64,000 bases of DNA, taken from assembly GCA_002729525.1 (NCBI GenBank), contig PBYI01000034.1, positions 17,854 through 81,853 on the forward strand, read 5' to 3'. The notes beneath the pieces are model-generated. The model saw nothing but the letters and a program-made list of their open reading frames with translations. It ran no database searches and was not told where the DNA came from. Each line of letters begins with the position of its first letter. Position 1 is the first letter of the stretch. The position numbers and the translations under genes are program-made. Shown here piece by piece: positions 1 through 64,000 of the stretch. This DNA comes from Nocardioides sp. (GTDB lineage: Bacteria; Actinomycetota; Actinomycetes; Propionibacteriales; Nocardioidaceae).

Positions 1-1238
1 ACCACGTGGTCGGCGACCTCCTCGAGGCCCGCGCGCGAGTAGTCGACGACGTGGATCGACTTGGTGAAGGCGCGCACCGACAGCCCCGAGGAGTGGCAGG
101 CGCAGCCTCCGGTGGGCAGCACGTGGTTGGAGCCGGCGCAGTAGTCGCCGAGCGCGGTGGGCGCGTGCGGTCCGACGAAGATCGCGCCGGCGTTGGTGAT
201 CCGCGCGGCGACCGCGGCGGCGTCATGGGTGTGGATCTCGAGGTGCTCCGAGGCGTAGGCGTCGGCGACGGCCACGCCCTGGTCGAGGTCGTCGACGAGG
301 ACGATGCCGGACTGGGCGCCGCCGAGTGCGACCTGCACCCGCTCGACGTGGCCGGTGGCGGGCACCTGCTTCTCCAGCTCGGCCTCCACGTCGGAGACCA
401 GCGTCTCGGAGTCGGTGATGAGCACGGCCGCGGCCAGCGGGTCGTGCTCGGCCTCGGCGATCAGGTCGGCGGCGACGTACGCCGCGTCGGCGGTCTCGTC
501 GGCGAGGATCGCCACCTCGGTCGGGCCGGCCTCGGAGTCGATGCCGACCAGGCCCTTGAGCAGGCGCTTGGCGGTGACGACGTAGATGTTGCCCGGACCG
601 GTGACCAGGTCGACCCGTGCGCACGGGTCGGTGCCGTAGGCGAACATGGCGACCGCCTGGGCGCCGCCGACGGCGTACACCTCCTCAACGCCGAGCAGGG
701 CGCACGCGGCCAGGATCGTGGGGTGCGGCAGGCCGTCGAACTCGCGCTGCGGCGGGCTGGCCAGAGCGATGGACCCGACACCGGCCACCTGGGCGGGTAC
801 GACGTTCATCAGCACGCTGGACACCAGCGGCGCGAGGCCGCCGGGCACGTAGAGACCGACCCGGTTGACCGGCACCTTGCGGTGGGTCACGACCGCGCCG
901 TCGCCGAGGACGGTCTCGACGTCCGCCTCCAGCTCGCGCTCGCTGGCGACCCGCAGCCGTCGTACGGACTCCTCGAGGCCGGCGCGGATCGCCGGGTCGA
1001 GCTCGTCGAGCGCCCGCCGCATCGCCTCGACCGGCACCCGGACGTCGGTCTGGGTCACGCCGTCGAACTTCTCCGACATCTCCAGGATCGCCTCGACCCC
1101 GCGGGTACGGACCTCCTCGCAGATCGCGTGGACCGCCGGCACCGCAGCCTCGACGTCGAAGTCCGCGCGCGGCACGGCGGACCGGTAGTCGACGGGGCCG
1201 CTCGCGGCCGCCCCACGCAGGTCGATTCGGCGGATCAT
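1..1238 (-). CDS. hisD: Histidinol dehydrogenase, 3' end cut by the window edge
   Basis: Not in the ORF track because it runs off the edge. Reverse translation from the ATG at 1238 reads MIRRIDLRG...[49 protein letters not shown], which carries the HisD signature. TAGAAT lies 7 nt upstream of the ATG (leaderless geometry). Confidence 0.9.
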
Positions 1239-1292
1239 GGGTCCGATTCTAGGAGCGGGAGCGTGGTGGGCGCGGATCGGCGACGTCAGGTG

Positions 1293-1344
1293 GACCGGCG
1301 CGGCACGCCGGCACACCGGACCGGCGCGGCACGCCGGCACACCG
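1293..1344. repeat. Perfect 26-bp tandem duplication (GACCGGCGCGGCACGCCGGCACACCG x2, plus a partial third copy) in the hisD / Lon-domain divergent intergenic region
   Basis: Direct reading: 1293-1318 and 1319-1344 are identical. Each unit contains the palindrome CCGGCG-N5-CGCCGG. Confidence 0.85.
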
Positions 1345-1376
1345 GACGGGTGCGTGACGTGGCCTAGGGTCGGGGC

Positions 1377-2042
1377 GTGGCCGACACGCTCCCCATGTTC
1401 CCGCTGGGCTCGGTGATGTTCCCCGGGCTGTCGGTGCCGCTGAAGATCTTCGAGGACCGCTACCGCGCGATGGTCCACCACCTGCTGCGCACCGACGACC
1501 CCGAGCAGCGGATGTTCGGCACGGTCGCGATCCGCGAGGGCTACGAGGTCGGCGACCACGGGGCGCAGTCGCTCTACCGGGTCGGCTGCCGCGCCGTGCT
1601 GACCGAGATCGAGTCGCACGCCGACGGCACCTTCGACGCGGTCGCGGTCGGGCTCGAGCGGATCGTGCTCGACCGGCTCGACACGACCGGCGAGTTCCCG
1701 ATGGGCCACGTCTCGGACCTCCCGGACCCGCAGTCGGGCGCGCCCGAGGAACTGCTGGACCGGGCGAGGGGGACCTTCACGGCGTACCGGCTGGCGTTGA
1801 GCGAGCTGCGGGCCGACCCCTACTCGGGCTCGCTCCCCCGCGACGCGACGTACCTCTCCTGGACGCTGGCGGCGGTGGCGCCGCTGCCGCTGCCGGAGCG
1901 GCAGTCGCTGCTGGAGGCCGACGACGCCGCCGAGCGGCTCACCCTGGTGACGGACCTGCTGCGCTCGGAGCTGCGGGCGATGAACGTCATCCCGTCGCTG
2001 CCCGCCACCGACGTGGCCCGCACCCGCTGGTCGCCGAACTAG
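1377..2042 (+). CDS. LON N-terminal (substrate-binding) domain protein
   Basis: [36 protein letters not shown]... resembles the Lon protease N-domain. The GTG start is preceded by TAGGGT (1365-1370) with a 6-nt spacer. Confidence 0.8.
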
Positions 2043-2202
2043 CAGGGCCCCCGCGAGGAACGAGCGGGGACCCGTGGCTGGTGAAGATTGAGCAAGCCCT
2101 GCGACCGAGCCCGCGAGGTCGCAACGGGCGCGTCGAAATCGCGTGAGCCAAGAAGCAGCCGTCACCCCAGCCCGTCACGAGAGCACCAGACCGAGGACCA
2201 CG

Positions 2203-2694
2203 ATGGCCAAGAAGAAGTCCCCCGGCGCCACACCGGCCACCACCGCCCTCACCCGCGCCGGCATCACCTTGACCGAGCACCCCTACGACCACGACCCCCG
2301 CGCGGCGTCGTACGGCACGGAGGCTGCGGAGGTGCTGGGCGTGGACCCGCACCGAGTGCTGAAGACCCTGCTCGCCGACGTCGACGGCCGCCTGGTCGTC
2401 GGGGTCGTGCCGGTGAGTGGCCAGCTCGACCTCAAGGCCCTGGCCCGGGCGGTGGGCGGGCGGAAGGCCTCGATGGCCGACCCGGCCGCGGCCGAGCGCT
2501 CGACGGGGTACGTCGTGGGCGGGATCTCCCCGGTCGGCCAGCGGCGGGCCCTCCCCACGGTGGTCGACGAGTCGGCCCTGGAGCACGCGACGGTGCTGGT
2601 GTCGGGCGGACGCCGCGGCCTGGACCTGGAGCTGGCCCCGGCCGACCTGGTGCGGGTGACCGGTGCCACGACCGCGCCCGTCGGTCGCGCCTGA
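2203..2694 (+). CDS. ybaK: YbaK-type Cys-tRNA(Pro)/Cys-tRNA(Cys) deacylase
   Basis: MAKKKSPGATPATTALTRAGITLTEHPYDHDP...GYVVGGISPVGQRR is typical of YbaK. I chose the internal ATG at 2203, which has GAGGA upstream, over the longest ORF start at 2143. Confidence 0.85.
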   Translation: MAKKKSPGATPATTALTRAGITLTEHPYDHDPRAASYGTEAAEVLGVDPHRVLKTLLADVDGRLVVGVVPVSGQLDLKALARAVGGRKASMADPAAAERSTGYVVGGISPVGQRRALPTVVDESALEHATVLVSGGRRGLDLELAPADLVRVTGATTAPVGRA

Positions 2695-2724
2695 CCCGCG
2701 AGGGACGGGCGCGACCGACGGCGT

Positions 2725-4494
2725 TCAGTCGGTGGTGACCCGCAGCAGGCCGTGGGTCACGCCGTCGTCGTCGGACGACGACATGCCGATCGCCTCGAGA
2801 GGACGCAGGTTGTCGGCGAGCTCCGGCTCCCCCGCATCGGCGAGCTGGTCGAGGAGGGGGTCGACCGCGCCGAGATCGGCGAAGAAGATGCCGGTCGCCC
2901 CCTCGGCGTCGGGCACCGCGGAGCGGAAGACGTCGGAGTCGCCGAGGCCACCGTCGTCGAGCATCGACTCCGCCCGTGCCTCGTCGAAGCCGACGACGAC
3001 CGTGTCGTCGTCGGACGCACGCTGCACGAGCGCGGCGTCAGGTCCGAGGGCCGGGTTCGCCAGCAGGGTGTCGAGCACCCCGTCGATCTCCTCCGCGTCG
3101 CCCTGCACCTTGACCGTGAGCGGCAGGCCCGTGGGGTCGGTGGCGAGGGCGTCGAGGTCGAGGTCGGAGACGTCGCCCAGCGAGACGGCGACCGACTCGC
3201 CGAGCAGGGTCTCGAGGTCCTCGGGCACGGAGATCCCGAGCTCGGCCTCCGCCTCGGCGAAGGCCTGGTCGAGATCGTCCTCGCCGAGACCGGACATGGC
3301 CCCGAACTGCCCGACGAGCTGCTCCACCCATCCGGGCTCGTGCCCGAGACCGTAGGCGAGCACCGTGTCCGCGGGCAGCGAGCCGACGGTCGTGTAGGCG
3401 TCGCCGCCGCTGCCGAGCAGGCTGCCGCCGGTGAGAGCGCCGGCGAGGCCCGCACCGCCGCTGAACGCCGACTCGACCTCGAGGGCACCGCCGTCGAACC
3501 GAACGGTCAGCGCGGCCCCGTCGAAGTCACCGAGGGCCTGCTCGATGATCGCGGCGTCGGGGCCTAGCGGTGAGAAGTCGTCGCAGAACGGGTCGTCGAC
3601 GCAGACGTCGCCACCACCGAGCTCGCTGGTCATCGCCTCGGCGATCAGGTCGCCCGCACCGGGGGCGGCGTAGGCCGAGACGATGCCGGCGTCGCCGGCG
3701 GCGTCGGTCCACTCCTGGTAGTCGCCGTCGTCGGAGAGCGGGTCGTCGGCGCCGGCGTCGAGCACGGCGGCCGCGATCTCGTCGGTCTCCGCCACGACGG
3801 CCCAGCCGTCGCCCACGGCGAACCCGCCCTCTCCCCCGTCGCCGCAGTCGGCGAGGGTGGTCAGACCGTCCTCGGCGGCGCCGGCGTCGGTGATCTGCAG
3901 GACGCCCACGGGGACGACGGGGTCGTCACCTCCGCCTGCGTCGTCGGCGGGCACGGCCGCGACCGCGAACCGGTTGCCGAGCCACGGCTCGACGTCCGCG
4001 GCGTAGTCGACGTCGCAGTCGGCCTCGGCGCTGATCTCGTCGAAGATCCGCTCGCGCACGTCGTCGTCGACGTCCAGACCGGTCGCCTCGGTGAAGGCCG
4101 GGAACTTCCGCAGCGTGCGGATCGCCTCCAGCTTCTGCGCACCGCTGGGGTCGAGGTCGACAGCGACGTAACCGACGGTCGAGGCGGGCAGTGCCTCGGC
4201 GGGCTGGTCGCCCTGCTGGGTGAACGCAGCCCACGCCCACCAGCCGGCACCGCTCAGCGCCAGGACGCCGACGAGCGCCCCGCCGAGCACGAGGGCGCGC
4301 CGCCGGCCGCGTCGCGGCGGCTCCGGCGGCATCGGGCCACCGTCGCCGCCGTACCCGTACGACACGACGTCACCGGGCGGCGGTCCTGTCGGGGGCGCAC
4401 CCGGCGGTGGCGGCACCGAGGAGGGCGGGGACGCCCCCCAGGGGCCGTCCTGACCCTGCGGTCCGGGCGGGGGCGGTGGCGGGGTGCTGCTCAT
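2725..4494 (-). CDS. Pro-rich N-terminus, single-TM, acidic extracytoplasmic protein (tentatively DUF3352-like)
   Basis: 589-aa ORF with high GC3. It has a PPPPPPGP N-terminus, a TM segment (ALVLGGALVGVLALSGAGWWAWAAF), then a D/E/G/A-rich domain. The family name is from memory only. Confidence 0.65.
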   Translation of the reverse strand: MSSTPPPPPPGPQGQDGPWGASPPSSVPPPPGAPPTGPPPGDVVSYGYGGDGGPMPPEPPRRGRRRALVLGGALVGVLALSGAGWWAWAAFTQQGDQPAEALPASTVGYVAVDLDPSGAQKLEAIRTLRKFPAFTEATGLDVDDDVRERIFDEISAEADCDVDYAADVEPWLGNRFAVAAVPADDAGGGDDPVVPVGVLQITDAGAAEDGLTTLADCGDGGEGGFAVGDGWAVVAETDEIAAAVLDAGADDPLSDDGDYQEWTDAAGDAGIVSAYAAPGAGDLIAEAMTSELGGGDVCVDDPFCDDFSPLGPDAAIIEQALGDFDGAALTVRFDGGALEVESAFSGGAGLAGALTGGSLLGSGGDAYTTVGSLPADTVLAYGLGHEPGWVEQLVGQFGAMSGLGEDDLDQAFAEAEAELGISVPEDLETLLGESVAVSLGDVSDLDLDALATDPTGLPLTVKVQGDAEEIDGVLDTLLANPALGPDAALVQRASDDDTVVVGFDEARAESMLDDGGLGDSDVFRSAVPDAEGATGIFFADLGAVDPLLDQLADAGEPELADNLRPLEAIGMSSSDDDGVTHGLLRVTTD

Positions 4495-4545
4495 CGTGTG
4501 GTCTCCCAGTGGTGGCTCGCGGCGCGAGCGGCGAGGTGTGAGGCC

Positions 4546-5187
4546 TCACTCTTCCCTGTGCGACCCCGGTGACACCACCGGAATGCCCGAGTCGTCCCGT
4601 CTGTGTCCGCGCAGGTCGAATCCGCGCACGTCGGCCGCGCTGCTGCCCATCAGCCACACGACCGAGGCACCGACGAGCGCGCCCAGCGGCCACGCCGACC
4701 AGGGCGCCAGGCCGCTGACGCGCATGCTCTCGTCCAGCGCGGTGCCGTCGGGCACCAGGAGAGCGAGCACCACCGGGTTGGGCGGGCTCGACGCGGTGCC
4801 GACGGCGTGGCACAGCCACGCACCCAGCAGGCTGCCGACCGCCAGCACCACCAGGGTCACCAGGGGCGAGCGGCGCAGCACCAGCGCGCCGAGCGCTCCG
4901 AGCACCAGCCCGAGCACGATGCCGATCAGGACGAACAGCCCGGTCGCGCCGTACATCCGGCCGATGGAGTCCCAGTCGTCGAAGAGCCACCGGCCCCCGG
5001 ACGTGCCGCCGGTCGGCGGCTGCCACAGCCGCTGCCACAGCCAACCCGCCGCGGCACCGAGCGCCGCCCAGGTCGCGAGACCGACCGCGGCCTCGACGAG
5101 CACGCGGCGCGCGCCGCCCCGGCCCGCGGCCGCCCCGGCCGGGACGACCGTGTCCGTCTCCCCAGCGGGGTGAGCCGTGTCCGTCAT
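4546..5187 (-). CDS. Integral membrane protein of unknown function (tentatively DUF2567-like)
   Basis: 213-aa ORF with about 4 hydrophobic segments. It lies immediately downstream of dnaE on the same strand. Confidence 0.6.
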   Translation of the reverse strand: MTDTAHPAGETDTVVPAGAAAGRGGARRVLVEAAVGLATWAALGAAAGWLWQRLWQPPTGGTSGGRWLFDDWDSIGRMYGATGLFVLIGIVLGLVLGALGALVLRRSPLVTLVVLAVGSLLGAWLCHAVGTASSPPNPVVLALLVPDGTALDESMRVSGLAPWSAWPLGALVGASVVWLMGSSAADVRGFDLRGHRRDDSGIPVVSPGSHREE

Positions 5188-5199
5188 GCCGCCAGCGTC

Positions 5200-8763
<3,564 letters not shown>

Positions 8764-8914
8764 CGGTGCGGGCGCTCCTCGAGAACCTCATCGTGCGGGC
8801 AGGCGAAGACAGGCCGGCGCGGTCGCGACGTCGATCCTGGGGGAAGGACGCCAGCCTACGCGAGCCGTGAGAGCGATGGTGGCAGCAACCACCGACAACC
8901 CGTCTCCGCCCTGC

Positions 8915-8964
8915 GGGCGGGTGGGGTGGGGCTCGGCGTGTCGCTCGGGTGGGCCCGGGTGGGG
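8915..8964 (+). other. Two tandem canonical G-quadruplex motifs (GGGCGGGTGGGGTGGGG at 8915-8931; GGGTGGGCCCGGGTGGGG at 8947-8964)
   Basis: Direct reading: each motif has four G3+ runs with 1-3 nt loops. They lie on the template strand about 150-200 bp upstream of the dnaE start. Confidence 0.6.
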
Positions 8965-8975
8965 CCGTGGCCTTC

Positions 8976-9351
8976 GGCCACCCCGACCCGGCTGGGGCGG
9001 CGCGTCGCCGGGCGGCGTACGTTGCGGGGCACGGTCCGCTGCCGGCGCCGCGGCCAGGCCCTTGAGGCCGGGACGGGGTGCCGAGGCCCCTGCCCCACCC
9101 GCGCCGCGCACCCTCGCTCGGCCTCGTGCGTGGTGGGTGTGAACCTCGTGGCCGGCGTCCCTCGGACGTCGGCGTGGTGCTCCTCCCCCACCAGCGCGAG
9201 GGGAGACGAGCGGTCCGGGTCGGACGGCGGGCCCGTCCGGAGGCACCTCCTCGCGGCCTCAAGGGGCTTGGCCGCGGCGCCGGCGTACGGCGCGTACCCA
9301 CCCGTGACGGCCATGCCGGCGACGCGCCGCCCCAGCCGGGAGGAGGTGGCC
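8976..9351. repeat. ~375-bp non-coding element bounded by ~107-110-bp imperfect inverted repeats (arms 8976-9082 and 9242-9351)
   Basis: Manual alignment of arm 1 with the reverse complement of arm 2. The outer 36 nt have 3 mismatches and include GGCTGGGGCGGCGCGTCGCCGG. The inner ~42 nt are near identical and include GCCGGCGCCGCGGCCA and CCCTTGAGGCCG. A ~30-nt central block differs. No credible ORF is present. Confidence 0.7.
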
Positions 9352-9411
9352 TCAGAACGGGGCCCGCCGGCCGACCCACCGCCGAGGAGCCCGGACGCCC
9401 CACCCGACCCG

Positions 9412-9867
9412 TCAGGGTCGAAAGGCCAGCCTGACGTCGGGATCGCGCTCCTCGTTGGCACGGCCGTCGGTGCGCTCGACCTCGACCAGGCCGTGGCGGC
9501 GGTAGAAGGCGCGGGCGGGGGTGTTGACCTCGAAGACCCAGAGGCCGAACCCGTCCGGGCGCAGGGTCTTGGCGAGGTCGAGGAGCGCGGTGCCGAGGCC
9601 CTGGCCGGCGTACGACGGGGTGACGTAGAGGTCGTCGAGCCAGGTGGGGGTCAGCCGGAGGTAGGCGACGGGGGCACCGTCGACCTCGGCGAGCCAGGTC
9701 TCCTGGGCGGGGTCCTCGAGGTGGCCGCGCAGCCAGGGCTCGCAGTCGCTGTCGGGGTGCACCGAGGGCGGCATCGGCGCCGCGGCGCGCGAGCGCAGGT
9801 GGACGTCGGCCAGGGCGGGAGCGTCCTCGGGGACGGCCCGGCGCAGGACTGCCTCAGACGGCGTCAC
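9412..9867 (-). CDS. GNAT family N-acetyltransferase
   Basis: 151 aa. Has an acetyl-CoA binding-type motif ([16 protein letters not shown]) and [13 protein letters not shown]. Confidence 0.8.
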
Positions 9868-10789
9868 GGACGACCTCGAGCGCTGCCGCGAGGTCGTCGG
9901 GGTAGGGCGACTCGAAGCTGACGTTCTCGCGCGTCTCGGGGTGCTCGAACCCGAGTCGTACGGCGTGCAGCCACTGGCGGGTCAGTCCGACCCGGCGGGC
10001 GAGCGTGGGGTCGGCGCCGTACGTCAGGTCGCCGACGCACGGGTGGCGCAGCGCGGACATGTGCACCCGGATCTGGTGGGTGCGGCCGGTCTCGAGGTGC
10101 ACCTCGAGCAGGCTGGCGAATCGGTGCGCCTCGAGGGTCTCGTAGTGCGTCACGCTCGCGCGGCCGCCGTCGAGGACCGCGAACTTGTGGTCGTGCGCGG
10201 GGTGGCGGGCGATCGGGGCGTCGATGGTGCCCTCGAGCGGGTCGGGGTGGCCCTGCACGAGCGCGTGGTAGGTCTTGTCGACCGTGCGGTCGCGGAAGGC
10301 CTGCTTGAGCACGGAGTAGGCGTACTCGGACTTGGCGATGACCATGACGCCCGACGTGCCCACGTCGAGGCGCTGCACGATGCCCTGCCGCTCCGACGCG
10401 CCACTGGTGGCGATCCGGAAGCCGGCGCCGGCGAGGTGTCCGACCACGGTCGGCCCGGACCAGCCGGGCGAGGGGTGCACGGCGACGCCCACGGGCTTGT
10501 CGATCACCACGAGGGACTCGTCGTCGTGGATGATCCCGATGCCCTCGACGACCTCGGGCACGACCACCAGCGGGTCGGCCTCGAACGGGATCTCGACCTC
10601 GAGCCGCGCCCCGGGCAGCACCCGGTCGCTCTTGCTCACCGAGGCGCCGTCGACGGCGACGAGGCCGCGGGCGATGAGGTCGGCGGCACGGGTGCGCGAC
10701 AGCCCGAACATCTGCGCCATCGCGGCGTCGACGCGCTCGCCGGCCACGCCGGAGGGCACCTCGAGCGAGCGGTAGTCGGAGCCGCTCAC
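9854..10789 (-). CDS. RluA/RluD-family 23S rRNA pseudouridine synthase with S4 domain
   Basis: 311 aa with [16 protein letters not shown] and THQIRVH motifs. The GTG start overlaps the lspA stop (GTGA). Confidence 0.9.
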
Positions 10790-11496
10790 GAGGCCGCCTC
10801 GTCGCTACGCCGCCCGCTCGCGGACGTGTCACCGCGCTCGCTGTCCGACGCCGTCGCGCCGTCCACCTCGCTCCCTGCGGGCGACTCGGGCGACTCGTCG
10901 TCCGAGTCGGTCTCGGCAGCGGCGTCGGGCGCGTCGTCCGGCGTACCGGTGTCGCGGGCGCCGTCGAGCCGCACGCCGCGGAAGGCCTGGAGCAGGATGA
11001 GGCCGGCGGCGACGTTGATGCAGATGTCGGCGACGTTGAAGACCGGCCAGCTGGGCAGCATCAGGAAGTCGACGACGTGGCCGTGGAACGCACCGGGATC
11101 GCGCAGCAGGCGGTCGGTGAGGTTGCCGGTGACGCCGGCGAGCAGGAAGCCGAGGGCCAGGGCCCAGCCGGTGCTGCGGACGGATCGGGCGTACCAGAGG
11201 ACGCCGAGGGCGACCACGATCGCCAGGACGGTGAAGACCGGGGTGATGCCGGTGCCGGTGCTGAACGCGGCACCGGGGTTGTAGACCAGTCGCAGCTGCA
11301 GGAGCGACCCGACCAGCGGGACGTCGTCCACGCGATCGGTGAGGTGCTCGACCGCGAGCCACTTGGTGACCTGGTCGACTGCGTAGGCGGTGAGGGCGAC
11401 GACTGCGAGCAGCAGCCGTCGCCTCCCACCGTCCGAGAGGTCCGCCGGGGCGGACGCGGGCGCGTCCGGCGCGGAAGGAGCGGGTACGTCGGGCAT
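10786..11496 (-). CDS. lspA: Lipoprotein signal peptidase II
   Basis: 236 aa with [10 protein letters not shown] and FNVADICI motifs. It has an acidic, low-complexity C-terminal tail. Confidence 0.9.
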
Positions 11497-11523
11497 GGCC
11501 CGCTCAGTCTCCCACGCCGAGGC

Positions 11524-12273
11524 TCAGCCCTCGTCCTCGCCGAGGATCGAACGCAGGCGCTTCGGGGCCGACGGGTTGTCGAGCGAGAGGTCGTTCTCGC
11601 CCGGCGCGTCGAGGGCCTCGAGCTGCTGCGTGAAGTAGCTCTTGAGGCGGGAGCGGTACTCGCGCTCGAACGAGCGGAGGTTCTCCACCTCGATGCTGAG
11701 CTTGTCGCGCTCGCGCTCGAGCTCGCCGAACAGCTGGGTGCGGCGCTCGGCCGTCTCCGCGTCGAGCATCTGCGAGCGGGTGCGCGCGTCGGACTCCATG
11801 CGGTCGGACTTCTGCTGCGACTCCGACTCCAGGCGCTCGGCCTTGGTGCGGGCCTCGCCGATGATCTTGTCGGCGTCGTTCTTGGCCTCCTCGACGAGCT
11901 CGTCGGCGTTGCGCGTCGCGATCTCGAGGAGACGCGCGGCGGCGTTGGAGGCCTCGGGGACGGTCTCGACCCGGATGGTCTCGACCTCGCCCGGCGCGTT
12001 GGCGACGACCGGCTCGGGGGTCGGCTCCGGCTCGGGAGCGGCCGGCGGCGGCTCGTAGGCCTGGACCGGCTCCGGCATCGGCGCGGCCGTGGGGGCCTCG
12101 CCGGACTGCGCGGCCGAGAGCTTCGCCCGCAGGTCGTCGTTCTCCTGAGTGAGCCGCGCCAGCTCGGCCTCGACCTCGTCGAGGAACTGGTCGACCTCGC
12201 CCATGTCGTAGCCCTCACGGAGCCGGACGGGAGTGAAACGCTTGTTACTCACGTCCTCAGGCGTCAGCGGCAT
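11524..12273 (-). CDS. divIVA: DivIVA/Wag31 polar growth and division protein
   Basis: The start is set at MPLTPEDVSNKRFTPVRLREGYDMGEVDQFLDEV, the canonical DivIVA N-terminus. The longest ORF start at 12417 was judged an extension. Confidence 0.9.
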   Translation of the reverse strand: MPLTPEDVSNKRFTPVRLREGYDMGEVDQFLDEVEAELARLTQENDDLRAKLSAAQSGEAPTAAPMPEPVQAYEPPPAAPEPEPTPEPVVANAPGEVETIRVETVPEASNAAARLLEIATRNADELVEEAKNDADKIIGEARTKAERLESESQQKSDRMESDARTRSQMLDAETAERRTQLFGELERERDKLSIEVENLRSFEREYRSRLKSYFTQQLEALDAPGENDLSLDNPSAPKRLRSILGEDEG

Positions 12274-12546
12274 GACTTCACCCAATTCGTTGTCGGTGAT
12301 CAGTGGTGCGATCGGTGTGGCAGGTCTGTTCAGCGGCACCTTAGCGCCTGGATGGGGCTGGTGTGACCACATGGCCTGGCGTGACGCACGTGGTTGTCCG
12401 GCCCGGAGGACGAGCACGGCCCGGTCTCGCGGCTGTCACACGTCCGTGTCCACCATGTCACCCGCGCCCAGCGTCCCGGGAGGGGGGTCGCCGTACGCCG
12501 GTCCGCGCAGGTCAGCGCGCCCGTGCGGGCCGCGTCGCGGGTCTCG

Positions 12547-12834
12547 CTACAGCAGCGTGGCCGCGACGACGTTCAGCAGCACGTAGGCGCCGATGAACAC
12601 GATGAGGAAGCTCAGGTCGAGTGCGAAGTTGCCCAGCCGCAGTGGCGGGACGACCTTGCGCAGCGCCTTGATCGGCGGGTCGGTCGCGGAGTAGACGCCC
12701 TCGAGCGCGACGAGGAGCGGGCCGCGGGGCGACCACGACCGGGCGAAGACCTGCACCCAGTCGACGATGAACCGCACCCACATGCAGGCGATGAAGACCC
12801 ACAGGACGAAGTACAGGACCGATCCGACGACCAC
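12547..12834 (-). CDS. YggT family membrane protein
   Basis: 95 aa with two TM segments. Occupies the conserved sepF-yggT-divIVA position. Confidence 0.85.
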   Translation of the reverse strand: MVVGSVLYFVLWVFIACMWVRFIVDWVQVFARSWSPRGPLLVALEGVYSATDPPIKALRKVVPPLRLGNFALDLSFLIVFIGAYVLLNVVAATLL

Positions 12835-12864
12835 GTGTAGCTCTTGCCTCGCTCTAGCTCTGCT

Positions 12865-13398
12865 CTAGCTCTGGTTGAAGAACCCGCCCTCGGCGATCCG
12901 CTGCTTGTCCTCGGCCGCGACGGAGACGTTCGGCGGGGACAACAGGAACACCTTGGCGGTGACGCGCTCGATGGTGCCACGCGTGGCAAAGACGAGACCG
13001 GCGGCGAAGTCGACGAGGCGCTTGGCGTCGTCGTCGTCCATCTCGGTGAGGTTCATGATGACCGGCGTGCCCTCGCGGAAGTTCTCCCCCACGGTGCGCG
13101 CCTCGTTGTAGGTGCGCGGGTGCAGGGTCAGGATCCGAGACAGCTCGGCCACGGTGCCCGCCGACGGTGCGGGCGCGTCGGCGACCGCAGTCGGGCGGCG
13201 ACGCTCGGCGAGGTCGGCGACCGGGGCGGGCCCCTGGGCCGGGCGGCCGGCCACGACCGTCTCGCGCTCGCGCCGGGGCGCTGCGGCGACCGGTGCGGTC
13301 TGGTCGGTCAGGTCGTCCCGACCGTCGTACTCGTCGTAGGTGCCGGTGTCCTCGAGCAGGCCGAGGTACTCACCGATCCTGCGCATCGCGCCGCTCAT
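12865..13398 (-). CDS. sepF: Cell division protein SepF
   Basis: [17 protein letters not shown]...[44 protein letters not shown]. An alternative start lies 15 nt upstream at 13413. Confidence 0.9.
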
Positions 13399-13470
13399 GT
13401 CACCCTCCGACATCCGGTGTCGATCTGGCCGCCGGCCTCCGGTGGTGCCGGGGCGTCCTGTCTTCGGACC

Positions 13471-14169
13471 CTACGGCACCGAGGGCCTCGATCCGAGGAC
13501 CGCGGACCCGACACGCACGTGTGTCGCACCGCGGGCCACGGCGGCCTCCAGGTCGCCGCTCATCCCGGCTGACAGCCAGGTCGCGTCGGGGTGCTCGACG
13601 AGGAAGCCGTCGCGGATCCCCGCGAGGCGGTCGAAGGCCTCGCCGGGGTCGGCGCCGAGCGGGGCCACCGCCATCAGGCCGCGCAGGGTCAGGCCGTCGG
13701 TGGAGGCCGCGCGGGCGGCGAGGTCGAGCAGGACGTCGGGGTCGACACCGGCGCGGTGGTCGGCCCCGGGCGGGTCGAGACTGACCTGGAGGCACACGTC
13801 GAGCGGCTGCTCGCGCCCCTCGGCACCACGGGCCAGCGGGGCGAGCAGCTTGGCGCGGTCGACCGACTGCACGCAGTCGGCGTACGCCGCGACGGCCGCG
13901 GCCTTGTTGCTCTGCAGGCCGCCGATGTAGTGCCAGCGCAGGTCGAGGTCGGCGCAGTCGGCCGCCTTCTGCTGCGCCTCCTGGTGGCGGTTCTCCCCCA
14001 CGTCGACGACGCCGAGCCCGGCGAGCAGGCGCACGTCGGACGCGGGGAAGAACTTGGTGACGACCACGACGGTCACCTCGTCGGCGTCGCGGCCCGCGTC
14101 GAGGCACGCGGCCGCGACCCGGCGGCGTACGTCGTCCAGGCCGGTGCACAGGTCCTCCTCGCGAGTCAC
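13471..14169 (-). CDS. YggS family pyridoxal-phosphate homeostasis protein
   Basis: VVVTKFFP...WHYIGGLQSNKA...LSAGMSGDLEAAV. The GTG start at 14169 overlaps the pgeF stop (GTGA). The longest ORF start at 14421 lies inside pgeF. Confidence 0.9.
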   Translation of the reverse strand: MTREEDLCTGLDDVRRRVAAACLDAGRDADEVTVVVVTKFFPASDVRLLAGLGVVDVGENRHQEAQQKAADCADLDLRWHYIGGLQSNKAAAVAAYADCVQSVDRAKLLAPLARGAEGREQPLDVCLQVSLDPPGADHRAGVDPDVLLDLAARAASTDGLTLRGLMAVAPLGADPGEAFDRLAGIRDGFLVEHPDATWLSAGMSGDLEAAVARGATHVRVGSAVLGSRPSVP

Positions 14170-14870
14170 GGGTCCATCCGTACCAGGCCGGCCAGGCGAC
14201 CGCCGCCGGGACCCTCGCGCCGGTAGGAGAACAGGTCGAGGTCCTCGACGGTGCAGCCGCCGGTGTCGGTGGCCGGGACGCCGAGCTCGGCGAGCTGGGC
14301 GAGGACGCCGGCGCCGACGTCGATAGAGGGCGTGCCCCACGTGGTGGTGGCCCGACTGGCGGGCGCCGCGGCCGCGACCTCCTCGCGCATCTCCTCCGGC
14401 ACCTCGTAGCAGCCGCCGCACACCCGCGGGCCGACCCAGGCGCGGACGCCGCGGGCGCCCAGGTCGCGCATCGCCTCCAGCAGCGCCGGCACGACGCCGG
14501 CCGCCATGCCGCGCCGACCGGCGTGCGCGGCGCCGACGACGCGGGCCTCGGGATCGGCCAGCACGACCGGCGTGCAGTCGGCCGCGCGTACCAGCAGGGT
14601 CACGCCCGGCTGGTCGGTGACCAGTGCGTCGGCGCGGGCGTGGATCGGGCCGTCGTCGGTCGCGCGCGGGCCCTCCGGGCCGACGTACGCGACCTCGCGA
14701 CCGTGGACCTGGGCCAGCGCGGCGACGGCGTCGCCGGGCCCGAACGACGACGCGAGCCGCCGGTGTACGGCGACTCGCGTCGGGTCGTGCGGGTCGAAGG
14801 TCACGTCGCCCGCGTGCCGGTCGGTGAAGGCCAGCTCGACGGGCCCGAGACGGGTGCGGAAGTGGAACAC
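14166..14870 (-). CDS. pgeF: Peptidoglycan editing factor PgeF (YfiH/DUF152 laccase-domain protein)
   Basis: 234 aa with VRAADCTPVVL and AHAGRRG motifs. Occupies the conserved position after ftsZ. Confidence 0.85.
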   Translation of the reverse strand: MFHFRTRLGPVELAFTDRHAGDVTFDPHDPTRVAVHRRLASSFGPGDAVAALAQVHGREVAYVGPEGPRATDDGPIHARADALVTDQPGVTLLVRAADCTPVVLADPEARVVGAAHAGRRGMAAGVVPALLEAMRDLGARGVRAWVGPRVCGGCYEVPEEMREEVAAAAPASRATTTWGTPSIDVGAGVLAQLAELGVPATDTGGCTVEDLDLFSYRREGPGGGRLAGLVRMDP

Positions 14871-14895
14871 CGCACCAGTCTCGCGCGTGCCCCGG

Positions 14896-16089
14896 CTACT
14901 TCAGGAAGTCGGGGATGTCGAGGTCGTCGTCGTCGAAGGACGTCGGGTCGGGCGCGGTCGGCTTGCGGACCGGCTCGGCCGCCGGGCGCGGGGCCTCGGC
15001 GCGGGCGGGCCGCTCCGCGGGACGCTCGGCCGGCTTCTCGGCCGGGCGGGCCGCGACGGCCGCCGGGGCCGCCTCGCGGGCGGGGGCCTGGGCCTGCTGC
15101 GACCGGCCGCGCAGGGCGGGCTGGTCGTCGCGCTTCTTCGGCAGGCCGCCGTCGAAGCCGGCCGCGATCACGGTGACCCGCACCTCGTCGCCGAGCGCGT
15201 CGTCGATGGTCGCGCCGAAGATGATGTTGGCGTCCGGGTGGGCGGAGTCCGACACCAGCGCCGCGGCCTCGTTGATCTCGAACAGACCGAGGTCCGAGCC
15301 GCCGGCGATCGAGAGCAGCACGCCGTGCGCGCCGTCGATGCTGGCCTCGAGCAGCGGGCTGGAGACGGCCATCTCCGCGGCGGCGACGGAGCGGTCCTCG
15401 CCACGGGCCGAGCCGATGCCCATGAGGGCCGAGCCGGCGTTGGCCATGACGGACTTCACGTCGGCGAAGTCGAGGTTGATCAGGCCCGGGGTGGTGATCA
15501 GGTCGGTGATGCCGGAGACGCCCTGGAGGAGCACCTGGTCGGCCTGCTTGAAGGCGTCGAGCACCGACACGTTGCGGTCGCTGATCGACAGCAGCCGGTC
15601 GTTCGGGATGACGATGAGGGTGTCGACCTCCTCGCGCAGCTGCTCGATGCCGGTCTCGGCCGAGCCCGCACGGCGGCGACCCTCGAAGGCGAACGGTCGG
15701 GTGACCACACCGATGGTCAGCGCGCCGAGCGAGCGGGCGATGCGCGCGACGACCGGCGCACCGCCGGTGCCGGTGCCGCCGCCCTCGCCGGCGGTGACGA
15801 AGACCATGTCGGCCCCCTTGAGGACCTCCTCGATCTCGTCGGCGTGGTCGTCGGCGGCCCGGGCGCCGCCCTCGGGGTTGGCGCCCGCGCCGAGGCCGCG
15901 GGTGAGCTCGCGGCCGATGTCGAGCTTCACGTCGGCGTCGCTCATCAGCAGCGCCTGCGCGTCGGTGTTGATGGCGATGAACTCGACGCCCTTGAGGCCG
16001 ACCTCGATCATCCGGTTGACGGCGTTGACGCCGCCGCCACCGATGCCGACGACCTTGATGATGGCCAGGTAGTTCTGTGCTGCGCCCAC
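14896..16089 (-). CDS. ftsZ: Cell division GTPase FtsZ
   Basis: [27 protein letters not shown]...[13 protein letters not shown]. The GTG at 16089 is preceded by GAGAGGTG. The longest ORF start at 16185 was judged an extension. Confidence 0.97.
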
Positions 16090-16190
16090 GGCGGCGTCAC
16101 CTCTCGATGGTGGTGGTCTGTCTGGGTGTCTCGGGGTCCGGCTGCCTGGTGCGGTCGTGACCGGGGTCTGCTCGGCGAGCCTCAACTGTG

Positions 16191-16207
16191 ACCCTCAGGC
16201 TGAGGGT
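16191..16207. promoter_or_regulatory. Perfect 8-1-8 palindrome ACCCTCAG-G-CTGAGGGT next to an AT-rich patch in the ftsZ upstream region
   Basis: Direct reading. It is followed by TATAGTTATGTCAACC (16208-16223), the most AT-rich stretch in this intergenic region. On the ftsZ sense strand that patch contains TTGACA and TATAAC hexamers. Confidence 0.4.
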
Positions 16208-16287
16208 TATAGTTATGTCAACCTCGTCGTGAGTACGACAGTAGGGACGAGCAGCCTCACGACGGCGCAGACACGCCGCGCCACGTC

Positions 16288-16342
16288 GACCCGGCGCAAA
16301 CGTGCGCCGGGTCGGCATCGAGCCGGCGCACGTTTGCGCCGG
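16288..16342 (-). terminator. Two mirrored GC hairpins just downstream of the ftsQ stop (16288-16313: 11-bp stem; 16323-16342: 8-bp stem)
   Basis: GACCCGGCGCA-AACG-TGCGCCGGGTC and CCGGCGCA-CGTT-TGCGCCGG. The second is essentially the reverse complement of the first. Confidence 0.45.
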
Positions 16343-16347
16343 GTCGA

Positions 16348-17079
16348 TCAGGAGGCGTCGGCGCCGGAGACGGTCGGCTGGCCGGGGACGCTCACGTCGT
16401 ACTCCTGGCCGGGCTGGGCGAGGAGCACCAGCAGCACCTCACCCTTCTCCTGCGACTGCGCCGCGCTCCCCCAGTGGACGGTGCGGCCGTCGCGCAGGGC
16501 GAGGTCGATGTCGTCGATGCTGGCCAGCTCGAGGTGGTCGACCATCGCGGAGACGTCGGCAGGCATCGCGGCGACGACCTTCGCGCCCTCCGCGAGCGCG
16601 TCGTCGCCGGCGGCCGGGGCGACGTCGATGCGCGGCAGGTCGGCCGGGGCGGTGCGGAACCGGTCGAAGACCACGCCGGTGGCGTCGACCGCGCGCAGGG
16701 TGCCGGCCAGGTCGACGACGGCGACCGCCTCACGCTCGGTGACGTCGATGCGTACGTCGTGCGGCCAGCTGCGGGTGACCGACACGTCCTCGACCCCGGC
16801 CAGCGTGCCCACGCGGCGCGCCACGGCGTCCAGGTCGACCGTGGCCAGCGGGCCGCCGAGCGGCACCCGGGCGGCGGCGAGCACGTCGGACTCGTCGATC
16901 CGGTCGAGGCCGACGACGCTGACCTCCTCCGCGCGCAGCCAGTCGGATAAGTAGACGGAGTAGACGCCACCGCCGACCACGAGCGCGACGACCAGGCCCA
17001 CCAGCACGTAGCGCCAGGTCAGCCAGCGGCGCGCCCATCGTCGCCGGACGAAGCGGGTGCGCGAGTCAGTCCTCGCCAA
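16348..17079 (-). CDS. ftsQ: Cell division protein FtsQ (POTRA domain)
   Basis: Basic N-terminus, TM segment (WRYVLVGLVVALVVGGGVYSV), then a POTRA-like VSVVGLDRIDESDV. I propose a TTG start at 17079 (AGGGGG Shine-Dalgarno, 14-nt overlap with murC). The alternative is GTG at 17139. Confidence 0.8.
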   Translation of the reverse strand: MARTDSRTRFVRRRWARRWLTWRYVLVGLVVALVVGGGVYSVYLSDWLRAEEVSVVGLDRIDESDVLAAARVPLGGPLATVDLDAVARRVGTLAGVEDVSVTRSWPHDVRIDVTEREAVAVVDLAGTLRAVDATGVVFDRFRTAPADLPRIDVAPAAGDDALAEGAKVVAAMPADVSAMVDHLELASIDDIDLALRDGRTVHWGSAAQSQEKGEVLLVLLAQPGQEYDVSVPGQPTVSGADAS

Positions 17080-18487
17080 CGCCCGCCCCCTGCTGCTCCA
17101 GCAGCTCCAGCACCCGCGGGCCGACGCGGGTGACGTCACCAGCGCCCAGGGTCAGCACCAGGTCGCCCGGGCGGGCCCGGGCGGCGAGCTCGACCGCCGC
17201 CTCCTCGATACCGGCGACGGCGGCGACCAGCCCGTCCGGGAGGGGTACGGCGTCCGCCACCAGCGCGCCGGTGACCTCGGGGTCGGCGGCCTCGCGGGCG
17301 ACGTACACGTCGAGCACGACGACCTCGTCGGCGGCGCCGAGCGCCTCGCCCATCCGGGCGCCGAACAGGCGGGTGCGCGAGACCAGGTGCGGCTGGAAGG
17401 CGACGACGAGCCGCCCCTCCCCCGCGACCGAGCGGCCGGCCACGAGGTCGCCGGCGATCTCGGCCGGGTGGTGGGCGTAGGAGTCGTAGACCCGGACGCC
17501 GGCGGCCTCGCCCTTGCGCTCCATGCGCCGGCGGGTGCCGGTGTAGGCCTCCAGGCCACGACGCAGGTCGTCGAAGGCCAGGCCGAGGTGGAGCCCGGCG
17601 GCGAGGGCGAGGGCGGCGTCGAGCACGTAGTGGCGACCGGGGATGCGCAGCACGACCCGACCCAGCTCCTCGCCGTGCCAGGTCGCGGTGAAGGCGGAGG
17701 TGGTGCCCTCGAGGACCACCTCGGTGGCGCGCAGGTCGGCGTCGGCGGCGGTGCCGGCCGTCAGCACGGTGACGCCGTCGACGGCCGAGCCGGCGAGCGC
17801 GGCCGCCTGGGCGTCGTCGGCGCACAGCACCAGCGCCCCGCCCGGCTCGACGCGTGCGGCGAACTGGGCGAAGGCCGCGGTGTAGGCCTCCTCGCTCCCC
17901 CAGTGGTCGAGGTGGTCGGCCTCGACGTTGGTGACGACCGCGACGTGCGGCACGTAGTGCAGGAACGCGCCGTCGCTCTCGTCGGCCTCCGCCACGAACA
18001 GGTCGGACTCCCCCACCTCGGCGTTGGTGCCGGAGGCGGCCAGGTCACCGCCGATGGTGTACGTCGGGGACGCGCCGGCCGCCTGGAGCGCGACGGTGAG
18101 CAGCGAGGTGGTGGTCGTCTTGCCGTGCGTGCCGGCGACGGTGACCGCGCGGGAGTCGCGCATCAGGGCCGCCATCGCGGCCGACCGCTTGAGCACCGGG
18201 ACGCCGCGCTCGTGCGCGGCAGCGAGCTCGGGGTTCGTGGCGGGGACGGCTGCGCTGACCACGACGCTGTCGGCGTCGCCGAGCTGGGCGGCGTCGTGCC
18301 CGACGTACGTCGTGGCGCCGAGGCCCCGCAGCGCGGCCAGGGTCGCGGAGTCGGCGCCGTCGCTGCCGGACACCGCGTGGCCCCGGGCGAGCAGCACCCG
18401 GGCGATCGCGGACAGTCCGGCCCCGCCGATGCCGACGAGGTGGACGTGGTGGCCGAAGGCGGGGGGCACCGAGGGCGCGTCAGCCAC
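17066..18487 (-). CDS. murC: UDP-N-acetylmuramate--L-alanine ligase
   Basis: 473 aa with HLVGIGGAGLSAIA and VAGTHGKTTTTS motifs. Confidence 0.95.
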   Translation of the reverse strand: MADAPSVPPAFGHHVHLVGIGGAGLSAIARVLLARGHAVSGSDGADSATLAALRGLGATTYVGHDAAQLGDADSVVVSAAVPATNPELAAAHERGVPVLKRSAAMAALMRDSRAVTVAGTHGKTTTTSLLTVALQAAGASPTYTIGGDLAASGTNAEVGESDLFVAEADESDGAFLHYVPHVAVVTNVEADHLDHWGSEEAYTAAFAQFAARVEPGGALVLCADDAQAAALAGSAVDGVTVLTAGTAADADLRATEVVLEGTTSAFTATWHGEELGRVVLRIPGRHYVLDAALALAAGLHLGLAFDDLRRGLEAYTGTRRRMERKGEAAGVRVYDSYAHHPAEIAGDLVAGRSVAGEGRLVVAFQPHLVSRTRLFGARMGEALGAADEVVVLDVYVAREAADPEVTGALVADAVPLPDGLVAAVAGIEEAAVELAARARPGDLVLTLGAGDVTRVGPRVLELLEQQGAGVGED

Positions 18488-19556
18488 CGGCGACCTCCTG
18501 CACCAGCCGGGCGAGCCGCTCGTCGGCGTCGCGAGGCACCAGGTCGGCGGCGGCCGCGCCCATGGTGGCCAGCCGCTCGCGGTCGAGCGCCAGCGGCACG
18601 ACGTGGGTCTCCACCCAGGCCGGGTCGAGGTCGGCGTCGTCGACGAGCAGCGCGCCGCCGGCGTCGACCACCGGGCGGGCGTTGCGGGCCTGCTCGCCGT
18701 TGCCGATCGGCAGCGGCACGAAGATCGCGGGCACGCCGGTGGCGGCGGCCTCCACGACGCTGTTGGCGCCCGAGCGGCAGACCATCAGGTCGGCGGCCGC
18801 GAGGGCGAGGTCCATCCGGTCGACGAACGGCAGGGCGACGTACGGCGGCGCGCCGTCGGTGGTCTCGACGACCACCTCGTTCTTCGCGCCGTGCACGTGC
18901 AGCACCTGCACGCCGGCCGCACCCAGCGCCGCGCTGGCGCCGGACACGGCCTCGTTGATGCGCCGGGCCCCCTGCGAGCCACCGGTGACGACGAGGGTCG
19001 GCAGGTCGGGCTCCAGCCCGAACGCCGCCCGGGCCTCGGCACGCAGCGCCGCCCGGTCGAGGCCGGAGATCATGGTGCGGATCGGCAGGCCGACGTACTC
19101 CGCGCCCTTCAGCGGGGTGTCGGGGAAGCTCACCGCGACCCGGGTGGCGACCCGGGCCCCGAGCCGGTTGCCGATGCCGGGCAGGGCGTTCTGCTCGTGG
19201 ACGACGATCGGCACGCGCTTGCGGGCCGCGACGTACGCCGGCACCGAGACGTAGCCGCCGTAGCCGACGACGACGTCGGGGCGGACCTTGTCGATGATCG
19301 CGTGGGTCTCGCGCACGGCCCCGCGCAGCCGGCCGGGCACTCGGAACAGGTCGGCGTTCGGCTTGCGCGGCAGCGGCACCGGCGGGACCAGCTCGAGCGG
19401 GTAGCCGGCCGCCGGGACGACGGTGTTCTCCAGCCCGCGCGGGGTGCCGAGGCAGGTGATCCCCACCTCGGGGTCGAGCCGGCGCAGGGCGTCGGCGGTC
19501 GCAAGCAGCGGGGAGGTGTGGCCGGCGGTGCCGCCGCCGGCGAGGAGGACGCGCAT
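18480..19556 (-). CDS. murG: Undecaprenyldiphospho-muramoylpentapeptide beta-N-acetylglucosaminyltransferase
   Basis: MRVLLAGGGTAGHTSPLLA...HEQNALPG... The ATG is at 19556. The 853-aa track ORF is an upstream over-extension through ftsW in another frame. Confidence 0.95.
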   Translation of the reverse strand: MRVLLAGGGTAGHTSPLLATADALRRLDPEVGITCLGTPRGLENTVVPAAGYPLELVPPVPLPRKPNADLFRVPGRLRGAVRETHAIIDKVRPDVVVGYGGYVSVPAYVAARKRVPIVVHEQNALPGIGNRLGARVATRVAVSFPDTPLKGAEYVGLPIRTMISGLDRAALRAEARAAFGLEPDLPTLVVTGGSQGARRINEAVSGASAALGAAGVQVLHVHGAKNEVVVETTDGAPPYVALPFVDRMDLALAAADLMVCRSGANSVVEAAATGVPAIFVPLPIGNGEQARNARPVVDAGGALLVDDADLDPAWVETHVVPLALDRERLATMGAAAADLVPRDADERLARLVQEVAGG

Positions 19557-19567
19557 GGTCGCCGAAA

Positions 19568-20806
19568 CTACCGGCGGGTGCGGCGGCGTCGGGCGAGGGC
19601 CCGGGCGGCCTCCGGCTCGCGCCGGGCGAAGCCGACGAGCAGGCCGAGCGCGATGAGCGTCGGCAGCAGACTGGAGCCGCCGTACGACACCAGCGGCAGC
19701 GGGATGCCGATCACCGGGAGCAGCGCCAGCACCATGCCGACGTTGATGATCATCTGGCCGACGAGCCACACCACGATGCCGAAGGTGGCGTAGCGGACGA
19801 ACGGGTCCTTGGTCTGCCGGGCCAGCCGGAGCGCGGCGTAGGCGAGGGTCAGGAAGAGTCCGACGACCAGCAGGGTGCCGAGCAGGCCGAGCTCCTCGCC
19901 GAGCACGGCGAAGATGAAGTCGGTGTGCGCCTCGGGCAGCGCGCCCCACTTCTGCTGGCTCGCGCCGATGCCCTGGCCGAGCAGGCCGCCGCTGCTCATC
20001 GCGTAGAGGCCGTGCGCGGGCTGCCAGCCGGTGCCGTGGAAGTCCTGGAACGGGTCGACGAAGGTCGTGATGCGGGCCAGGCGCTCGGGGTCGGTGGCCG
20101 CCATCGCGAGCGCGCCGACGCTGATGACCATGGTCGAGAGCACGAAGAGCCGCGCGGGGGCGCCGACCACCCAGAGCATCCCGATGAGGATCGCGAACAG
20201 CACCAGCGCGGTGCCGAGGTCGCGACCGACGATGACCAGCGTCGTCGCCGCGAGCATGCCGGGCACCACCGGCACCATGATCTGGTGCAGGCTGCGCAGG
20301 CGGCGCTCCTTGTTGGCGTAGATGTGCGCGGCCCACACGATCAGGCTGAGCTTGGCGATCTCGGACGGCTGCACGAGGAACGGGCCCACACGCAGCCAGT
20401 TGGTGTTGCCGTTGAACTCCACGCCCATCACCGCGGTCAGCACCAGCAGGGCCAGCGACACCGAGAAGCCGACGTAGGCGAGGCGGCGTACCCAGCGCAC
20501 CGGGGTGCGACTGACGACGTAGGCCAGCGGCAGGCCGATCGAGGCCCACATCAGCTGGCGCTTGACGATCGTGTAGGAGTCGCCGCTGACGCGGTAGGAG
20601 AAGACGCTGGAGGCGCTCAGCACCATCACCAGCCCGATCACCAGCAGCAGGCCCGCCGACGCCATCAGCAGGTAGTACGTCGTCAACGGGCGGTGCAGCG
20701 CGTCCTCGGCGCGGGCCACCAGGGCCCGCGGCCGGCGCAGCACGGCACCGAGTCCTCCGACGACCCCCGCGGCGGGGAACGTGCGCTCGGGGTCGGCCGT
20801 CGTCAC
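19568..20806 (-). CDS. ftsW: SEDS-family cell division protein FtsW (peptidoglycan glycosyltransferase)
   Basis: 412 aa with about 10 TM segments and SEDS motifs (PSEIAKL, HTDFIFAVLGEELG, SYGGSS). Confidence 0.93.
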   Translation of the reverse strand: MTTADPERTFPAAGVVGGLGAVLRRPRALVARAEDALHRPLTTYYLLMASAGLLLVIGLVMVLSASSVFSYRVSGDSYTIVKRQLMWASIGLPLAYVVSRTPVRWVRRLAYVGFSVSLALLVLTAVMGVEFNGNTNWLRVGPFLVQPSEIAKLSLIVWAAHIYANKERRLRSLHQIMVPVVPGMLAATTLVIVGRDLGTALVLFAILIGMLWVVGAPARLFVLSTMVISVGALAMAATDPERLARITTFVDPFQDFHGTGWQPAHGLYAMSSGGLLGQGIGASQQKWGALPEAHTDFIFAVLGEELGLLGTLLVVGLFLTLAYAALRLARQTKDPFVRYATFGIVVWLVGQMIINVGMVLALLPVIGIPLPLVSYGGSSLLPTLIALGLLVGFARREPEAARALARRRRTRR

Positions 20807-20904
20807 TGGTGCTCCCGTCGCTGGGGATCGTGCTGGGGAAGGGTTTCAGCTGGGGGGGTGAGCGACGGGCCGGTGGCCGGGTCGACGGGTCGAGGGTCTT
20901 GGGG

Positions 20905-22407
20905 TCAGCCGGTCTGTCGCTCCCGCACCGCAGCGGCGAAGGCGTCGCCGCGGGCGGCGTAGCCGGGGAACTGGTCCTGCGAGGCGCACCCGGGGGCGAG
21001 CAGCACCGTGTCGCCGGGAGCGGCCAGGTCGGCGGCCGCACCGACGACCCGTCGCATCAGGGCAGGTCCGTCGACTACGCCGTCAGTCTCCGGTGCGTCG
21101 ACCCGGATCACCGGCACATCCGGTGCGTGTCGCGAAAGTGCGTCGGCGACGACCTCACGGTCGCGACCGATGAGGACGGCGGCCCGCAGGCGGGGGGCGA
21201 CGGTGCGCACCAGGTCGTCGAAGTGCGCGCCCTTGGCGAGCCCTCCGGCGACCCACACGACGTCGTCGTAGGCCTGCAGGGAGGACAGCGCGGCGTGCGG
21301 GTTGGTGGCCTTCGAGTCGTCGACCCAGGTGAGGCCGTCGGTGGTCGGCACCCGCGAGATCCGGTGGCCGTCGAGACGGAAGCCGGTGAGGCCGTCGCGG
21401 ACCGCGGCCTGGCTGACGCCGTGCGCGCGGGCGAGCGCCGCCGCCGCGAGGGCGTTGGCGACCAGGTGCGGGGCGACCTCGACGCCGGCCTCGGCGCCCC
21501 CGGCGATGTCGCCGACGCGGCACAGCTCCGCGGCACTGCTGCGGCGCTCCTCGATGAAGGCCCGGTCGACCAGGAGGTCCTCGACCAGGCCGAGCATGCT
21601 CACGCCCGGCATGCCGAGGGTGAAGCCCACGGCGCGAGCGCCCTCGACGACGTCGGCCTCCATGACCAGCCGCTCGGTCTCGGGGTCGGCGACGTTGTAG
21701 ACGCAGGCGCGCTGGACGTTCTGGTAGATCCGTCCCTTGTCGGCGGCGTAGTCGGCCATCGCGGTCGGGCCGTCGTACCAGTCGAGGTGGTCCTCGGCGA
21801 GGTTGAGCACGACGGACGCCTGCGGGCTCATGGAGTAGGTGTGGTGGAGCTGGAAGCTGGACAGCTCGACCGCGAACACGTCGTACGGCGCGGGGTCCAT
21901 CACCGCCTCGACCAGCGGGAGGCCGACGTTGCCGGCCGCAACCGAGCGCAGGCCGGCGGCGCGCAGGATGGAGTCGAGCATCTGCACGGTCGTGGTCTTG
22001 CCGTTGGTGCCGGTGACGCACAGCCACGGGGCGGGCAGGCCGTCGGGGCCGACGTCGCGCAGCCGCCAGGCCAGCTCGACCTCGCCCCACACCGGGACGC
22101 CGCGCTCGCGCGCCTGGCGCACCAGCGGCGCGTCGGGCCGGAAGCCGGGCGAGACGACGAGGACGTCGACGTCGTCGGGCAGCGTCTGCGTGGCGCCCTG
22201 CTCGAGTCGTACGTCGGCGCCGAGCACCTCGAGCAGCTCGGCCTTCTCGTGCTGCTCGGCGTCGCCGCCCTCGGCGAGCGCGGTGACCCGGGCGCCGAGG
22301 TGGTTGAGGTTGTCGGCCGCGGCGAAGCCGGACACGCCGAAGCCGCCGACGACGGCCCGGACACCGTCCCAGGAGTCGTGCCGGCCGAGGCCGCTGACGT
22401 CGCGCAT
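20905..22407 (-). CDS. murD: UDP-N-acetylmuramoylalanine--D-glutamate ligase
   Basis: MRDVSGLGRHDSWDGVRAVVGGFGVSG...VTGTNGKTTTV. The ATG at 22407 overlaps the mraY stop (TGATG). Confidence 0.93.
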   Translation of the reverse strand: MRDVSGLGRHDSWDGVRAVVGGFGVSGFAAADNLNHLGARVTALAEGGDAEQHEKAELLEVLGADVRLEQGATQTLPDDVDVLVVSPGFRPDAPLVRQARERGVPVWGEVELAWRLRDVGPDGLPAPWLCVTGTNGKTTTVQMLDSILRAAGLRSVAAGNVGLPLVEAVMDPAPYDVFAVELSSFQLHHTYSMSPQASVVLNLAEDHLDWYDGPTAMADYAADKGRIYQNVQRACVYNVADPETERLVMEADVVEGARAVGFTLGMPGVSMLGLVEDLLVDRAFIEERRSSAAELCRVGDIAGGAEAGVEVAPHLVANALAAAALARAHGVSQAAVRDGLTGFRLDGHRISRVPTTDGLTWVDDSKATNPHAALSSLQAYDDVVWVAGGLAKGAHFDDLVRTVAPRLRAAVLIGRDREVVADALSRHAPDVPVIRVDAPETDGVVDGPALMRRVVGAAADLAAPGDTVLLAPGCASQDQFPGYAARGDAFAAAVRERQTG

Positions 22408-23492
22408 CAGAGCCTCGACACCCACTCGGCGTAGAAGACGCCCAAGCCGGTGGCGACGAAGAGACCGGTGATGATCCAGAACCGGATCACCACCGTGACC
22501 TGCTCCCAGCCGAGCATCTCGAAGTGGTGGTGGATGGGGGCGATCCGGAAGACCCGTCTGCCGGTGCCGGTGAGCTTCTTGGTGGTCTTGAACCACGTCA
22601 CCTGGAGCATCACCGACACGGTCTCGAGCAGGAACAGCCCGCCCAGGATGACCAGCAGCAGCTCGGTGCGGGTGAGGATCGCCAGGCCGGCGAGGGCGGC
22701 GCCGAGCGCCAGCGAGCCGGTGTCGCCCATGAAGATCGCGGCGGGCGAGGCGTTCCACCACAGGAACCCGAAGCAGGCGCCGGTGATGGCGGAGGCGATG
22801 ACCGCCAGGTCGAGCGGGTCGCGGACGTTGTAGCAGAGCGGCCCGGGGTCGGTCTGGCAGAACTGGTTGTTCTGCCAGATGTTCATCAGGGTGTAGGCGC
22901 CGAAGACCATCACCGAGGAGCCGGTGGCCAGTCCGTCGAGGCCGTCGGTGAGGTTCACGGCGTTGCTGGTGGCGGTGACGATCAGCCAGATGAGCACGAC
23001 CGCGAGCCCCGCGGGCAGCGCGAGCCAGTCGATCTCGCGCAGGAACGACACCTTCTCGCTGGCCGGCGTACGGCCGTTCTCGTCCTCCAGCCAGGGGCTC
23101 AGCGCGAGGGCGCCGAAGGACACCGCGATGACGGTCTGGCCGACCATCTTGGCCTTGCTGCGCAGACCGAGGTTGCGCTGCTTGGCGATCTTGATGAAGT
23201 CGTCGAGGAAGCCGACGACGCCCATCCCGACGAAGAGGTAGAGCAGCAGCCAGGCCGAGGCCGAGGGGGCGGTCCAGGTGATGAGCTTGGCGGCGAAGTA
23301 GCCGGTGACCGAGGCGCCGATGATGACGACGCCGCCCATGGTGGGGGTGCCGCGCTTGGTGTGGTGGCTGGTCGGGCCGTCCTCGCGGATCTCCTGGCCG
23401 TAGCCCATCTTGGTGAAGAACCGGATCGTGTAGCGCGTCGCGACGAGCGACAGGATCAGCGACAGGCCTCCGCCGAGCAGGATCGCTCTCAT
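22407..23492 (-). CDS. mraY: Phospho-N-acetylmuramoyl-pentapeptide transferase
   Basis: MRAILLGGGLSLILSL...HHTKRGTPTMGG...NAVNLTDGLDGLA. The ATG at 23492 overlaps the murF stop (ATGA). Confidence 0.96.
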   Translation of the reverse strand: MRAILLGGGLSLILSLVATRYTIRFFTKMGYGQEIREDGPTSHHTKRGTPTMGGVVIIGASVTGYFAAKLITWTAPSASAWLLLYLFVGMGVVGFLDDFIKIAKQRNLGLRSKAKMVGQTVIAVSFGALALSPWLEDENGRTPASEKVSFLREIDWLALPAGLAVVLIWLIVTATSNAVNLTDGLDGLATGSSVMVFGAYTLMNIWQNNQFCQTDPGPLCYNVRDPLDLAVIASAITGACFGFLWWNASPAAIFMGDTGSLALGAALAGLAILTRTELLLVILGGLFLLETVSVMLQVTWFKTTKKLTGTGRRVFRIAPIHHHFEMLGWEQVTVVIRFWIITGLFVATGLGVFYAEWVSRL

Positions 23493-24916
23493 CGGGAGTC
23501 GCTCCCTCCTTCGGGGCCGTCGGTCCCGGCGGGCTCGTCGGCGTGCGTGGACAGCAGGTCGGCGGCCACCTGGTCGAGGGCGGCGCCCCGCGACGCCTTC
23601 ACCAGGACGACGTCGTCGGCGGTCGCATTGTTGCGCAACCACGCCGTCGCCTCCGCACGCCCCGCCGTGAGGATCACCTCACCCGGAGCCTCGCCGGGCG
23701 CCTCCCGGGCGCCGAGGGCGACGTCCTCCGCGACCTCGCCGACGGTCACCAGGACGTCGATGCCGGCGTCGGCGACGCCCTCGCCGACCTCGCGGTGGCC
23801 GGCCACCCGTCCGTCGCCGAGCTCGAGCATCTCGCCGAGCACGGCGATGGTGCGGCCGGTGCGGGCCCGCCCGAGCTGGGCGAGGGAGCGCACGGCGGCA
23901 GCGGTGGACTCCGGGTTGGCGTTGTAGGAGTCGTTGAGCACGAGCAGACCGTCGGCCCGCTCCTCCAGCGCCATCCGCCACGCCGAGGCGGCCTCGGCGC
24001 TCGACAGCCGGGCGGCGACGTCGGTCAGCGACATCCCGAGCGCGAGCGCCAGGCCGGCGGCCGCGGCGGCGTTGAGGACCTGGTGCTCACCGGTCTGCCG
24101 CAGCACCACCGGCGCCCACTCCCCCGCGTGACCGAGCTCGAAGCGCGGCCGGCCGCGGTCGTCGAGCTCGACGCCGCGCCAGGTGAGGTCGGCGTCCGGT
24201 CCGGCGCCGAAGGTCAGCACCCGGGCGCGGGTGCGCGAGGCCATCGCCGCGACCAGCACGTCGTCGGCGTTGAGCACCGCGACGCCGCCCTCGTCGGCCG
24301 TGGGCAGCGCCTCGACGATCTCGCCCTTGGCCGCGGCGATCGCCTCGCGGCTGCCGAACTCGCCGAGGTGGGCGGTGCCGACGTTGAGGACGGCGGCCGC
24401 GCGGGGCGGCACCAGGGTGCACAGGTAGCCGATGTGGCCGATCCCGCGGGCACCCATCTCCACCACGAGGTGGTCGGTGCCCGCGTCGGCGCGCAGCGCG
24501 GTGAGGGGTACGCCGAGCTCGTTGTTGTTGTTGGCCCGGGTCGCGACGGTCGCCCCCGCGCCGGCCAGCACGTGGGCGAGGTAGTCCTTGGTGCCGGTCT
24601 TGCCCTGCGAGCCCGTCATCGCGGCGACGGGCAGCCCGAGCCGGTCGACGACGTGGCGGGCGAGCAGCCCGAGCGCGGCGACCGGGTCGTCGACGACGAC
24701 GGTCGGGGCGGAGGTGGGCCGGCTGCCGAGCACGGCGTGGGCGCCGTCGGCGTACGCGTGGCCGTCGACCCGCTCCCCCACCACGGCGACGAAGAGCCCG
24801 CCGGGCACGGCCTGGCGGCTGTCGACGTACGCCTCACCGTCGACGACGAGCGTGCCGTCGCCGTCGACGGTGCCGCCGACCACCTCGGCGAGCTCGGTCA
24901 ACGTCATCGCGATCAC
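23489..24916 (-). CDS. murF: UDP-N-acetylmuramoyl-tripeptide--D-alanyl-D-alanine ligase
   Basis: 475 aa with a MTGSQGKTGTKD P-loop-like motif and Mur ligase architecture. Confidence 0.93.
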   Translation of the reverse strand: MIAMTLTELAEVVGGTVDGDGTLVVDGEAYVDSRQAVPGGLFVAVVGERVDGHAYADGAHAVLGSRPTSAPTVVVDDPVAALGLLARHVVDRLGLPVAAMTGSQGKTGTKDYLAHVLAGAGATVATRANNNNELGVPLTALRADAGTDHLVVEMGARGIGHIGYLCTLVPPRAAAVLNVGTAHLGEFGSREAIAAAKGEIVEALPTADEGGVAVLNADDVLVAAMASRTRARVLTFGAGPDADLTWRGVELDDRGRPRFELGHAGEWAPVVLRQTGEHQVLNAAAAAGLALALGMSLTDVAARLSSAEAASAWRMALEERADGLLVLNDSYNANPESTAAAVRSLAQLGRARTGRTIAVLGEMLELGDGRVAGHREVGEGVADAGIDVLVTVGEVAEDVALGAREAPGEAPGEVILTAGRAEATAWLRNNATADDVVLVKASRGAALDQVAADLLSTHADEPAGTDGPEGGSDSR

Positions 24917-26463
24917 CGCGCGGCCTCCACCCGGTCGGTCAGCAGCTCACGGACCACGTCGCGGTCGTCGAACGGGTGCTTCACGCCGTCGACCTCCTGG
25001 CCGGTCTCGTGACCCTTGCCGGCCACCAGCACCACGTCGCCGGGCCCGGCGAGGTCGAGCGCGTGCGCGATCGCCGCTCGACGGTCGCCGACCTCGACCA
25101 CGTCGCAGGCGGTCGCGTCGGGCACGCCGGCGAGCATCGCGGCGCGGATGGTCGCGGGGTCCTCGCTGCGGGGGTTGTCGTCGGTGACGACCAGGACGTC
25201 GGAGAGCCGCACGGCCACCTCGGCCATGATCGGCCGCTTGCCGGGGTCGCGGTCGCCGCCGGCGCCGAGCACCGTCAGCACCCGACCACCGCCGGTCGCG
25301 GAGGGTCCGACGGCCAGCGGCCGCAGGGCGCTCAGCGCCGCCTCGACCGCGTCCGGCTTGTGCGCGTAGTCGACCACCACGAGGAAGTCCTGCCCCGCGT
25401 CGACCCGCTCCAACCGGCCGGGCACGCCGCCGGCACGACCGAGGCCCGAGGCCACCACGGCCGGGTCGATGCCGGCCTCCGCGGCCGCGGCGACCGCGGC
25501 CAGCGCGTTGGCGACGTTGTAGTCGCCCGGCAGCGCCACCGACGCCGGCACCCGCACGCCGTCGGGGCCGACCACGGTGAAGGTCGAGCCGTCAGGCGCG
25601 GTCACGACGTCCTCGGCACGCCAGTCGGCGTCGCTGCCAGGGGCGCAGGAGAACGTCCGGACCGGCAGCCCGAGGTCGCGCACCTCGCCGGCCAGCCGCC
25701 GTCCGTGCTCGTCGTCGGCGTTGACCACCGCACGGCGGGCGTGCTCGGGGGTGAAGAGGGTGGCCTTGGCGCGGTAGTAGTCCTCGACGGTGTCGTGGAA
25801 GTCGAGGTGGTCGCGGCCGAGGTTGAGGAAGACGGCCACGTCGAAGACGACCCCGTCGACGCGCCCCATCACCAGGGCGTGGCTGGAGACCTCCATAACG
25901 CAGGCCTCGACCTCCTGCTCGCGCATCAGGGCGAACAGGCCGTGCAGGTCGGGCGCCTCCGGCGTGGTGAGGGACGTCGCGACGTCCCGGCCCGCCACGC
26001 GGGTGCCGATCGTGCCGATCACCGAGGCCCGCACACCGGCTCGCTCCAGCGCGTCCTCGGCGAGCCGGGTCGTGGTCGTCTTGCCCTGGGTACCGGTGAC
26101 GCCGATGGTCGCCATCGACTCGGCCGGGCGCCCGTAGACGGCCGCGGCGAGGCCGCCGAGCAACGTCCGGGGGTCGTCCACCACCACGACCGGTACGCCG
26201 GCCGTGCCCGCCCGGCCGGCCCGCTCGGCGCCCGCGGCGTCGGTCAGCACCGCGACCGCCCCGGCCGCGACCGCGTCGCCCGCGTAGTCGGCGCCGTGCG
26301 CGCGGCTGCCCGGCAGAGCGGCGTACAGGTCGCCGGGCTGGACGCGCTGGCTGCTCAGCGTCACACCGGTGACCGCGACGTCCGGGGCGCCGTCGAGGAG
26401 GGTCGACAGCGGGACGGGGGTCGGGCGCTCGGGCCGCGTGGGCAGTCGGTTGGGAGGAGCCAC
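24913..26463 (-). CDS. murE: UDP-N-acetylmuramoyl-L-alanyl-D-glutamate--2,6-diaminopimelate ligase
   Basis: VTGTQGKTTT and the DNPR motif (VVTDDNPRSEDP). The GTG at 26463 has a GGAGGA Shine-Dalgarno 7 nt upstream. The longer track ORF runs into ftsI. Confidence 0.93.
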   Translation of the reverse strand: MAPPNRLPTRPERPTPVPLSTLLDGAPDVAVTGVTLSSQRVQPGDLYAALPGSRAHGADYAGDAVAAGAVAVLTDAAGAERAGRAGTAGVPVVVVDDPRTLLGGLAAAVYGRPAESMATIGVTGTQGKTTTTRLAEDALERAGVRASVIGTIGTRVAGRDVATSLTTPEAPDLHGLFALMREQEVEACVMEVSSHALVMGRVDGVVFDVAVFLNLGRDHLDFHDTVEDYYRAKATLFTPEHARRAVVNADDEHGRRLAGEVRDLGLPVRTFSCAPGSDADWRAEDVVTAPDGSTFTVVGPDGVRVPASVALPGDYNVANALAAVAAAAEAGIDPAVVASGLGRAGGVPGRLERVDAGQDFLVVVDYAHKPDAVEAALSALRPLAVGPSATGGGRVLTVLGAGGDRDPGKRPIMAEVAVRLSDVLVVTDDNPRSEDPATIRAAMLAGVPDATACDVVEVGDRRAAIAHALDLAGPGDVVLVAGKGHETGQEVDGVKHPFDDRDVVRELLTDRVEAAR

Positions 26464-26480
26464 GGGCCGATCCTCCCCGA

Positions 26481-28256
26481 TCACCACTCCACGGCGAGAC
26501 GGGAGGGCTCGGTGCCCGTGGGCGCCACGCCGTACCGCCCGAGGGTGTAGCTCATGATCTTGCTGAACGCCGGTCCGGCGACCGAGCCGCCGCCCCCGCC
26601 GTTGCGCGGGTTCTGCACGACGACGTAGACGGTGAAGCGCGGGTCGTCGGCGGGAGCGAACCCGGCGAAGGAGACGGTGTAGGTGCCGTCGTAGCAGCCG
26701 CACTCGGCACCGACGCGCTGCGCGGTGCCGGTCTTGCCGGCCACCCGGTAGCCCGGCACCTGCGCGGCCGGGGCCACGCCGGCCTCGGGGTCGACGACCC
26801 GCTCCATCATCCGGGCGGTCTGCCGGGCGGCGTCCTCGCTGACCACGCGATGGCTGGTCGCGACGTCGCTGCCGACGACCGTGCCGTCGTCGAGCGTGGC
26901 CGAGCCCTTGACGACGCTCGGGTCGATCCGCACCCCGCCGTTGGCGATGGTGTTGACCGCCGCGGCCATCTGGAGCGCGTTGACGGAGTAGGACTGGCCG
27001 AAGGCGATGCGGTCGGCGCTCTGGCTGGTCCAGGCGTCCTTGCTCGGCAGGATGCCGCGCGACTCGCCCGCCACGCCCACGCCGGTCTTCTGCCCGATGC
27101 CGAAGGAGCGCAGGTAGCGACGCTGCTGGCCGTTGCCGTAGAGGTCGTTGGCCATGACCGTGCCGATGTTGGACGACTTGGCGATGATCCCGGCGAGCGT
27201 CAGCCGGATCGTGCCGTGCTCGAAGTAGTCGCTGATCGGGCGGTCCTGGCGGTAGAGCCGGCCCGGCACCTCGAAGCGGGTGCGCGCGGTGACCTTGCCG
27301 GCGTCGATGAGGCCGGCGGCCGTCAGCACCTTGCCGACCGAGCCCGGCTCGTAGACGTCGCTCAGCGCACGGGAGGTGTAGAGCGTCTCGGGGTAGGCCT
27401 CCGGCTCCGAGGCGTCGTACGTCGGGTCGTCGGCCAGGGCGAGCACCTCACCGGTGCGGGTGTCCATGACCACGGCGTACCCGGAGTCGCCGCCGGCGCC
27501 CTGGACGGTCTGTTGGAGCCAGCGCTGCACCCGCCACTGGAGGTCGCTGTCGATGGTGGTGACGAGGTCCTGACCGTCGCGCGCGGCGTCGACCGTCGCG
27601 TCGCCCAGCGGGATCCGGTTGCCCGAGGCGGTCTGGTAGCGAGCCTCGCCGTCGTGGCCGGCCAGGTAGGTGTCGAAGCTGTCCTCGAGTCCGGCCAGCG
27701 GGCGGGCGGATCCGTCGTCGTCAGGCGTGCCGAGGAAGCCGACGAGGTTGGCGGCGACGTCGCGGTCGGGGTAGACCCGCACCGGGTCGTCGCGGGTGTA
27801 GAGGCCCGTGAAGCCCTTCTCCTGGGCCGCCTCGACCGCGGCGGTCGCCTCGGCGGCCGGGATCTGGCGGGCGACGTACTGGAAGCGGCTGTCGGTCTTG
27901 CGCAACCGCTCCAGCGTCGTGAAGTAGTCGAGGTCGAGCCGCTTGCTCAGCAGGGTCGCCAGCTCGGGCGCGTCCTCACGGGTGAGCGACGGGTCGGCGA
28001 CGACCATGAGGCCGTCGATGGAGTCGGCCAGCGCCTCGCCGTTGCGGTCGAGGATGTCGCCCCGCTCGGCGGGCAGCACGACGGAGACGGCCCCCTCCTT
28101 GGCGGCCATCTGGGCGTACTGGCGCGGGTCGATGCCCTGCAGCTGCACCAGGCGCGCGGCGAACACCGAGAGCACCATGGCGATGACGATGAAGCCGACC
28201 CGCAGCCGGAACTGGGCTGCGCCCCGGGTCGGTCGGCGACGGCTCACGCGTCCCAC
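26481..28256 (-). CDS. ftsI: Class B penicillin-binding protein (FtsI/PBP3-type D,D-transpeptidase)
   Basis: 591 aa with an N-terminal TM anchor, a PBP dimerisation domain, and SVGK, SSN and AGKTGTA motifs. Confidence 0.93.
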   Translation of the reverse strand: MGRVSRRRPTRGAAQFRLRVGFIVIAMVLSVFAARLVQLQGIDPRQYAQMAAKEGAVSVVLPAERGDILDRNGEALADSIDGLMVVADPSLTREDAPELATLLSKRLDLDYFTTLERLRKTDSRFQYVARQIPAAEATAAVEAAQEKGFTGLYTRDDPVRVYPDRDVAANLVGFLGTPDDDGSARPLAGLEDSFDTYLAGHDGEARYQTASGNRIPLGDATVDAARDGQDLVTTIDSDLQWRVQRWLQQTVQGAGGDSGYAVVMDTRTGEVLALADDPTYDASEPEAYPETLYTSRALSDVYEPGSVGKVLTAAGLIDAGKVTARTRFEVPGRLYRQDRPISDYFEHGTIRLTLAGIIAKSSNIGTVMANDLYGNGQQRRYLRSFGIGQKTGVGVAGESRGILPSKDAWTSQSADRIAFGQSYSVNALQMAAAVNTIANGGVRIDPSVVKGSATLDDGTVVGSDVATSHRVVSEDAARQTARMMERVVDPEAGVAPAAQVPGYRVAGKTGTAQRVGAECGCYDGTYTVSFAGFAPADDPRFTVYVVVQNPRNGGGGGSVAGPAFSKIMSYTLGRYGVAPTGTEPSRLAVEW

Positions 28257-28909
28257 TATCGGCGGCCTCCGCCACGGTTCGCGGTTGCCGCGCCGTCGCT
28301 CTGCTGTGCGTTGCCGCGGGTGCTGTCGCCGGTGCGGTTCGCGTTGCCGCTGCCGTTGCCGTTCTGCTCCTGTGCGCGGGTGTCGGTGGTGAGCTGCGGG
28401 GTGTCGACCGGGACCTGCTCAGGGCGGGTCGCGGCGGCGGCCGCCGTCGGGGGCTCGTACGTCGGCCGGCGCGGCGCGATACCGCACGGACCGGCGACGG
28501 CGGCCTGGGGCTCGCCGCTCACCGCACCGGTGTCGAGGTCGAGGAACGCCGCCGTCGGGCCGACGACCATGCCGATCGAGCAGGCACTGCGGGCCAGCTG
28601 CTGCGGGTCGCGCAGCGCGTCGAGCTCCATCGCCAGCGCCTGCTGGCGCGCCGAGAGCCGGTCGGCCTGGTCCTCGAGCTGGGTGGCGGTGAACGACGCC
28701 TGCTGGAGAGACGTGTTGAAGAGGAGCAGCCCGACCACGCCCGCGAGCAGCAGGATGCTGACGAGGCTGACGAAGGGCACGCGCGGGGCGCGGCGGCGTA
28801 CGCGCGGGACGACGGCAAGGCGGGCCCGGGCGACCGCGTCGGCGGCCCGGGAGCGGGCGCCGCGGCTGGGTGCGGACCGGGGCGAGGGAGACCTCAGCAC
28901 GCTGCTCAT
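28256..28909 (-). CDS. FtsL-like septation membrane protein with a long low-complexity tail
   Basis: MSSVLRSP... basic N-terminus, TM segment (FVSLVSILLLAGVVGLLLF), then a coiled segment (QLEDQADRLSARQQALAMELDALRD). It occupies the ftsL slot between rsmH and ftsI. The start overlaps the rsmH stop and the stop overlaps the ftsI start. Confidence 0.6.
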   Translation of the reverse strand: MSSVLRSPSPRSAPSRGARSRAADAVARARLAVVPRVRRRAPRVPFVSLVSILLLAGVVGLLLFNTSLQQASFTATQLEDQADRLSARQQALAMELDALRDPQQLARSACSIGMVVGPTAAFLDLDTGAVSGEPQAAVAGPCGIAPRRPTYEPPTAAAAATRPEQVPVDTPQLTTDTRAQEQNGNGSGNANRTGDSTRGNAQQSDGAATANRGGGRR

Positions 28910-29886
28910 CAGGCTGCTCCAGGGGCTCGGCGGGAAGGACCGGGGAGGACGCGCTCGACCGCGCGCAGGCGCACCGAGGCGGCCCGCGGGTTGGTCTCGC
29001 GCTCGGTGTCGTCGGCCTGCTCGGCCCCACGGGTGAGCAGGCGGTGGGTGGGCTCGGAGCCCGCGGGCACGAACGGCAGGTCGGCCGGCACGTCGGAGGT
29101 CGTCGCGGCGGCGAACGCCTGCTTGACCAGGCGGTCCTCGAGGGAGTGGTAGGACTCCACGACCACCCGGCCGCCGACGCGGACGGCGTCGACCGCGGCC
29201 GGGATCGCACGGCGCAGCACGGCCAGCTCGTCGTTGACCTCCATGCGCAGCGCCTGGAAGGTGCGCTTGGCGGGGTGTCCCCCCGTACGCCGGGCACCGG
29301 CCGGGATGGTCGCGTACAGCAGCTCCACCAGCGGGCCGGAGGTCTCGAAGGGCGTGGTCGCGCGGCGGCGTACGACGGCGCCGGCGATCTTGCGGGCGAA
29401 CTTCTCCTCGCCGTACTCGCGCAGCACGCGGGTCAGCGCGCTCTCGTCGTAGGTGTTGAGGACGTCGGCGGCGGTCGGGCCGGTCGTGCCGTCCATCCGC
29501 ATGTCCAGGGGCGCGTCGACGGCGTAGGCGAAGCCGCGCTCGGGCAGGTCGAGCTGCATGGAGGAGACGCCGAGGTCGAACAGCACCCCGTCGGCGGCGT
29601 CGAGGCCGAGCCGGTCGAGGACGTCCTCGATCTCGTCGTACACCGCGTGCACCCCGGTGAACCGGTCGCCGTACGGCGCCAGCCGCTCGCCCGCGAGGCG
29701 GAGCGCCTCGGGGGCGCGGTCGATGCCCACGACCCGGGCGGTGGCGCACCGCTCGAGGACCGCCTCGCTGTGACCGCCGAGCCCGAGCGTGCAGTCGACG
29801 AGCACGGCGCCGTCCTCGGCGAGCGCGGGTGCCAGGAGCGCCACGACCCGGTCGAGGAGCACCGGGTCGTGCGTGGGACCGGCCAC
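28909..29886 (-). CDS. rsmH: 16S rRNA (cytosine1402-N4)-methyltransferase
   Basis: 325 aa: [10 protein letters not shown]...[14 protein letters not shown]...[11 protein letters not shown]. Confidence 0.95.
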
Positions 29887-29887
29887 G

Positions 29888-30031
29888 TCAGCGCCCCAGG
29901 TGGGCGAGCAGGAGGAACCCGACCGCGCAGGAGAGGGAGAGCACCAGGGAGAACGCCATCACGGCGGCCGCGTCGCGCGCCTGGTGGCGGACGCGACGCG
30001 GAGGTGCGCTGCTCACGGGAGTGGTGCTCAT
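29888..30031 (-). CDS. Candidate 47-aa single-TM mini-protein, stop/start-coupled to rsmH
   Basis: [47 protein letters not shown]. Third-position G/C is very high. Its TGA ends 1 nt before the rsmH GTG (TGACGTG). I saw no strong Shine-Dalgarno. Confidence 0.35.
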
Positions 30032-30073
30032 CGGTTCGACCCTGGTGCTGCTCGTGGACGGGCGTGGGGAGAG

Positions 30074-30202
30074 GCGGATCCGCAGGGCCGGGTCCCTGCC
30101 CGCTCCCACGTCAAAGGGGAAGGTGCGCCTTCTGGTGCCGGGGAAGGTGCCCCAGACGGCGGCGGTGAGGGAGCGGGCAAAGACCCCGTCCTGCGGATCC
30201 GC
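30074..30202 (-). ncRNA. Extended imperfect hairpin (~34-bp stem, ~61-nt loop) in the mraZ-rsmH spacer; candidate structured RNA (possibly the actinobacterial mraW motif)
   Basis: Arm 30074-30107 (GCGGATCCGCAGGGCCGGGTCCCTGCCCGCTCC) pairs with arm 30169-30202 (GGAGCGGGCAAAGACCCCGTCCTGCGGATCCGC). Two of the four non-Watson-Crick positions become G-U pairs only in the minus-strand (dcw sense) RNA. Confidence 0.4.
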
Positions 30203-30246
30203 TGTGCAGTTGTGGTGGTGCGGGGTGGTGCGTATGGAGGAGGGCG

Positions 30247-30678
30247 TCAGCCCTCGTCGTCCTCGTCGTCGTCGAGCTCGGAGAACTTCTGGACCTCGGC
30301 GGCCTGGTAGTCGTCCCAGGCGGTGGGGTTCCAGATCTCCAGGCGGTCGCGGACGCCGATCACGACGACGTCCTTCTCCAGGCCGGCGTACTCCCGGAGC
30401 GCCGCCGGGACGCCGATGCGTCCCTGCTTGTCCGGGGTCACCTCCTCGCCACCGCTGAAGAACATGCGGGCGTAGCTGCGGGCGGCGCGGCTGGTCATCG
30501 GACGCTCGGAGGCGCGGTCGGCCTCACGGTCGAAGACCTCGGGCGGCCAGACGACGAGGCAACTCTCCTGACCCTGCGTCACCACGACCCCCTCTGCCAG
30601 TCGGTCCCTGAACTTCGCCGGGAGGAAGAGGCGGCCCTTGTCGTCCAGCTTGGGCCGGTAGGTGCCCATGAACCGCAT
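30247..30678 (-). CDS. mraZ: Transcriptional regulator MraZ
   Basis: MRFMGTYRPKLDDKGRLFLPAKFRDRL..., with two SpoVT/AbrB-like halves. A GGGAGG Shine-Dalgarno lies 7 nt upstream. Confidence 0.95.
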   Translation of the reverse strand: MRFMGTYRPKLDDKGRLFLPAKFRDRLAEGVVVTQGQESCLVVWPPEVFDREADRASERPMTSRAARSYARMFFSGGEEVTPDKQGRIGVPAALREYAGLEKDVVVIGVRDRLEIWNPTAWDDYQAAEVQKFSELDDDEDDEG

Positions 30679-30696
30679 GTGGCACCTCCCTTCGCT

Positions 30697-30744
30697 CCAC
30701 TTCGCCCCACTCTACGCCACTTTCCCCCACCGTCAACCACTCTA
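30697..30744 (-). promoter_or_regulatory. dcw (mraZ) promoter overlapped by five GTGG decamers in exact 10-bp phase; putative MraZ operator
   Basis: The sense strand reads GTGGTTGACG GTGGGGGAAA GTGGCGTAGA GTGGGGCGAA GTGGAGCGAA GGGAGGTGCCAC ATG. It contains TTGACG-N16-TAGAGT. A second TAGAGT lies 30 bp upstream as part of a CGTAGAGTGG direct repeat. Confidence 0.6.
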
Positions 30745-30869
30745 CGGCGCCACAACGGCGCTGACCAGCGGTTTCACCCGTCCCGTACGGCGTCGCACCG
30801 GCGCGTCGCCCACCACTCCCCACCACCCGCTCCGCCCTCACCGCCACCACATCTGCGCAGGTCAGCGCG

Positions 30870-30975
30870 GTGGGGTCACGCAGAGTGGTGTGCGATGGGG
30901 CAGCGAGGTGGCGCCGGGTGGAGCGAGGTGGGGCGGATCGTGGGGCAGGTGGGGCGCACGGGTGGTGCCCGGTGG
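30870..30975 (+). repeat. Opposite-strand array of nine GTGG/GGTGGGG boxes at about 9-15 bp (one 23-bp) spacing
   Basis: GTGG starts on the plus strand at 30870, 30885, 30908, 30918, 30928, 30940, 30949, 30962 and 30972. It is preceded by CCACCAC x3 (30810, 30820, 30844) on the other strand. Confidence 0.6.
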
Positions 30976-31193
30976 GGAACGGCGCTCACCGGGCCGGCGT
31001 CACGAACCGGGAACGACTCGGCCGGACCGCTGACGCCCCGGCAGGGAACGACGTAGGTTGCGAGCACGTCCTACGGTGGCGGCAGCCGATCCGGCACCGC
31101 CGCGGCCCGGACGTCCCGGGACACCCCCGGACACCCCAGACCCCCTCAGCACGCACAACAGCACGCACGACCCGCACACGCGAGAGGACCCCC

Positions 31194-32165
31194 GTGGAGC
31201 AACCGACGGCGGCACCGGCCGACCTCGAGACGCTGGCCCGCGTCACCGGCCGCATCCGGGAGAACGTCGAGCGGGTGATCGAGGGCAAGCCCGACGTGGT
31301 CACTGCCGCGATCGTGGTGCTCCTCGCGGAGGGCCACCTGCTCATCGAGGACGTCCCCGGGGTCGGCAAGACGATGCTGAGCAAGGCGCTGGCTCGCAGC
31401 ATCGAGTCGTCGGTGAGCCGGATCCAGTTCACCCCGGACCTGCTGCCCTCCGACGTCACCGGGGTGTCGGTGTTCAACCAGGACACCCGGCAGTTCGAGT
31501 TCCGACCCGGCGGCGTCTTCGCCAACATCGTGGTCGGCGACGAGATCAACCGCGCCAGCCCGAAGACCCAGTCGGCCCTCCTGGAGTGCATGGAGGAGCG
31601 GCAGGTCACCGTCGACAGCACGACGTACCAGCTCGACGCGCCGTTCATGGTGATCGCGACCCAGAACCCGCTGGAGATGGAGGGCACCTACGCGCTGCCC
31701 GAGGCCCAGCGCGACCGGTTCATGGTGCGCGTCTCGGTCGGCTACCCCGTCGCGGCGTCGGAGCTGGCCATGCTCGACAGCCACGCGTCGGGCAACCCGC
31801 TCGACGACCTCGAGGCCGTCACCGACGCCGCGGAGGTGCGCAAGCTCTCCCAGATCGTCGGGCAGGTGCACGTCTCCCCCGCCGTGAAGCAGTACGTCGT
31901 CTCGATCGCGACCGCCACGCGCACCAGCCCCGACCTAGCGCTCGGCGTCTCGCCGCGCGGCACGCTGCACCTGGTGCGGGCGAGCAAGGCGTACGCCGCC
32001 ATCCACGGCCGTGACTACGTGCTGCCCGACGACGTCGCCACGCTGGCCGGCCCGGTGCTCGCGCACCGCCTGCTGCCCGCCGTCGAGGCGTCGATGAGCG
32101 GGCGCGACGTGCGCGGTGTGCTCGACCAGCTCGTCGCCGGGACGCCTGTCCCGGCCGTCGGCTAG
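31194..32165 (+). CDS. MoxR-family AAA+ ATPase
   Basis: VEQPTAAPADLETLARVTGRIRENV...EDVPGVGKTMLSKALA...DEINRASPKTQSALLECMEERQVT. The GTG at 31194 has a GAGAGGA Shine-Dalgarno. The longer track ORF start lies in repeat DNA. Confidence 0.9.
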   Translation: MEQPTAAPADLETLARVTGRIRENVERVIEGKPDVVTAAIVVLLAEGHLLIEDVPGVGKTMLSKALARSIESSVSRIQFTPDLLPSDVTGVSVFNQDTRQFEFRPGGVFANIVVGDEINRASPKTQSALLECMEERQVTVDSTTYQLDAPFMVIATQNPLEMEGTYALPEAQRDRFMVRVSVGYPVAASELAMLDSHASGNPLDDLEAVTDAAEVRKLSQIVGQVHVSPAVKQYVVSIATATRTSPDLALGVSPRGTLHLVRASKAYAAIHGRDYVLPDDVATLAGPVLAHRLLPAVEASMSGRDVRGVLDQLVAGTPVPAVG

Positions 32166-32191
32166 CCACTGACCGGGACGGGGACGACACC

Positions 32192-33463
32192 GTGCGCGAG
32201 GCGCTCGCGAGCCTGACCACCCGCGGCCGGGCCTTCCTGGCCGCCGGCGTCACCGCGGTCGTCTGCGCGGTCGTGCTCGGGCAGCCCGCGCTGACCCGGG
32301 TCGGCGTGCTGCTGGTGGCGCTGCCGCTGGCGACCGCGGTCCTCCTCGGACGCACCCGCTACCGGCTCTCGCTGGTGCGCTCGGTGCAGCCCGGGCTGGT
32401 GCGCGCCGGGCAGCCCGCGCGGGTCTCGGTCACGGTGTCCAACGAGGGCCGCACCCGCAGCGGCGTGCTGCTCATGGAGGACCACGTGCCCTACGTGCTC
32501 GGCTCGCGGCCGCGGTTCGTGGTCGACGGCGCCGGTCCGGGCTGGCGGCGCGAGATCTCCTACCAGGTGCGCTCCGACGTGCGCGGCCGCCACGACATCG
32601 GCCCGATGACCGTGCGCATCGGCGACGCCTTCGGCCTGGTCGAGCTCGGCCGGGCCTTCCGCACGACGTCACGCCTCGTGGTCACGCCGAGGACGGTGAC
32701 CCTGCCCGACGTACCCCTCGGCGGCGGGAGCAGCGGCGCCGGCGAGAACCGCCCGCGCGCGGCCGCCACGGGCTCGGCGGAGGACGTCACCGTGCGGGAG
32801 TACCGCCGCGGCGACGACCTGCGCCGCGTCCACTGGCCCAGCTCGGCCCGCGTCGGCGAGCTGATGGTGCGCCGCGAGGAGCAGCCCTGGGAGGCGCGCG
32901 CGAGCGTGCTGCTCGACCACCGGCTGGTGTCCCACCGTGGCGACGCCGCGGCCGGGTCGCTGGAGGACGCCGTCTCGGCCGCCGCGTCGGTCGTCGAGCA
33001 CCTGGCCCGCCGCGGCTTCGCGCTGCGTCTGGTGACCACCGACGGCACCACGGTCGAGACCGCCCGGCGCCGGCAGGGCACGGTCGGCGACCCGTCCGCG
33101 CTGCTCGAGGCGCTGGCGGTCGTCGCGGCCGACCACTCCCCCTCGCTGCACGGTCCCGGCGTGCTCGAGCACACCGGCGGCGGCATCACGGTCGCCGTGC
33201 TCGGCGACGTGACCGACGCCGACCTCGGCACCTGGCGCAGGGTGGCCGGTCGCAGCTCGCTCGCGCTCGCGGTCGTCCTCGACGTCGACGCCTGGACCGG
33301 CAGCGGCACCCCGGGCGACGAGCCCTCGGACGAGGCGCGACTGCGCGCGGGCCGGCTCGAGCACGCCGGATGGCGCGCAGCGGTGCTGACCCCCGGTGGT
33401 GGGCTGGCCGACGTCTGGCGGGAGCTCGGACGCGCCCGCACGCGCACCGGGAGGGCGTCGTGA
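32192..33463 (+). CDS. DUF58 domain protein (MoxR-associated, VWA-like)
   Basis: N-terminal TM pair, then the VREYRRGDDLRRVHWPSSARVGELMVRREE DUF58 signature. Confidence 0.85.
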   Translation: MREALASLTTRGRAFLAAGVTAVVCAVVLGQPALTRVGVLLVALPLATAVLLGRTRYRLSLVRSVQPGLVRAGQPARVSVTVSNEGRTRSGVLLMEDHVPYVLGSRPRFVVDGAGPGWRREISYQVRSDVRGRHDIGPMTVRIGDAFGLVELGRAFRTTSRLVVTPRTVTLPDVPLGGGSSGAGENRPRAAATGSAEDVTVREYRRGDDLRRVHWPSSARVGELMVRREEQPWEARASVLLDHRLVSHRGDAAAGSLEDAVSAAASVVEHLARRGFALRLVTTDGTTVETARRRQGTVGDPSALLEALAVVAADHSPSLHGPGVLEHTGGGITVAVLGDVTDADLGTWRRVAGRSSLALAVVLDVDAWTGSGTPGDEPSDEARLRAGRLEHAGWRAAVLTPGGGLADVWRELGRARTRTGRAS

Positions 33464-35805
33464 GCCGCCGCCGCCACGCCTCGCTCGGCTCGGAGGTGCT
33501 CGTCGCCGCGATGGCCGCCGCCACCACGTGGGCGGCCATGCTGTCGTGGCGCGGCTTCACCGAGGACGCCGGCGTGGTGGCCGTCCAGCTCGTCGTGGTC
33601 GCGGCCGTCGTGGCCGCGGTCGGCGCGCTGACCCGGTGGCTCGGCGTCCCCGTGCTCTTCGTGCTCCCCCTCCAGGCCGCCACAGGACTGGCCGTCGTCT
33701 CCGGGCAGGTCACCGGACGACCGTGGCCCGACGAGCAGCTGCGCGCGGCACTGGAGGCCGGCTCCGACGCCGCCCGCCTGTACGCCGCCCCGGTGCCGGT
33801 CGTCGACGGCATCGGCGTGCAGCCCCTCATGCTCCTCGGCGGACTCGCGGCGATGCTGCTGGTCGACCTGCTCGCGGCCGGGCTGCGGCGCGTGCCGCTG
33901 GCCGGCCTCCCCCTGCTCGTCGTCTACTCGGTGCCCGTCGGCGTGCTCGGCGGCGGGCTCGCCTGGTGGGTCTTCGGCCTCACCGCCACCGGCTTCCTGC
34001 TGATGCTCTACCTCCAGGAGGAGCGGCGCGTCGACGGCTGGGGGCGTGGGCTCGACGACGCCGGACGCCGCCAGGACGGCGGCGAGGGCTACCGGCGCGG
34101 CGGTGCCGTGCGCGGTGGGGCCCTCACCGTGGGCGCGGTCGCCACGCTCGCCGCGGTCGTCGTACCCGTCGGCGTACCGACCCTGCAGCTGTCGGTCTTC
34201 GACTTCGGCACCGGCAACGGCTCCGGCGACCGGATCGAGCTCACCAACCCGATCGTCAACCTCCGCGACACCCTCAACCGCGGTGACGACATCCCGCTGG
34301 TGGTCGTCGAGACCGACGACCCCGACCCGCGCTACCTGCGCACCACGGTGCTCACCCGGTTCGGCAGCAACCGCTGGAGCCCCGGCGACCGCGACGTCCC
34401 GACGAGCAACGTGCCACGCGGCGAGATGCCGAGCCTGCCCGGCGTCGACCCCGACCTGCTCGGCGAGACCTACGACTACCACGTCGAGGTGCAGCCGCAG
34501 TTCGAGTCCACCTGGCTGCCCACCCAGGCGCCGATCACCAGCATCACCGCCCCGGGTGCGTGGCGGTTCGACGAGGCGACCCGCGACTTCCTGGCCACCG
34601 ACGACGACACCAACACCGCCGGCCTGGAGTACGACATGACCGCCGTCGACGTCGACTACCGCCGCTCCGGGCTCGCCGCGGCCCGGTCCGGCGTCGTCGA
34701 GGTCGGGTCCGCGTACACCGCCCTGCCCTCCGGGGTGCCGGCGATCGCGCGGAACCTCGCCCGCTCGGTCACCGCCGGCGCGGAGGACGACCTCGAGCGG
34801 GCTGCGCTGCTGCAGGACTGGTTCCGCCGTGACGGCGGCTTCGAGTACAGCCTCACCGAGGCACCCGACGCCTCGGTCGGCACCGACGCGCTCGCCGCGT
34901 TCCTGTCCGAGGACGGCCGGGTCGGCTACTGCGAGCAGTTCGCCGCCTCGATGGCTGTGATGGCGCGGGTGCTCGACATCCCCAGCCGGGTCGCGGTCGG
35001 CTTCCTGGCTCCCGACGAGGACCCCGCGCAGCCCGGACGCTGGGTCTACAGCGCGCACGACCTGCACGCCTGGGTCGAGCTGTACTTCCCCGGCAGCGGC
35101 TGGGTGCTCTTCGGCCCGACCCCGCCCGCCCGCGTGCCCGACGTGCCGGCGTACAGCGAGCCGCGTGCGGTCGGTCCGGAGCAGCTGCCCACCAACCGCC
35201 CCGAGCAGGAGCCGACCCGCGAGAGCACGGCGGCACCGAGTGCCGCCCCGGAGCCCACCGACCGGCCGCGCCCGCAGGACCTCGCCGCCGACGAATCCGA
35301 CGACGAGGCCGGGACGGGCGTGCCGCTGGGTCGGGTGCTCGGCGTCCTGCTGACCCTGGCGGTGCTCGCCGCGGTGCTGGTCGGGCCGCGCCTGGTCCGG
35401 ACCCGACGGTCCGAGCGGCGCCGTAGCGGCGGCCCGGAGGAGGCGTGGGCCGAGCTGCACGACCTCTGCGTCGACCTCGGCGTCCCCTGGCCCGAGGACC
35501 GCTCGCCACGCGAGGTGCGAGCCGCGCTGGCGCTGTTCACCGGCCGCGAGACCGCCGCGCTGGAGCGCCTGGCCGACGGCGTCGAACGGGCCCGCTACGC
35601 ACGTCCCGGCAGCCAGGTCGTCGACCCGCTGCAGTCCGAGCGCGACCTCGGCGTGGTGCGCGACGCGCTGCTCGACCGCTCCTCCCCCGCGGCCCGTCGA
35701 CGGGCCACGTGGTGGCCGCGGTCGCTGTTCCGACGCTCGGCCGTCGCAGCGGCGCCGACCGGGGACGCCCCGGCCGAGCGCGGCGAGCTCGTCGGGCGGC
35801 ACTGA
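33460..35805 (+). CDS. Transglutaminase-domain membrane protein (TgpA-like)
   Basis: Multi-TM N-terminus with a core GYCEQFAASMAV...HAWVELYFPGSGWVLFGPTP (Cys-His-Asp). The GTG at 33460 overlaps the DUF58 stop (GTGA). Confidence 0.85.
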   Translation: MSRRRHASLGSEVLVAAMAAATTWAAMLSWRGFTEDAGVVAVQLVVVAAVVAAVGALTRWLGVPVLFVLPLQAATGLAVVSGQVTGRPWPDEQLRAALEAGSDAARLYAAPVPVVDGIGVQPLMLLGGLAAMLLVDLLAAGLRRVPLAGLPLLVVYSVPVGVLGGGLAWWVFGLTATGFLLMLYLQEERRVDGWGRGLDDAGRRQDGGEGYRRGGAVRGGALTVGAVATLAAVVVPVGVPTLQLSVFDFGTGNGSGDRIELTNPIVNLRDTLNRGDDIPLVVVETDDPDPRYLRTTVLTRFGSNRWSPGDRDVPTSNVPRGEMPSLPGVDPDLLGETYDYHVEVQPQFESTWLPTQAPITSITAPGAWRFDEATRDFLATDDDTNTAGLEYDMTAVDVDYRRSGLAAARSGVVEVGSAYTALPSGVPAIARNLARSVTAGAEDDLERAALLQDWFRRDGGFEYSLTEAPDASVGTDALAAFLSEDGRVGYCEQFAASMAVMARVLDIPSRVAVGFLAPDEDPAQPGRWVYSAHDLHAWVELYFPGSGWVLFGPTPPARVPDVPAYSEPRAVGPEQLPTNRPEQEPTRESTAAPSAAPEPTDRPRPQDLAADESDDEAGTGVPLGRVLGVLLTLAVLAAVLVGPRLVRTRRSERRRSGGPEEAWAELHDLCVDLGVPWPEDRSPREVRAALALFTGRETAALERLADGVERARYARPGSQVVDPLQSERDLGVVRDALLDRSSPAARRRATWWPRSLFRRSAVAAAPTGDAPAERGELVGRH

Positions 35806-35985
35806 CCCGCACCGAGCCAGGCCCTGGTCGTGGGTCCGGCAGGAGGACCTGTCGGGCCGACGGGGTGCCGGCCGGGGCCGACGTCCCGGGGGCCGGCCAG
35901 CGCGGCGTACGCCGCGTGCCGGGTCGCGCCGCCCGTCGGGCCGACGGCGCCGTCCGGCATCCGTCAGGACTCCCCGACGCACGAC

Positions 35986-36012
35986 GACCCGCCACCGGTG
36001 CGGTGGCGGGTC
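35986..36012. terminator. Bidirectional terminator-like hairpin between convergent genes
   Basis: GACCCGCCACCG-GTG-CGGTGGCGGGTC: a perfect 12-bp stem with a 3-nt loop. Confidence 0.6.
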
Positions 36013-36036
36013 GGTCGAGAAGGGATCAGGTGCGGC

Positions 36037-36483
36037 TCAGAAGCCGGACTCGCGGCGGCGGCGCCACCGCTCCTCCATGCGCTCCATGAAGGAGCCCGAG
36101 GAGCCGGACGAGCGACCGCGGGGACGGCGCTGCTTGCGGCCACCCTGCACCACGGAGAAGCCGGACGGGTGCGCCTGCGCCGTGGTCACGCCCGACGGGT
36201 CGTCCGGCACCCGTTCGCGGCCCTTGACCGCCCCGAGCGCCACGGTGGCCGAGACCAGCATCAGCAGGAAGCCGACGACGCCGACGTACCAGAGCTGGGT
36301 CACCGCGCCGGCCATCAGCACAGCGACCCCGCCGACGAAGGCGACGCCCGCGACGAGCGCGCGACGACGCGCCGCGGACCTGATCGAGGTGCCGCGCAGG
36401 GTCGAGGCGAACTTGGGGTCCTCCTCGACGAGCGCGCGCTCCATCTGCTCGAGCGCCCGCAGCTCCTCTTCCGAGAGTGGCAC
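36037..36483 (-). CDS. DUF3040 domain membrane protein
   Basis: VPLSEEELRALEQMERALVEEDPKFA, followed by two TM segments. The GTG at 36483 has a GGGAGGA Shine-Dalgarno. The alternative start is GTG at 36498. Confidence 0.75.
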   Translation of the reverse strand: MPLSEEELRALEQMERALVEEDPKFASTLRGTSIRSAARRRALVAGVAFVGGVAVLMAGAVTQLWYVGVVGFLLMLVSATVALGAVKGRERVPDDPSGVTTAQAHPSGFSVVQGGRKQRRPRGRSSGSSGSFMERMEERWRRRRESGF

Positions 36484-36626
36484 CGGTTCCTCCCGCACGT
36501 TCGTGGTAACAGGCCAAGTCTAGGCAGCAGCCTGGGCGTCACGGTAGGACGCAGCCCAAATTCTCATCGGCAGACGGTCTTCCGCCCTCCGCCGTCCGGG
36601 TGATCCTGCCCCACCGGTCTGGACCC

Positions 36627-37850
36627 TCAGGACCCCCGGGTCTGGTCCGACCGGGCCAGGAGAGCCGCGGGACGCACCGCGGCGGACCCGAATCGTCGGG
36701 CGGCCCGGTCGACGGCGCGGTCGGCGTCGGACCAGCCCCGGTCCCGCTCCCCGAGCACGCCCTGGCGCTGCACCCGCTCGCGCGGCAGCAGGCCCTCGAC
36801 GCGCACCCCGACCAGCCGGACGCGCGCGCGCTGGAGGCCCAGGCCGTCGTACAGGCCCGCGGCGGCGGCGTAGACGTCACGGGTGACGTCGGTGGGCTCG
36901 GCGAGGGTGCGGCTGCGGGTGATCGTGGTGAAGTCGGAGAAGCGGACGGTGAGGGCGACGGTGCGGCCCGCCACCCCGGCCGTCCGCAGGCGCCCGCACA
37001 CCCGGGCGGTGAGCCGCAGCACCTCGCGCAGCACGTCGTCGCGGTCGTCGGTGTCGCGGGCGAACGTCTCCTGGGCGCCCATCGACCGGTCGGGCTCGCC
37101 GCTGCCGGAGCGCGCGCCGTACCCGAAGACCCCGGCCCCACCCGGCGCGACCTCCTCCCGGTCGGTGCCCCACGCGAGGTGGTGCAGGTGGGTGCCGAGG
37201 TGCTGCCCGAGCGCCTGGCGCAGCAGCGGCAACGGCGTGTGGGCGACGTCGCCGACCGTGCGCAGGCCGAGCCGGTGCAGCCGCTCGCGGGTCTTCTCCC
37301 CCACCCCGTAGAGCTCGCCGACGTCCAACGGGTGCAGGAAGCCCGTCACCTCCTCCGGCGGCACGAGCAGGAGCCCGTCGGGCTTGGCCCTCTTGCTGGC
37401 GAGCTTGGCGACCGACACGGTCCGCGCGATCCCGACCGAGCAGGTGATCCGCTGCTCGTCGTGCACCGCGGCACGCAGCCGGTGCCCGATCTCCTCCGCC
37501 CCGCCGAGCCGCCGAGCGGCGCCCGAGACGTCGAGGAAGGCCTCGTCGGGCGAGACGGCCTCCACCAGCGGCGTGACACCGCGGAACAGGTCCATCACCG
37601 ACGCCGACACCGAGGCGAACAGGTCGTGGTCGGGCTGGAGGACGACGGCGTGCGGGCACAGGCGGCGGGCACGGGCCCCGGTCATCGCCGAGCGGACGCC
37701 GTACTCGCGGGCCGGGTAGTTGGCCGCCAGGACCACGCCGCGGTGCCCGCCGCCCACCACCACCGGGACCTCCTGCAGCTCGGGGCGGTCACGGAGCAGG
37801 ACGGAGGCGTAGAACGCGTCCATGTCGACGTGCAGGATCACCGGCACCAC
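36627..37850 (-). CDS. dinB: DNA polymerase IV (catalytically intact Y-family polymerase)
   Basis: VILHVDMDAFYASV..., SPDEAFLDVSG and SVGIARTVSVAKLASK motifs, with catalytic Asp/Glu present. Only the last ~407 codons of the 1418-aa track ORF are real. Start is GTG at 37850, or 37847/37841. Confidence 0.9.
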   Translation of the reverse strand: MVPVILHVDMDAFYASVLLRDRPELQEVPVVVGGGHRGVVLAANYPAREYGVRSAMTGARARRLCPHAVVLQPDHDLFASVSASVMDLFRGVTPLVEAVSPDEAFLDVSGAARRLGGAEEIGHRLRAAVHDEQRITCSVGIARTVSVAKLASKRAKPDGLLLVPPEEVTGFLHPLDVGELYGVGEKTRERLHRLGLRTVGDVAHTPLPLLRQALGQHLGTHLHHLAWGTDREEVAPGGAGVFGYGARSGSGEPDRSMGAQETFARDTDDRDDVLREVLRLTARVCGRLRTAGVAGRTVALTVRFSDFTTITRSRTLAEPTDVTRDVYAAAAGLYDGLGLQRARVRLVGVRVEGLLPRERVQRQGVLGERDRGWSDADRAVDRAARRFGSAAVRPAALLARSDQTRGS

Positions 37851-37908
37851 ACGCCCTGGGCGATGGCGTCGGCCCCGGCCGGCGAGCCCGTCGGAGGCGG
37901 CGGGCGCA

Positions 37909-38637
37909 TCAGGCCGAGCGGCAGAGCAGGTGCAGCTGTGCGGCGAGCGGGACGTACTCCGGACGCAGCGCCACCGCCCGCTCCAGCTCGACCAGCGAGG
38001 CGGCCGCGCCGGACTCCTGGTCGAGCAGCGAGCCGGGGACCAGGTCGGTGAAGGCCCGGACGGCGCGGACCTCCTCGACGTCGAGGCCGGCCGCGGCGAC
38101 CAGGTCGAGCGCCTCGGCGTGGGTCCAGCGGCGTCCGGTGCGGGTGCCGGCGCCGGCCCCGGGGTCGTCGAGGAGGCGCCGGGCGTCGGCGAAGTGGCCC
38201 GCCATGGCACGGGCGACGACCGCGGCGTGCCGCTGGGCCAGGAGCAGGCTGAGGTGGCCGCCGGCCCGGAGCACGGCGCGGACCGCGTCGAGGCCGCGGG
38301 AGGCGTCGTCCGGCCCGGGCAGGACCTCCAGGACGCCGTGGCACAGCACCAGGTCGGCGCCGTCGGGTCCGACCAGGTCGACCAGGTCGGACACGTCCCC
38401 CTGCTGCCCGTGCACGGCCACGCCGGCCTCGCGGGCACGGCGGTCGAGCGCGGCCAGCGCGTCGGGGCTGGGATCGACGACCCGCACCCGGTGGCCGAGA
38501 CCGGCCAGCCGGACCGCGGAGCCCCCGGTGCCGCCCCCGATGTCGACGACGTCGAGGGGCTCGCCGGTGACCAGCGGGTCGAGGGCGTCCCACACCGCGG
38601 CGGTGCGAGGGTTGTCCCGGGTCGCGGTGCTGGCCAT
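37909..38637 (-). CDS. Class I SAM-dependent methyltransferase
   Basis: MASTATRDN...VVDIGGGTGGSAVRLAGLGHRVRVVDPSPDAL...LVLCHGVLEVL. The ATG at 38637 is preceded by TAGAGT (38645-38650 on the minus strand) with a 7-nt spacer. Confidence 0.8.
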   Translation of the reverse strand: MASTATRDNPRTAAVWDALDPLVTGEPLDVVDIGGGTGGSAVRLAGLGHRVRVVDPSPDALAALDRRAREAGVAVHGQQGDVSDLVDLVGPDGADLVLCHGVLEVLPGPDDASRGLDAVRAVLRAGGHLSLLLAQRHAAVVARAMAGHFADARRLLDDPGAGAGTRTGRRWTHAEALDLVAAAGLDVEEVRAVRAFTDLVPGSLLDQESGAAASLVELERAVALRPEYVPLAAQLHLLCRSA

Positions 38638-38689
38638 GACCTGCACTCTAGGGCGTGCCGACCGCGCCGCGGGGAGGCCGGTCCGGTGC

Positions 38690-41600
38690 TCATCGGCGCT
38701 CCGGTCGCGGGGTGCGCTCCAGCAGGCCGAGCACGTGCGCGGTGCCGAGCGCGCGCCACAGCTCGTGGATGACGGCGAGGTCCCAGGCGCCGGTCGCGCG
38801 CACCGACACGCCCCGGTGGCCGGTGCGCCGCAGGACGCCACGCACCAGCAGCGCGGTGGCGTCGAGCACGGTGCGGCCGCACTGCTCGAGCGCGTCGGCG
38901 AAGAAGGTCACGTCGACCGGTCCGGTGGCGTCGTCGAGCGTCACGAAGACCACCCGCCTCCCCGAGCGCAGGGGCGGGCTCTGGGTGGCGACCTCGACCC
39001 CGGCGACCAGCACCTCGGCACGCGGCCGCTGCGCGAGCAGGTCGCGACTGCGGACCACGTCGAGCGCCTTGAGCAGCCGGGCGTGCTCGTCGACGACGTG
39101 CCGGCTGACGTCGAGCCCGAGTACCTCCAGCTCGGCGGCCGTCGTCTCCGCGGCGGTCAGCTCCGGCAGGCCCGACGGCCCGTCGTGCTGCGCCCCGACC
39201 GGAAGGTCGAGCGTCGGGTGCCCCGCCGCGGTGCGCCCGCGGTCGAGCCCGGCCACCTGGAGCAGCAGGTCGCGCCGGGTCGTGCCACCGCGGCGTCGTA
39301 CGCCGTCGCCGGGCCGCAGGCCGTGCACGGAGTCGAGGCCGCCGGCCAGCACCAGCCGCTCGGCCACCGGCCGGGTGGGTCGGGCCCGCTGCCACAGGTC
39401 GGCCAGCGAGACGTACGGACGGTGGGCCAGCACCCGGTCGAGCTCGTCGTCGGAGATGCCGCGCACGTCGGCGAGCGCGACGCGTACGCCCCAGCCGTCG
39501 TCGACCGGCTCGACGAGGAACTCCCGGCCCGAGGCGTTGACGTCGAGCCCGAGCACCGCCACGTCGAGGCGCCGGGCCTCCTCCAGCAGCAGCCGCTTCG
39601 GGTACATGCCGGGGTCGTGGGTCAGCACCCCGGCCAGGAAGTGCGCCGGCCAGTGGGTCTTCAGCCAGGCGGAGTGGTACGTCGTCAGCGCGAAGGCCGC
39701 GGCGTGCGCCTTGCAGAAGCCGAACGACCCGAACGCCGCGAGGGTCGCCCACACGCCCTCGACCATCTCCTCGGGGTAGCCGCGCGAGCGCACCAACGGG
39801 CACCACCAGCGGCGTACGGCCTCCCGACCCTCCTCGGTAGCCAGCTCGCGGCGCCGCTGGTCGGCCTCGGCGTACGACGTGCCGGACAGCTCGGCGAGGA
39901 TCCGGATGACCTGCTCGTGGTAGACCACGACGCCCCGGGTCTCCGCGAGCACCGGGCGCAGGTCGGGGTGGGCGTACTGTGGGAGCCGCCAGCCCTGCTT
40001 GGCCTCCAGGTAGGGCGTGACCATGTCGCTCTGCACCGGTCCGGGCCGGAACAGCGAGATGTCGGCCACCACGTCGTCGAGGTCCTCGATGCCGGACCGC
40101 CCGACGAGCTCGCGCTGTCCCGGCGACTCCAGCTGGAAGACGCCGAGCGTCCGCGCGCTGCTGATGAGGGCGTACGTCGCGGGGTCGTCGAGCGGCACCT
40201 GGGTGCGGTCGTCGAGGTCGATCGCGGTGCCGGTGGTGCGGCGCACCTCGGTGACCGCGTGCGCCATCGCCGACTGCATCCGGATGCCGAGCAGGTCGAG
40301 CTTGAGCAGGCCGAGGTGCTCGACGTCGTCCTTGTCGAACTGGCTCATCGGGTAGCCCGCGGCGCTGCGTTCGACCGGGGTGCGGTCGAGGAGCGTGGCG
40401 TCGGACAGCAGCACCCCGCACGGGTGGACGGAGACGTGGCGCGGCAGGCCGTCGAGCCGCTCGGTGAGGGCGAGCAGGACCTGCAGCCGCTGCTCGTCGA
40501 CACCGAGCGCGCGCAGCTCCGGGAGGGAGCCGAGCACCGCCCGGGCGTCGCGGGCCCGCACCCGCGGGAAGCCCTTCGCGAGCGCGTCGACCTCCCCGAC
40601 CGGCAGTCCGAACGCACCGCCGACGGCGCGGACGGCGTGGCGCACCCGGTAGGTGTCGGTCATCGAGACGCACACGCACCGGTCGGCGCCGAAGTGCGCG
40701 AGCACGGCGTCGTAGACCTCGTCGCGGCGGGCCGACTCGACGTCGAGGTCGATGTCGGGCAGGGCCCTGCGCCGCGGCGACAGGAACCGCTCGACGAGCA
40801 GCCCGTGCCGCACCGGGTCGACCCCGGAGATGCCGAGGAGGTAGGTGAGGATGCTGCCGGCGCCCGAACCGCGGGCAGCGCACCGCACGCCGAGCGAGCG
40901 GACCAGGTCGGTGACGTCGGCGACGGCCAGGAAGTACGCCGCGCAGCCGAGGTCGCGCACCAGGACCAGCTCGTCGTCGAGCCGCTTCCAGACGACCTGA
41001 CGGGGCGCCGACCCGTAGCGGTCACCGACCGCGGCCTCGCACCGGGCGCGCAGCACGGCGTCGGCCGAGCCGACCACCGGGTCGTGCTCGGGGACGTGCA
41101 TCTCGCCCAGGCCCAGGTCGGCCCGCGGGTCGAGCACGCAGCGCTCGGCGAGGTCGCGGGTCGCGGCGAGCAGTCCGGCGGCCTCGGCGCCGGCGACCTC
41201 CGCCGCGACCTCCGTCATCGCCGCGCTCGACTTCAGGTGCGCCTCGGCATTGCGGCGCTCCAGGTGGCGCCGGTGCAGCACCACGAGCCGGCGGTCGGCG
41301 TCGAGCACGTCGGCGACCGCGGCGTCGGAGCGCCCGGCGTAGCGCACGGCGTTGGTGAGCACGGCGGTGAGGCCGAGGGCCGCGGCCAGCGCGAGGGTGC
41401 GCCGCGCGTGCGGCACCGAGCCCGACCCCCACGACCCGTCGGCGTCGACCGGCGCGCGGTGCGAGACCACCTCGACGCGGAGCCGCCCGGCCGGCACGAG
41501 CGCCCGCCAGGCGTCGACCTCCGCTCGCGCCTGGTCGTCACGCCGCGCCCGGACGGCCGGTCCGAGGACGGAGTCGGGCCCGAGGAGCACCACCAGGGCG

Positions 41601-42094
41601 CCGCCGGCGAGCGCGGCCAGCGCGGCCGCGGGCGGGTCGGCCAGGTCGAGGGCGGGCGTGGCCCGGTCGCCGGTCGTCCGGACGGCCGAGACCAGCCGGC
41701 ACAGGGCCGCCCACCCGGCCCGTCCCCCGCCGGGGCCGTCGGACGTGGCGAGGACGGTCACCCGGGGCAGCCCACCCGCCTCGAGCGGGAGATCGCGGAA
41801 GGCGCCACCCCGGGCGGGTGCCGGCCGGCGCCGCTGCGCCCGCGACGGAGCCCGGGGCACCCGACCGTCGGGCAGCGGGCGGTAGGCCAGACGGACCCCC
41901 AGCACCGGACGCACACCGGCCGCCTCGCACGCCCGGGCGAACCGCACCGCGCCGTAGGTGCCGTCGCGGTCGGTGAGCGCCAGGACGTCGAGCCCGAGGT
42001 CCGCCGCCCGACCGACCAGGGCCTCGGGGTGCGACACGCCGTACCGCATCGACCAGCCCGAGCTCACGTGCAGGTGCGGGAAGGCGGGCGGCAC
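38690..42094 (-). CDS. dnaE2: Error-prone DNA polymerase DnaE2 (ImuC)
   Basis: 1134 aa. N-terminus VPPAFPHLHVSSGWSMRYGVSHPEALVGRAADLGLDVLALTDRDG (degenerate PHP domain) with a Pol III alpha core (GSGAGSILTYLLGISGVDP, PDIDLDVE). The GTG at 42094 has a GAAGGAG Shine-Dalgarno. Confidence 0.93.
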   Translation of the reverse strand: MPPAFPHLHVSSGWSMRYGVSHPEALVGRAADLGLDVLALTDRDGTYGAVRFARACEAAGVRPVLGVRLAYRPLPDGRVPRAPSRAQRRRPAPARGGAFRDLPLEAGGLPRVTVLATSDGPGGGRAGWAALCRLVSAVRTTGDRATPALDLADPPAAALAALAGGALVVLLGPDSVLGPAVRARRDDQARAEVDAWRALVPAGRLRVEVVSHRAPVDADGSWGSGSVPHARRTLALAAALGLTAVLTNAVRYAGRSDAAVADVLDADRRLVVLHRRHLERRNAEAHLKSSAAMTEVAAEVAGAEAAGLLAATRDLAERCVLDPRADLGLGEMHVPEHDPVVGSADAVLRARCEAAVGDRYGSAPRQVVWKRLDDELVLVRDLGCAAYFLAVADVTDLVRSLGVRCAARGSGAGSILTYLLGISGVDPVRHGLLVERFLSPRRRALPDIDLDVESARRDEVYDAVLAHFGADRCVCVSMTDTYRVRHAVRAVGGAFGLPVGEVDALAKGFPRVRARDARAVLGSLPELRALGVDEQRLQVLLALTERLDGLPRHVSVHPCGVLLSDATLLDRTPVERSAAGYPMSQFDKDDVEHLGLLKLDLLGIRMQSAMAHAVTEVRRTTGTAIDLDDRTQVPLDDPATYALISSARTLGVFQLESPGQRELVGRSGIEDLDDVVADISLFRPGPVQSDMVTPYLEAKQGWRLPQYAHPDLRPVLAETRGVVVYHEQVIRILAELSGTSYAEADQRRRELATEEGREAVRRWWCPLVRSRGYPEEMVEGVWATLAAFGSFGFCKAHAAAFALTTYHSAWLKTHWPAHFLAGVLTHDPGMYPKRLLLEEARRLDVAVLGLDVNASGREFLVEPVDDGWGVRVALADVRGISDDELDRVLAHRPYVSLADLWQRARPTRPVAERLVLAGGLDSVHGLRPGDGVRRRGGTTRRDLLLQVAGLDRGRTAAGHPTLDLPVGAQHDGPSGLPELTAAETTAAELEVLGLDVSRHVVDEHARLLKALDVVRSRDLLAQRPRAEVLVAGVEVATQSPPLRSGRRVVFVTLDDATGPVDVTFFADALEQCGRTVLDATALLVRGVLRRTGHRGVSVRATGAWDLAVIHELWRALGTAHVLGLLERTPRPERR

Positions 42095-42180
42095 GAGGGC
42101 GCTCCTTCGGACGGCGGGTGAGCAGGCCGGGCGTCCGGATCGGGGACGGGCGGGTGCTGGCGGGGTGCTGGCGGGTGCGG

Positions 42181-42642
42181 TCAGGACACGTGGCGCGCCA
42201 GCCGCTCCGGCGCGGCGGCGTGCTCGACGAGGCCGAGGCGCCGCTCGACGACCGCGAGGAACCGGTCGGCGTCGCGGACCAGGTCGTCGGCCTCCCGCTC
42301 GCTGACCGCCGTGGTGGACCCGGCTTCCGCGGCGGCCCGCTTGCCGGCACCGGCGGCGAAGAACGACGCCCACTCCGCCAGCTCGGGGGCGACCTCGGCG
42401 AGCAGCACCCAGGCGTTGGTCTGGCGCCGTCCGCGCACGGGAGCCGGACGGGCACGCGCCGCGAGCAGGGCGGCGGCGGCCCGCAGCGCGGCGACGTGCG
42501 CGCAGGCGTAGCGCGTCGGCACATCGGTGGCGGCGACGGCCTCGGCCAGCGACTCCGCCGCCCGCCCGAGGTAGGAGTGTGTGGTGGCGGGGAGGCTGCA
42601 GGGACCGGCGAGGTCGTCGGCGCGGAAGAGGGGCTCGGTCAT
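42181..42642 (-). CDS. Small all-alpha protein, recalled as the SAV_6107-type HEPN-domain family
   Basis: MTEPLFRADD...RYACAHVAALRAAAALLAARARP...NAWVLLAEVAPELAEWASFFAAGAGKRAAAEAG...EREADDLVRDADRFL. An AGGAG Shine-Dalgarno precedes the ATG at 42642. The family name is from memory. Confidence 0.6.
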   Translation of the reverse strand: MTEPLFRADDLAGPCSLPATTHSYLGRAAESLAEAVAATDVPTRYACAHVAALRAAAALLAARARPAPVRGRRQTNAWVLLAEVAPELAEWASFFAAGAGKRAAAEAGSTTAVSEREADDLVRDADRFLAVVERRLGLVEHAAAPERLARHVS

Positions 42643-42703
42643 CGGGGTCTCCTGGGGTCGGAGGTCGGGCTCGCTGGGTGGGAGGGACGTCGGCCGCGAG
42701 GCG

Positions 42704-43111
42704 TCAGTCGTGGCAGGCCTCGAGGACCCAGTGGCCCTCGGCGGGGTCGAGCACGAGGTCGAACACGCCCTCGCCGAGCGCGCCACCGAGCGCACCGCGG
42801 CCGGCCCGGACCCGCCAGACCTCCCGCTCGGCGAGCAGGTCGGGCAGCTCGGGAAGGTCGGGAAGGTCGGGAAGGTCGGGAACGCCCGGCCGGTCGGGGA
42901 GGGCCCGCACGTCGTCAGCGACCGAGGACCCGCCGCCGACGGCGGCCGCACTGAGGGCGGGCGCCACCGCGTGCTCCCACCAGGCGCCGGTCTCCACCCA
43001 GCGCGCGACGACCTCGCGCACCGACCACAGCCGCTCGCGCCACACGAAGTGCGCCGGCTCGCCGGCCGCGCCGTCGCGCCGGACCTGCACCTGCTCGTCG
43101 TACCTGCGCAC
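42704..43111 (-). CDS. DUF6504-like small protein with an internal PDL repeat
   Basis: ...AGEPAHFVWRERLWSVREVVARWVETGAWWEH...EREVWRVRAG...GVFDLVLDPAEGHWVLEACHD. The GTG at 43111 has a GGGAGG Shine-Dalgarno. The longest ORF start is 43141. The family name is from memory. Confidence 0.55.
   Translation of the reverse strand: MRRYDEQVQVRRDGAAGEPAHFVWRERLWSVREVVARWVETGAWWEHAVAPALSAAAVGGGSSVADDVRALPDRPGVPDLPDLPDLPELPDLLAEREVWRVRAGRGALGGALGEGVFDLVLDPAEGHWVLEACHD
42842..42886. repeat. In-frame 9-bp tandem repeat (GGGAAGGTC x3 perfect, flanked by two degenerate units) encoding (PDL)n
   Basis: Direct reading: 42851-42859, 42860-42868 and 42869-42877 are identical. Confidence 0.85.
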
Positions 43112-43203
43112 CTGCTGCCTCCCGGAGCCGTCGGGTCCCACCGCGTCGCGGTGGTCGCCAGTCCCGACGGGACGGGGTCGAGGCGCCCCGCCGAGTCCGG
43201 CGT

Positions 43204-43219
43204 TCGAACACGTGTTCGA
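43204..43219. promoter_or_regulatory. Perfect actinobacterial LexA SOS box TCGAAC-ACGT-GTTCGA
   Basis: Exact 16-bp palindrome matching the mycobacterial/actinobacterial consensus TCGAAC-N4-GTTCGA. On the sense strand it lies 8 nt downstream of a TTGACG-N19-TACCTT promoter-like pair, upstream of DUF6504/HEPN/dnaE2. Confidence 0.8.
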
Positions 43220-43284
43220 ACGACTCGAAGGTACACCGCCTCACCGGTACGCCGTCAAGGGCGCACCGGGCGGGTCGGACGGGG

Positions 43285-43761
43285 TCAGGCGACCGGCGTG
43301 CCCTCGTCGGCACCGGAGCGCGGACGCCGCTTCCACGCCGTGACGTGGCAGGTCGTGCCGGGCCGGTAGAGCGCGACCAGGAGCGCGGCGTCGAGCAGCC
43401 AGAAGACGACCCCGAGGGCGACGAACGGCGCCGGCGGCGAGACCCGCAGCGCGGAGGCCACCACCACGGCGGAGAGCACACCGGCCGCGGCGATGCAGTG
43501 CCGCGCCCAGTTGTGCCCGCCGCGCAGGAAGGTCACCAGCACGAGCAGCAGCACCGACACCACCAGGCACAGCACCACCGCGACGGGCAGGTAGGAGGCC
43601 GGCACCCGGGTGTCGTCGGCCGAGAGGCCCTCGCCACCCGTCCACGCCTCCACGAGCTCGGCGTCGAAGACGACCGCCAGCGCGGTGACGACGACCGCCA
43701 GCAGCACCATGACCAGGACCAGGCGGACCGCCCAGGTGACCGAGCGGGGTCTGTCGACCAT
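43285..43761 (-). CDS. Four-TM membrane protein of unknown function
   Basis: MVDRPRSVTWAVRLVLVMVLLAVVV... The ATG at 43761 has a GGAGGAGGAG Shine-Dalgarno 8 nt upstream. Confidence 0.6.
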   Translation of the reverse strand: MVDRPRSVTWAVRLVLVMVLLAVVVTALAVVFDAELVEAWTGGEGLSADDTRVPASYLPVAVVLCLVVSVLLLVLVTFLRGGHNWARHCIAAAGVLSAVVVASALRVSPPAPFVALGVVFWLLDAALLVALYRPGTTCHVTAWKRRPRSGADEGTPVA

Positions 43762-43949
43762 CGTGCGGGCTCCTCCTCCACTGCCGGCAGCACTGCCGGC
43801 TCCGACGCCGGTCGGGGGTCCGGCGGTGCCCACAGACTAGTGGCGCCGCCCCGACGCCCCGGGGCGGGCCGGGCACAGGCTGGACACAGGCGGGGGCGTC
43901 GACGAAACCGCGTCCCGGGCCGTCGGCGCGCCCCACTAGGGTCGCGGCC

Positions 43950-44456
43950 ATGAGCGACACCGACGCCGCCCGACGCGAGGAGCAGGTGCTGGCGCACCCC
44001 TCGGTCGTCCGCTTCCGCGACGAGCACGCCCGCCGCGGGGGTCACGGCGAGGTCGTGGTGCTGCCCGACGCGGTGCACACCGCCGCCCTGGCCGCCGACG
44101 CGCTCGGGTGCGAGGTCGGGGCGATCGCCAACAGCCTGGTGTTCGACGCCGCCGGCGCACCGGTGCTCCTGCTCACCTCCGGGGAGCACCGGGTCGACAC
44201 CGGTGCCGTCGCCGAGCGGCTGGGGGTCGAGCGGCTGGACCGGGCCTCGAAGGAGTTCGTCCGCACCCACACCGGCCAGGTCATCGGCGGCGTGTCCCCG
44301 CTCGGCCACCCCGCGCCCGTGCCGACCTACCTCGACCCGTGGCTGGCCCGCCACCCGGTCGTGTGGGCGGCCGCGGGACACCCGGCCACCGTGATCCCGA
44401 CGACCCACGAAGAGCTGCTCGCGCTGACCGGCGCGACGCCGCTCGACGTGGTCTGA
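43950..44456 (+). CDS. YbaK/ProX-type aminoacyl-tRNA trans-editing domain protein (second paralog in the window)
   Basis: ...AIANSLVFDAAGAPVLLLTSGEHRVD...TGQVIGGVSPLGHP. The ATG is preceded by TAGGGT (43937-43942) with a 7-nt spacer. Confidence 0.8.
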   Translation: MSDTDAARREEQVLAHPSVVRFRDEHARRGGHGEVVVLPDAVHTAALAADALGCEVGAIANSLVFDAAGAPVLLLTSGEHRVDTGAVAERLGVERLDRASKEFVRTHTGQVIGGVSPLGHPAPVPTYLDPWLARHPVVWAAAGHPATVIPTTHEELLALTGATPLDVV

Positions 44457-44465
44457 GGGGGCAGC

Positions 44466-45785
44466 GTGGCACGCGCGGTCGTCGTCGGCGCCGGATTCGG
44501 TGGCCTGGCCGCCGCACTGCGGCTCGCCAAGCTCGGGCACACCGTCACCCTGGTCGACTCCGACCACGAGCTCGGCGGCGCGCTGCGCCCGGTCGTGCAG
44601 GACGGCTTCACATGGGACGGCGGACCGTCGTACACCGGGGTGCCGGCGGTGGTGCGCGACCTGTTCCGCAAGACCGGTCGGCCCCTGGAGGCCGAGATCG
44701 GGTCCGACCTCGAGCCGCTGCCGGTGGTGCGCGAGCACCGGTTCGTCGACGGCACGACCCTGGTCCTGCCGCCCGGGCGGCGCCCGCAGCGCGACGCGGT
44801 CGAGGAGCTGGCGCCCGGCGACGGCGGACGGTGGGACGAGCACGTGCAGTCGTACGCCGCCACCTGGGAGCTGCTGCGGCGCCACTACTTCGAGGAGCCC
44901 TGGCAGCGCGACGCCCTGCCCCGCGAGGTGTCGGCCGTGCTCGACGCCCGCGGCGACCTCCGCAAGCGGCTGCGCCGTACCTTCCGTGACGACCGGTTCG
45001 TGGACGCACTGGCGCACCGGCACCGCGCCGAGGGCCACGACCTGCGCGACGTGCCCCCGTGGGCGGGCCTCGACGCCTACCTCGAGCAGCTCTTCGGGCT
45101 GTGGCGGATGCCGGGCGGCATGCACGTGCTGCGCGACCTGCTGGTCGACCGCCTCGCGACCCGCGGGGTCGAGGTCGCGGCCGGCACCGACGTGCTCGAC
45201 GTGGCGGTGCGCGACGGCCGGGCGGTCGGCGTACGCACCACGGGCGGCGACCTGGACGCCGACGTCGTCGTCTGCGCCGTCGACCCGCGCCGCCTGCCGG
45301 TGCTGCGCCGCTACGTCGAGCGCACGCTGGTGGCCCTCCCGCCGCTGGTCGTGCACCTCGGTCTCGTCGGCACGCCCGGGGTCGAGATGCCCGACCTCGC
45401 GCACGAGACGGTGCTGCACGGTGACTCGCCACTGGTGGTCCGCACCGGGGGCACGGCGCCCGAGGGGCACGTCACCTGGACCCTGCACGCCCACGGTCGC
45501 ACGGCCGAGGACCTCGCCGTCACCCTCGCCCGCGCCGGCATCGACGTCCGCGACCGGATCGTCACCCGGGTCGACCTGTCACCGCGCGACCTGGTGGAGC
45601 GGTGGCACGGCACGCCCAACGGCGTCCTGTGGGGCGGACGCCGCACGGTCCGTCAACGGCTGGGGCCCGACACCCCGGTGCCAGGCGTGCTCGCGGTCGG
45701 CGCGCACGCCACCCCCGGCGCCGGGCTGCCGTACGTCGGGCTGTCGGCCGCCCTGGCCGCGACCGTCGTCGGCCCGGCCTCCTGA
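44466..45785 (+). CDS. FAD-dependent oxidoreductase of the phytoene desaturase (CrtI-like) family
   Basis: MARAVVVGAGFGGLAAALRLAKLGHTVTLVDSDHELGG is a Rossmann dinucleotide motif. 439 aa. Confidence 0.8.
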   Translation: MARAVVVGAGFGGLAAALRLAKLGHTVTLVDSDHELGGALRPVVQDGFTWDGGPSYTGVPAVVRDLFRKTGRPLEAEIGSDLEPLPVVREHRFVDGTTLVLPPGRRPQRDAVEELAPGDGGRWDEHVQSYAATWELLRRHYFEEPWQRDALPREVSAVLDARGDLRKRLRRTFRDDRFVDALAHRHRAEGHDLRDVPPWAGLDAYLEQLFGLWRMPGGMHVLRDLLVDRLATRGVEVAAGTDVLDVAVRDGRAVGVRTTGGDLDADVVVCAVDPRRLPVLRRYVERTLVALPPLVVHLGLVGTPGVEMPDLAHETVLHGDSPLVVRTGGTAPEGHVTWTLHAHGRTAEDLAVTLARAGIDVRDRIVTRVDLSPRDLVERWHGTPNGVLWGGRRTVRQRLGPDTPVPGVLAVGAHATPGAGLPYVGLSAALAATVVGPAS

Positions 45786-45798
45786 CCGCCGCTCGGAC

Positions 45799-45826
45799 CG
45801 ACCCGTCGTCGATGTACGACGGGTCG
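45799..45826. terminator. Bidirectional terminator-like hairpin between convergent genes
   Basis: CGACCCGTCGT-CGATGT-ACGACGGGTCG: a perfect 11-bp stem. Confidence 0.6.
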
Positions 45827-45860
45827 ACGCGGACGGGGTGTCCTGGTCCGCCGATCCGGC

Positions 45861-46751
45861 TCAGGCCGGGCCGAGTGAGAGCCGCTCGAAGATCTCCAGC
45901 GTCGCCCGCGACCGGTTGAGCGTGTAGAAGTGCAGGCCCGGGGCGCCGGCGTCGAGGAGCTCCTGGCACAGCTCGGCGGCGATGGCGATGCCCTCCTCGC
46001 GGATGCGCGCCCTGTCGTCGTACTGCGAGAGGCGCTCGACCACCTCGGCCGGCACGGCGGTGCCGATCAGCTCGCCCTGGCGCTCGATCGCGGCGAGGGT
46101 GAGGATCGGCATGATCCCGGGCAGCACCGGCATGTCGCAGCCGCGCTCGCGCAGCCGCTGCACCAGGTCGACGTAGTCGGAGGCCCGGAAGAACATCTGG
46201 GTGACGGCGAACTCTGCGCCCGCCTGGTGCTTGGCGGCGAGCACGTCGGCGTCGGCATCGAGGGAGTCGGCGAGCACGTGGCCCTCGGGGAAGGCCGCGA
46301 CCCCGATCCGGAAGTCGCCGCGCGAGCGGGCCAGCTCGACCAGCTCGGAGGCGTAGGTGAGACCGCCCTCGGTGGGGGTCCACGGGGCCTGCGGGCCGTC
46401 GGGCGGGTCGCCGCGCAGCGCCATCAGGTGGTGCACGCCGGCCTCGACGTAGGAGTCGAGGATCTTCTGGAGCTCCTCGACGGTGTGCCCGACGCAGGTG
46501 AGGTGCGCCATCGGCGTGAGCGAGGTCTCACGGGCGATCCGACCGGTGATCTCGACGGTCTTGTCGCGCGTCGAGCCGCCCGCGCCGTACGTCACCGAGA
46601 CGAAGGTCGGGGCGTAGGGCTCCAGGTCGTTGATGGCCTTCCAGAGCTGCTCGGCGCCGGCCTCGTCCTTCGGCGGGAAGAACTCGAACGAGATCGACCG
46701 CTCCCCCGCACCCAGGAGCTCGGCCATGCTGCGTCCGCGACCCGACACCAT
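45861..46751 (-). CDS. metF: Methylenetetrahydrofolate reductase
   Basis: ...SFEFFPPKDEAGAEQLW...FVSVTYGAGGSTRDKT...HLTCVGH. The ATG at 46751 is preceded by TACTGT (46759-46764 on the minus strand) with a 7-nt spacer. Confidence 0.9.
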   Translation of the reverse strand: MVSGRGRSMAELLGAGERSISFEFFPPKDEAGAEQLWKAINDLEPYAPTFVSVTYGAGGSTRDKTVEITGRIARETSLTPMAHLTCVGHTVEELQKILDSYVEAGVHHLMALRGDPPDGPQAPWTPTEGGLTYASELVELARSRGDFRIGVAAFPEGHVLADSLDADADVLAAKHQAGAEFAVTQMFFRASDYVDLVQRLRERGCDMPVLPGIMPILTLAAIERQGELIGTAVPAEVVERLSQYDDRARIREEGIAIAAELCQELLDAGAPGLHFYTLNRSRATLEIFERLSLGPA

Positions 46752-46824
46752 GCGCGGGACAGTAGACCGCCCGGGTCCCGGTCCCGAATCCTTGCCCGCT
46801 CCGTGAGCCCACTAGCGTGGTCGC

Positions 46825-47880
46825 GTGGGTCATCGCGAGCAGGTCTCGGCCGCACTGACGGCGTTCCTCGACGAGCGAGCGGTCGACCTCGCCCCCCTCG
46901 GGGACGACGCCGCACGGCTGCTCGAGGAGGTCCGGGCCGGCGTCGACGGCGGGAAGCGGTTCCGGGCGCTGTTCTGCGCGTGGGGCTACCGCGCCGTCGA
47001 GCCCGAGCCGATCGACCCGCAGGCGCTCGCCCGCGCCGGGGCAGCGCTGGAGATGCTGCACGCCAGCGCCCTGGTGCACGACGACCTCATGGACGGCTCG
47101 GACACCCGCCGCGGGCGCCCGGCGACCCACCGCGGCTTCGAGGCGAGGCACCGCGCCGAGGGCTGGCCGGGCGACACCTCCCGTGCCGAGCAGTACGGCG
47201 CCGCCGCGGCGATCCTCGCCGGCGACCTGATGCTGTCGTGGTCCGACCAGCTGCTGCGCACCTGCGGGCTTCCCTGGGAGCGGGTCGGCCCCGCGCTGGC
47301 GGTCTTCGACGACTGCCGCACCGAGGTCGTGGCGGGCCAGTTCCTCGACGTCTCGGTGCAGGCCCGCGGTCGCGCGGACGTCGACACCGCGATGACGGTG
47401 CTGCGCTACAAGTCGGCGAAGTACTCCGTCGAGCGGCCGCTGCACGTGGGCGCCGCCCTCGCGGGCGCCGGGCCCGCGGTGCTCGACGCCCTCACCGCCT
47501 TCGGGCTGCCGGTCGGCGAGGCGTTCCAGCTGCGCGACGACCTGCTCGGCGTCTACGGCGACCCGGCCGTCACCGGCAAGCCGGCCGGCGACGACCTGGT
47601 GGAGGGCAAGCGCACCGTGCTGGTGGCGCTCGCGCTCGAGCACGCACCGGCGGCCGACGCGGCCGTGCTCGACGCCGCGCTCGGCACCCCGCTGAGCGTG
47701 GCGGAGGTGGCTCGGCTGCGGGAGATCGTCACCGCCTCCGGCGCTCAGGCCCGGGTCGAGTCACTCATCGAGGACCTCACGGCGCGGGCGATGGACGCCC
47801 TCGCGCAAGCGCCCGTCTCGGACGTCGCCCGGGAGGCGCTGCGCGACCTGGCGGTCGCCGCCACCCAGCGCACTGTCTGA
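46825..47880 (+). CDS. Polyprenyl (geranylgeranyl-type) diphosphate synthase
   Basis: Both Asp-rich motifs are present: LVHDDLMDGSDTRRG and FQLRDDLLGVYGD. The GTG is preceded by TAGCGT (46813-46818) with a 6-nt spacer. Confidence 0.9.
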   Translation: MGHREQVSAALTAFLDERAVDLAPLGDDAARLLEEVRAGVDGGKRFRALFCAWGYRAVEPEPIDPQALARAGAALEMLHASALVHDDLMDGSDTRRGRPATHRGFEARHRAEGWPGDTSRAEQYGAAAAILAGDLMLSWSDQLLRTCGLPWERVGPALAVFDDCRTEVVAGQFLDVSVQARGRADVDTAMTVLRYKSAKYSVERPLHVGAALAGAGPAVLDALTAFGLPVGEAFQLRDDLLGVYGDPAVTGKPAGDDLVEGKRTVLVALALEHAPAADAAVLDAALGTPLSVAEVARLREIVTASGAQARVESLIEDLTARAMDALAQAPVSDVAREALRDLAVAATQRTV

Positions 47881-47929
47881 CCCGAGGCATCCCCTCGCGT
47901 GCCGTCGGGTGCCGTCGGTACGCCGGTGG

Positions 47930-48055
47930 TCAGGGCGCCGAGGACGACGCGACCTGGCTCGGCTCGGCGGGCAACGGCGCGGTCGGCGTACCGGGGTCGC
48001 CGCCGTTGATCCACCAGATCCCGACGACGATCGCGAGCGGGAGCAGCAGCGCCAT
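47930..48055 (-). CDS. Candidate 41-aa single-TM mini-protein
   Basis: MALLLPLAIVVGIWWINGGDPGTPTAPLPAEPSQVASSSAP, with high GC3. It lies downstream of the Rv2175c-like gene. No homology argument is available. Confidence 0.3.
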   Translation of the reverse strand: MALLLPLAIVVGIWWINGGDPGTPTAPLPAEPSQVASSSAP

Positions 48056-48137
48056 CGCCGAGGACGTGCGCGGTCGTGACCCGTCCTCGGGCGGTGGGAG
48101 CCGTCGGATCACCACGGGAGCACCCGCGCCGGAGCGC

Positions 48138-48545
48138 TCAGAAGCCCATCGACTGCGCGCGCCGCTTGACCTCCGAGCCGCGGTTCTCCCGCAGCGCGTC
48201 GATCGGGCGACCGGGCAGGTCGGCGTCGAGGAACAGCCAGGCGATGCACTCGCGGTCGTCGTACCCGGCGTCGTGCAGCACCGTCAGCAGGCCGGGGAGG
48301 CCCTTGACCGGCAGACCGTCCTGGAGGAACGCAGCCGGCACCCGCGGCCCGGCCCCGGGGGCGGACACCGCCGAGGCGAGCTCGTGCTCGCGGACCATCG
48401 TGCGGACCTTGGCCGGGGTGACACCGAGGACGTCGCCGGCCTCCTTCCAGTCCAGCCACTCGTCGACGACGACCGCGAGGTCGACCTCGGCGAGCGGGAC
48501 GTCGGAGGGGGCGGTGCCCGCGGACTGGCTGGTGGGCTCGCTCAT
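48138..48545 (-). CDS. Rv2175c-like winged-helix DNA-binding protein
   Basis: ...LDWKEAGDVLGVTPAKVRTMVREHELA...LLTVLHDAGYDDRECIAWLF. Divergent from a Ser/Thr kinase, as Rv2175c is from pknL in M. tuberculosis. Confidence 0.8.
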   Translation of the reverse strand: MSEPTSQSAGTAPSDVPLAEVDLAVVVDEWLDWKEAGDVLGVTPAKVRTMVREHELASAVSAPGAGPRVPAAFLQDGLPVKGLPGLLTVLHDAGYDDRECIAWLFLDADLPGRPIDALRENRGSEVKRRAQSMGF

Positions 48546-48694
48546 GGCCTCATCGTCGCACGCAGAGCACCCTCCGGGCGGGGGTGGAGGCGGCCGCGGC
48601 ACGCCGGGCGGGCTCCGCTGCCCGGCTCTGCGCGTGCACCGCCCGTACGATGGCCGTCTCCGGAACCTTCCCCTTCCGGAGCAGGAGGGTCGAC

Positions 48695-50677
48695 GTGGAC
48701 GTAGACACGCACGCCCGCCCGACCGGTCCGTCCGGACTGGCGGGCCGGGTGCTCGACGGCCGCTACCGCATCGGTCGGCGCATCGCGCGCGGCGGCATGG
48801 CCAGCGTCCACGAGGCCCACGACCTCCGGCTCGACCGCACGGTCGCCGTCAAGGTCATGCACCCCGGTCTCGGCGACGGCGCCTCCGACCACGCCTTCGC
48901 AGCCCGCTTCGTGCGCGAGGCCCGCGCCGCCGCCCGGCTCTCGCACCCCAACGTCGTCGCCGTCTACGACCAGGGCGAGGACCACGGTGACACCTACCTG
49001 GCGATGGAGTACGTCCCGGGCCGCACCCTGCGCGACGTGATCGCCGACGAGGCACCGCTGTCGCCCAGCCGCGCGCTGGCCCTGGTCGAGCCGGTGCTGT
49101 CCGCGCTCGCCGCGGCGCACGAGACCGGCCTGGTGCACCGCGACGTGAAGCCCGAGAACGTCCTCATCGCCGCCGACGGTCGGATCAAGGTCGCCGACTT
49201 CGGCCTGGCCAAGGCCGTCAGCGCCGACACCCAGCACACCGCGACCGGTGGCGTGCTCATCGGCACCGTCTCCTACCTCGCGCCCGAGCTGGTCGTCGAC
49301 GGCCGGGCCGACGCCCGCGCCGACGTGTACGCCGTGGGCGTGGTGCTCTACGAGCTGCTCACCGGCGTGAAGCCGCACACCGGCGAGTCCCCGATCCAGG
49401 TCGCCTACCGCCACGTCAACCACGACGTGCCGCCGCCGTCCGAGCGCGTCCCCGGGCTGCCGGCGTACGTCGACGCGCTGGTGGCGCGCGCGACCGCGCG
49501 CGACCTGGCGCGACGCCCCGCCGACGCCGCGGTGCTGCTGCGGCAGGTCCGCCGGGTGTCGCAGGCGCTGGCCGCGGGGCGTACCGACGACGTCGACCTC
49601 ACCGCCGACCTGGCCCTCGACCCCGGTGCGGCCACGGCCGGCGCGCTCGCCGAACCGGTCTCCGACCGCACCGCGCCGCTGCGCCGCCCCGAGCCCGGCC
49701 CCTCCCCCGACGAGCCGGCGGCCCACGCCCGACCGCTGCGCCGTCCGGCGCGCTCCGAGCGCGCACCGCGTCCCGGTCCCTCGCCCCGCGTGCGTCGCCG
49801 GCGCCGCGGACTCGTCCTCCTGCTCGTCGCCCTGCTCGTCGCCGGCGGCGTCGGTGGGGGCGCGTTCTGGTACGGCTGGGCCCGCTACGAGGCGGCCCCC
49901 AGCGTCGTGGGCATGACGCGCGCGGAGGCCGTCGAGACGCTCCAGTCCGCCGGCCTCGAGGTCGCCGTCGAGACCCCGGTCTGGGACGCCGACACCGAGC
50001 GCGGCGAGGTGCTGTCGGCCGACCCGGGCGGCGGGAGCCGGGTGCTGTCCGGCGACACCGTCACGCTCACCGTCTCCCGCGGCGCTCTCCTCGCCCCGCA
50101 GGTGCGCGGTCTCGACGAGGACGCCGCCCAGGACGCCCTGCTCGAGCGCGACCTGGTCTTCGGACGCTCGGTCGGCCGCTGGTCGGAGACCCAGCCCGAG
50201 GGCACCGTGCTCACCAGCCGCCCCAAGACCGGCACCCAGCTCGAGCCCGGCGACACCGTCAACCTCGTGGTCAGCAAGGGCCGGCGCCCGATCTCGGTCG
50301 GCGACTGGACCGGCAAGCCGCTGGCGCGCGCCCAGGCGGCGCTGGAGGACCGCGGGCTCACCGTGCAGATCTCCGGCGAGGAGTACGACGACACGGTCCC
50401 GGCCGGCCACGTGCTCGCCCAGACGCCCGCCGGCGGCACCCTCAACCGCGGCGACACCGTCACCCTGACCCTGTCGCGCGGCCCGGAGCTCGTCGAGGTG
50501 CCGTCCGTGCGCGCCAACGGCGTCACCGCGGCGCGCGAGAAGCTCGAGGCACTCGGCTTCGAGGTCGAGGTGAAGCAGAACGACTCCTACTTCAACCTCG
50601 GCATCGCCGTGCGCACTGACCCCGAGGCCGGCGACATGGCGCCCAAGGGCAGCCTGATCACCCTGTACGTCGTCTGA
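48695..50677 (+). CDS. Transmembrane Ser/Thr protein kinase with four C-terminal PASTA domains
   Basis: Hanks kinase motifs (GGMASVHEA, VAVKV, HRDVKPENVLI, DFGLA, YLAPE), one TM segment, and four ~65-aa PASTA-like repeats. The GTG at 48695 has an AGGAGG Shine-Dalgarno 6 nt upstream. Confidence 0.92.
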   Translation: MDVDTHARPTGPSGLAGRVLDGRYRIGRRIARGGMASVHEAHDLRLDRTVAVKVMHPGLGDGASDHAFAARFVREARAAARLSHPNVVAVYDQGEDHGDTYLAMEYVPGRTLRDVIADEAPLSPSRALALVEPVLSALAAAHETGLVHRDVKPENVLIAADGRIKVADFGLAKAVSADTQHTATGGVLIGTVSYLAPELVVDGRADARADVYAVGVVLYELLTGVKPHTGESPIQVAYRHVNHDVPPPSERVPGLPAYVDALVARATARDLARRPADAAVLLRQVRRVSQALAAGRTDDVDLTADLALDPGAATAGALAEPVSDRTAPLRRPEPGPSPDEPAAHARPLRRPARSERAPRPGPSPRVRRRRRGLVLLLVALLVAGGVGGGAFWYGWARYEAAPSVVGMTRAEAVETLQSAGLEVAVETPVWDADTERGEVLSADPGGGSRVLSGDTVTLTVSRGALLAPQVRGLDEDAAQDALLERDLVFGRSVGRWSETQPEGTVLTSRPKTGTQLEPGDTVNLVVSKGRRPISVGDWTGKPLARAQAALEDRGLTVQISGEEYDDTVPAGHVLAQTPAGGTLNRGDTVTLTLSRGPELVEVPSVRANGVTAAREKLEALGFEVEVKQNDSYFNLGIAVRTDPEAGDMAPKGSLITLYVV

Positions 50678-50735
50678 GCCCGCACTGAGCCGGCCCGCCG
50701 GTCCCGCGCGGCGGCCGTCGGGCTACCGTCCGCCG

Positions 50736-51644
50736 GTGCGCAACCCCCTCGGAACCCACGTCCTGGTCGGCAAGGGCCTCGTCGCCGGTGCTCTCGCCTC
50801 GGCCGTCGAGCTCGGCTGCGAGGCCTTCCAGGTGTTCGTCGGCAACCCGCGCGGCTGGGCCCTCACCGAGGGCGATCCCGCGCAGGACGCGGCCTTCCGC
50901 GAGGCGTGCGCCGAGGCCGGGCAGCGGGTGTTCGTGCACACGCCGTACCTCGTCAACCTCGGCTCGCCCACGCCCGCGACGTACGAGAAGTCGGTGGCGC
51001 TGGTCGCGCACAACCTGCGCCGCGCCGCCGAGATCGGCGCCGAGGGAGTCGTCGTGCACACCGGCTCCTACGTCGCGCCCGCCGGTGACGACGCCGACGC
51101 CGTACGCCGCCACGAGGCCGCACTGCGCCAGGTGCGCGAGGGCCTCCTCCCGCTCCTGGAGACCCTCGACGGCCCGGACGCGCCGTGGCTGCTGCTGGAG
51201 CCGACCGCCGGGCAGGGCCGGTCGCTGTGCGCCGGCGTGGACGACCTCGCCGGCTACCTCGACGCCCTCGACCGGCACCCGCGCGCCGGCGTCTGCCTGG
51301 ACACCTGCCACGTCTTCGCGGCCGGCGCACCGCTCGACGAGCCGGGCGGCACGGCCGCGACGCTCGACCGGCTCGACGAGGTCGCCGGACCCGGCCGCCT
51401 GCGGCTGGTGCACGCCAACGACTCGAAGGACCCGCGCGGCTCGATGAAGGACCGGCACGAGCGGCTCGGCGACGGGCACGTCGGCGTCGACGCGTTCGCG
51501 GAGCTGCTGGCCCACCCGAGCACCGAGGGCGTGCCGATGGTGCTGGAGACGCCGGGCTCGCGCGAGCCGGGCAACGCCGACCTGGCGCTGCTGCAGCGGC
51601 TGCGGGCCGCGCGGGCCGCCGTACCGGCGTCGTCCGGATCCTGA
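50736..51644 (+). CDS. nfo: Deoxyribonuclease IV (endonuclease IV)
   Basis: ...HTPYLVNLGSP...VVVHTGS...LLLEPTAGQG...CLDTCHVFAAG...VHANDSK...RHERLGDGHVG. The GTG is preceded by TACCGT (50724-50729) with a 6-nt spacer. Confidence 0.9.
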   Translation: MRNPLGTHVLVGKGLVAGALASAVELGCEAFQVFVGNPRGWALTEGDPAQDAAFREACAEAGQRVFVHTPYLVNLGSPTPATYEKSVALVAHNLRRAAEIGAEGVVVHTGSYVAPAGDDADAVRRHEAALRQVREGLLPLLETLDGPDAPWLLLEPTAGQGRSLCAGVDDLAGYLDALDRHPRAGVCLDTCHVFAAGAPLDEPGGTAATLDRLDEVAGPGRLRLVHANDSKDPRGSMKDRHERLGDGHVGVDAFAELLAHPSTEGVPMVLETPGSREPGNADLALLQRLRAARAAVPASSGS

Positions 51645-51687
51645 AACCCCGGCGACCCGTCGCGGACGCCGCGCTATCGTCATTGTC

Positions 51688-51747
51688 ATGACGCCGACCT
51701 ATTTCTTCGGACACCTGCCGGGAGCACCCGTGCAGGCCGGTCCGTAG
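51688..51747 (+). CDS. Candidate 19-aa leader peptide MTPTYFFGHLPGAPVQAGP (Tyr-Phe-Phe) upstream of the DAHP synthase
   Basis: The ATG is preceded by TATCGT (51675-51680) with a 7-nt spacer, the same leaderless geometry as about 9 other genes here. Three consecutive aromatic codons (TAT TTC TTC). Confidence 0.45.
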   Translation: MTPTYFFGHLPGAPVQAGP

Positions 51748-51772
51748 CAGGAACGCGCCGCACACACACCAG

Positions 51773-51796
51773 ACGCCCCGGCCAGTGCCGGGGCGT
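51773..51796 (+). terminator. Attenuator/terminator-like hairpin between the leader ORF and the DAHP synthase
   Basis: ACGCCCCGGC-CAGT-GCCGGGGCGT: a perfect 10-bp GC stem followed by TTCGTCGTGT. It ends 51 nt before the aro gene ATG. Confidence 0.5.
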
Positions 51797-51847
51797 TCGT
51801 CGTGTCCGGGGCCGGTCGGGGCACAACACCAGGAAGAGGAAACCCAC

Positions 51848-52885
51848 ATGGTCGTGGTCATGTCCCCCGACGCCACCGACGAGGACGTCGCCCAGGTCGT
51901 CGAGCGCGTCGAGGAGGTCGGCGGCGAGGCGTTCGTCAGCAAGGGCGTCGTGCGCACCATCATCGGTCTGGTCGGCGACATCGAGTCGTTCCACCACCTG
52001 AACCTCCGGGCCCTGCCGGGCGTGGCCGACGTGCACCGGATCTCCGACCCGTTCAAGCTCGTCAGCCGTCAGCACCACCCCGAGCGGTCGACCGTCTGGG
52101 TCGGCACCGAGGGTCGCCGGGTGCCGATCGGCCCCGACACCTTCACGTTCATGGCCGGTCCGTGCGCCGTGGAGTCCGCCGACCAGACCCTGGAGGCCGC
52201 GCAGATGGCCGCCTCGGCCGGCGCGACGATCCTGCGCGGCGGGGCCTACAAGCCGCGCACGTCGCCGTACGCCTTCCAGGGCCTGGGCGTGAAGGGTCTG
52301 GAGATCCTCGCCGACGTCGGCCGCTCGGTCGGCCTGCCCGTGGTCACCGAGGTCGTCGACGCCCGCGACGTCGACGTGGTCGCCGAGCACGCCGACATGC
52401 TCCAGATCGGCACCCGCAACATGGCCAACTTCGGCCTGCTCCAGGCCGCCGGTACCGCCGGCAAGCCGGTGCTCCTCAAGCGCGGCATGACCGCGACGAT
52501 CGAGGAGTGGCTGATGGCCGCGGAGTACATCGCCCAGCGCGGCAACCTCGACGTCGTGCTGTGCGAGCGCGGCATCCGCACCTTTGAGCCGGCCACCCGC
52601 AACACGCTCGACATCTCCGCGGTGCCGGTGGTGCAGACCCAGAGCCACCTGCCGGTCATCGTCGACCCGTCGCACGCGGCCGGCCGCAAGGACCTCGTGG
52701 TGCCGCTGTCGCGTGCCGCGGTGGCCATCGGGGCCGACGGGATCATCGTCGACGTGCACCCGCACCCGGAGACGGCGCTGTGCGACGGGCCGCAGGCGCT
52801 GCTCGGCTCGGAGCTGCGCGAGCTGGCGCAGGTGGCGCGCCGCTTCCCGCCGCTGGTGGGGCGCGAGCTGGCGACGACTCCCTGA
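51848..52885 (+). CDS. 3-deoxy-7-phosphoheptulonate (DAHP) synthase, type I-beta, with an N-terminal ferredoxin/ACT-like regulatory domain
   Basis: MVVVMSPDATDEDVAQVVERVEEVGGEAF... regulatory domain, then a catalytic core FMAGPCAVES...LRGGAYKPRTSPYAFQGLG...KRG...DPSH. The ATG has AGGAAGAGGA upstream. Confidence 0.9.
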   Translation: MVVVMSPDATDEDVAQVVERVEEVGGEAFVSKGVVRTIIGLVGDIESFHHLNLRALPGVADVHRISDPFKLVSRQHHPERSTVWVGTEGRRVPIGPDTFTFMAGPCAVESADQTLEAAQMAASAGATILRGGAYKPRTSPYAFQGLGVKGLEILADVGRSVGLPVVTEVVDARDVDVVAEHADMLQIGTRNMANFGLLQAAGTAGKPVLLKRGMTATIEEWLMAAEYIAQRGNLDVVLCERGIRTFEPATRNTLDISAVPVVQTQSHLPVIVDPSHAAGRKDLVVPLSRAAVAIGADGIIVDVHPHPETALCDGPQALLGSELRELAQVARRFPPLVGRELATTP

Positions 52886-52930
52886 TCCGGGACGGGTCTC
52901 GCTACCCTGGCGCGCGATCCGAGGAGGCAC

Positions 52931-54016
52931 GTGAGCACGACCTGCGCGCACTGCGGCCACGAGGTCGAGCTGGGCCGGTTCTGCACCAACTGCGGTGCAC
53001 CCGTCGACCCGGCCGCACTCGACACGTGGCGCACCGACACCGCCGAGCGGCCCGCAGCGCGGGACCCGCACGTACCCCCGCCTGCCCACGAGCCGCCCAG
53101 CAGCCCGCGGTTCCCGCTGTTCGCCGACGAGGTCGAGGCCTCGTCGGCGGACGCGGGGTCGGCCTCGTCCGGCCGCTCGGAGCCGGGTGCCCGGGCGGCC
53201 GGGCGGCCGGCGGACGAGCCGCCCGCGACCGGCGTGCTGCCAGGCGTGCTGCCGGGGCTCGGCGCGAGCGGTGAGACCGACGAGGCGACGAGCACCCGCC
53301 GGACCGGCCGACTGCTGCCCCTCGTCGTCGTCGGACTGGCGATCGCGCTCGTGCTGGCGATGGGGATCCTGCTGCTGGTGATCGACCAGGACACCGGCAC
53401 CGGTCCGGACACCGTCGACAGCACCAGCGAGGCGGTCGACGGCGACGCCTCGAGCAGCGAGTCCTCGACCGGGACCGACGACGACGCCTCCGACTCCAGC
53501 GACCCCGGTGGCTCGAGCGGGTCCGGTGGCTCGGGCGGCCCGAGCACGGACGTCGCCGGTCAGGCGACGGCCGAGGCGCCGGTCACCGCTCCGCCCGGCA
53601 CCGACGTCAACGGCAACACCGTCCGCTACGACGCCGCCAACCTCGTCGACGGCGACGACGACACCACCTGGCGGATGGCCGGCGACGGCGCCGGCACCGA
53701 GCTCACCTTCACCCTCGCCGGACCCGCCCGACTGGTGAAGGTCGGCCTGGTCAACGGCTACGCCAAGAAGGAGCCGGGGTACGACGGCTACACCGCCAAC
53801 CGACGCGTGCAGCGCGTGGAGTGGGAGCTCGACGACGGCACCGTCGTCGAGCAGGACCTCCGCGAGACCCGACGCATGCAGCGGGTCAAGGTGCCCGGTG
53901 CGGGCGAGACGAGCCAGGTGGTGCTGCGCATCCTCGACGTCTCGGCCCCCGGGGACGGACGCAGCGGTCGCGACTACACCGCGGTGTCCGAGGTCGCGCT
54001 GGTCGCCGCGGACTGA
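52931..54016 (+). CDS. Zinc-ribbon / single-TM protein with a C-terminal discoidin (F5/8 type C, NADase-type glycan-binding)-like domain
   Basis: CAHCGHEVELGRFCTNCG zinc ribbon, TM segment LLPLVVVGLAIALVLAMGILLLVI, and C-terminal YDAANLVDGDDDTTWRM...VSEVAL. Confidence 0.7.
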   Translation: MSTTCAHCGHEVELGRFCTNCGAPVDPAALDTWRTDTAERPAARDPHVPPPAHEPPSSPRFPLFADEVEASSADAGSASSGRSEPGARAAGRPADEPPATGVLPGVLPGLGASGETDEATSTRRTGRLLPLVVVGLAIALVLAMGILLLVIDQDTGTGPDTVDSTSEAVDGDASSSESSTGTDDDASDSSDPGGSSGSGGSGGPSTDVAGQATAEAPVTAPPGTDVNGNTVRYDAANLVDGDDDTTWRMAGDGAGTELTFTLAGPARLVKVGLVNGYAKKEPGYDGYTANRRVQRVEWELDDGTVVEQDLRETRRMQRVKVPGAGETSQVVLRILDVSAPGDGRSGRDYTAVSEVALVAAD

Positions 54017-54043
54017 TCGGCCGGCGCCGACGCTGCTGCGGGC

Positions 54044-55036
54044 TCAGAGCGTGGCGAGCGCCGCCGCGGCCTGCTCCGCGTCGGCCCAGGTCACTCCGAG
54101 GTGCGTCACCATCCGCACCGTCGTCGGACCCACCGTGGACAGCCGGACGCCCGCCGCCGCGGCGCGCTCGACGTACGACGCCGCGTCGCTGCGCTCGAGC
54201 ACCACGATGTTGGTCTCCACGCCGGCCGGGTCGACGCCGGCCGCCTCGGCCAGCAGCCGGGCGTGCGCGTGGTCGTCGGCGAGCCGCTCGACGTGGTGGT
54301 CGAGCGCGTGCAGGCCGGCTGCGGCGAGCACGCCGACCTGGCGCATGCCGCCGCCCATCCGCTTGCGCCACACCCGGGCCTCGGCCACGGCGTCGGCCGA
54401 GCCGACCATCAGCGACCCGACCGGGGCGCCGAGGCCCTTGGAGAGGCACACGGACAGCACGTCGGCGCAAGCGCCGTACTCCGCCAGCGGCGTGCCGGTC
54501 GCGACGTGGGCGTTCCACAGGCGCGCGCCGTCGAGGTGCACCGCGGCGCCCACGCCGACGGCGTACTCCTTGAGGTCGCGCAGCTGGGCGAGCGGGAGCA
54601 CGGTGCCGCCCGCGAAGTTGTGGGTGTTCTCCACCGAGAACGCCGCCGTGCGCACGAAGAACGGACCCATGTTGGGGGCGTGCATCGAGCGCACCGCGTC
54701 GAGGTCGACGTGGCCGAGCGGGTGGCTCCAGGTGCGCATCGTCAGGCCGGTGTAGGCCCCGTGGGCGCCCAGCTCGGCGCGGGCGATGTGGGCGCGCGCC
54801 TCGCACAGCACCTCCTCCCCCACGCCGACGACCGAGCGGACCGCGAGCACGTTCGACATCGAGCCGGTCGGCATGAACAGCGCCGCCTCGTGGCCGAGCA
54901 GGTCGGCGACCCGCTCCTCGAGGAGGGTGACGGTGGGGTCCTCGCCGTAGACGTCGTCGCCCACCTCCGCCTCCGCCATCGCGCGGCGCATCGCGGGGGT
55001 GGGGGTGGTGAGGGTGTCGGAGCGGAGGTCGATCAC
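54044..55036 (-). CDS. ltaE: Low-specificity L-threonine aldolase (PLP-dependent)
   Basis: [36 protein letters not shown]...[12 protein letters not shown]. Confidence 0.9.
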
Positions 55037-55208
55037 GGGTGGTGGGCTCCTTCGTACGCAGGTTCTCGGGGGCAGCGTCCGGGGGCAGGCGTGGTCGGCA
55101 CTCGCATCCGGTTGGATTTCGAGACGCGTCGCTCTCGGCCGTCGCGAGCTCCGGCCGGGAGCCGACGCTCCTCAATCCTGCGCGCCAACCGTCCCTCCTT
55201 CACTGCGT

Positions 55209-56564
55209 TCAGGAGGAACGGGCGCGCAGCATCTCGGCGGTGAGGAAGGCGAGCTCGAGGGACTGCACCCGGTTGAGACGCGGGTCGCAGACGGACTCGT
55301 AGCGGCTGCCGAGGTCGATCTCGGCGAGCTCCTCGCCGCCGCCGACACACTCGGTGACGTCGTCGCCGGTGAGCTCGACGTGGATGCCGCCCGGCCAGGT
55401 GCCGAGAGCGTGGTGGACGTCGAAGAAGCCCTGGACCTCGTCCATGACGTCCTCGAACGCGCGGGTCTTGTAGCCCGACGACGCCTCGAAGGTGTTGCCG
55501 TGCATCGGGTCGCAAACCCAGGCCACCTGCAGACCCGAGGCGTGCACCTTCTCGACCAGGTCGGGCAGGCCGTCGCGGATCTTCTTCGCGCCGAAGCGGG
55601 TGACGAAGGTGAGCCTGCCCGGCACGTTGTCGGGGTTGAGCCGCTCGGCGAGCGCGAGGGCGTCGTCGGCGCTGGTGGTCGGGCCGAGCTTGACGCCGAT
55701 CGGGTTGCTCACCGACGACAGCAGCTCGACGTGCGCGCCGTCGAGCTGGCGGGGGCGCTCGCCGATCCACAGGAAGTGGCCCGACAGGTCGTAGGGCCGG
55801 CCCGAGCGGGAGTCGGTGCGGGTCATGGCGTGCTCGTACTCCAGCAGCAGCGCCTCGTGGGAGATGTGGAAGTCGACCTTGTGGAACTCGTCGGGGTCGG
55901 CCCCGATCGCCTCCATGAACGCCATCGCGCGGTCGATCTCGTGCGCCATCGCCTCGTAGCGCTGGCCGGCGACGGAGTCGGCGACGAACGCGGTGTTCCA
56001 GGTGTGCACCTTGCGCAGGTCGGCGTACCCGCCGTCGATGAAGGCCCGCACCATCCGCAGCGTCGCCTCGGACGTGCGGTAGACCTCCTGCAGCCGCGCC
56101 GGGTCGTGGGCCCGGGCGGTCTCGGTGAACTCGAAGCCGTTGACGGCGTCACCGCGGTACGCCGGCAGCGTCACGCCGGCACGGGTCTCGGTGTCGGAGC
56201 TGCGCGGCTTGGCGTACTGCCCGGCCAGCCGGCCGAGCTTCACGACCGGCACGGACGCGGCGTACGTCAGGACGACCGCCATCTGGAGCAAGACCCGCAG
56301 CTTGTTGCGGGTGTTGTCGGCGGTGACACCGGCGAAGGTCTCGGCGCAGTCGCCACCCTGGAGTAGGAACGCCTCACCGCGAGCGACGGCGGCGAGCTTG
56401 TCGGTGAGCTCGTCGCACTCGGCGGCGTAGACCAGCGGCGGGCGCGAGCGCAGGTCGTCGTAGACCGCCGCGACCCGCGCCGGGTCGGCGTACGTCGGCT
56501 GCTGCTTGGCACCGGTCGCGCGGAGGGCCTCGAGCGAGGGCAGGGCGGGGACGTCGTGCGGCAC
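55209..56564 (-). CDS. aroG: Class II DAHP synthase (AroG, Rv2178c-type)
   Basis: 451 aa: ...FLLQGGDCAETF...LGRLAGQYAKPRS...WIGERPRQLDGAHV...CDPMHGN. The GTG is preceded by TAGGCT (56571-56576 on the minus strand) with a 6-nt spacer. Confidence 0.93.
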   Translation of the reverse strand: MPHDVPALPSLEALRATGAKQQPTYADPARVAAVYDDLRSRPPLVYAAECDELTDKLAAVARGEAFLLQGGDCAETFAGVTADNTRNKLRVLLQMAVVLTYAASVPVVKLGRLAGQYAKPRSSDTETRAGVTLPAYRGDAVNGFEFTETARAHDPARLQEVYRTSEATLRMVRAFIDGGYADLRKVHTWNTAFVADSVAGQRYEAMAHEIDRAMAFMEAIGADPDEFHKVDFHISHEALLLEYEHAMTRTDSRSGRPYDLSGHFLWIGERPRQLDGAHVELLSSVSNPIGVKLGPTTSADDALALAERLNPDNVPGRLTFVTRFGAKKIRDGLPDLVEKVHASGLQVAWVCDPMHGNTFEASSGYKTRAFEDVMDEVQGFFDVHHALGTWPGGIHVELTGDDVTECVGGGEELAEIDLGSRYESVCDPRLNRVQSLELAFLTAEMLRARSS

Positions 56565-56641
56565 CGGCCCAGCCTACGCGCGTGAGCAGCACGGACCGTC
56601 ACCGACGACCGCACGTGGACCACGTCACCGCGTCACGAGTT

Positions 56642-56680
56642 TGGGACGAAAGTGTCCCAGATGAGACAGTGGTGTCTCAC
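56642..56680. promoter_or_regulatory. Two adjacent palindromes (TGGGAC-N6-GTCCCA; TGAGACA-N4-TGTCTCA), candidate TetR operators
   Basis: Direct reading. They lie 28-66 nt upstream of the TetR start, in the aroG/TetR divergent region. Confidence 0.45.
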
Positions 56681-56707
56681 GCAATGATGCGACCGAGGGG
56701 AGTCTCC

Positions 56708-57271
56708 GTGACCACCACGCGCGAGCAGGTGCTCGCCGCCGCCCAGCGGCACCTCAACGTCGACCCGACGGCCTCGATGGCGGTGCTCGCCCGTGCCGCC
56801 GGGGTCGGCCGGGCGACCCTGCACCGCCACTTCGCGACGCGCGACGACCTGGTCCACGAGATCGCGTCGCGCTCCCTCGACCGGTGGGAGGAGAGCCAGC
56901 GCGAGGCCGGCGTCGAGGCCGCCGTCGCCTCCGGCGACCCCGAGACCCTGCGCGCCTGCCTGACCGACGTGCTGTCGCGGTTCGTGACCGACGCCGACGA
57001 GTTCGGGTTCGCGCTCACCGACTCCTACATGACGACCTCCCCCGCCCTGCTCGAGCGCTCCGACGCCCTCTTCGCCCGCGAGGTCGCGCTGTACGACGCC
57101 GCTCAGCAGGCCGGCGTGCTGCGCTCCGACGTCAGCGCCCGGTGGCTCGGCCACGCCGTCTACGGCCTCCTCGTCGCCGCGCGCGAGGCGCTGCGCGAGG
57201 GCGAGGTGGCCCGCCGCGACCTCGACGCCGTCGTCGTCTCGACGTTCCTCGAGGGCGGTGCGGCCCGATGA
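56708..57271 (+). CDS. TetR family transcriptional regulator
   Basis: VTTTREQVLAAAQRHLNVDPTASMAVLARAAGVGRATLHRHFATRDDLV (HTH). The GTG at 56708 has a GAGGGGAG Shine-Dalgarno. The longest ORF start is 56582. Confidence 0.85.
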   Translation: MTTTREQVLAAAQRHLNVDPTASMAVLARAAGVGRATLHRHFATRDDLVHEIASRSLDRWEESQREAGVEAAVASGDPETLRACLTDVLSRFVTDADEFGFALTDSYMTTSPALLERSDALFAREVALYDAAQQAGVLRSDVSARWLGHAVYGLLVAAREALREGEVARRDLDAVVVSTFLEGGAAR

Positions 57272-58773
57272 CACTCGCCCCGTCGTACGACGCCCGCGGC
57301 CGCGCGGGTGGTCCGGAGCTCTCGACCCGGCGCCGCTGGGCCGGCCTCGCCGTCCTGTCGGCCAGCCTCCTGGTCGTCGTGATGGACATGACCATCCTCA
57401 ACGTCGCGCTCCCCGACCTCGTCGCCGACCTGCGACCGGGCGCCGTCGCACAGCTGTGGATCGTCGACGTCTACCCGCTGGTGCTCGCAGGACTGCTGGT
57501 GCCGGTCGCCGCCGTCGCCGACCGGGTCGGCCGGCGGCGGGTGCTGCTGCTGGGCTTCGCGGTCTTCGGCGGCGGCTCGCTGCTCGTGCTGCTGGCCGAC
57601 TCCGCCGGCGCCGTCATCGGGCTGCGGGCGCTGCTCGGCGTCGGCGGCGCGATGATCATGCCCGCCACACTCTCGCTCATCCGGGCGCTCTTCCCCGACG
57701 GGCGCGAGCGCGCGCTCGCGCTGAGCGTCTGGGCCGCCACCGCCGCCGCCGGCGGCGCGGTTGGACCGGTCATCGGCGGTGCGTTGATGGAGCTCGCCGG
57801 CTGGCACGCGGCGTTCCTGGTCAACGTCCCGCTCATGGTCGTCGCGGTCGTGGCCGGCGCCCTGCTGCTGCCCGAGAGCCGCTCGGCCCACCCCGGCCGC
57901 CTGGACGCGATCGGCGTGCTGACCTCGGTGGTCGGCGCGGTCGCCCTGGTGCACGCCGTCAAGCACGGCGCCCGGCACGGCGTCGACCTGGAGACCCTGG
58001 TCGCGGTGGTCGTCGGCGTGGTGCTGCTGCGGTGGTTCGTACGGCGGTGCCTGCGCCAGGACGACCCGATGCTGGCCGTCCGGCTCTTCGCCGACCCGGT
58101 GTTCCGGGCCGGTGTGGTGGCGGCGCTGGCCAGCAGCACGGTCATGGTCGCGCTGCTGCTGGTGGGCTCGCAGTGGCTCCAGCTCGTCGAGGGCTTCTCG
58201 CCGCTGCAGGCCGGGGCCGCGCTGGTGCCGCTGGCCATCAGCAGCGTCGTCGCGGCGCCGCTGGCGCCCGGCCTCGCCGCGCGCCACGGCGTACGCACCG
58301 TGCTGGTGGGTGGTCTGTTGACAGCCTCGTCCGGGCTGCTGCTGCTCGGCCTGCTCCCCCGCCCGCTCGACTACCCAGCCGTCGCGGTCGCCCTCGGCGT
58401 CGTCGGCCTCGGTACGTCGGCGCTCGGGCTCGGCTCCGCACTGATCATGGGCCGGGCTCCCGAGCACCAGGCCGGGTCGGCCGCCGCGACCGAGGAGATG
58501 TCGTACGAGATCGGCGCCGTGCTCGGCGTCTCTCTGCTCGGCGGGCTCGCCGGCGTCGTCTACCGCGGCGGACTGCCGGCCGACGCACCGGAGGCCGTGC
58601 GCGAGTCGGTGGCCGGCGCGCTCGGCACGTCCCTCGCCGACACCGCCGGAGCGGCCTGGACGACGGCGTTCGGCGTCATCGGTCTCGTCGGCTGCGCAGC
58701 CGTGGCCCTCGCCGCTGCGGTGGTGTGGCGCTGGATCCCGCGCGACCTCGACCTCGGGGCGCTCGAGCACTGA
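57268..58773 (+). CDS. MFS transporter, DHA2/EmrB-like (about 14 TM segments)
   Basis: MTLAPSY...LLVVVMDMTILNVALPDL...ADRVGRRRVLLLG. The ATG overlaps the TetR stop (ATGA). It is in the frame of track ORF 56884..58773, not 57258..58793. Confidence 0.9.
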   Translation: MTLAPSYDARGRAGGPELSTRRRWAGLAVLSASLLVVVMDMTILNVALPDLVADLRPGAVAQLWIVDVYPLVLAGLLVPVAAVADRVGRRRVLLLGFAVFGGGSLLVLLADSAGAVIGLRALLGVGGAMIMPATLSLIRALFPDGRERALALSVWAATAAAGGAVGPVIGGALMELAGWHAAFLVNVPLMVVAVVAGALLLPESRSAHPGRLDAIGVLTSVVGAVALVHAVKHGARHGVDLETLVAVVVGVVLLRWFVRRCLRQDDPMLAVRLFADPVFRAGVVAALASSTVMVALLLVGSQWLQLVEGFSPLQAGAALVPLAISSVVAAPLAPGLAARHGVRTVLVGGLLTASSGLLLLGLLPRPLDYPAVAVALGVVGLGTSALGLGSALIMGRAPEHQAGSAAATEEMSYEIGAVLGVSLLGGLAGVVYRGGLPADAPEAVRESVAGALGTSLADTAGAAWTTAFGVIGLVGCAAVALAAAVVWRWIPRDLDLGALEH

Positions 58774-58840
58774 CCGGTCCTGACCGGTCCTGACCGGCCC
58801 TGGCCGGTCCTGGCTGGTCCTGACCGGTCGTGGCTGGGGC
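58771..58840. repeat. Seven contiguous degenerate 10-bp units (TGACCGGTCC consensus), starting at the MFS stop codon
   Basis: TGACCGGTCC TGACCGGTCC TGACCGGCCC TGGCCGGTCC TGGCTGGTCC TGACCGGTCG TGGCTGGGGC. The unit contains the palindrome GACCGGTC. The period is not a multiple of 3. Confidence 0.85.
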
Positions 58841-58867
58841 TGGCGCGCCACGGCGATCGCCGCGAGG

Positions 58868-59359
58868 GTGGGGAGCGTGACCGCACCCGTGCACGTGTCC
58901 CGCTCCCGCACCTTCCCCTGCGGCGTCGCCCGCGCCTTCGACACCACGCTGGCCGTCTCCCTGCCGGAGATCCTCGGCGGGCGGGCCGGCCTGATCCCCG
59001 GCATCGCCGAGGTGCGCGGCCAGGGCGACGACTGGGGCACGGTCGGCGCGACCCGCACCATCGTGCTGCGCGACCGGAGCAGCAGCCACGAGACCCTGAC
59101 GTCGGTCGACCGGCCCGGCTCGTTCACCTACCGCGTCACCGGCTTCACGGGCCCGATGAAGGCGCTGGTCGAGACCGTCGACGGGCGGTGGACGTTCGAG
59201 AAGGCCGGCACCGGCGTGCGGGTCACCTGGTCGTGGGACCTCCACCCCGCCAGCCGCGTCACCGCGCCCGTCATCCCGGTGGTACTGCGGTCCTGGCGCG
59301 GGTGGGCGCGCGACGCCCTCGACGCGCTCGAGCCGCTGCTGGTGGCCCCGACGGAGTGA
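58868..59359 (+). CDS. SRPBCC (START/polyketide cyclase-like) family protein
   Basis: 163 aa with a pattern typical of SRPBCC ligand-binding proteins (..WGTVGATRTIVLRD...GRWTFEKAGTGVRVTWSWD). Confidence 0.7.
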   Translation: MGSVTAPVHVSRSRTFPCGVARAFDTTLAVSLPEILGGRAGLIPGIAEVRGQGDDWGTVGATRTIVLRDRSSSHETLTSVDRPGSFTYRVTGFTGPMKALVETVDGRWTFEKAGTGVRVTWSWDLHPASRVTAPVIPVVLRSWRGWARDALDALEPLLVAPTE

Positions 59360-59393
59360 CCTGCGTCGCGCCGCTCCCTACTAGGGTCAGACC

Positions 59394-60218
59394 ATGACGT
59401 TCTCCATCGTCGCGAGGTCCGACGACGGCGAGACCTGGGGTGTCGCCGTCGCGTCGAAGTTCCTGGCCGTCGGGTCGGCCGTCCCGGCCGCCGTCGCCGG
59501 CGTCGGCGCGATCGCCACCCAGGCCTGGGCCAACGTGTCCTACAAGGGGCTGGCGCTCGCCCACCTCGACGAGGGCGCCACCGCGCAGGTCGCGCTGGAC
59601 CGTCTGCTCGAGGAGGACGACGGTCGCGACCACCGGCAGGTCGGACTCGTCGACGTCGAGGGCTCGGCCGCCGCGCACACCGGCGCCGAGTGCATCGACT
59701 GGGCCGGGCACCGCACCGGCGAGGGCTACGCCGTGCAGGGCAACTGCCTCACCGGCCCCGAGGTCGTGGAGGCCGTCGAGAGCGCCTGGCTGGCCGGCGC
59801 CGAGCAGCCCTTCGCCGTACGACTGCTGGCCGCGCTGCGAGCAGGCGACGACGCCGGCGGCGACAAGCGTGGACGTCAGTCGGCCGCGATGCTCGTGGTG
59901 CGCGAGGAGGCCGGGTACGGCGGGTTCGACGACATCGCCGTCGACCTGCGGGTCGACGACCACACCGCGCCGGTGACGGAGATGGAGCGGCTGCTCGCGC
60001 TGCACGACCTCTACCTGACCGCCTCGACGCCCCAGGAGCAGGTGCCCGTCGACGAGGAGCTGCGTGCGGAGATCGAGGCGTACGCCCGCGGGGCCGGCCA
60101 CCCGGACGCCGCCACCTGGGTCGGCAGCGAGAACTACGAGATGCGGGTCGCCGACGACCTGTCCTGGATCGACCGGCGGGGGCTGGCGGTCGTGCGCGGC
60201 GAGGGGGCGGGCGCATGA
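59394..60218 (+). CDS. DUF1028 (Ntn-hydrolase fold) protein with a C-terminal helical extension
   Basis: MTFSIVARSDDGETWGVAVASKFLAVGSAVP...GDKRGRQSAAMLVV. The ATG is preceded by TAGGGT (59382-59387) with a 6-nt spacer. Confidence 0.8.
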   Translation: MTFSIVARSDDGETWGVAVASKFLAVGSAVPAAVAGVGAIATQAWANVSYKGLALAHLDEGATAQVALDRLLEEDDGRDHRQVGLVDVEGSAAAHTGAECIDWAGHRTGEGYAVQGNCLTGPEVVEAVESAWLAGAEQPFAVRLLAALRAGDDAGGDKRGRQSAAMLVVREEAGYGGFDDIAVDLRVDDHTAPVTEMERLLALHDLYLTASTPQEQVPVDEELRAEIEAYARGAGHPDAATWVGSENYEMRVADDLSWIDRRGLAVVRGEGAGA

Positions 60219-61705
60219 GCACCCGCACGGTCCTGGCCATCGACGCGGGCACCACGGGTGTCACCGCCGTGGTCGTCTCCGCCGACGGCGACATCGTCGC
60301 CAAGGGCTACGAGGAGTTCCGGCAGCACTTCCCCAGGCCGGGCTGGGTCGAGCACGCGCCCGAGGAGATCTGGCAGGCGACGCTGGCGGCGTGCCGGGAA
60401 GCCGTCGAGCAGGTCGACGCCTCCACGCTCGCCGGCATCGGCATCACCAACCAGCGCGAGACGGTCCTGCTGTGGGATCGCGAGACCCTGGGATCGCCGC
60501 GGCGCGCGATCGTCTGGCAGGACCGGCGTACGGCCGACATCTGCGCGCGGCTCAAGGACGAGGGTCACGAGGACCGCGTCGCCGAGCTCACGGGCCTGCG
60601 TCTCGACCCCTACTTCTCCGGCACCAAGCTCATGTGGCTCGCCGAGCACGAGCCGCGCACCTGGGAGCTGGTGACCGAGGGCCGGTACGCCGTCGGCACG
60701 GTCGACTCCTACCTCATCGCGCGGATGACCCGCGGCGTCCACCACGTCACGGACGTGTCCAACGCCTGCCGGACCCTGCTGATGGACCTGTCCACCGGGG
60801 ACTGGAGCGACGAGCTGTGCTCGCTGTTCGGGGTGCCCCGCGACGCGCTGCCGGAGCTGGTGCCCAACTGGGGCGAGGTCGCCACCACCGACCCCCGGTC
60901 GTTCCTGGACCTCGAGCTGCCGATCGCCGGCATCGCGGGCGACCAGCAGTCGGCGCTGTTCGGGCAGACCTGCTTCGACGAGGGCGACTCCAAGTGCACC
61001 TACGGCACCGGGTCTTTCGTGCTCACCAACACCGGTTCGACGCTGGCCCGGTCCGACGCCGGGCTGCTCTCCACCGCGGCCTGGCGCTCGCCGTCCGGTG
61101 AGCTGACCTACGCGCTCGAGGGCGCGATCTTCGTGACCGGCGCGGCCGTGCAGTGGCTGCGCGACGGCCTCCAGATCGTCGGCTCGGCCGCCGAGACCGA
61201 GGCCATCGCCCGCACCGTCGGCACCAGCGACGGTGTCGTCTTCGTGCCCGCGCTCACCGGCCTCGGCGCCCCGCACTGGGACCCGCACGCCCGCGGCACC
61301 ATCCTCGGCATCACCCGCGGCACCACGCGGGCGCACCTCGTGCGCGCCACGCTCGAGGCGATCGCCTACGAGGTGCGCGACGTCCTCGAGACGATGCCCG
61401 GCTGGCCCGCCTCCGTGCCCTCGCTCAAGGTCGACGGCGGCGCCGCGGCCAATGACCTGCTCTGCCAGCTCCAGGCCGACCAGGTCGGCGTACCCGTCGA
61501 GCGCCCGCGCCTCGTGGAGACCACGGCGCTGGGCGCTGCGTTCCTCGCCGGGCTCGGCACCGGTGTCTGGGACTCCACCGACGAGCTGCGCGAGACCTGG
61601 CAGCTCGACCGGTCCTTCGACCCCGACCCCGACGCCCGGGCGGACGCCGACGCGGGGCACGCGCGGTGGGCCGAGGCGGTGGAGCGGAGCAAGGGCTGGG
61701 CCTGA
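60215..61705 (+). CDS. glpK: Glycerol kinase
   Basis: MSTRTVLAIDAGTTGVTAVV...GITNQRETVLLWD...DPYFSGTKLMWL... The ATG overlaps the DUF1028 stop (ATGA). Confidence 0.95.
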   Translation: MSTRTVLAIDAGTTGVTAVVVSADGDIVAKGYEEFRQHFPRPGWVEHAPEEIWQATLAACREAVEQVDASTLAGIGITNQRETVLLWDRETLGSPRRAIVWQDRRTADICARLKDEGHEDRVAELTGLRLDPYFSGTKLMWLAEHEPRTWELVTEGRYAVGTVDSYLIARMTRGVHHVTDVSNACRTLLMDLSTGDWSDELCSLFGVPRDALPELVPNWGEVATTDPRSFLDLELPIAGIAGDQQSALFGQTCFDEGDSKCTYGTGSFVLTNTGSTLARSDAGLLSTAAWRSPSGELTYALEGAIFVTGAAVQWLRDGLQIVGSAAETEAIARTVGTSDGVVFVPALTGLGAPHWDPHARGTILGITRGTTRAHLVRATLEAIAYEVRDVLETMPGWPASVPSLKVDGGAAANDLLCQLQADQVGVPVERPRLVETTALGAAFLAGLGTGVWDSTDELRETWQLDRSFDPDPDARADADAGHARWAEAVERSKGWA

Positions 61706-61735
61706 GGGTCACCCGGTGGTTTCCTGGTGCCCCGG

Positions 61736-63052
61736 TCAGGCCCGTCGGCGCACGAGCGATCCGAGCAGTCGTACGTCGGACGCGCGCGGCAGGAGAAGCG
61801 CGGCCATCCCCGGTTCACCCTTGGCCCGCCGGTAGCCGTGGACCCGCTCGACGGCCACGACGAGGTAGCTCAGCGCCGTCGCCAGCGCGGCTCCCGCGAG
61901 ACCCATCCAGGGAATCAGCACCAGGTTCAGCACCACGTTGACCACGACCCCGACGGCGGATCCCGCGATGTTGTCACGCGGACGACCCTGCGCGGTACGC
62001 GCGGATGCGAGGACCCGAGCGAGCGCGAGTGACACGACCCCCGCCAATGAGAGCACCAGCGCGAGACGACCGTGCGGCGCGCCGTCGAGAAGGCCACCGA
62101 GGAACGGGAGGGCGGCGACGACGACGGCCGCGCCCATCACGGTACTGAGGACGACCATGCGTGCCATGGCCTCGACCACCAGGTGCCGACGCGCCCGGTC
62201 CGCCACGGTGACCTCACCCATCAGGGCCCCGGCGCCGACCATCGAGAAGAACCACAGTGCCTCGCTGACCACGACGACGACGCCGTAGACGCCGGCTGCC
62301 GCCAGGTCCAGCATGACCCCCACGAGCAGCAGGTCGAGCCTCAGCATCGCCAGCGTCAGCAGGGTCGCTGCCTGCGTCTCCAGACCGAAGCGCAGCAACG
62401 ACCGCCATCCAGGGCGCCGCGCGGCAACACGCGGGGTCGCGGGCGCCCTGACGGACGATCCGAGCGCTGCTGCGCTGGCAGTGACCGCCACCACGACGGT
62501 GACCACCTCGAACGCGAGCACTGCGGCGGCGCCTCCCCAGCTGCCGGCCGCAGCGAGTCCGGCAACGGCCACGAGCAGCGCTTGGCGCAGCACGCTCATC
62601 GCCCCCGCACGAGCGAGGAGACGCCGCGCACGGAGCACCTGGACACCGAGGTTCTCGATCGTGAGCATGATGCTGGCGAGCACGAGCAACGCGACCGCGC
62701 CCAGTGAGAGGTCGAGCGCCGACCTGGCGACATACCAGGTCAGGACGGCCACGGCCGTCGGAGCGAGGACCGTGCCGGACACGACCACCGCGAGCAGCCC
62801 GCGTCGTACGACGAACTGGTCCCGGTCCGTCGCAGCCTGGAAGGCAGCGGCCGCCGGGAGCCCGAGGCTGCACACCTGGGACACCACGAGCAGCAGGGCG
62901 ACCACCACGGAGTACCGACCGAACTCGTCGGGACCGAGCGCCAGCGCCAGCAGCAGCGCCGCCCCGACGCGAAGCAGCCCGGCGAGACCCTCGAGCCCCA
63001 CCAGGAGACCCATCCTTCGGGCGAACGGGGACCGCGGCTCCTGCACGTTCAC
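61736..63052 (-). CDS. Polysaccharide/oligosaccharide flippase (MOP/Wzx-like membrane protein)
   Basis: 438 aa with about 12-14 TM segments and FGRYSVVVALL near the N-terminus. The GTG overlaps the sulfotransferase stop (GTGA). Confidence 0.7.
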   Translation of the reverse strand: MNVQEPRSPFARRMGLLVGLEGLAGLLRVGAALLLALALGPDEFGRYSVVVALLLVVSQVCSLGLPAAAAFQAATDRDQFVVRRGLLAVVVSGTVLAPTAVAVLTWYVARSALDLSLGAVALLVLASIMLTIENLGVQVLRARRLLARAGAMSVLRQALLVAVAGLAAAGSWGGAAAVLAFEVVTVVVAVTASAAALGSSVRAPATPRVAARRPGWRSLLRFGLETQAATLLTLAMLRLDLLLVGVMLDLAAAGVYGVVVVVSEALWFFSMVGAGALMGEVTVADRARRHLVVEAMARMVVLSTVMGAAVVVAALPFLGGLLDGAPHGRLALVLSLAGVVSLALARVLASARTAQGRPRDNIAGSAVGVVVNVVLNLVLIPWMGLAGAALATALSYLVVAVERVHGYRRAKGEPGMAALLLPRASDVRLLGSLVRRRA

Positions 63053-63696
63053 GGCGTGGGCAGCTCGTAGCCGTACCGCTCGAAGTCCTCGCGGTAGAGC
63101 TCGACCACCTGTTGGCGCGCGTCGGCCCCGAGCCTCACCGCGCGGTCCCGGGACCTGTTGACCGGTGCAGGTGGCAGCGCGCCTCGCAGACCCAGCAGGT
63201 CGTCGAGCCGGTCCTTGAGGGGGGCGAGCCCGTCCTCGATCCGGAAGGGCACCGCGCCGAAGGTCTCGAACTCGTGTTGAGGGCGGAGGTGGTTGTCCAG
63301 GACGTACGCGTCGCGTCGGTAGCGTCGCATCACCCGCCGTGTCCAGCGGTCGTAGTCGCGCGGGACCGCGTCCCTAAGTCGCTGCGCCACCGGATGGTCG
63401 TACCACGTGCGGTAGAGGCACTCGCTGAGGTACCGCGCCATCGGGTCCCTGACCGTCATGAACACGAAGTCGAAGTCGTGCGCGCGCCCCCCGCGGTCCT
63501 CGTCGAGCGCGTAGACGTGCTCGAGGAGCTCGGCGTGGAAGTGCTGCGGGCTGCAGGGCAAGCCGTCGAAGGGCGGGTGGAGGCGCTTGCCGGAGATCGG
63601 CCCGTAGCTTCGCAGCAGTGTCTCGACGGACGTTCCCGCGGTCTTCGGGACGTGGATGTACAGCACGCGCACGCCACCCACGCTGAGAACCGGCAC
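63049..63696 (-). CDS. Sulfotransferase family (Sulfotransfer_2-like) protein
   Basis: VLYIHVPKTAGTSVETLL is a 5'-PSB-type PAPS-binding loop. The GTG at 63696 has a GGGAGGA Shine-Dalgarno. The longest ORF start is 63726. Confidence 0.7.
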   Translation of the reverse strand: MPVLSVGGVRVLYIHVPKTAGTSVETLLRSYGPISGKRLHPPFDGLPCSPQHFHAELLEHVYALDEDRGGRAHDFDFVFMTVRDPMARYLSECLYRTWYDHPVAQRLRDAVPRDYDRWTRRVMRRYRRDAYVLDNHLRPQHEFETFGAVPFRIEDGLAPLKDRLDDLLGLRGALPPAPVNRSRDRAVRLGADARQQVVELYREDFERYGYELPTP

Positions 63697-63750
63697 CGGG
63701 TCATCCTCCCACCCAGGCCCGGCCACCGACCGTCGAAACGCGACGACGAC

Positions 63751-64000
63751 TCAGTCGAGCGCGTCGAGCGCCGCCCGCGCGTCGTCGCGCTCCGACGTCG
63801 CCACGGCCAGCGCGTCGGCGGCGTCCGCACCGAACGCCTCGGCCTCCCCGAGGTCGTCGTCGACCTCGTCGTAGGTCTCCTCGAGCGCGGCCACCTGGCG
63901 GCGCAGCTCGTCGATCTCCGACTCGATCTGGAGCTGGCGGGCCCGCAGCTCCTCCACCCGGGCCTTCGCCCGCTCGTGGTCGTCCCGTGCCTGGGCGACG
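63751..64000 (-). CDS. Acidic coiled-coil protein, 5' end probably beyond the window
   Basis: The open frame continues to the window edge (VAQARDDHERAKARVEELRARQLQIESEIDELRRQVAALEETYDEV...). No family was recognised. Confidence 0.4.
   Translation of the reverse strand, partial: VAQARDDHERAKARVEELRARQLQIESEIDELRRQVAALEETYDEVDDDLGEAEAFGADAADALAVATSERDDARAALDALD

Follow-up and report, generated by a model that had tools for sequence, protein, structure and literature searches.

A probable LexA-controlled mutagenesis cassette of the DnaE2B-PolY-ImuB-C type in Nocardioides, with conserved HEPN and methyltransferase genes

Gene order and regulatory elements

The window analyzed here, a 64-kb stretch (64,000 nucleotides) of a Nocardioides metagenome contig, carries five co-oriented genes for a DUF6504 protein, a HEPN protein, DnaE2, a SAM-dependent methyltransferase and a Y-family polymerase, hereafter PolY (Table 1). 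All five were found again where the initial annotation had placed them, each with domain matches, and the short gaps that it had given as 52-86 nt measure 61, 86, 52 and 58 nt from the first to the last gene. A bona fide DnaE1, separate from the cassette DnaE2, is encoded in the same window. The nearest relatives of the window are Nocardioidaceae, and the five-gene order is kept in 58 of the 61 related loci that are long enough to show all genes. Moreover, Dermatophilaceae carry an equivalent cassette at the identical chromosomal site, which lies beside the cell-division cluster region in a non-mobile context. Because the complete order recurs in this way and the Dermatophilaceae copy occupies the same site, the cassette is ancient and has been inherited vertically.

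Table 1. Positions of the cassette genes and associated sequence elements in the window
Feature	Positions	Strand	Remarks
LexA (SOS) box TCGAACACGTGTTCGA	43204-43219		92 nt before the first gene's GTG
DUF6504 gene	42704-43111	minus	first gene; GTG start; 135 aa
9-nt tandem repeat encoding (P-D-L)n	42837-42882	minus	5.1 copies (Tandem Repeats Finder); in the ImuB-C linker
HEPN gene	42181-42642	minus	153 aa
dnaE2	38690-42094	minus	1134 aa
TAGAGT, -10-like hexamer	38645-38650	minus	putative leaderless-type internal promoter; 7 nt before the methyltransferase ATG
SAM methyltransferase gene	37909-38637	minus	242 aa
Y-family polymerase gene (DinB / PolY)	36627-37850	minus	407 aa
QGVLGE, beta-clamp-binding-motif-like stretch	36747-36764	minus	putative; near the PolY C-terminus
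RecA-NT-like motif WSDADRAVDRAARRFGSAAVRPAALL	36657-36734	minus	putative; PolY C-terminus

The box upstream of the first gene is the sole zero-mismatch LexA box across the window, and by its sequence it would be an operator of the actinobacterial type, TCGAAC-N4-GTTCGA. Of 77 related loci, 76 have the same perfect sequence before their DUF6504 gene. The perfect SOS box reported earlier for this position holds, and we share the proposal of an SOS-controlled dnaE2 cassette. Recurrence of both the gene order (58/61) and the perfect box (76/77) is far beyond chance. Across the related loci, 9 additional LexA boxes were found between the HEPN gene and dnaE2, and in one locus where inserted genes split the operon (L088), dnaE2 has a perfect LexA box of its own.

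A second element lies inside the cassette. The sequence TANNNT, 5-9 nt (mostly 7 nt) before the methyltransferase start, is present in 54 of 61 loci, and at such spacing it was found before none of the other genes (DinB, 0/62; HEPN, 0/56; DnaE2, 0/75; DUF6504, 0/80). As the TANNNT-N7-ATG element is conserved only before the methyltransferase gene, the island probably consists of two transcription units, as had been suggested from the TAGAGT-N7-ATG sequence of the window itself.

ImuB-C, PolY and DnaE2

The initial annotation found no imuB-like ORF next to dnaE2, regarded both small proteins as undescribed factors possibly tied to the mutasome, and proposed HMM searches on them. Both small ORFs obtained clear HMM matches: the first gene product matches Pfam DUF6504 (PF20114, E 3.5e-16), and the second HEPN_SAV_6107 (PF18726, E 1.5e-34, 118.8 bits against a gathering threshold of 27.2). 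In addition, a BLASTP comparison of the DUF6504 protein with the published Nocardioides euryhalodurans ImuB-C (QBR94233, sequence taken from the supplement of PMC12926913) gave an E value of 1e-23, and PF20114 also matches three published actinobacterial ImuB-C proteins, Tessaracoccus among them. These sequence matches identify the DUF6504 protein as an ortholog of the published ImuB-C proteins, a C-terminal domain of ImuB that stands alone (ImuB-C); it is encoded together with dnaE2, with only the HEPN gene in between. An imuB-like ORF is thus present in the cassette after all, and of the two small proteins, which we too would tie to the mutasome, only the HEPN protein keeps its undescribed status. 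The Pfam family DUF6504 thereby gains a name.

The DUF6504 protein has two beta-rich halves and, between them, a disordered linker, which contains the tandem repeat of Table 1 and is the variable part of the family alignment. Its AF2 model (pLDDT 80) has six long beta strands and found no structural neighbour in the PDB, which fits the 'novel beta-barrel' of PMC12926913. The motif pattern W..ETGaWW ... EReVWRVeA..G...GVFDL..D...G.W.L resembles, by eye, that of ImuB-C. An hhalign comparison with the proteobacterial ImuB C-terminus gave the correct register and no significance, the Pfam DUF6504 model matched neither Burkholderia ImuB nor DnaE2X-type ImuB-C proteins, and no ImuB structures were found in the PDB. 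The deeper homology to canonical ImuB that we assume leans on the published PSI-BLAST/HHpred classification; ImuB-C and the standalone forms accompanying DnaE2 were defined in PMC3765255.

PolY contains the IMS and IMS_C domains, matches the NCBIfam DNA polymerase IV models, and keeps the catalytic D-x-D and D-E residues (VDMDAFYASV and SPDEAFLDV). It thus appears to be an active Y-family polymerase of the DinB / PolY-core type, and the earlier reading of this gene as DinB-like, not a dead ImuB, stands. Compared over its full length, C-terminal motif included, with the PolY that Tessaracoccus has in the published system, it shows 53% identity. The putative clamp-binding stretch, kept as rQlvLGe across 59 orthologues, resembles the E. 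coli DinB clamp motif, QLVLGL. The RecA-NT-like motif is kept in 59 orthologues as GW..AdrAvDrA..RFG..AVrPAsLl and aligns with the matching Tessaracoccus segment. The PolYs of the DnaE2B-PolY-ImuB-C-RecA system likewise bear a RecA-NT motif (PMC12926913), and the protein of the window would be of this active, motif-bearing kind. No ImuB-C is fused to a catalytically dead Y-family protein here, as PolY ends after the RecA-NT-like motif. Given the clamp-like and RecA-NT-like motifs of PolY and the separate ImuB-C, the two proteins together are, at the level of their motifs, a split ImuB.

DnaE2 has the PHP, DNA_pol3_alpha, finger, HHH_6 and OB domains. Its best NCBIfam match is the 'error-prone DNA polymerase' model, with 622 bits, under the cut-off, compared with 585 bits for the DnaE1 model. 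Pairwise identity is 41% to the published Arthrobacter DnaE2B (N-terminal 430 aa) and 47% to a Streptomyces plasmid DnaE2; it drops to 31% for Burkholderia DnaE2A and to 28% for the DnaE1 of the window itself. By these pairwise values, DnaE2B would be a closer relative of the cassette enzyme than either DnaE2A or DnaE1. Most DnaE2 proteins are described as having an SRDF[H/R]-type motif at the C-terminus, which the DnaE2 of the window lacks.

The HEPN protein and the methyltransferase

The AF2 model of the HEPN protein (pLDDT 80) has its best PDB matches in HEPN proteins (2hsb, 1wol, 3o10 and 4nqf). The Rx4-6H RNase motif, which catalytic HEPN proteins have where the last core helix begins, was not found in an alignment of 25 orthologues, in agreement with Anantharaman et al. 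2013 (PMC3710099), in whose list the SAV_6107 family is without it. Among the proteins of the cassette, the HEPN protein is the best conserved, with a median identity of 74% versus 44-69% for the others. In 58 of the 61 full loci its gene is flanked by imuB-C and dnaE2, as it is in 6 of 7 distinct distant contexts reached via DUF6504, and it overlaps or abuts neighbouring genes in several lineages. In the split locus L088, the HEPN gene and imuB-C remain together behind a LexA box, with dnaE2-polY apart. Nevertheless, the tie to the complex is not obligatory, because the gene is absent from some cassettes (L012, L026, L074 and L091) and occurs alone elsewhere, DUF6504, DnaE2 and PolY all being absent within 7 kb (L092 and L093). 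It also appears to be missing from the Tessaracoccus cassette, judged from consecutive accession numbers.

The methyltransferase is a class I, SAM-dependent enzyme with Methyltransf_25/12/11 domains, and among solved structures it comes closest to CmoM-type enzymes (8joz and 4htf, E about 3e-12). All 61 long loci have its gene between dnaE2 and polY; the gene is missing from several distant cassette variants, and in one locus (L094) is parted, together with polY, from dnaE2 by inserted genes. Its conserved place between dnaE2 and polY is not described in the searchable literature, where we also found no mention of HEPN and dnaE2 in one paper.

A probable SOS mutasome and its relation to known systems

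Overall, we consider it probable that the region serves translesion synthesis and mutagenesis under LexA repression, as a 'DnaE2B-PolY-ImuB-C(-RecA)' cassette of the kind found in actinobacteria. DNA damage would lead to RecA-stimulated LexA cleavage and free the box upstream of the first gene, which would derepress imuB-C, the HEPN gene and dnaE2. A leaderless-type promoter of their own would drive the methyltransferase and PolY genes, probably constitutively, and read-through would add to their expression. The small beta-barrel ImuB-C is predicted to bind DnaE2 through the PHP domain of the polymerase, a contact taken from published AlphaFold 3 models; active PolY would provide the clamp- and RecA-binding motifs, as ImuB does in the canonical system, and RecA would replace ImuA'. 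Lesions would then be bypassed by a complex of the two polymerases, tethered to the clamp and associated with RecA. The non-catalytic HEPN protein would most likely serve this complex as an accessory or regulator under shared SOS control, not as a core subunit. A result that counts against this scheme comes from Streptomyces coelicolor, which has a related DnaE2B and an inactive PolY, and in which dnaE2 deletion had no UV or mutagenesis phenotype (PMC3273824).

The same deletion, together with the separate roles of dinB2 in that study, would favour mere co-regulation, in which the cassette proteins (DnaE2, PolY, the methyltransferase and the two small ones) each play their own part in the SOS response without assembling into a complex; the methyltransferase-polY pair with its own conserved promoter, parted from dnaE2 in L094, could be read likewise. 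We consider this improbable, as ImuB-C and DnaE2 co-occur throughout, even as a two-gene DnaE2B-ImuBC form in Arthrobacter, PolY keeps ImuB-like interaction motifs, and the order is conserved at one chromosomal site over two actinobacterial orders. Still less probable is that the DUF6504 and HEPN proteins are uncharacterised, unrelated to ImuA/ImuB, and took the accessory role in a cassette without any imuB-like part. Pfam names one of them merely as a DUF, hhalign and Pfam gave no significant tie to proteobacterial ImuB, and neither ImuA nor ImuB was found in the 64 kb; however, the DUF6504 ortholog recovered by BLASTP was classed as ImuB-C by the Venclovas laboratory and modelled with DnaE2B, PolY and RecA, the three published actinobacterial ImuB-C proteins are themselves DUF6504 members, the motif patterns agree by eye, and the clamp and RecA-NT motifs of PolY are of the ImuB type. 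Hardly credible, finally, is a toxin-antitoxin or defence module that sits upstream of dnaE2 by chance: many HEPN proteins are RNase toxins in two-gene modules (PMC3710099), but the one found here, like the SAV_6107 family in that survey, lacks Rx4-6H, has no MNT partner, is inherited vertically in a non-mobile context under conserved LexA control, and is paired with ImuB-C.

The place of the HEPN protein within the preferred mutasome reading is less settled. Its position in the 58 loci and the distant contexts, the overlapping or abutting genes, its retention with imuB-C in L088 and its high conservation all speak for a stoichiometric core subunit, either an ImuA' replacement or a UmuD'/YolD-like small regulatory subunit. 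We regard this as rather unlikely in view of the HEPN-less cassettes, that of Tessaracoccus included by its accession numbers, the two solitary HEPN genes, and the published AF3 tetramers that were judged good without it. A broader proposal, which we put forward as possible though doubtful, is that HEPN is an unrecognised SOS-regulated mutasome component. Without catalytic activity of its own, it would bind ImuB-C, DnaE2 or RecA as an adaptor or gatekeeper, control when error-prone polymerases get access, and functionally stand in for ImuA' or UmuD'. In the same proposal, PolY may have another unrecognised partner in the conserved methyltransferase.

A large share of DnaE2 genes lies in genomes without ImuA/ImuB, and DnaE2B genomes in particular have been reported to lack both imuA and imuB (PMC12926913). 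That work (NAR, February 2026) described the putative DnaE2B-PolY-ImuB-C-RecA mutasome in Nocardioides euryhalodurans, Tessaracoccus lapidicaptus and Janibacter indicus, with a 'good tetramer complex modeled' by AlphaFold 3 for all three. The window carries orthologous DnaE2, PolY and ImuB-C genes, with an active-type PolY bearing a RecA-NT-like motif and a standalone ImuB-C, and belongs to the same actinobacterial orders; it adds nothing new about the core of this published system. However, the paper names only DnaE2, PolY, ImuB-C and RecA, its description has neither the LexA box nor the internal promoter, and the words 'HEPN' and 'methyltransferase' are absent from its text and supplements; membership of these two proteins is not in the searchable literature. 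The testable points that the window contributes are the SOS operator, the two-promoter layout (an inducible imuB-C-HEPN-dnaE2 unit and a probably constitutive methyltransferase-polY unit), and the conservation of HEPN and methyltransferase, which current models of the complex nevertheless omit. Separately, accession gaps in a table of that paper (APH01277/79/81; QBR90836/38) suggest HEPN/methyltransferase genes in its own examples.

Compared with the mycobacterial ImuA'-ImuB-DnaE2 mutasome, the cassette shares a predicted SOS inducibility and a DnaE2 with a Y-family-fold organiser comprising clamp motif, RecA-NT motif and ImuB-C beta domain. It differs in that ImuB is split over two genes with a catalytically intact Y-family part, and in that DnaE2, without the SRDF[H/R]-type C-terminal motif, would fall by pairwise identities in the B and not the A group. 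Moreover, no RecA-fold ImuA/ImuA' is encoded with the cassette: the 64 kb of this metagenome contig hold no ImuA-, ImuB- or RecA-like ORFs, and the five genes encode no RecA-like domain. The Streptomyces dnaE2-dinB2 operon (SCO1739-SCO1738; vnz_06640-06635) likewise pairs a DnaE2B under LexA control with a downstream Y-family gene (PMC3273824, PMC9380542). There, however, the genes share a 4-bp overlap, dnaE2 itself is directly preceded by the SOS box, PolY is reported as inactive and no ImuB-C is reported; the plasmid copy that we inspected lacks most of the IMS domain and has no DUF6504, HEPN or methyltransferase gene. As to the HEPN_SAV_6107 family ('HEPN-M (SAV_6107)', PF18726), the protein is a strong member, an actinobacterial helical bundle without Rx4-6H, but the family was published without a gene-context association (PMC3710099), and here it is mostly a neighbour of imuB-C/dnaE2 behind a LexA box. 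Finally, E. coli Pol V (UmuD'2C-RecA) and Bacillus YqjW-YqjX resemble the cassette in their logic of combining an SOS-induced Y-family polymerase, a RecA-NT-type motif and small accessory subunits, whereas the small subunits of the window differ in fold, include no autoproteolytic UmuD, and are part of a module that contains a C-family polymerase.

Composition and conservation of the cassette

All five minus-strand open reading frames described in the initial annotation were recovered at their coordinates and translate into recognisable proteins (see the table). The gaps between them, reported as short, measured 61, 86, 52 and 58 nt; the reported perfect SOS box is a palindrome and the sole LexA box without mismatch anywhere in the 64 kb; and the TAGAGT element was found 7 nt before the methyltransferase ATG, every detail of the observation being thereby confirmed. 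Consensus scans of the cassette region for sigma-70 promoters and terminators returned no matches, such scans being uninformative at the G+C content of the window (approximately 75%). A candidate -35/-10 pair just 5' of the LexA box, TTGACG-N19-TACCTT, was picked out by eye only and was left off the parts list because of its poor spacing. Directly upstream of the box, ending approximately 70 nt before it, lies a minus-strand ORF of 158 aa (43285-43761, equal to 9351-9827 of L083, the L-numbers designating loci and contigs compared with the cassette) without a Pfam match, whose translation looks hydrophobic and membrane-protein-like.

Cassette features and the replicative DnaE1 gene, in window coordinates
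Feature	Position	Strand	Basis
LexA box TCGAACACGTGTTCGA	43204-43219		perfect palindrome
DUF6504	42704-43111	-	Pfam PF20114, E 3.5e-16
HEPN_SAV_6107	42181-42642	-	Pfam PF18726, E 1.5e-34
Second DnaE	38690-42094	-	PHP, DNA_pol3_alpha, finger, HHH_6 and OB (full DnaE architecture)
Class-I SAM methyltransferase	37909-38637	-	family searches
DNA polymerase IV	36627-37850	-	family searches; D-x-D and D-E catalytic residues kept
DnaE1	5200-8763	-	NF004226, 1512 bits, above equivalog cut-off

The exact window DUF6504 protein is recorded from metagenome assemblies only, the longest contig fetched coming from ENA ERZ27288230. Relatives were gathered with a DUF6504 alignment, which was scanned against prokaryotic genomes, one for each species, and yielded 80 loci, the named ones mostly from Nocardioides, Nocardioidaceae or Propionibacteriales. 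Gene order was scored by tblastn with the five window proteins, and 61 loci extend far enough: the order DUF6504-HEPN-DnaE2-methyltransferase-DinB is kept in 58 of them, only the HEPN gene is missing from the remaining three, and the methyltransferase and DinB were found in all 61. Moreover, 76 of 77 loci have a perfect TCGAAC-N4-GTTCGA box 5' of the DUF6504 gene, and the last one has a box with one mismatch. The cassette is a genuine, strongly non-random feature. It is also old and vertically inherited, and no mobile island, since a Dermatophilaceae genome (order Micrococcales) shares the five genes at the identical chromosomal place, flanked by a PASTA-kinase/Rv2175c/polyprenyl-synthase/MTHFR block on one side and DUF3040-TgpA on the other, near the cell-division cluster.

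Polymerases and the standalone ImuB-C protein

The system type to which the cassette belongs was published in February 2026 (PMC12926913), so that the core of the cassette is known. What is modestly new is the association with HEPN and methyltransferase genes, the two-promoter layout and the identification of Pfam DUF6504 as standalone ImuB-C. As the replicative DnaE1 is also encoded in the window, the cassette DnaE is a second copy; of the NCBIfam models, 'error-prone DNA polymerase' fits it best (622 bits, under the model cut-off). It shares 41% identity with the published Arthrobacter DnaE2B (N-terminal 430 residues) and 47% with a Streptomyces plasmid DnaE2, and less with the Burkholderia DnaE2A (31%) and the window DnaE1 (28%). 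The DnaE1 gene lies approximately 30 kb from the cassette, its G+C content being 65-70% and that of its flanks about 75%.

Alignment of 59 orthologues of the Y-family polymerase revealed a conserved C-terminal rQlvLGe, followed on its C-terminal side by a RecA-NT-like motif, GW..AdrAvDrA..RFG..AVrPAsLl. The former we take to resemble the DinB clamp-binding motif QLVLGL; judged by sequence, the two are both of the interaction motifs that ImuB has in the canonical mutasome. In L087, a five-gene cassette, the Y-family gene (13161-14300) looks decayed, with a called product of 92 aa and fragmented tblastn matches.

The ImuB-C domain was defined by Aravind et al. (PMC3765255) and proposed by Timinskas and Venclovas to be a DnaE2-binding module (PMC6511836). 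The 2026 survey from the latter laboratory sorted DnaE2 proteins into groups (A, B and X), found neither ImuA nor ImuB in DnaE2B genomes, and described ImuB-C as a beta-barrel of novel fold (PMC12926913). Against sequences from its supplementary table, the window DUF6504 protein matched the Nocardioides euryhalodurans ImuB-C QBR94233 with an E-value of 1e-23, and Pfam DUF6504 matched QBR94233 and two other entries listed as ImuB-C, Tessaracoccus VEP41449 and QFG68257 (E 1e-13 to 1e-16); in addition, across the full length of the window DinB, identity to the Tessaracoccus PolY of the published system is 53%. Because of the published classification, the ImuB-C matches and this DinB-PolY identity, we read the DUF6504 gene as the C-terminal domain of ImuB encoded separately, and PolY plus ImuB-C as a split ImuB.

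Deeper homology between DUF6504 and ImuB rests on the published classification, since profile comparisons were not significant and ImuB has no solved structure: Pfam DUF6504 matched neither a Burkholderia plasmid ImuB nor its C-terminal 85 aa, the DUF6504 alignment, compared by hhalign with that protein and with a three-sequence canonical ImuB-C alignment, gave a sensible register with no significance, and PDB sequence searches returned neither an ImuB nor an ImuB-C structure. In the AF2 model of the window ImuB-C (pLDDT 80), two halves with six long strands in all are connected by a disordered linker, and Foldseek found no PDB neighbour for the model; the predicted fold agrees with the published novel-fold beta-barrel (PMC12926913). 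An exhaustive DUF6504 profile search gave 875 representatives, short standalone proteins in nearly every case. Long matches were few and contain partial DUF6504 only, one also a partial HEPN; they appear to be products of gene-calling errors or frameshifts rather than real fusions, and were not used as Rosetta-stone evidence. The linker of the ImuB-C gene contains a 9-nt tandem repeat (5.1 copies, 42837-42882) coding for (P-D-L)n, and may be slippage-prone at this site, as linker length and sequence vary greatly among orthologues.

In Streptomyces, dnaE2 and dinB2 overlap by 4 bp, have SOS boxes directly 5' of dnaE2 and are induced by UV and MMC (PMC3273824, PMC9380542); the Streptomyces PolY has been reported to be inactive (PMC6511836, PMC12926913). 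The main caution against assuming that the window cassette is mutagenic is that dnaE2 deletion in Streptomyces gave no phenotype (PMC3273824). On the Streptomyces sp. NBC_01707 plasmid (L002, 3986-8433), dnaE2 overlaps a 333-aa Y-family remnant from which most of the IMS catalytic domain is missing, and no DUF6504 or HEPN gene was found upstream. The DnaE2 query matches at least 150 Streptomyces plasmid records.

The HEPN protein

The initial annotation had suggested that two unknown proteins may replace ImuA' and ImuB. This does not hold for the DUF6504 protein, which corresponds to ImuB-C, but it stands in part for the HEPN protein, which is undescribed in this setting in the literature searched, where no paper treating HEPN and dnaE2 together was found. 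The window protein is a strong PF18726 member, and its AF2 model (pLDDT 80) best matched the HEPN proteins 2hsb, 1wol, 4nqf and the sacsin HEPN domain 3o10. The Rx4-6H motif was not found in the orthologue alignment, and the SAV_6107-type family had already been noted to be without it, with no gene context recorded (PMC3710099). Neither HEPN nor any methyltransferase comes up in the 2026 survey (PMC12926913). In its supplement file 5, the Janibacter accession numbers (APH01277/79/81) leave room for one gene on either side of DnaE2, towards ImuB-C and towards PolY, and the Nocardioides numbers (QBR90836/38) for one gene separating DnaE2 from PolY, which suggests that HEPN and methyltransferase genes are present, unreported, in the published examples.

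HEPN is the best-conserved cassette protein, with a median identity to the window protein of 74%, followed by DinB (69%), DnaE2 (60%), the methyltransferase (59%) and ImuB-C (44%). Among distant variants, reached by exact-protein look-ups, it lies between imuB-C and dnaE2 in L084/85, L086, L087, L088, L089, L090 and L094, often overlapping neighbouring genes; the L086 form, of 214 aa, was missed by precomputed Pfam matches and recognised by hhalign (99.9%). HEPN is not present in the cassettes of L091, L012, L026 and L074, and consecutive accession numbers suggest its absence from Tessaracoccus. Moreover, solitary HEPN_SAV_6107 genes occur in L092 (7001-7483) and L093 (6509-7141), flanked by MTHFR and by bldD-pyrR-pyrB-carAB; DUF6504, DnaE2 and PolY were not found within 7 kb of them. 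In L093, GCGAACCTATGTTCGA, a one-mismatch LexA box, lies 129 nt 5' of the HEPN gene; together with the solitary genes, this raises the possibility that HEPN acts in the SOS response independently of the mutasome. Our reading is that HEPN is probably an SOS-co-regulated, non-catalytic accessory or regulator, a usual but not obligatory companion of imuB-C-dnaE2; that it is a genuine subunit taking the place of ImuA' we consider rather unlikely. Regarding the Streptomyces context of SAV_6107, after which the family is named as its type protein, tblastn of HEPN and DUF6504 against a plasmid collection including mis-filed actinobacterial chromosomes gave no match, a metF-anchored search for the Streptomyces locus returned plasmid paralogues only, and a protein search with a divergent HEPN gave Kineosporiales and Micrococcales names and no Streptomyces.

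The methyltransferase and transcription units

The closest solved relatives of the methyltransferase are CmoM-type enzymes, at only E ~3e-12, and no NCBIfam model scored above cut-off. The gene is invariable in the Nocardioidaceae set, and absent from four-gene variants in which polY comes straight after dnaE2. A TANNNT element, mostly TAGGGT or TAGAGT, stands 5-9 nt (mostly 7) 5' of its ATG in 54 of 61 loci, and before none of the DinB (0/62), HEPN (0/56), DnaE2 (0/75) and DUF6504 (0/80) starts. The leaderless internal promoter initially suggested for methyltransferase-polY is thus supported as a candidate, since the element is conserved there and missing from the other four genes.

Natural rearrangements agree with this reading. 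Genes for a TetR protein and an epimerase lie between dnaE2 and the methyltransferase in L094; in nine loci with an insert between HEPN and dnaE2, the latter is preceded by an additional perfect LexA box; and in L088 two opposite-strand genes split imuB-C-HEPN from dnaE2-polY, with a perfect box for each unit. The insert of L024 (10866-12074) encodes a 402-aa secreted protein, endonuclease-I-like from sequence motifs and without an NCBIfam match, and inserts equal to it in size (approximately 1.4 kb) occur between HEPN and dnaE2 in L005, L040, L043 and L080. At the same position L037 carries, on the opposite strand (~10800-11370), a probable beta-carbonic-anhydrase gene, recognised from motifs only, and an equally long insert is found in L039.

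Follow-up and report, generated by a model that had tools for sequence, protein, structure and literature searches.

The window, that is, the whole 64,000-nucleotide stretch of Nocardioides DNA that was analyzed, contains a DAHP synthase gene on the forward strand, preceded by a compact array of regulatory-looking elements (Table 1). The gene product matches the Pfam families DAHP_synth_1 (E = 1e-78) and, at the N-terminus, DAHP_snth_FXD (E = 3e-19). This combination identifies it as a type I-beta DAHP synthase with a ferredoxin-like regulatory domain, in agreement with the initial annotation. How much carbon enters the shikimate pathway is governed by this enzyme, and in known relatives the N-terminal ferredoxin-like domain gives allosteric inhibition by Tyr or Phe.

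The initial annotation had described, upstream of this gene, a -10 box followed seven nucleotides later by the ATG of a 19-codon mini-ORF with adjacent TAT TTC TTC codons, a perfect 10-bp hairpin with a CAGT loop, and a T-containing tail leading to the Shine-Dalgarno sequence and the DAHP synthase ATG. All of these were recovered. The core of the hairpin, here named T, is ACGCCCCGGC-CAGT-GCCGGGGCGT at 51773–51796 and is made up of 10 Watson-Crick pairs, to which a flanking G·U pair adds an eleventh. Two further hairpins, P1 and P2, are predicted upstream of T. Since T sits between the sole promoter-like element and the gene, expression of the gene requires read-through of T.

Table 1. Features of the DAHP synthase leader region, in window coordinates.
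Feature	Position	Strand	Remarks
Conserved motif GTCCGGATCCTGAA	51632–51645	+	5' of promoter; consensus GTCCRSAT..TGRA
-10 box TATCGT	51675–51680	+	actinobacterial TAnnnT type; 7 nt to ATG at 51688
Leader ORF	51688–51747	+	19 codons and TAG; peptide MTPTYFFGHLPGAPVQAGP; Tyr-Phe-Phe codons near start
Putative sensor codons	Tyr 51700–51702, Phe 51703–51705, Phe 51706–51708	+	TAT TTC TTC
Hairpin P1	51704–51752	+	inside ORF; 5' arm 51704–51722, loop AGCA 51723–51726, 3' arm 51727–51752
Predicted antiterminator, 5' strand CCGGGAGC	51718–51725	+	pairs with GCCCCGG 51775–51781; 7 pairs, one bulge; encloses P2
Alternative hairpin P2	51730–51763	+	P1 3' arm GUGCAGGCCGGUCC with spacer box CGCGCCGCAC; UAG in loop
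Hairpin T	51772–51805	+	stem 51772–51782 with 51787–51797; loop CAGU; U-tail TTCGTCGTGT
Post-terminator box (C)GTGTCCGGGGCC and small hairpin P3	51801–51826	+	inverted repeats I1, I2, I5, I12
Shine-Dalgarno GGAAGAGGAAA	51832–51842 (with DAHP synthase ATG, 51832–51850)	+	purine-rich
DAHP synthase gene	51848–52885	+	ATG at 51848

Conservation of the leader in Nocardioidaceae

Among 81 DAHP synthase loci of Nocardioidaceae, the window counted in, 46 carry the same module in the same order: -10 box, leaderless ORF with a Tyr-x-Phe block, P1/P2, T, Shine-Dalgarno sequence and DAHP synthase gene. A covariance model of P1 and T recovers exactly these 46 (57–97 bits) from the 607 kb searched, and no further plus-strand match was found in that sequence, which includes the rest of the window. 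Sampling was confined to Nocardioidaceae, and the homologous proteins listed are all from Nocardioides, with at least 85% identity. The initial annotation had counted an absence of the mini-ORF or its aromatic codons from relatives against its own proposal; both are kept in these 46 loci, which favors the proposal. The module is lost in about 40% of the related species. It is absent from the other 35 loci, with no evident compensation, and in 18 of these a TAnnnT box lies 6–7 nt before the ATG of DAHP synthase itself.

In all 46 leaders, a TAnnnT box is found 6–7 nt 5' of an in-frame ATG or GTG. Such a fixed distance between box and start codon supports the leaderless reading of the ORF given in the initial annotation, in which transcription is predicted to start at, or adjoining, A51688 and to yield a leaderless mRNA. 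Further upstream, the GTCCGGATCCTGAA motif overlaps the stop codon of an AP-endonuclease gene. A regular-expression scan detected its consensus at 44 of the 81 loci, in 38 cases starting 54–59 nt 5' of the codon with which the transcript begins. Transcripts that open with the leader ORF and those that open with DAHP synthase share this spacing, and the motif is a candidate transcription-factor or promoter element.

No suitable RNA-seq data were found, only sparse metatranscriptome contigs. The sole RNA fragment found for the leader is a 186-nt contig covering 51690–51872, from four runs of one marine metatranscriptome in which the organism is represented by only about three fragments per 20 kb. 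It starts at 51690, with three additional unaligned letters, and reads through T; its end constitutes weak evidence for the transcription start site. Soil and freshwater runs match related species, and their reads, which reach upstream of the promoter, probably represent DNA or read-through transcripts.

An in-frame ORF of 18–23 codons is kept in 45 of the 46 leaders, and in every case the codon that ends it is at the 3' base of P1, a position that coincides with the P2 loop. The Tyr-Phe-Phe run emphasized in the initial annotation is present in the window, but the conserved form of the motif is Tyr-x-Phe: the middle codon encodes Phe in 23 leaders, about half, and is frequently Leu, Arg, Ser, Val or Ala. 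The Tyr and the last Phe are invariant, yet their codons vary synonymously (TAT 37, TAC 4; TTT 27, TTC 14). A second clade of leaders has additional Phe or Trp codons (FWTYRF, WTYLF, YWF). Before P1, 42% of the residues of the leader peptide are aromatic, and after it 2%, compared with 3.8% in the adjacent enzyme. The leader peptide thus displays the enrichment in codons for end-product amino acids that is expected of leader-peptide attenuators.

Codon preference in this block is the reverse of that in the adjacent genes, where TAT and TTT account for about 0.6% of the Tyr and Phe codons. The leader Tyr codon is TAT in 37 of 41 cases (90%), against 1 of 171 in the DAHP synthase genes of the same genomes, while the last Phe codon is TTT in 27 of 41 (66%), against 2 of 352. 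We offer only as a tentative and rather doubtful suggestion that the near-exclusive use of UAU and UUU is functional, with the block acting either as a wobble-tuned sensor or as a U-rich anti-Shine-Dalgarno element. In the former case, slow G·U decoding by a single tRNA-Tyr(GUA) and a single tRNA-Phe(GAA) is a possibility.

Hairpins P1 and P2 have one strand in common and similar mean energies across the leaders (-20 versus -16 kcal/mol). In the window, P1 has a predicted energy of -24.4 kcal/mol (z = -2.7) and P2 of -17.8 kcal/mol (z = -2.4); for P2 the mean z over all leaders is likewise -2.4, with z below -2 in 56% of them. RNAalifold on a plain MAFFT alignment recovered nothing beyond the invariant P1 and T cores, and an alignment fitted to the covariance model was used instead. 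In this alignment, the core helix of P1 is 90.6% paired and four pairs are changed on both sides. P1 is maintained by compensatory changes that alter the peptide, which speaks for selection at the RNA level, as in L014 (CUCGC/GCGAG), where HLPGAPVQA becomes HSPGIPVRA, and in L059 (CAGG/CCUG), where it becomes TCQGHLGSG. Covariation in P2 is striking when anchored on minimum-energy folds, but is modest by a strict 4-mer control and a swap test. For the structure as a whole, none of 500 shuffles reached the observed covariation score, and none reached the observed count of cells changed on both sides; the structure also surpassed all slid controls. The full leader of the window folds with -75.5 kcal/mol (z = -3.2).

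The energy of T in the window, -23.7 kcal/mol (z = -5.2), was equalled by none of 200 shuffles. Across the leaders its mean is -20.3 kcal/mol with a z of -4.2, and z lies below -2 in 98%. The outer seven pairs are invariant or nearly so, and at one inner position 19 leaders have a U-A pair and 18 a G-C pair. The pattern CGCCCCGG-N3–12-CCGGGGCG occurs once in the 64-kb window, versus 0.02 occurrences expected. T was not called in the window by a simple terminator scan, because only four of the eight bases after the stem are T. The U-tract is weak more generally, as at least five of these eight bases are T in 19 of the 46 leaders. Mycobacterial RNA polymerase needs a U-tract or the help of NusG. 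In several relatives (L045, L049, L056 and L062), T is followed by 5–6 U and has the form of a normal intrinsic terminator. Beyond T, the post-terminator box has two possible partners, the spacer box, pairing with which lengthens the T stem, and the T 5' arm. The longer stem was set aside: it recurs in many leaders, yet its z in the window, only -1.3, is not significant. The purine-rich Shine-Dalgarno block is kept in the leader alignment.

A predicted switch between terminator and antiterminator

Judged from the conserved sequence and from folding models, the module is probably a ribosome-mediated leader-peptide attenuator of the DAHP synthase gene that senses the charging of tRNA-Phe and tRNA-Tyr. 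Some relatives may sense tRNA-Trp charging as well. We infer translation of the ORF, stalling at its aromatic codons, termination at T and a response to amino acids, which could be connected as follows. Transcription would start at, or adjoining, the A of the ATG, and the leader ORF would be translated from the leaderless mRNA. When aromatic aminoacyl-tRNAs are abundant, the ribosome would pass Tyr5-Phe6-Phe7 and leave at the UAG. P1 would then form, leaving the 5' arm of T free; T would fold, and most transcripts would end before the gene. P1 is thus predicted to be an anti-antiterminator that keeps CCGGG in its stem. Under a shortage of Phe or Tyr, the ribosome would stall at codons 5–7 and cover the outer portion of the P1 5' arm. 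The P1 3' arm, thus released, would form P2 with the spacer box, bringing CCGGGAGC beside the GCCCCGG of the T 5' arm. The resulting 7-bp helix would be the antiterminator, delaying T so that RNA polymerase could enter the DAHP synthase gene.

The stall was modeled with the ribosome edge placed 9 nt beyond the end of the A-site codon, the usual footprint, and the RNA folded before the 3' arm of T emerges, and the antiterminator was counted when CCGGG paired with 5 nt or more of the T 5' arm. With the ribosome placed at the Tyr, middle or Phe codon, pairing of CCGGGAGC with the T 5' arm was the minimum-energy fold in 45–46 of the 46 leaders, and P2 formed in the stalled-ribosome folds of nearly all of them. 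The same pairing was obtained without a ribosome in 14 of the 46. In the window, segment 51718–51785 folds into the antiterminator helix and P2 with -26.0 kcal/mol. The result depends on the position of the ribosome edge: at a more generous +12 nt instead of +9 the antiterminator is lost, and T forms in 46 of 46 leaders. The antiterminator duplex has energies of -9 to -15.6 kcal/mol across all 46 leaders. The energy gained through the antiterminator is only about 2–4 kcal/mol better than with shuffled arms, and no co-evolution of its two strands was found in a clade-swap test. At equilibrium, this short helix always loses to T, with P2 and T together reaching -45 kcal/mol.

The initial annotation had sought the alternative partner of the left arm of T downstream, at GTCCGGGGCCGG (51804–51815). 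This segment is complementary to the T 5' arm, but it lies 3' of the terminator and is transcribed after the termination point. It cannot, therefore, prevent termination, and it was rejected as the antiterminator. A plausible antiterminator lies upstream instead, where in the folding models CCGGGAGC pairs with GCCCCGG in a helix stacked on P2. The three similar boxes involved, CCGGG, CCCGG and CCGGGG, form a triple of the kind noted in actinobacterial trp attenuators (PMC1262725).

Other readings of the leader

The leader could act on translation rather than termination, as do the leaderless Cys leader ORFs of mycobacteria (bioRxiv 10.1101/834739). The pyrimidine-rich Tyr-Phe-Phe codons UAUUUCUUC would pair with the Shine-Dalgarno region of the DAHP synthase gene, and a stalled ribosome would free the ribosome-binding site; T would then be only a structural or stabilizing element, or translational masking would form a second layer above control at termination. 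In about 10 of the 46 leaders (among them L002, L007, L009, L013, L019 and L048), no other segment pairs better with the Shine-Dalgarno region than the Tyr-x-Phe block, with -10 to -11.7 kcal/mol, and U-ending sensor codons would strengthen this pairing. However, the pairing is convincing in these leaders only and is not general. The mean duplex energy over the 46 leaders is only -7.4 kcal/mol, the median within-leader rank is 0.30, and leaders with Trp, Arg or Ala in the middle position pair poorly (-2.7 to -6 kcal/mol). Global folding predicts an unpaired Shine-Dalgarno sequence, and the conserved T hairpin would be left unexplained. We regard control by this route as unlikely.

Of comparably low probability is attenuation dependent on Rho or on pausing, in which P1/P2 would gate the loading of Rho at the C-rich, G-poor spacer CGCGCCGCACACACACCAGACGCCCC and T would be mainly a pause hairpin. 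A ribosome stalled at the aromatic codons would bury the spacer box in P2 and so block Rho termination. The spacer is C/A-rich, conserved and directly 3' of the stop codon, and its 5' half is sequestered by P2. More than half of the leaders have a suboptimal U-tract after T, and readings of the Rho type have been proposed for actinobacterial leaders without clear terminators (PMC1262725). On the other hand, a spacer of about 25–30 nt is short for a Rho site, and the several relatives with T followed by 5–6 U have what looks like a normal intrinsic terminator.

It is quite unlikely that the leader has no regulatory role, with T a leaky constitutive terminator or RNA-stabilizing hairpin and the ORF incidental to a conserved structure. 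Such a reading would account for the presence of T in every predicted equilibrium fold and for the 35 relatives that lack the module with no obvious compensation. An incidental ORF, however, would not be expected to keep its frame, the 6–7-nt start spacing in 46 of 46 leaders, the invariant Tyr and Phe with their synonymous variation and the almost completely reversed codon preference.

Finally, a functional micropeptide or a TnaC-type ligand-sensing arrest peptide (T-Y-x-F-G-H-L-P-G-A-P) that does not sense tRNA charging would fit the 11 residues conserved in the main clade and the Thr/Ser-Tyr-x-Phe-Gly/Ala kept across clades, but is very unlikely, as the conserved residues outside Tyr-x-Phe coincide with the P1 stem, compensatory substitutions in P1 change the peptide too (L014, L059), and residues 2–4 and the C-terminus vary freely.

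Relation to known leaders and significance

To our knowledge, RNA-level control of the DAHP synthase step has been documented in actinobacteria only for Corynebacterium glutamicum. The aroR-aroF attenuator of this species is the closest analogue of the proposed Nocardioides attenuator; the two are compared here by function. In C. glutamicum the enzyme belongs to the type I-alpha DAHP synthases and has no ferredoxin-like domain. Both systems have a short leader with three adjacent Phe/Tyr-rich codons before an actinobacterial DAHP synthase gene, and for C. glutamicum stalling of the ribosome has been proposed or shown as the means of control. They belong to different orders, Mycobacteriales and Propionibacteriales, respectively, and the Nocardioides leader is set apart by its predicted leaderless start and its rare U-ending codons. 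[quoted passage not shown]

In the enterobacterial leaders trpL, pheL-pheA and pheM-pheST, as in the switch predicted for Nocardioides, three hairpins alternate (1:2, antiterminator and terminator), the sensor codons lie where the 5' strand of the first hairpin begins, the stop codon is inside the switch, and a triple of similar boxes serves the alternative helices. The Nocardioides leader ORF differs in having no Shine-Dalgarno sequence, being leaderless, and in having two or three sensor codons compared with the seven Phe codons of pheL. Its predicted antiterminator is composite (P2 and a 7-bp helix across an internal loop), and its U-tract is weak. A cmscan of 51400–52100 against Rfam, with E-values up to 10, yielded no leader family such as Phe_leader, Trp_leader or the Leu/Phe leader, and only partial matches of the terminator hairpin to the sRNA sX6 (22 bits, compared with a gathering threshold of 40).

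Two other actinobacterial systems lack a Shine-Dalgarno sequence for the leader peptide. In the leaderless polycysteine short ORFs of mycobacteria, stalling unmasks a ribosome-binding site without a terminator (Canestrari et al., bioRxiv 10.1101/834739). These ORFs resemble the Nocardioides leader in being a leaderless sensory first cistron on a biosynthetic mRNA of an actinobacterium, with stalling at cognate codons as the signal, whereas the Nocardioides leader has a strong, conserved terminator-like hairpin and a seemingly unpaired Shine-Dalgarno sequence. The ilvBNC leader peptide of C. glutamicum is described in PMC4046766, citing Morbach 2000, as translated without a ribosome-binding site, and is alike in controlling a terminator. 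It controls a different operon and senses Val, Ile and Leu.

A search of the literature found no report of a DAHP synthase attenuator in Nocardioides, and in a comparative survey of 2005 no conserved RNA element emerged for the common aromatic pathway (PMC1262725). The leader deserves an entry in annotation and in Rfam, and is an obvious target for engineering aromatic products in these bacteria. The related species without the module, about 40%, in which the enzyme mRNA is predicted to be leaderless and to start from the same promoter, provide a natural experiment. The codon-choice reversal could be used to ask whether wobble-decoded codons sharpen the sensitivity of an attenuator. Should the U-rich block instead be an anti-Shine-Dalgarno element, a single stalled ribosome would relieve both termination and translational masking, making the leader a dual-output leaderless attenuator.

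If the proposed attenuation is correct, the Nocardioides leader would be a second, apparently independent, actinobacterial case, acting on a different DAHP synthase subfamily, and would illustrate in compact form how control can be exerted by a leader peptide that lacks a Shine-Dalgarno sequence. Together with the ferredoxin-like domain, such an attenuator would make both the expression and the activity of the enzyme answer to its end products.

Leader module of the type I-beta DAHP synthase gene

The protein encoded downstream of the leader contains the Pfam domains DAHP_synth_1 and, at its N terminus, DAHP_snth_FXD, and is thus a type I-beta DAHP synthase, as the initial annotation had proposed, with a ferredoxin-like regulatory domain. 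The elements which that annotation had read upstream of the gene (TATCGT-N7-ATG, the 19-codon ORF, TAT TTC TTC, the terminator-like hairpin, here called T, its tail and the Shine-Dalgarno/ATG) were all found where it had placed them. Together with two hairpins at the leader ORF, P1 and its alternative P2, they are listed below.

Elements of the DAHP synthase leader (window positions)
Feature	Position	Strand	Remarks
-10 box TATCGT	51675-51680	+	7 nt, then ATG; read from sequence
Leader ORF, 19 codons, MTPTYFFGHLPGAPVQAGP	from ATG 51688; TAG 51745-51747	+	sequence
Sensor codons TAT TTC TTC	51700-51708	+	sequence
P1	5' arm 51704-51722, 3' arm 51727-51752	+	-24.4 kcal/mol, z -2.7
Predicted antiterminator 5' strand CCGGGAGC	51718-51725	+	inner 5' arm and loop of P1
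P2	51730-51763	+	-17.8 kcal/mol, z -2.4; stop codon in loop
T, ACGCCCCGGC-CAGT-GCCGGGGCGT	51773-51796	+	-23.7 kcal/mol, z -5.2; sequence
Predicted antiterminator 3' strand GCCCCGG	51775-51781	+	within 5' arm of T
Tail TTCGTCGTGT	3' of hairpin	+	sequence
GTCCGGGGCCGG	51804-51815	+	sequence
Purine-rich Shine-Dalgarno block	51832-51842	+	sequence
DAHP synthase start codon ATG	51848	+	sequence

The genes upstream of the DAHP synthase encode, by Pfam, a PASTA-domain Ser/Thr kinase (48584-50677) and, in between, an AP-endonuclease-2 family protein; the kinase/DAHP synthase linkage may be of interest. The gene 3' of the DAHP synthase (52931-54016) encodes a NADase_transloc (F5/8 type C-like) domain protein.

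A search with the DAHP synthase protein, in which each species was represented by a single genome, yielded 80 Nocardioides/Nocardioidaceae loci (denoted by L numbers) with 81-90% protein identity. Conservation of the mini-ORF and its aromatic codons in relatives had been proposed as a test of attenuation; the module is kept in 45 of these loci and the window (46/81), and Tyr-x-Phe is conserved. A covariance model of P1 and T recovers exactly these 46 (57-97 bits), with no further plus-strand match in 607 kb. A TAnnnT box lies 6-7 nt 5' of an ATG or GTG in all 46 leaders, a spacing that, at the sequence level, is the architecture of leaderless actinobacterial mRNAs and agrees with the leaderless start claimed initially. 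The ORF has 18-23 codons except in L032, a metagenome-assembled genome (2829-3003), where a one-base difference removes the stop codon, so that the frame runs on across the terminator hairpin; this leader may have decayed, or the assembly may be wrong here.

Sensor codons and RNA structure

Across clades, only Tyr-x-Phe is conserved in the leader peptide, usually preceded by Thr or Ser. The Tyr-Phe-Phe run of the initial annotation is thus present in the window and conserved at Tyr and the last Phe, but only 23 leaders have Phe as the middle codon (Leu in 8; Trp, Arg, Ser, Val or Ala in the remainder). Leaders of a second clade carry extra aromatic codons 5' of Tyr-x-Phe (FWTYRF, WTYLF, YCPIYWF). 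The aromatic fraction is 42% in the leader peptide up to Phe and 2% beyond it, compared to 3.8% in the adjacent enzymes. The leader Tyr and Phe codons vary synonymously, with a striking bias to TAT/TTT: TAT accounts for 37/41 leader Tyr codons versus 1/171 in DAHP synthase genes of the same genomes, and TTT at the last Phe for 27/41 versus 2/352 Phe codons. Codon preference in the sensor block is almost completely reversed relative to the adjacent genes; the window has a G+C content of 74%.

P1 (mean -20 kcal/mol over leaders) coincides with the remainder of the leader peptide, G-H-L-P-G-A-P-V-Q-A. Compensatory changes in L014 (CCUGC/GCAGG to CUCGC/GCGAG), L059 (CGGG/CCCG to CAGG/CCUG) and the second clade (GGAC/GUCC to GGCU/AGCC) maintain P1 while changing the peptide. 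When the alignment is fitted to the model, pairing reaches 90.6% in the P1 core, where four pairs have substitutions on both sides, and 88.9% in T (mean -20.3 kcal/mol, z -4.2), where 19 leaders have U-A and 18 have G-C at one pair. For these related sequences in the fitted alignment, none of 500 shuffles reached either the covariation score or the both-side-change cell count of the whole structure, which also scores above all slid controls. In P2 (mean -16 kcal/mol, z -2.4), the P1 3' arm pairs with the conserved spacer box GACGCGCC-GCAC, between the leader stop and T, instead of the P1 5' arm. For P2, a table anchored on minimum-energy folds suggests covariation; support for it is only modest under a strict 4-mer control as well as in a swap test (on average -13.4 kcal/mol for self and -11.7 kcal/mol for swapped pairing).

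The T hairpin pattern occurs once in the 64-kb window versus 0.02 expected, and is not a common repeat of the Nocardioides sp. genome. A simple terminator scan of the window did not call T because only 4/8 bases 3' of the stem are T, and an Rfam search of the leader region returned no family match. Between T and the Shine-Dalgarno sequence, seven loci share a short, conserved, hairpin-like box, GGCC-CCGACGRCGT-GGCC (L015 2964-2977, L022 2967-2980, L030, L050, L055, L061, L073), among them L022, from which the leader is gone; the small hairpin that the window carries at this place (51801-51826) is a different one.

Predicted switch and alternative explanations

A ribosome-sensing attenuator of some form is probably present upstream of the DAHP synthase gene. 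Four arguments favor this reading: T separates the only promoter-like element from the gene, P1 has the sensor codons at its 5' foot, the switch encloses the stop codon, and the codons specify products of the very pathway that the regulated gene opens. With Phe/Tyr-tRNA plentiful, P1 and T would form and transcription would terminate; a ribosome stalled at codons 5-7 would favor P2 and an antiterminator, with read-through into the DAHP synthase gene. We give this specific termination/antitermination scheme roughly even chances.

The antiterminator was predicted by placing a ribosome on the Tyr, middle or Phe codon and folding the RNA up to the T loop. With the usual footprint (A-site codon end + 9 nt), the minimum-energy fold is P2 plus a CCGGGAGC:GCCCCGG helix in 45-46 of 46 leaders (-26.0 kcal/mol in the window); with no ribosome placed, the same fold is optimal in only 14/46. 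At a generous + 12 nt, T is predicted in all leaders with no competing fold, so the prediction hinges on 3 nt of the assumed footprint. The duplex energy is -9 to -15.6 kcal/mol in 46/46 leaders. The antiterminator gains 2-4 kcal/mol over shuffled arms, and a clade-swap test of the strands indicated no co-evolution. The helix is short, and in folding T beats it at equilibrium once the T 3' arm is present; the antiterminator would therefore need to act kinetically. Three similar boxes (CCGGG / CCCGG / CCGGGG) are common to P1, the antiterminator and T, a design noted in actinobacterial trp attenuators (PMC1262725). The alternative partner proposed initially, 51804-51815, is complementary to the T 5' arm, yet RNA polymerase reaches it only past the termination point, so that it cannot prevent termination; it was ruled out as an antiterminator strand.

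Public runs yielded hardly any expression data. One ~186-nt contig (51690-51872) recurs in four runs of a single marine metatranscriptome sample; it has one end 2-3 nt from the predicted start, spans T and reaches 25 nt into the DAHP synthase gene. With only ~3 such fragments per 20 kb, coverage of the organism is too sparse for this contig to fix the start or to probe termination. In runs matching related species, reads reach upstream of the promoter and are thus uninformative.

Translational unmasking, in which the U-rich sensor codons mask the Shine-Dalgarno sequence, is unlikely, with convincing pairing in only ~10 leaders. We likewise doubt that access of Rho to the C-rich spacer is what is controlled. 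The conserved frame, start and codons make a complete lack of regulation quite improbable, and a functional or arrest peptide is very improbable given the compensatory substitutions that alter it.

Known systems, leader loss and an upstream motif

Among known systems, the nearest analogue is the aroR-aroF attenuator of Corynebacterium glutamicum, the precedent invoked by the initial annotation; it has a Phe-Tyr-Phe leader peptide, and Phe limitation induces it (PMC4046766; PMC11802643 citing Neshat 2014). The C. glutamicum ilvBNC leader peptide is described there as translated without a ribosome-binding site (Morbach 2000, cited in PMC4046766), and mycobacterial cysteine genes have leaderless sensory short ORFs (bioRxiv 10.1101/834739). 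For the common aromatic pathway, a 2005 survey of Actinobacteria reported no conserved RNA element (PMC1262725), and a literature text search for Nocardioides, DAHP synthase and attenuation gave no match. The attenuation logic is ordinary, while the family and enzyme subfamily are new, as are the leaderless start, the predicted composite antiterminator and the rare U-ending sensor codons. As corrected here, the initial attenuator interpretation is supported by the comparative test, and function is inferred.

The leader is absent in 35/81 loci, ~43% of related species (within L018-L080, e.g. L024, L026, L070). Of these, 18 have a TAnnnT box 6-7 nt 5' of the ATG of the enzyme gene; thus, the same promoter drives either a leaderless enzyme mRNA or a leaderless leader. 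Leader presence falls in large blocks on a neighbor-joining tree of DAHP synthases, with at least nine gains or losses. Remnants, namely a T-like hairpin directly 3' of the promoter (L077, 2890-2960), a post-T hairpin with a Shine-Dalgarno sequence (L022, 2950-3000) and a truncated leaderless ORF (L069), point to repeated leader loss by deletion. In L027, L066, L068, L070 and L071, an upstream ORF appears to stop directly 5' of the DAHP synthase promoter.

In 38 loci (L003, L006, L008, L010, L015, L020, L024, L028, L033 and others), a conserved motif, GTCCRSAT..TGRA (window 51632-51645), begins 54-59 nt upstream of the codon that opens the transcript, in leader-first and direct DAHP synthase transcripts alike. 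Its location at about -56 to -43 suggests a candidate transcription-factor or promoter-upstream element, which would add another layer of control on the DAHP synthase gene.
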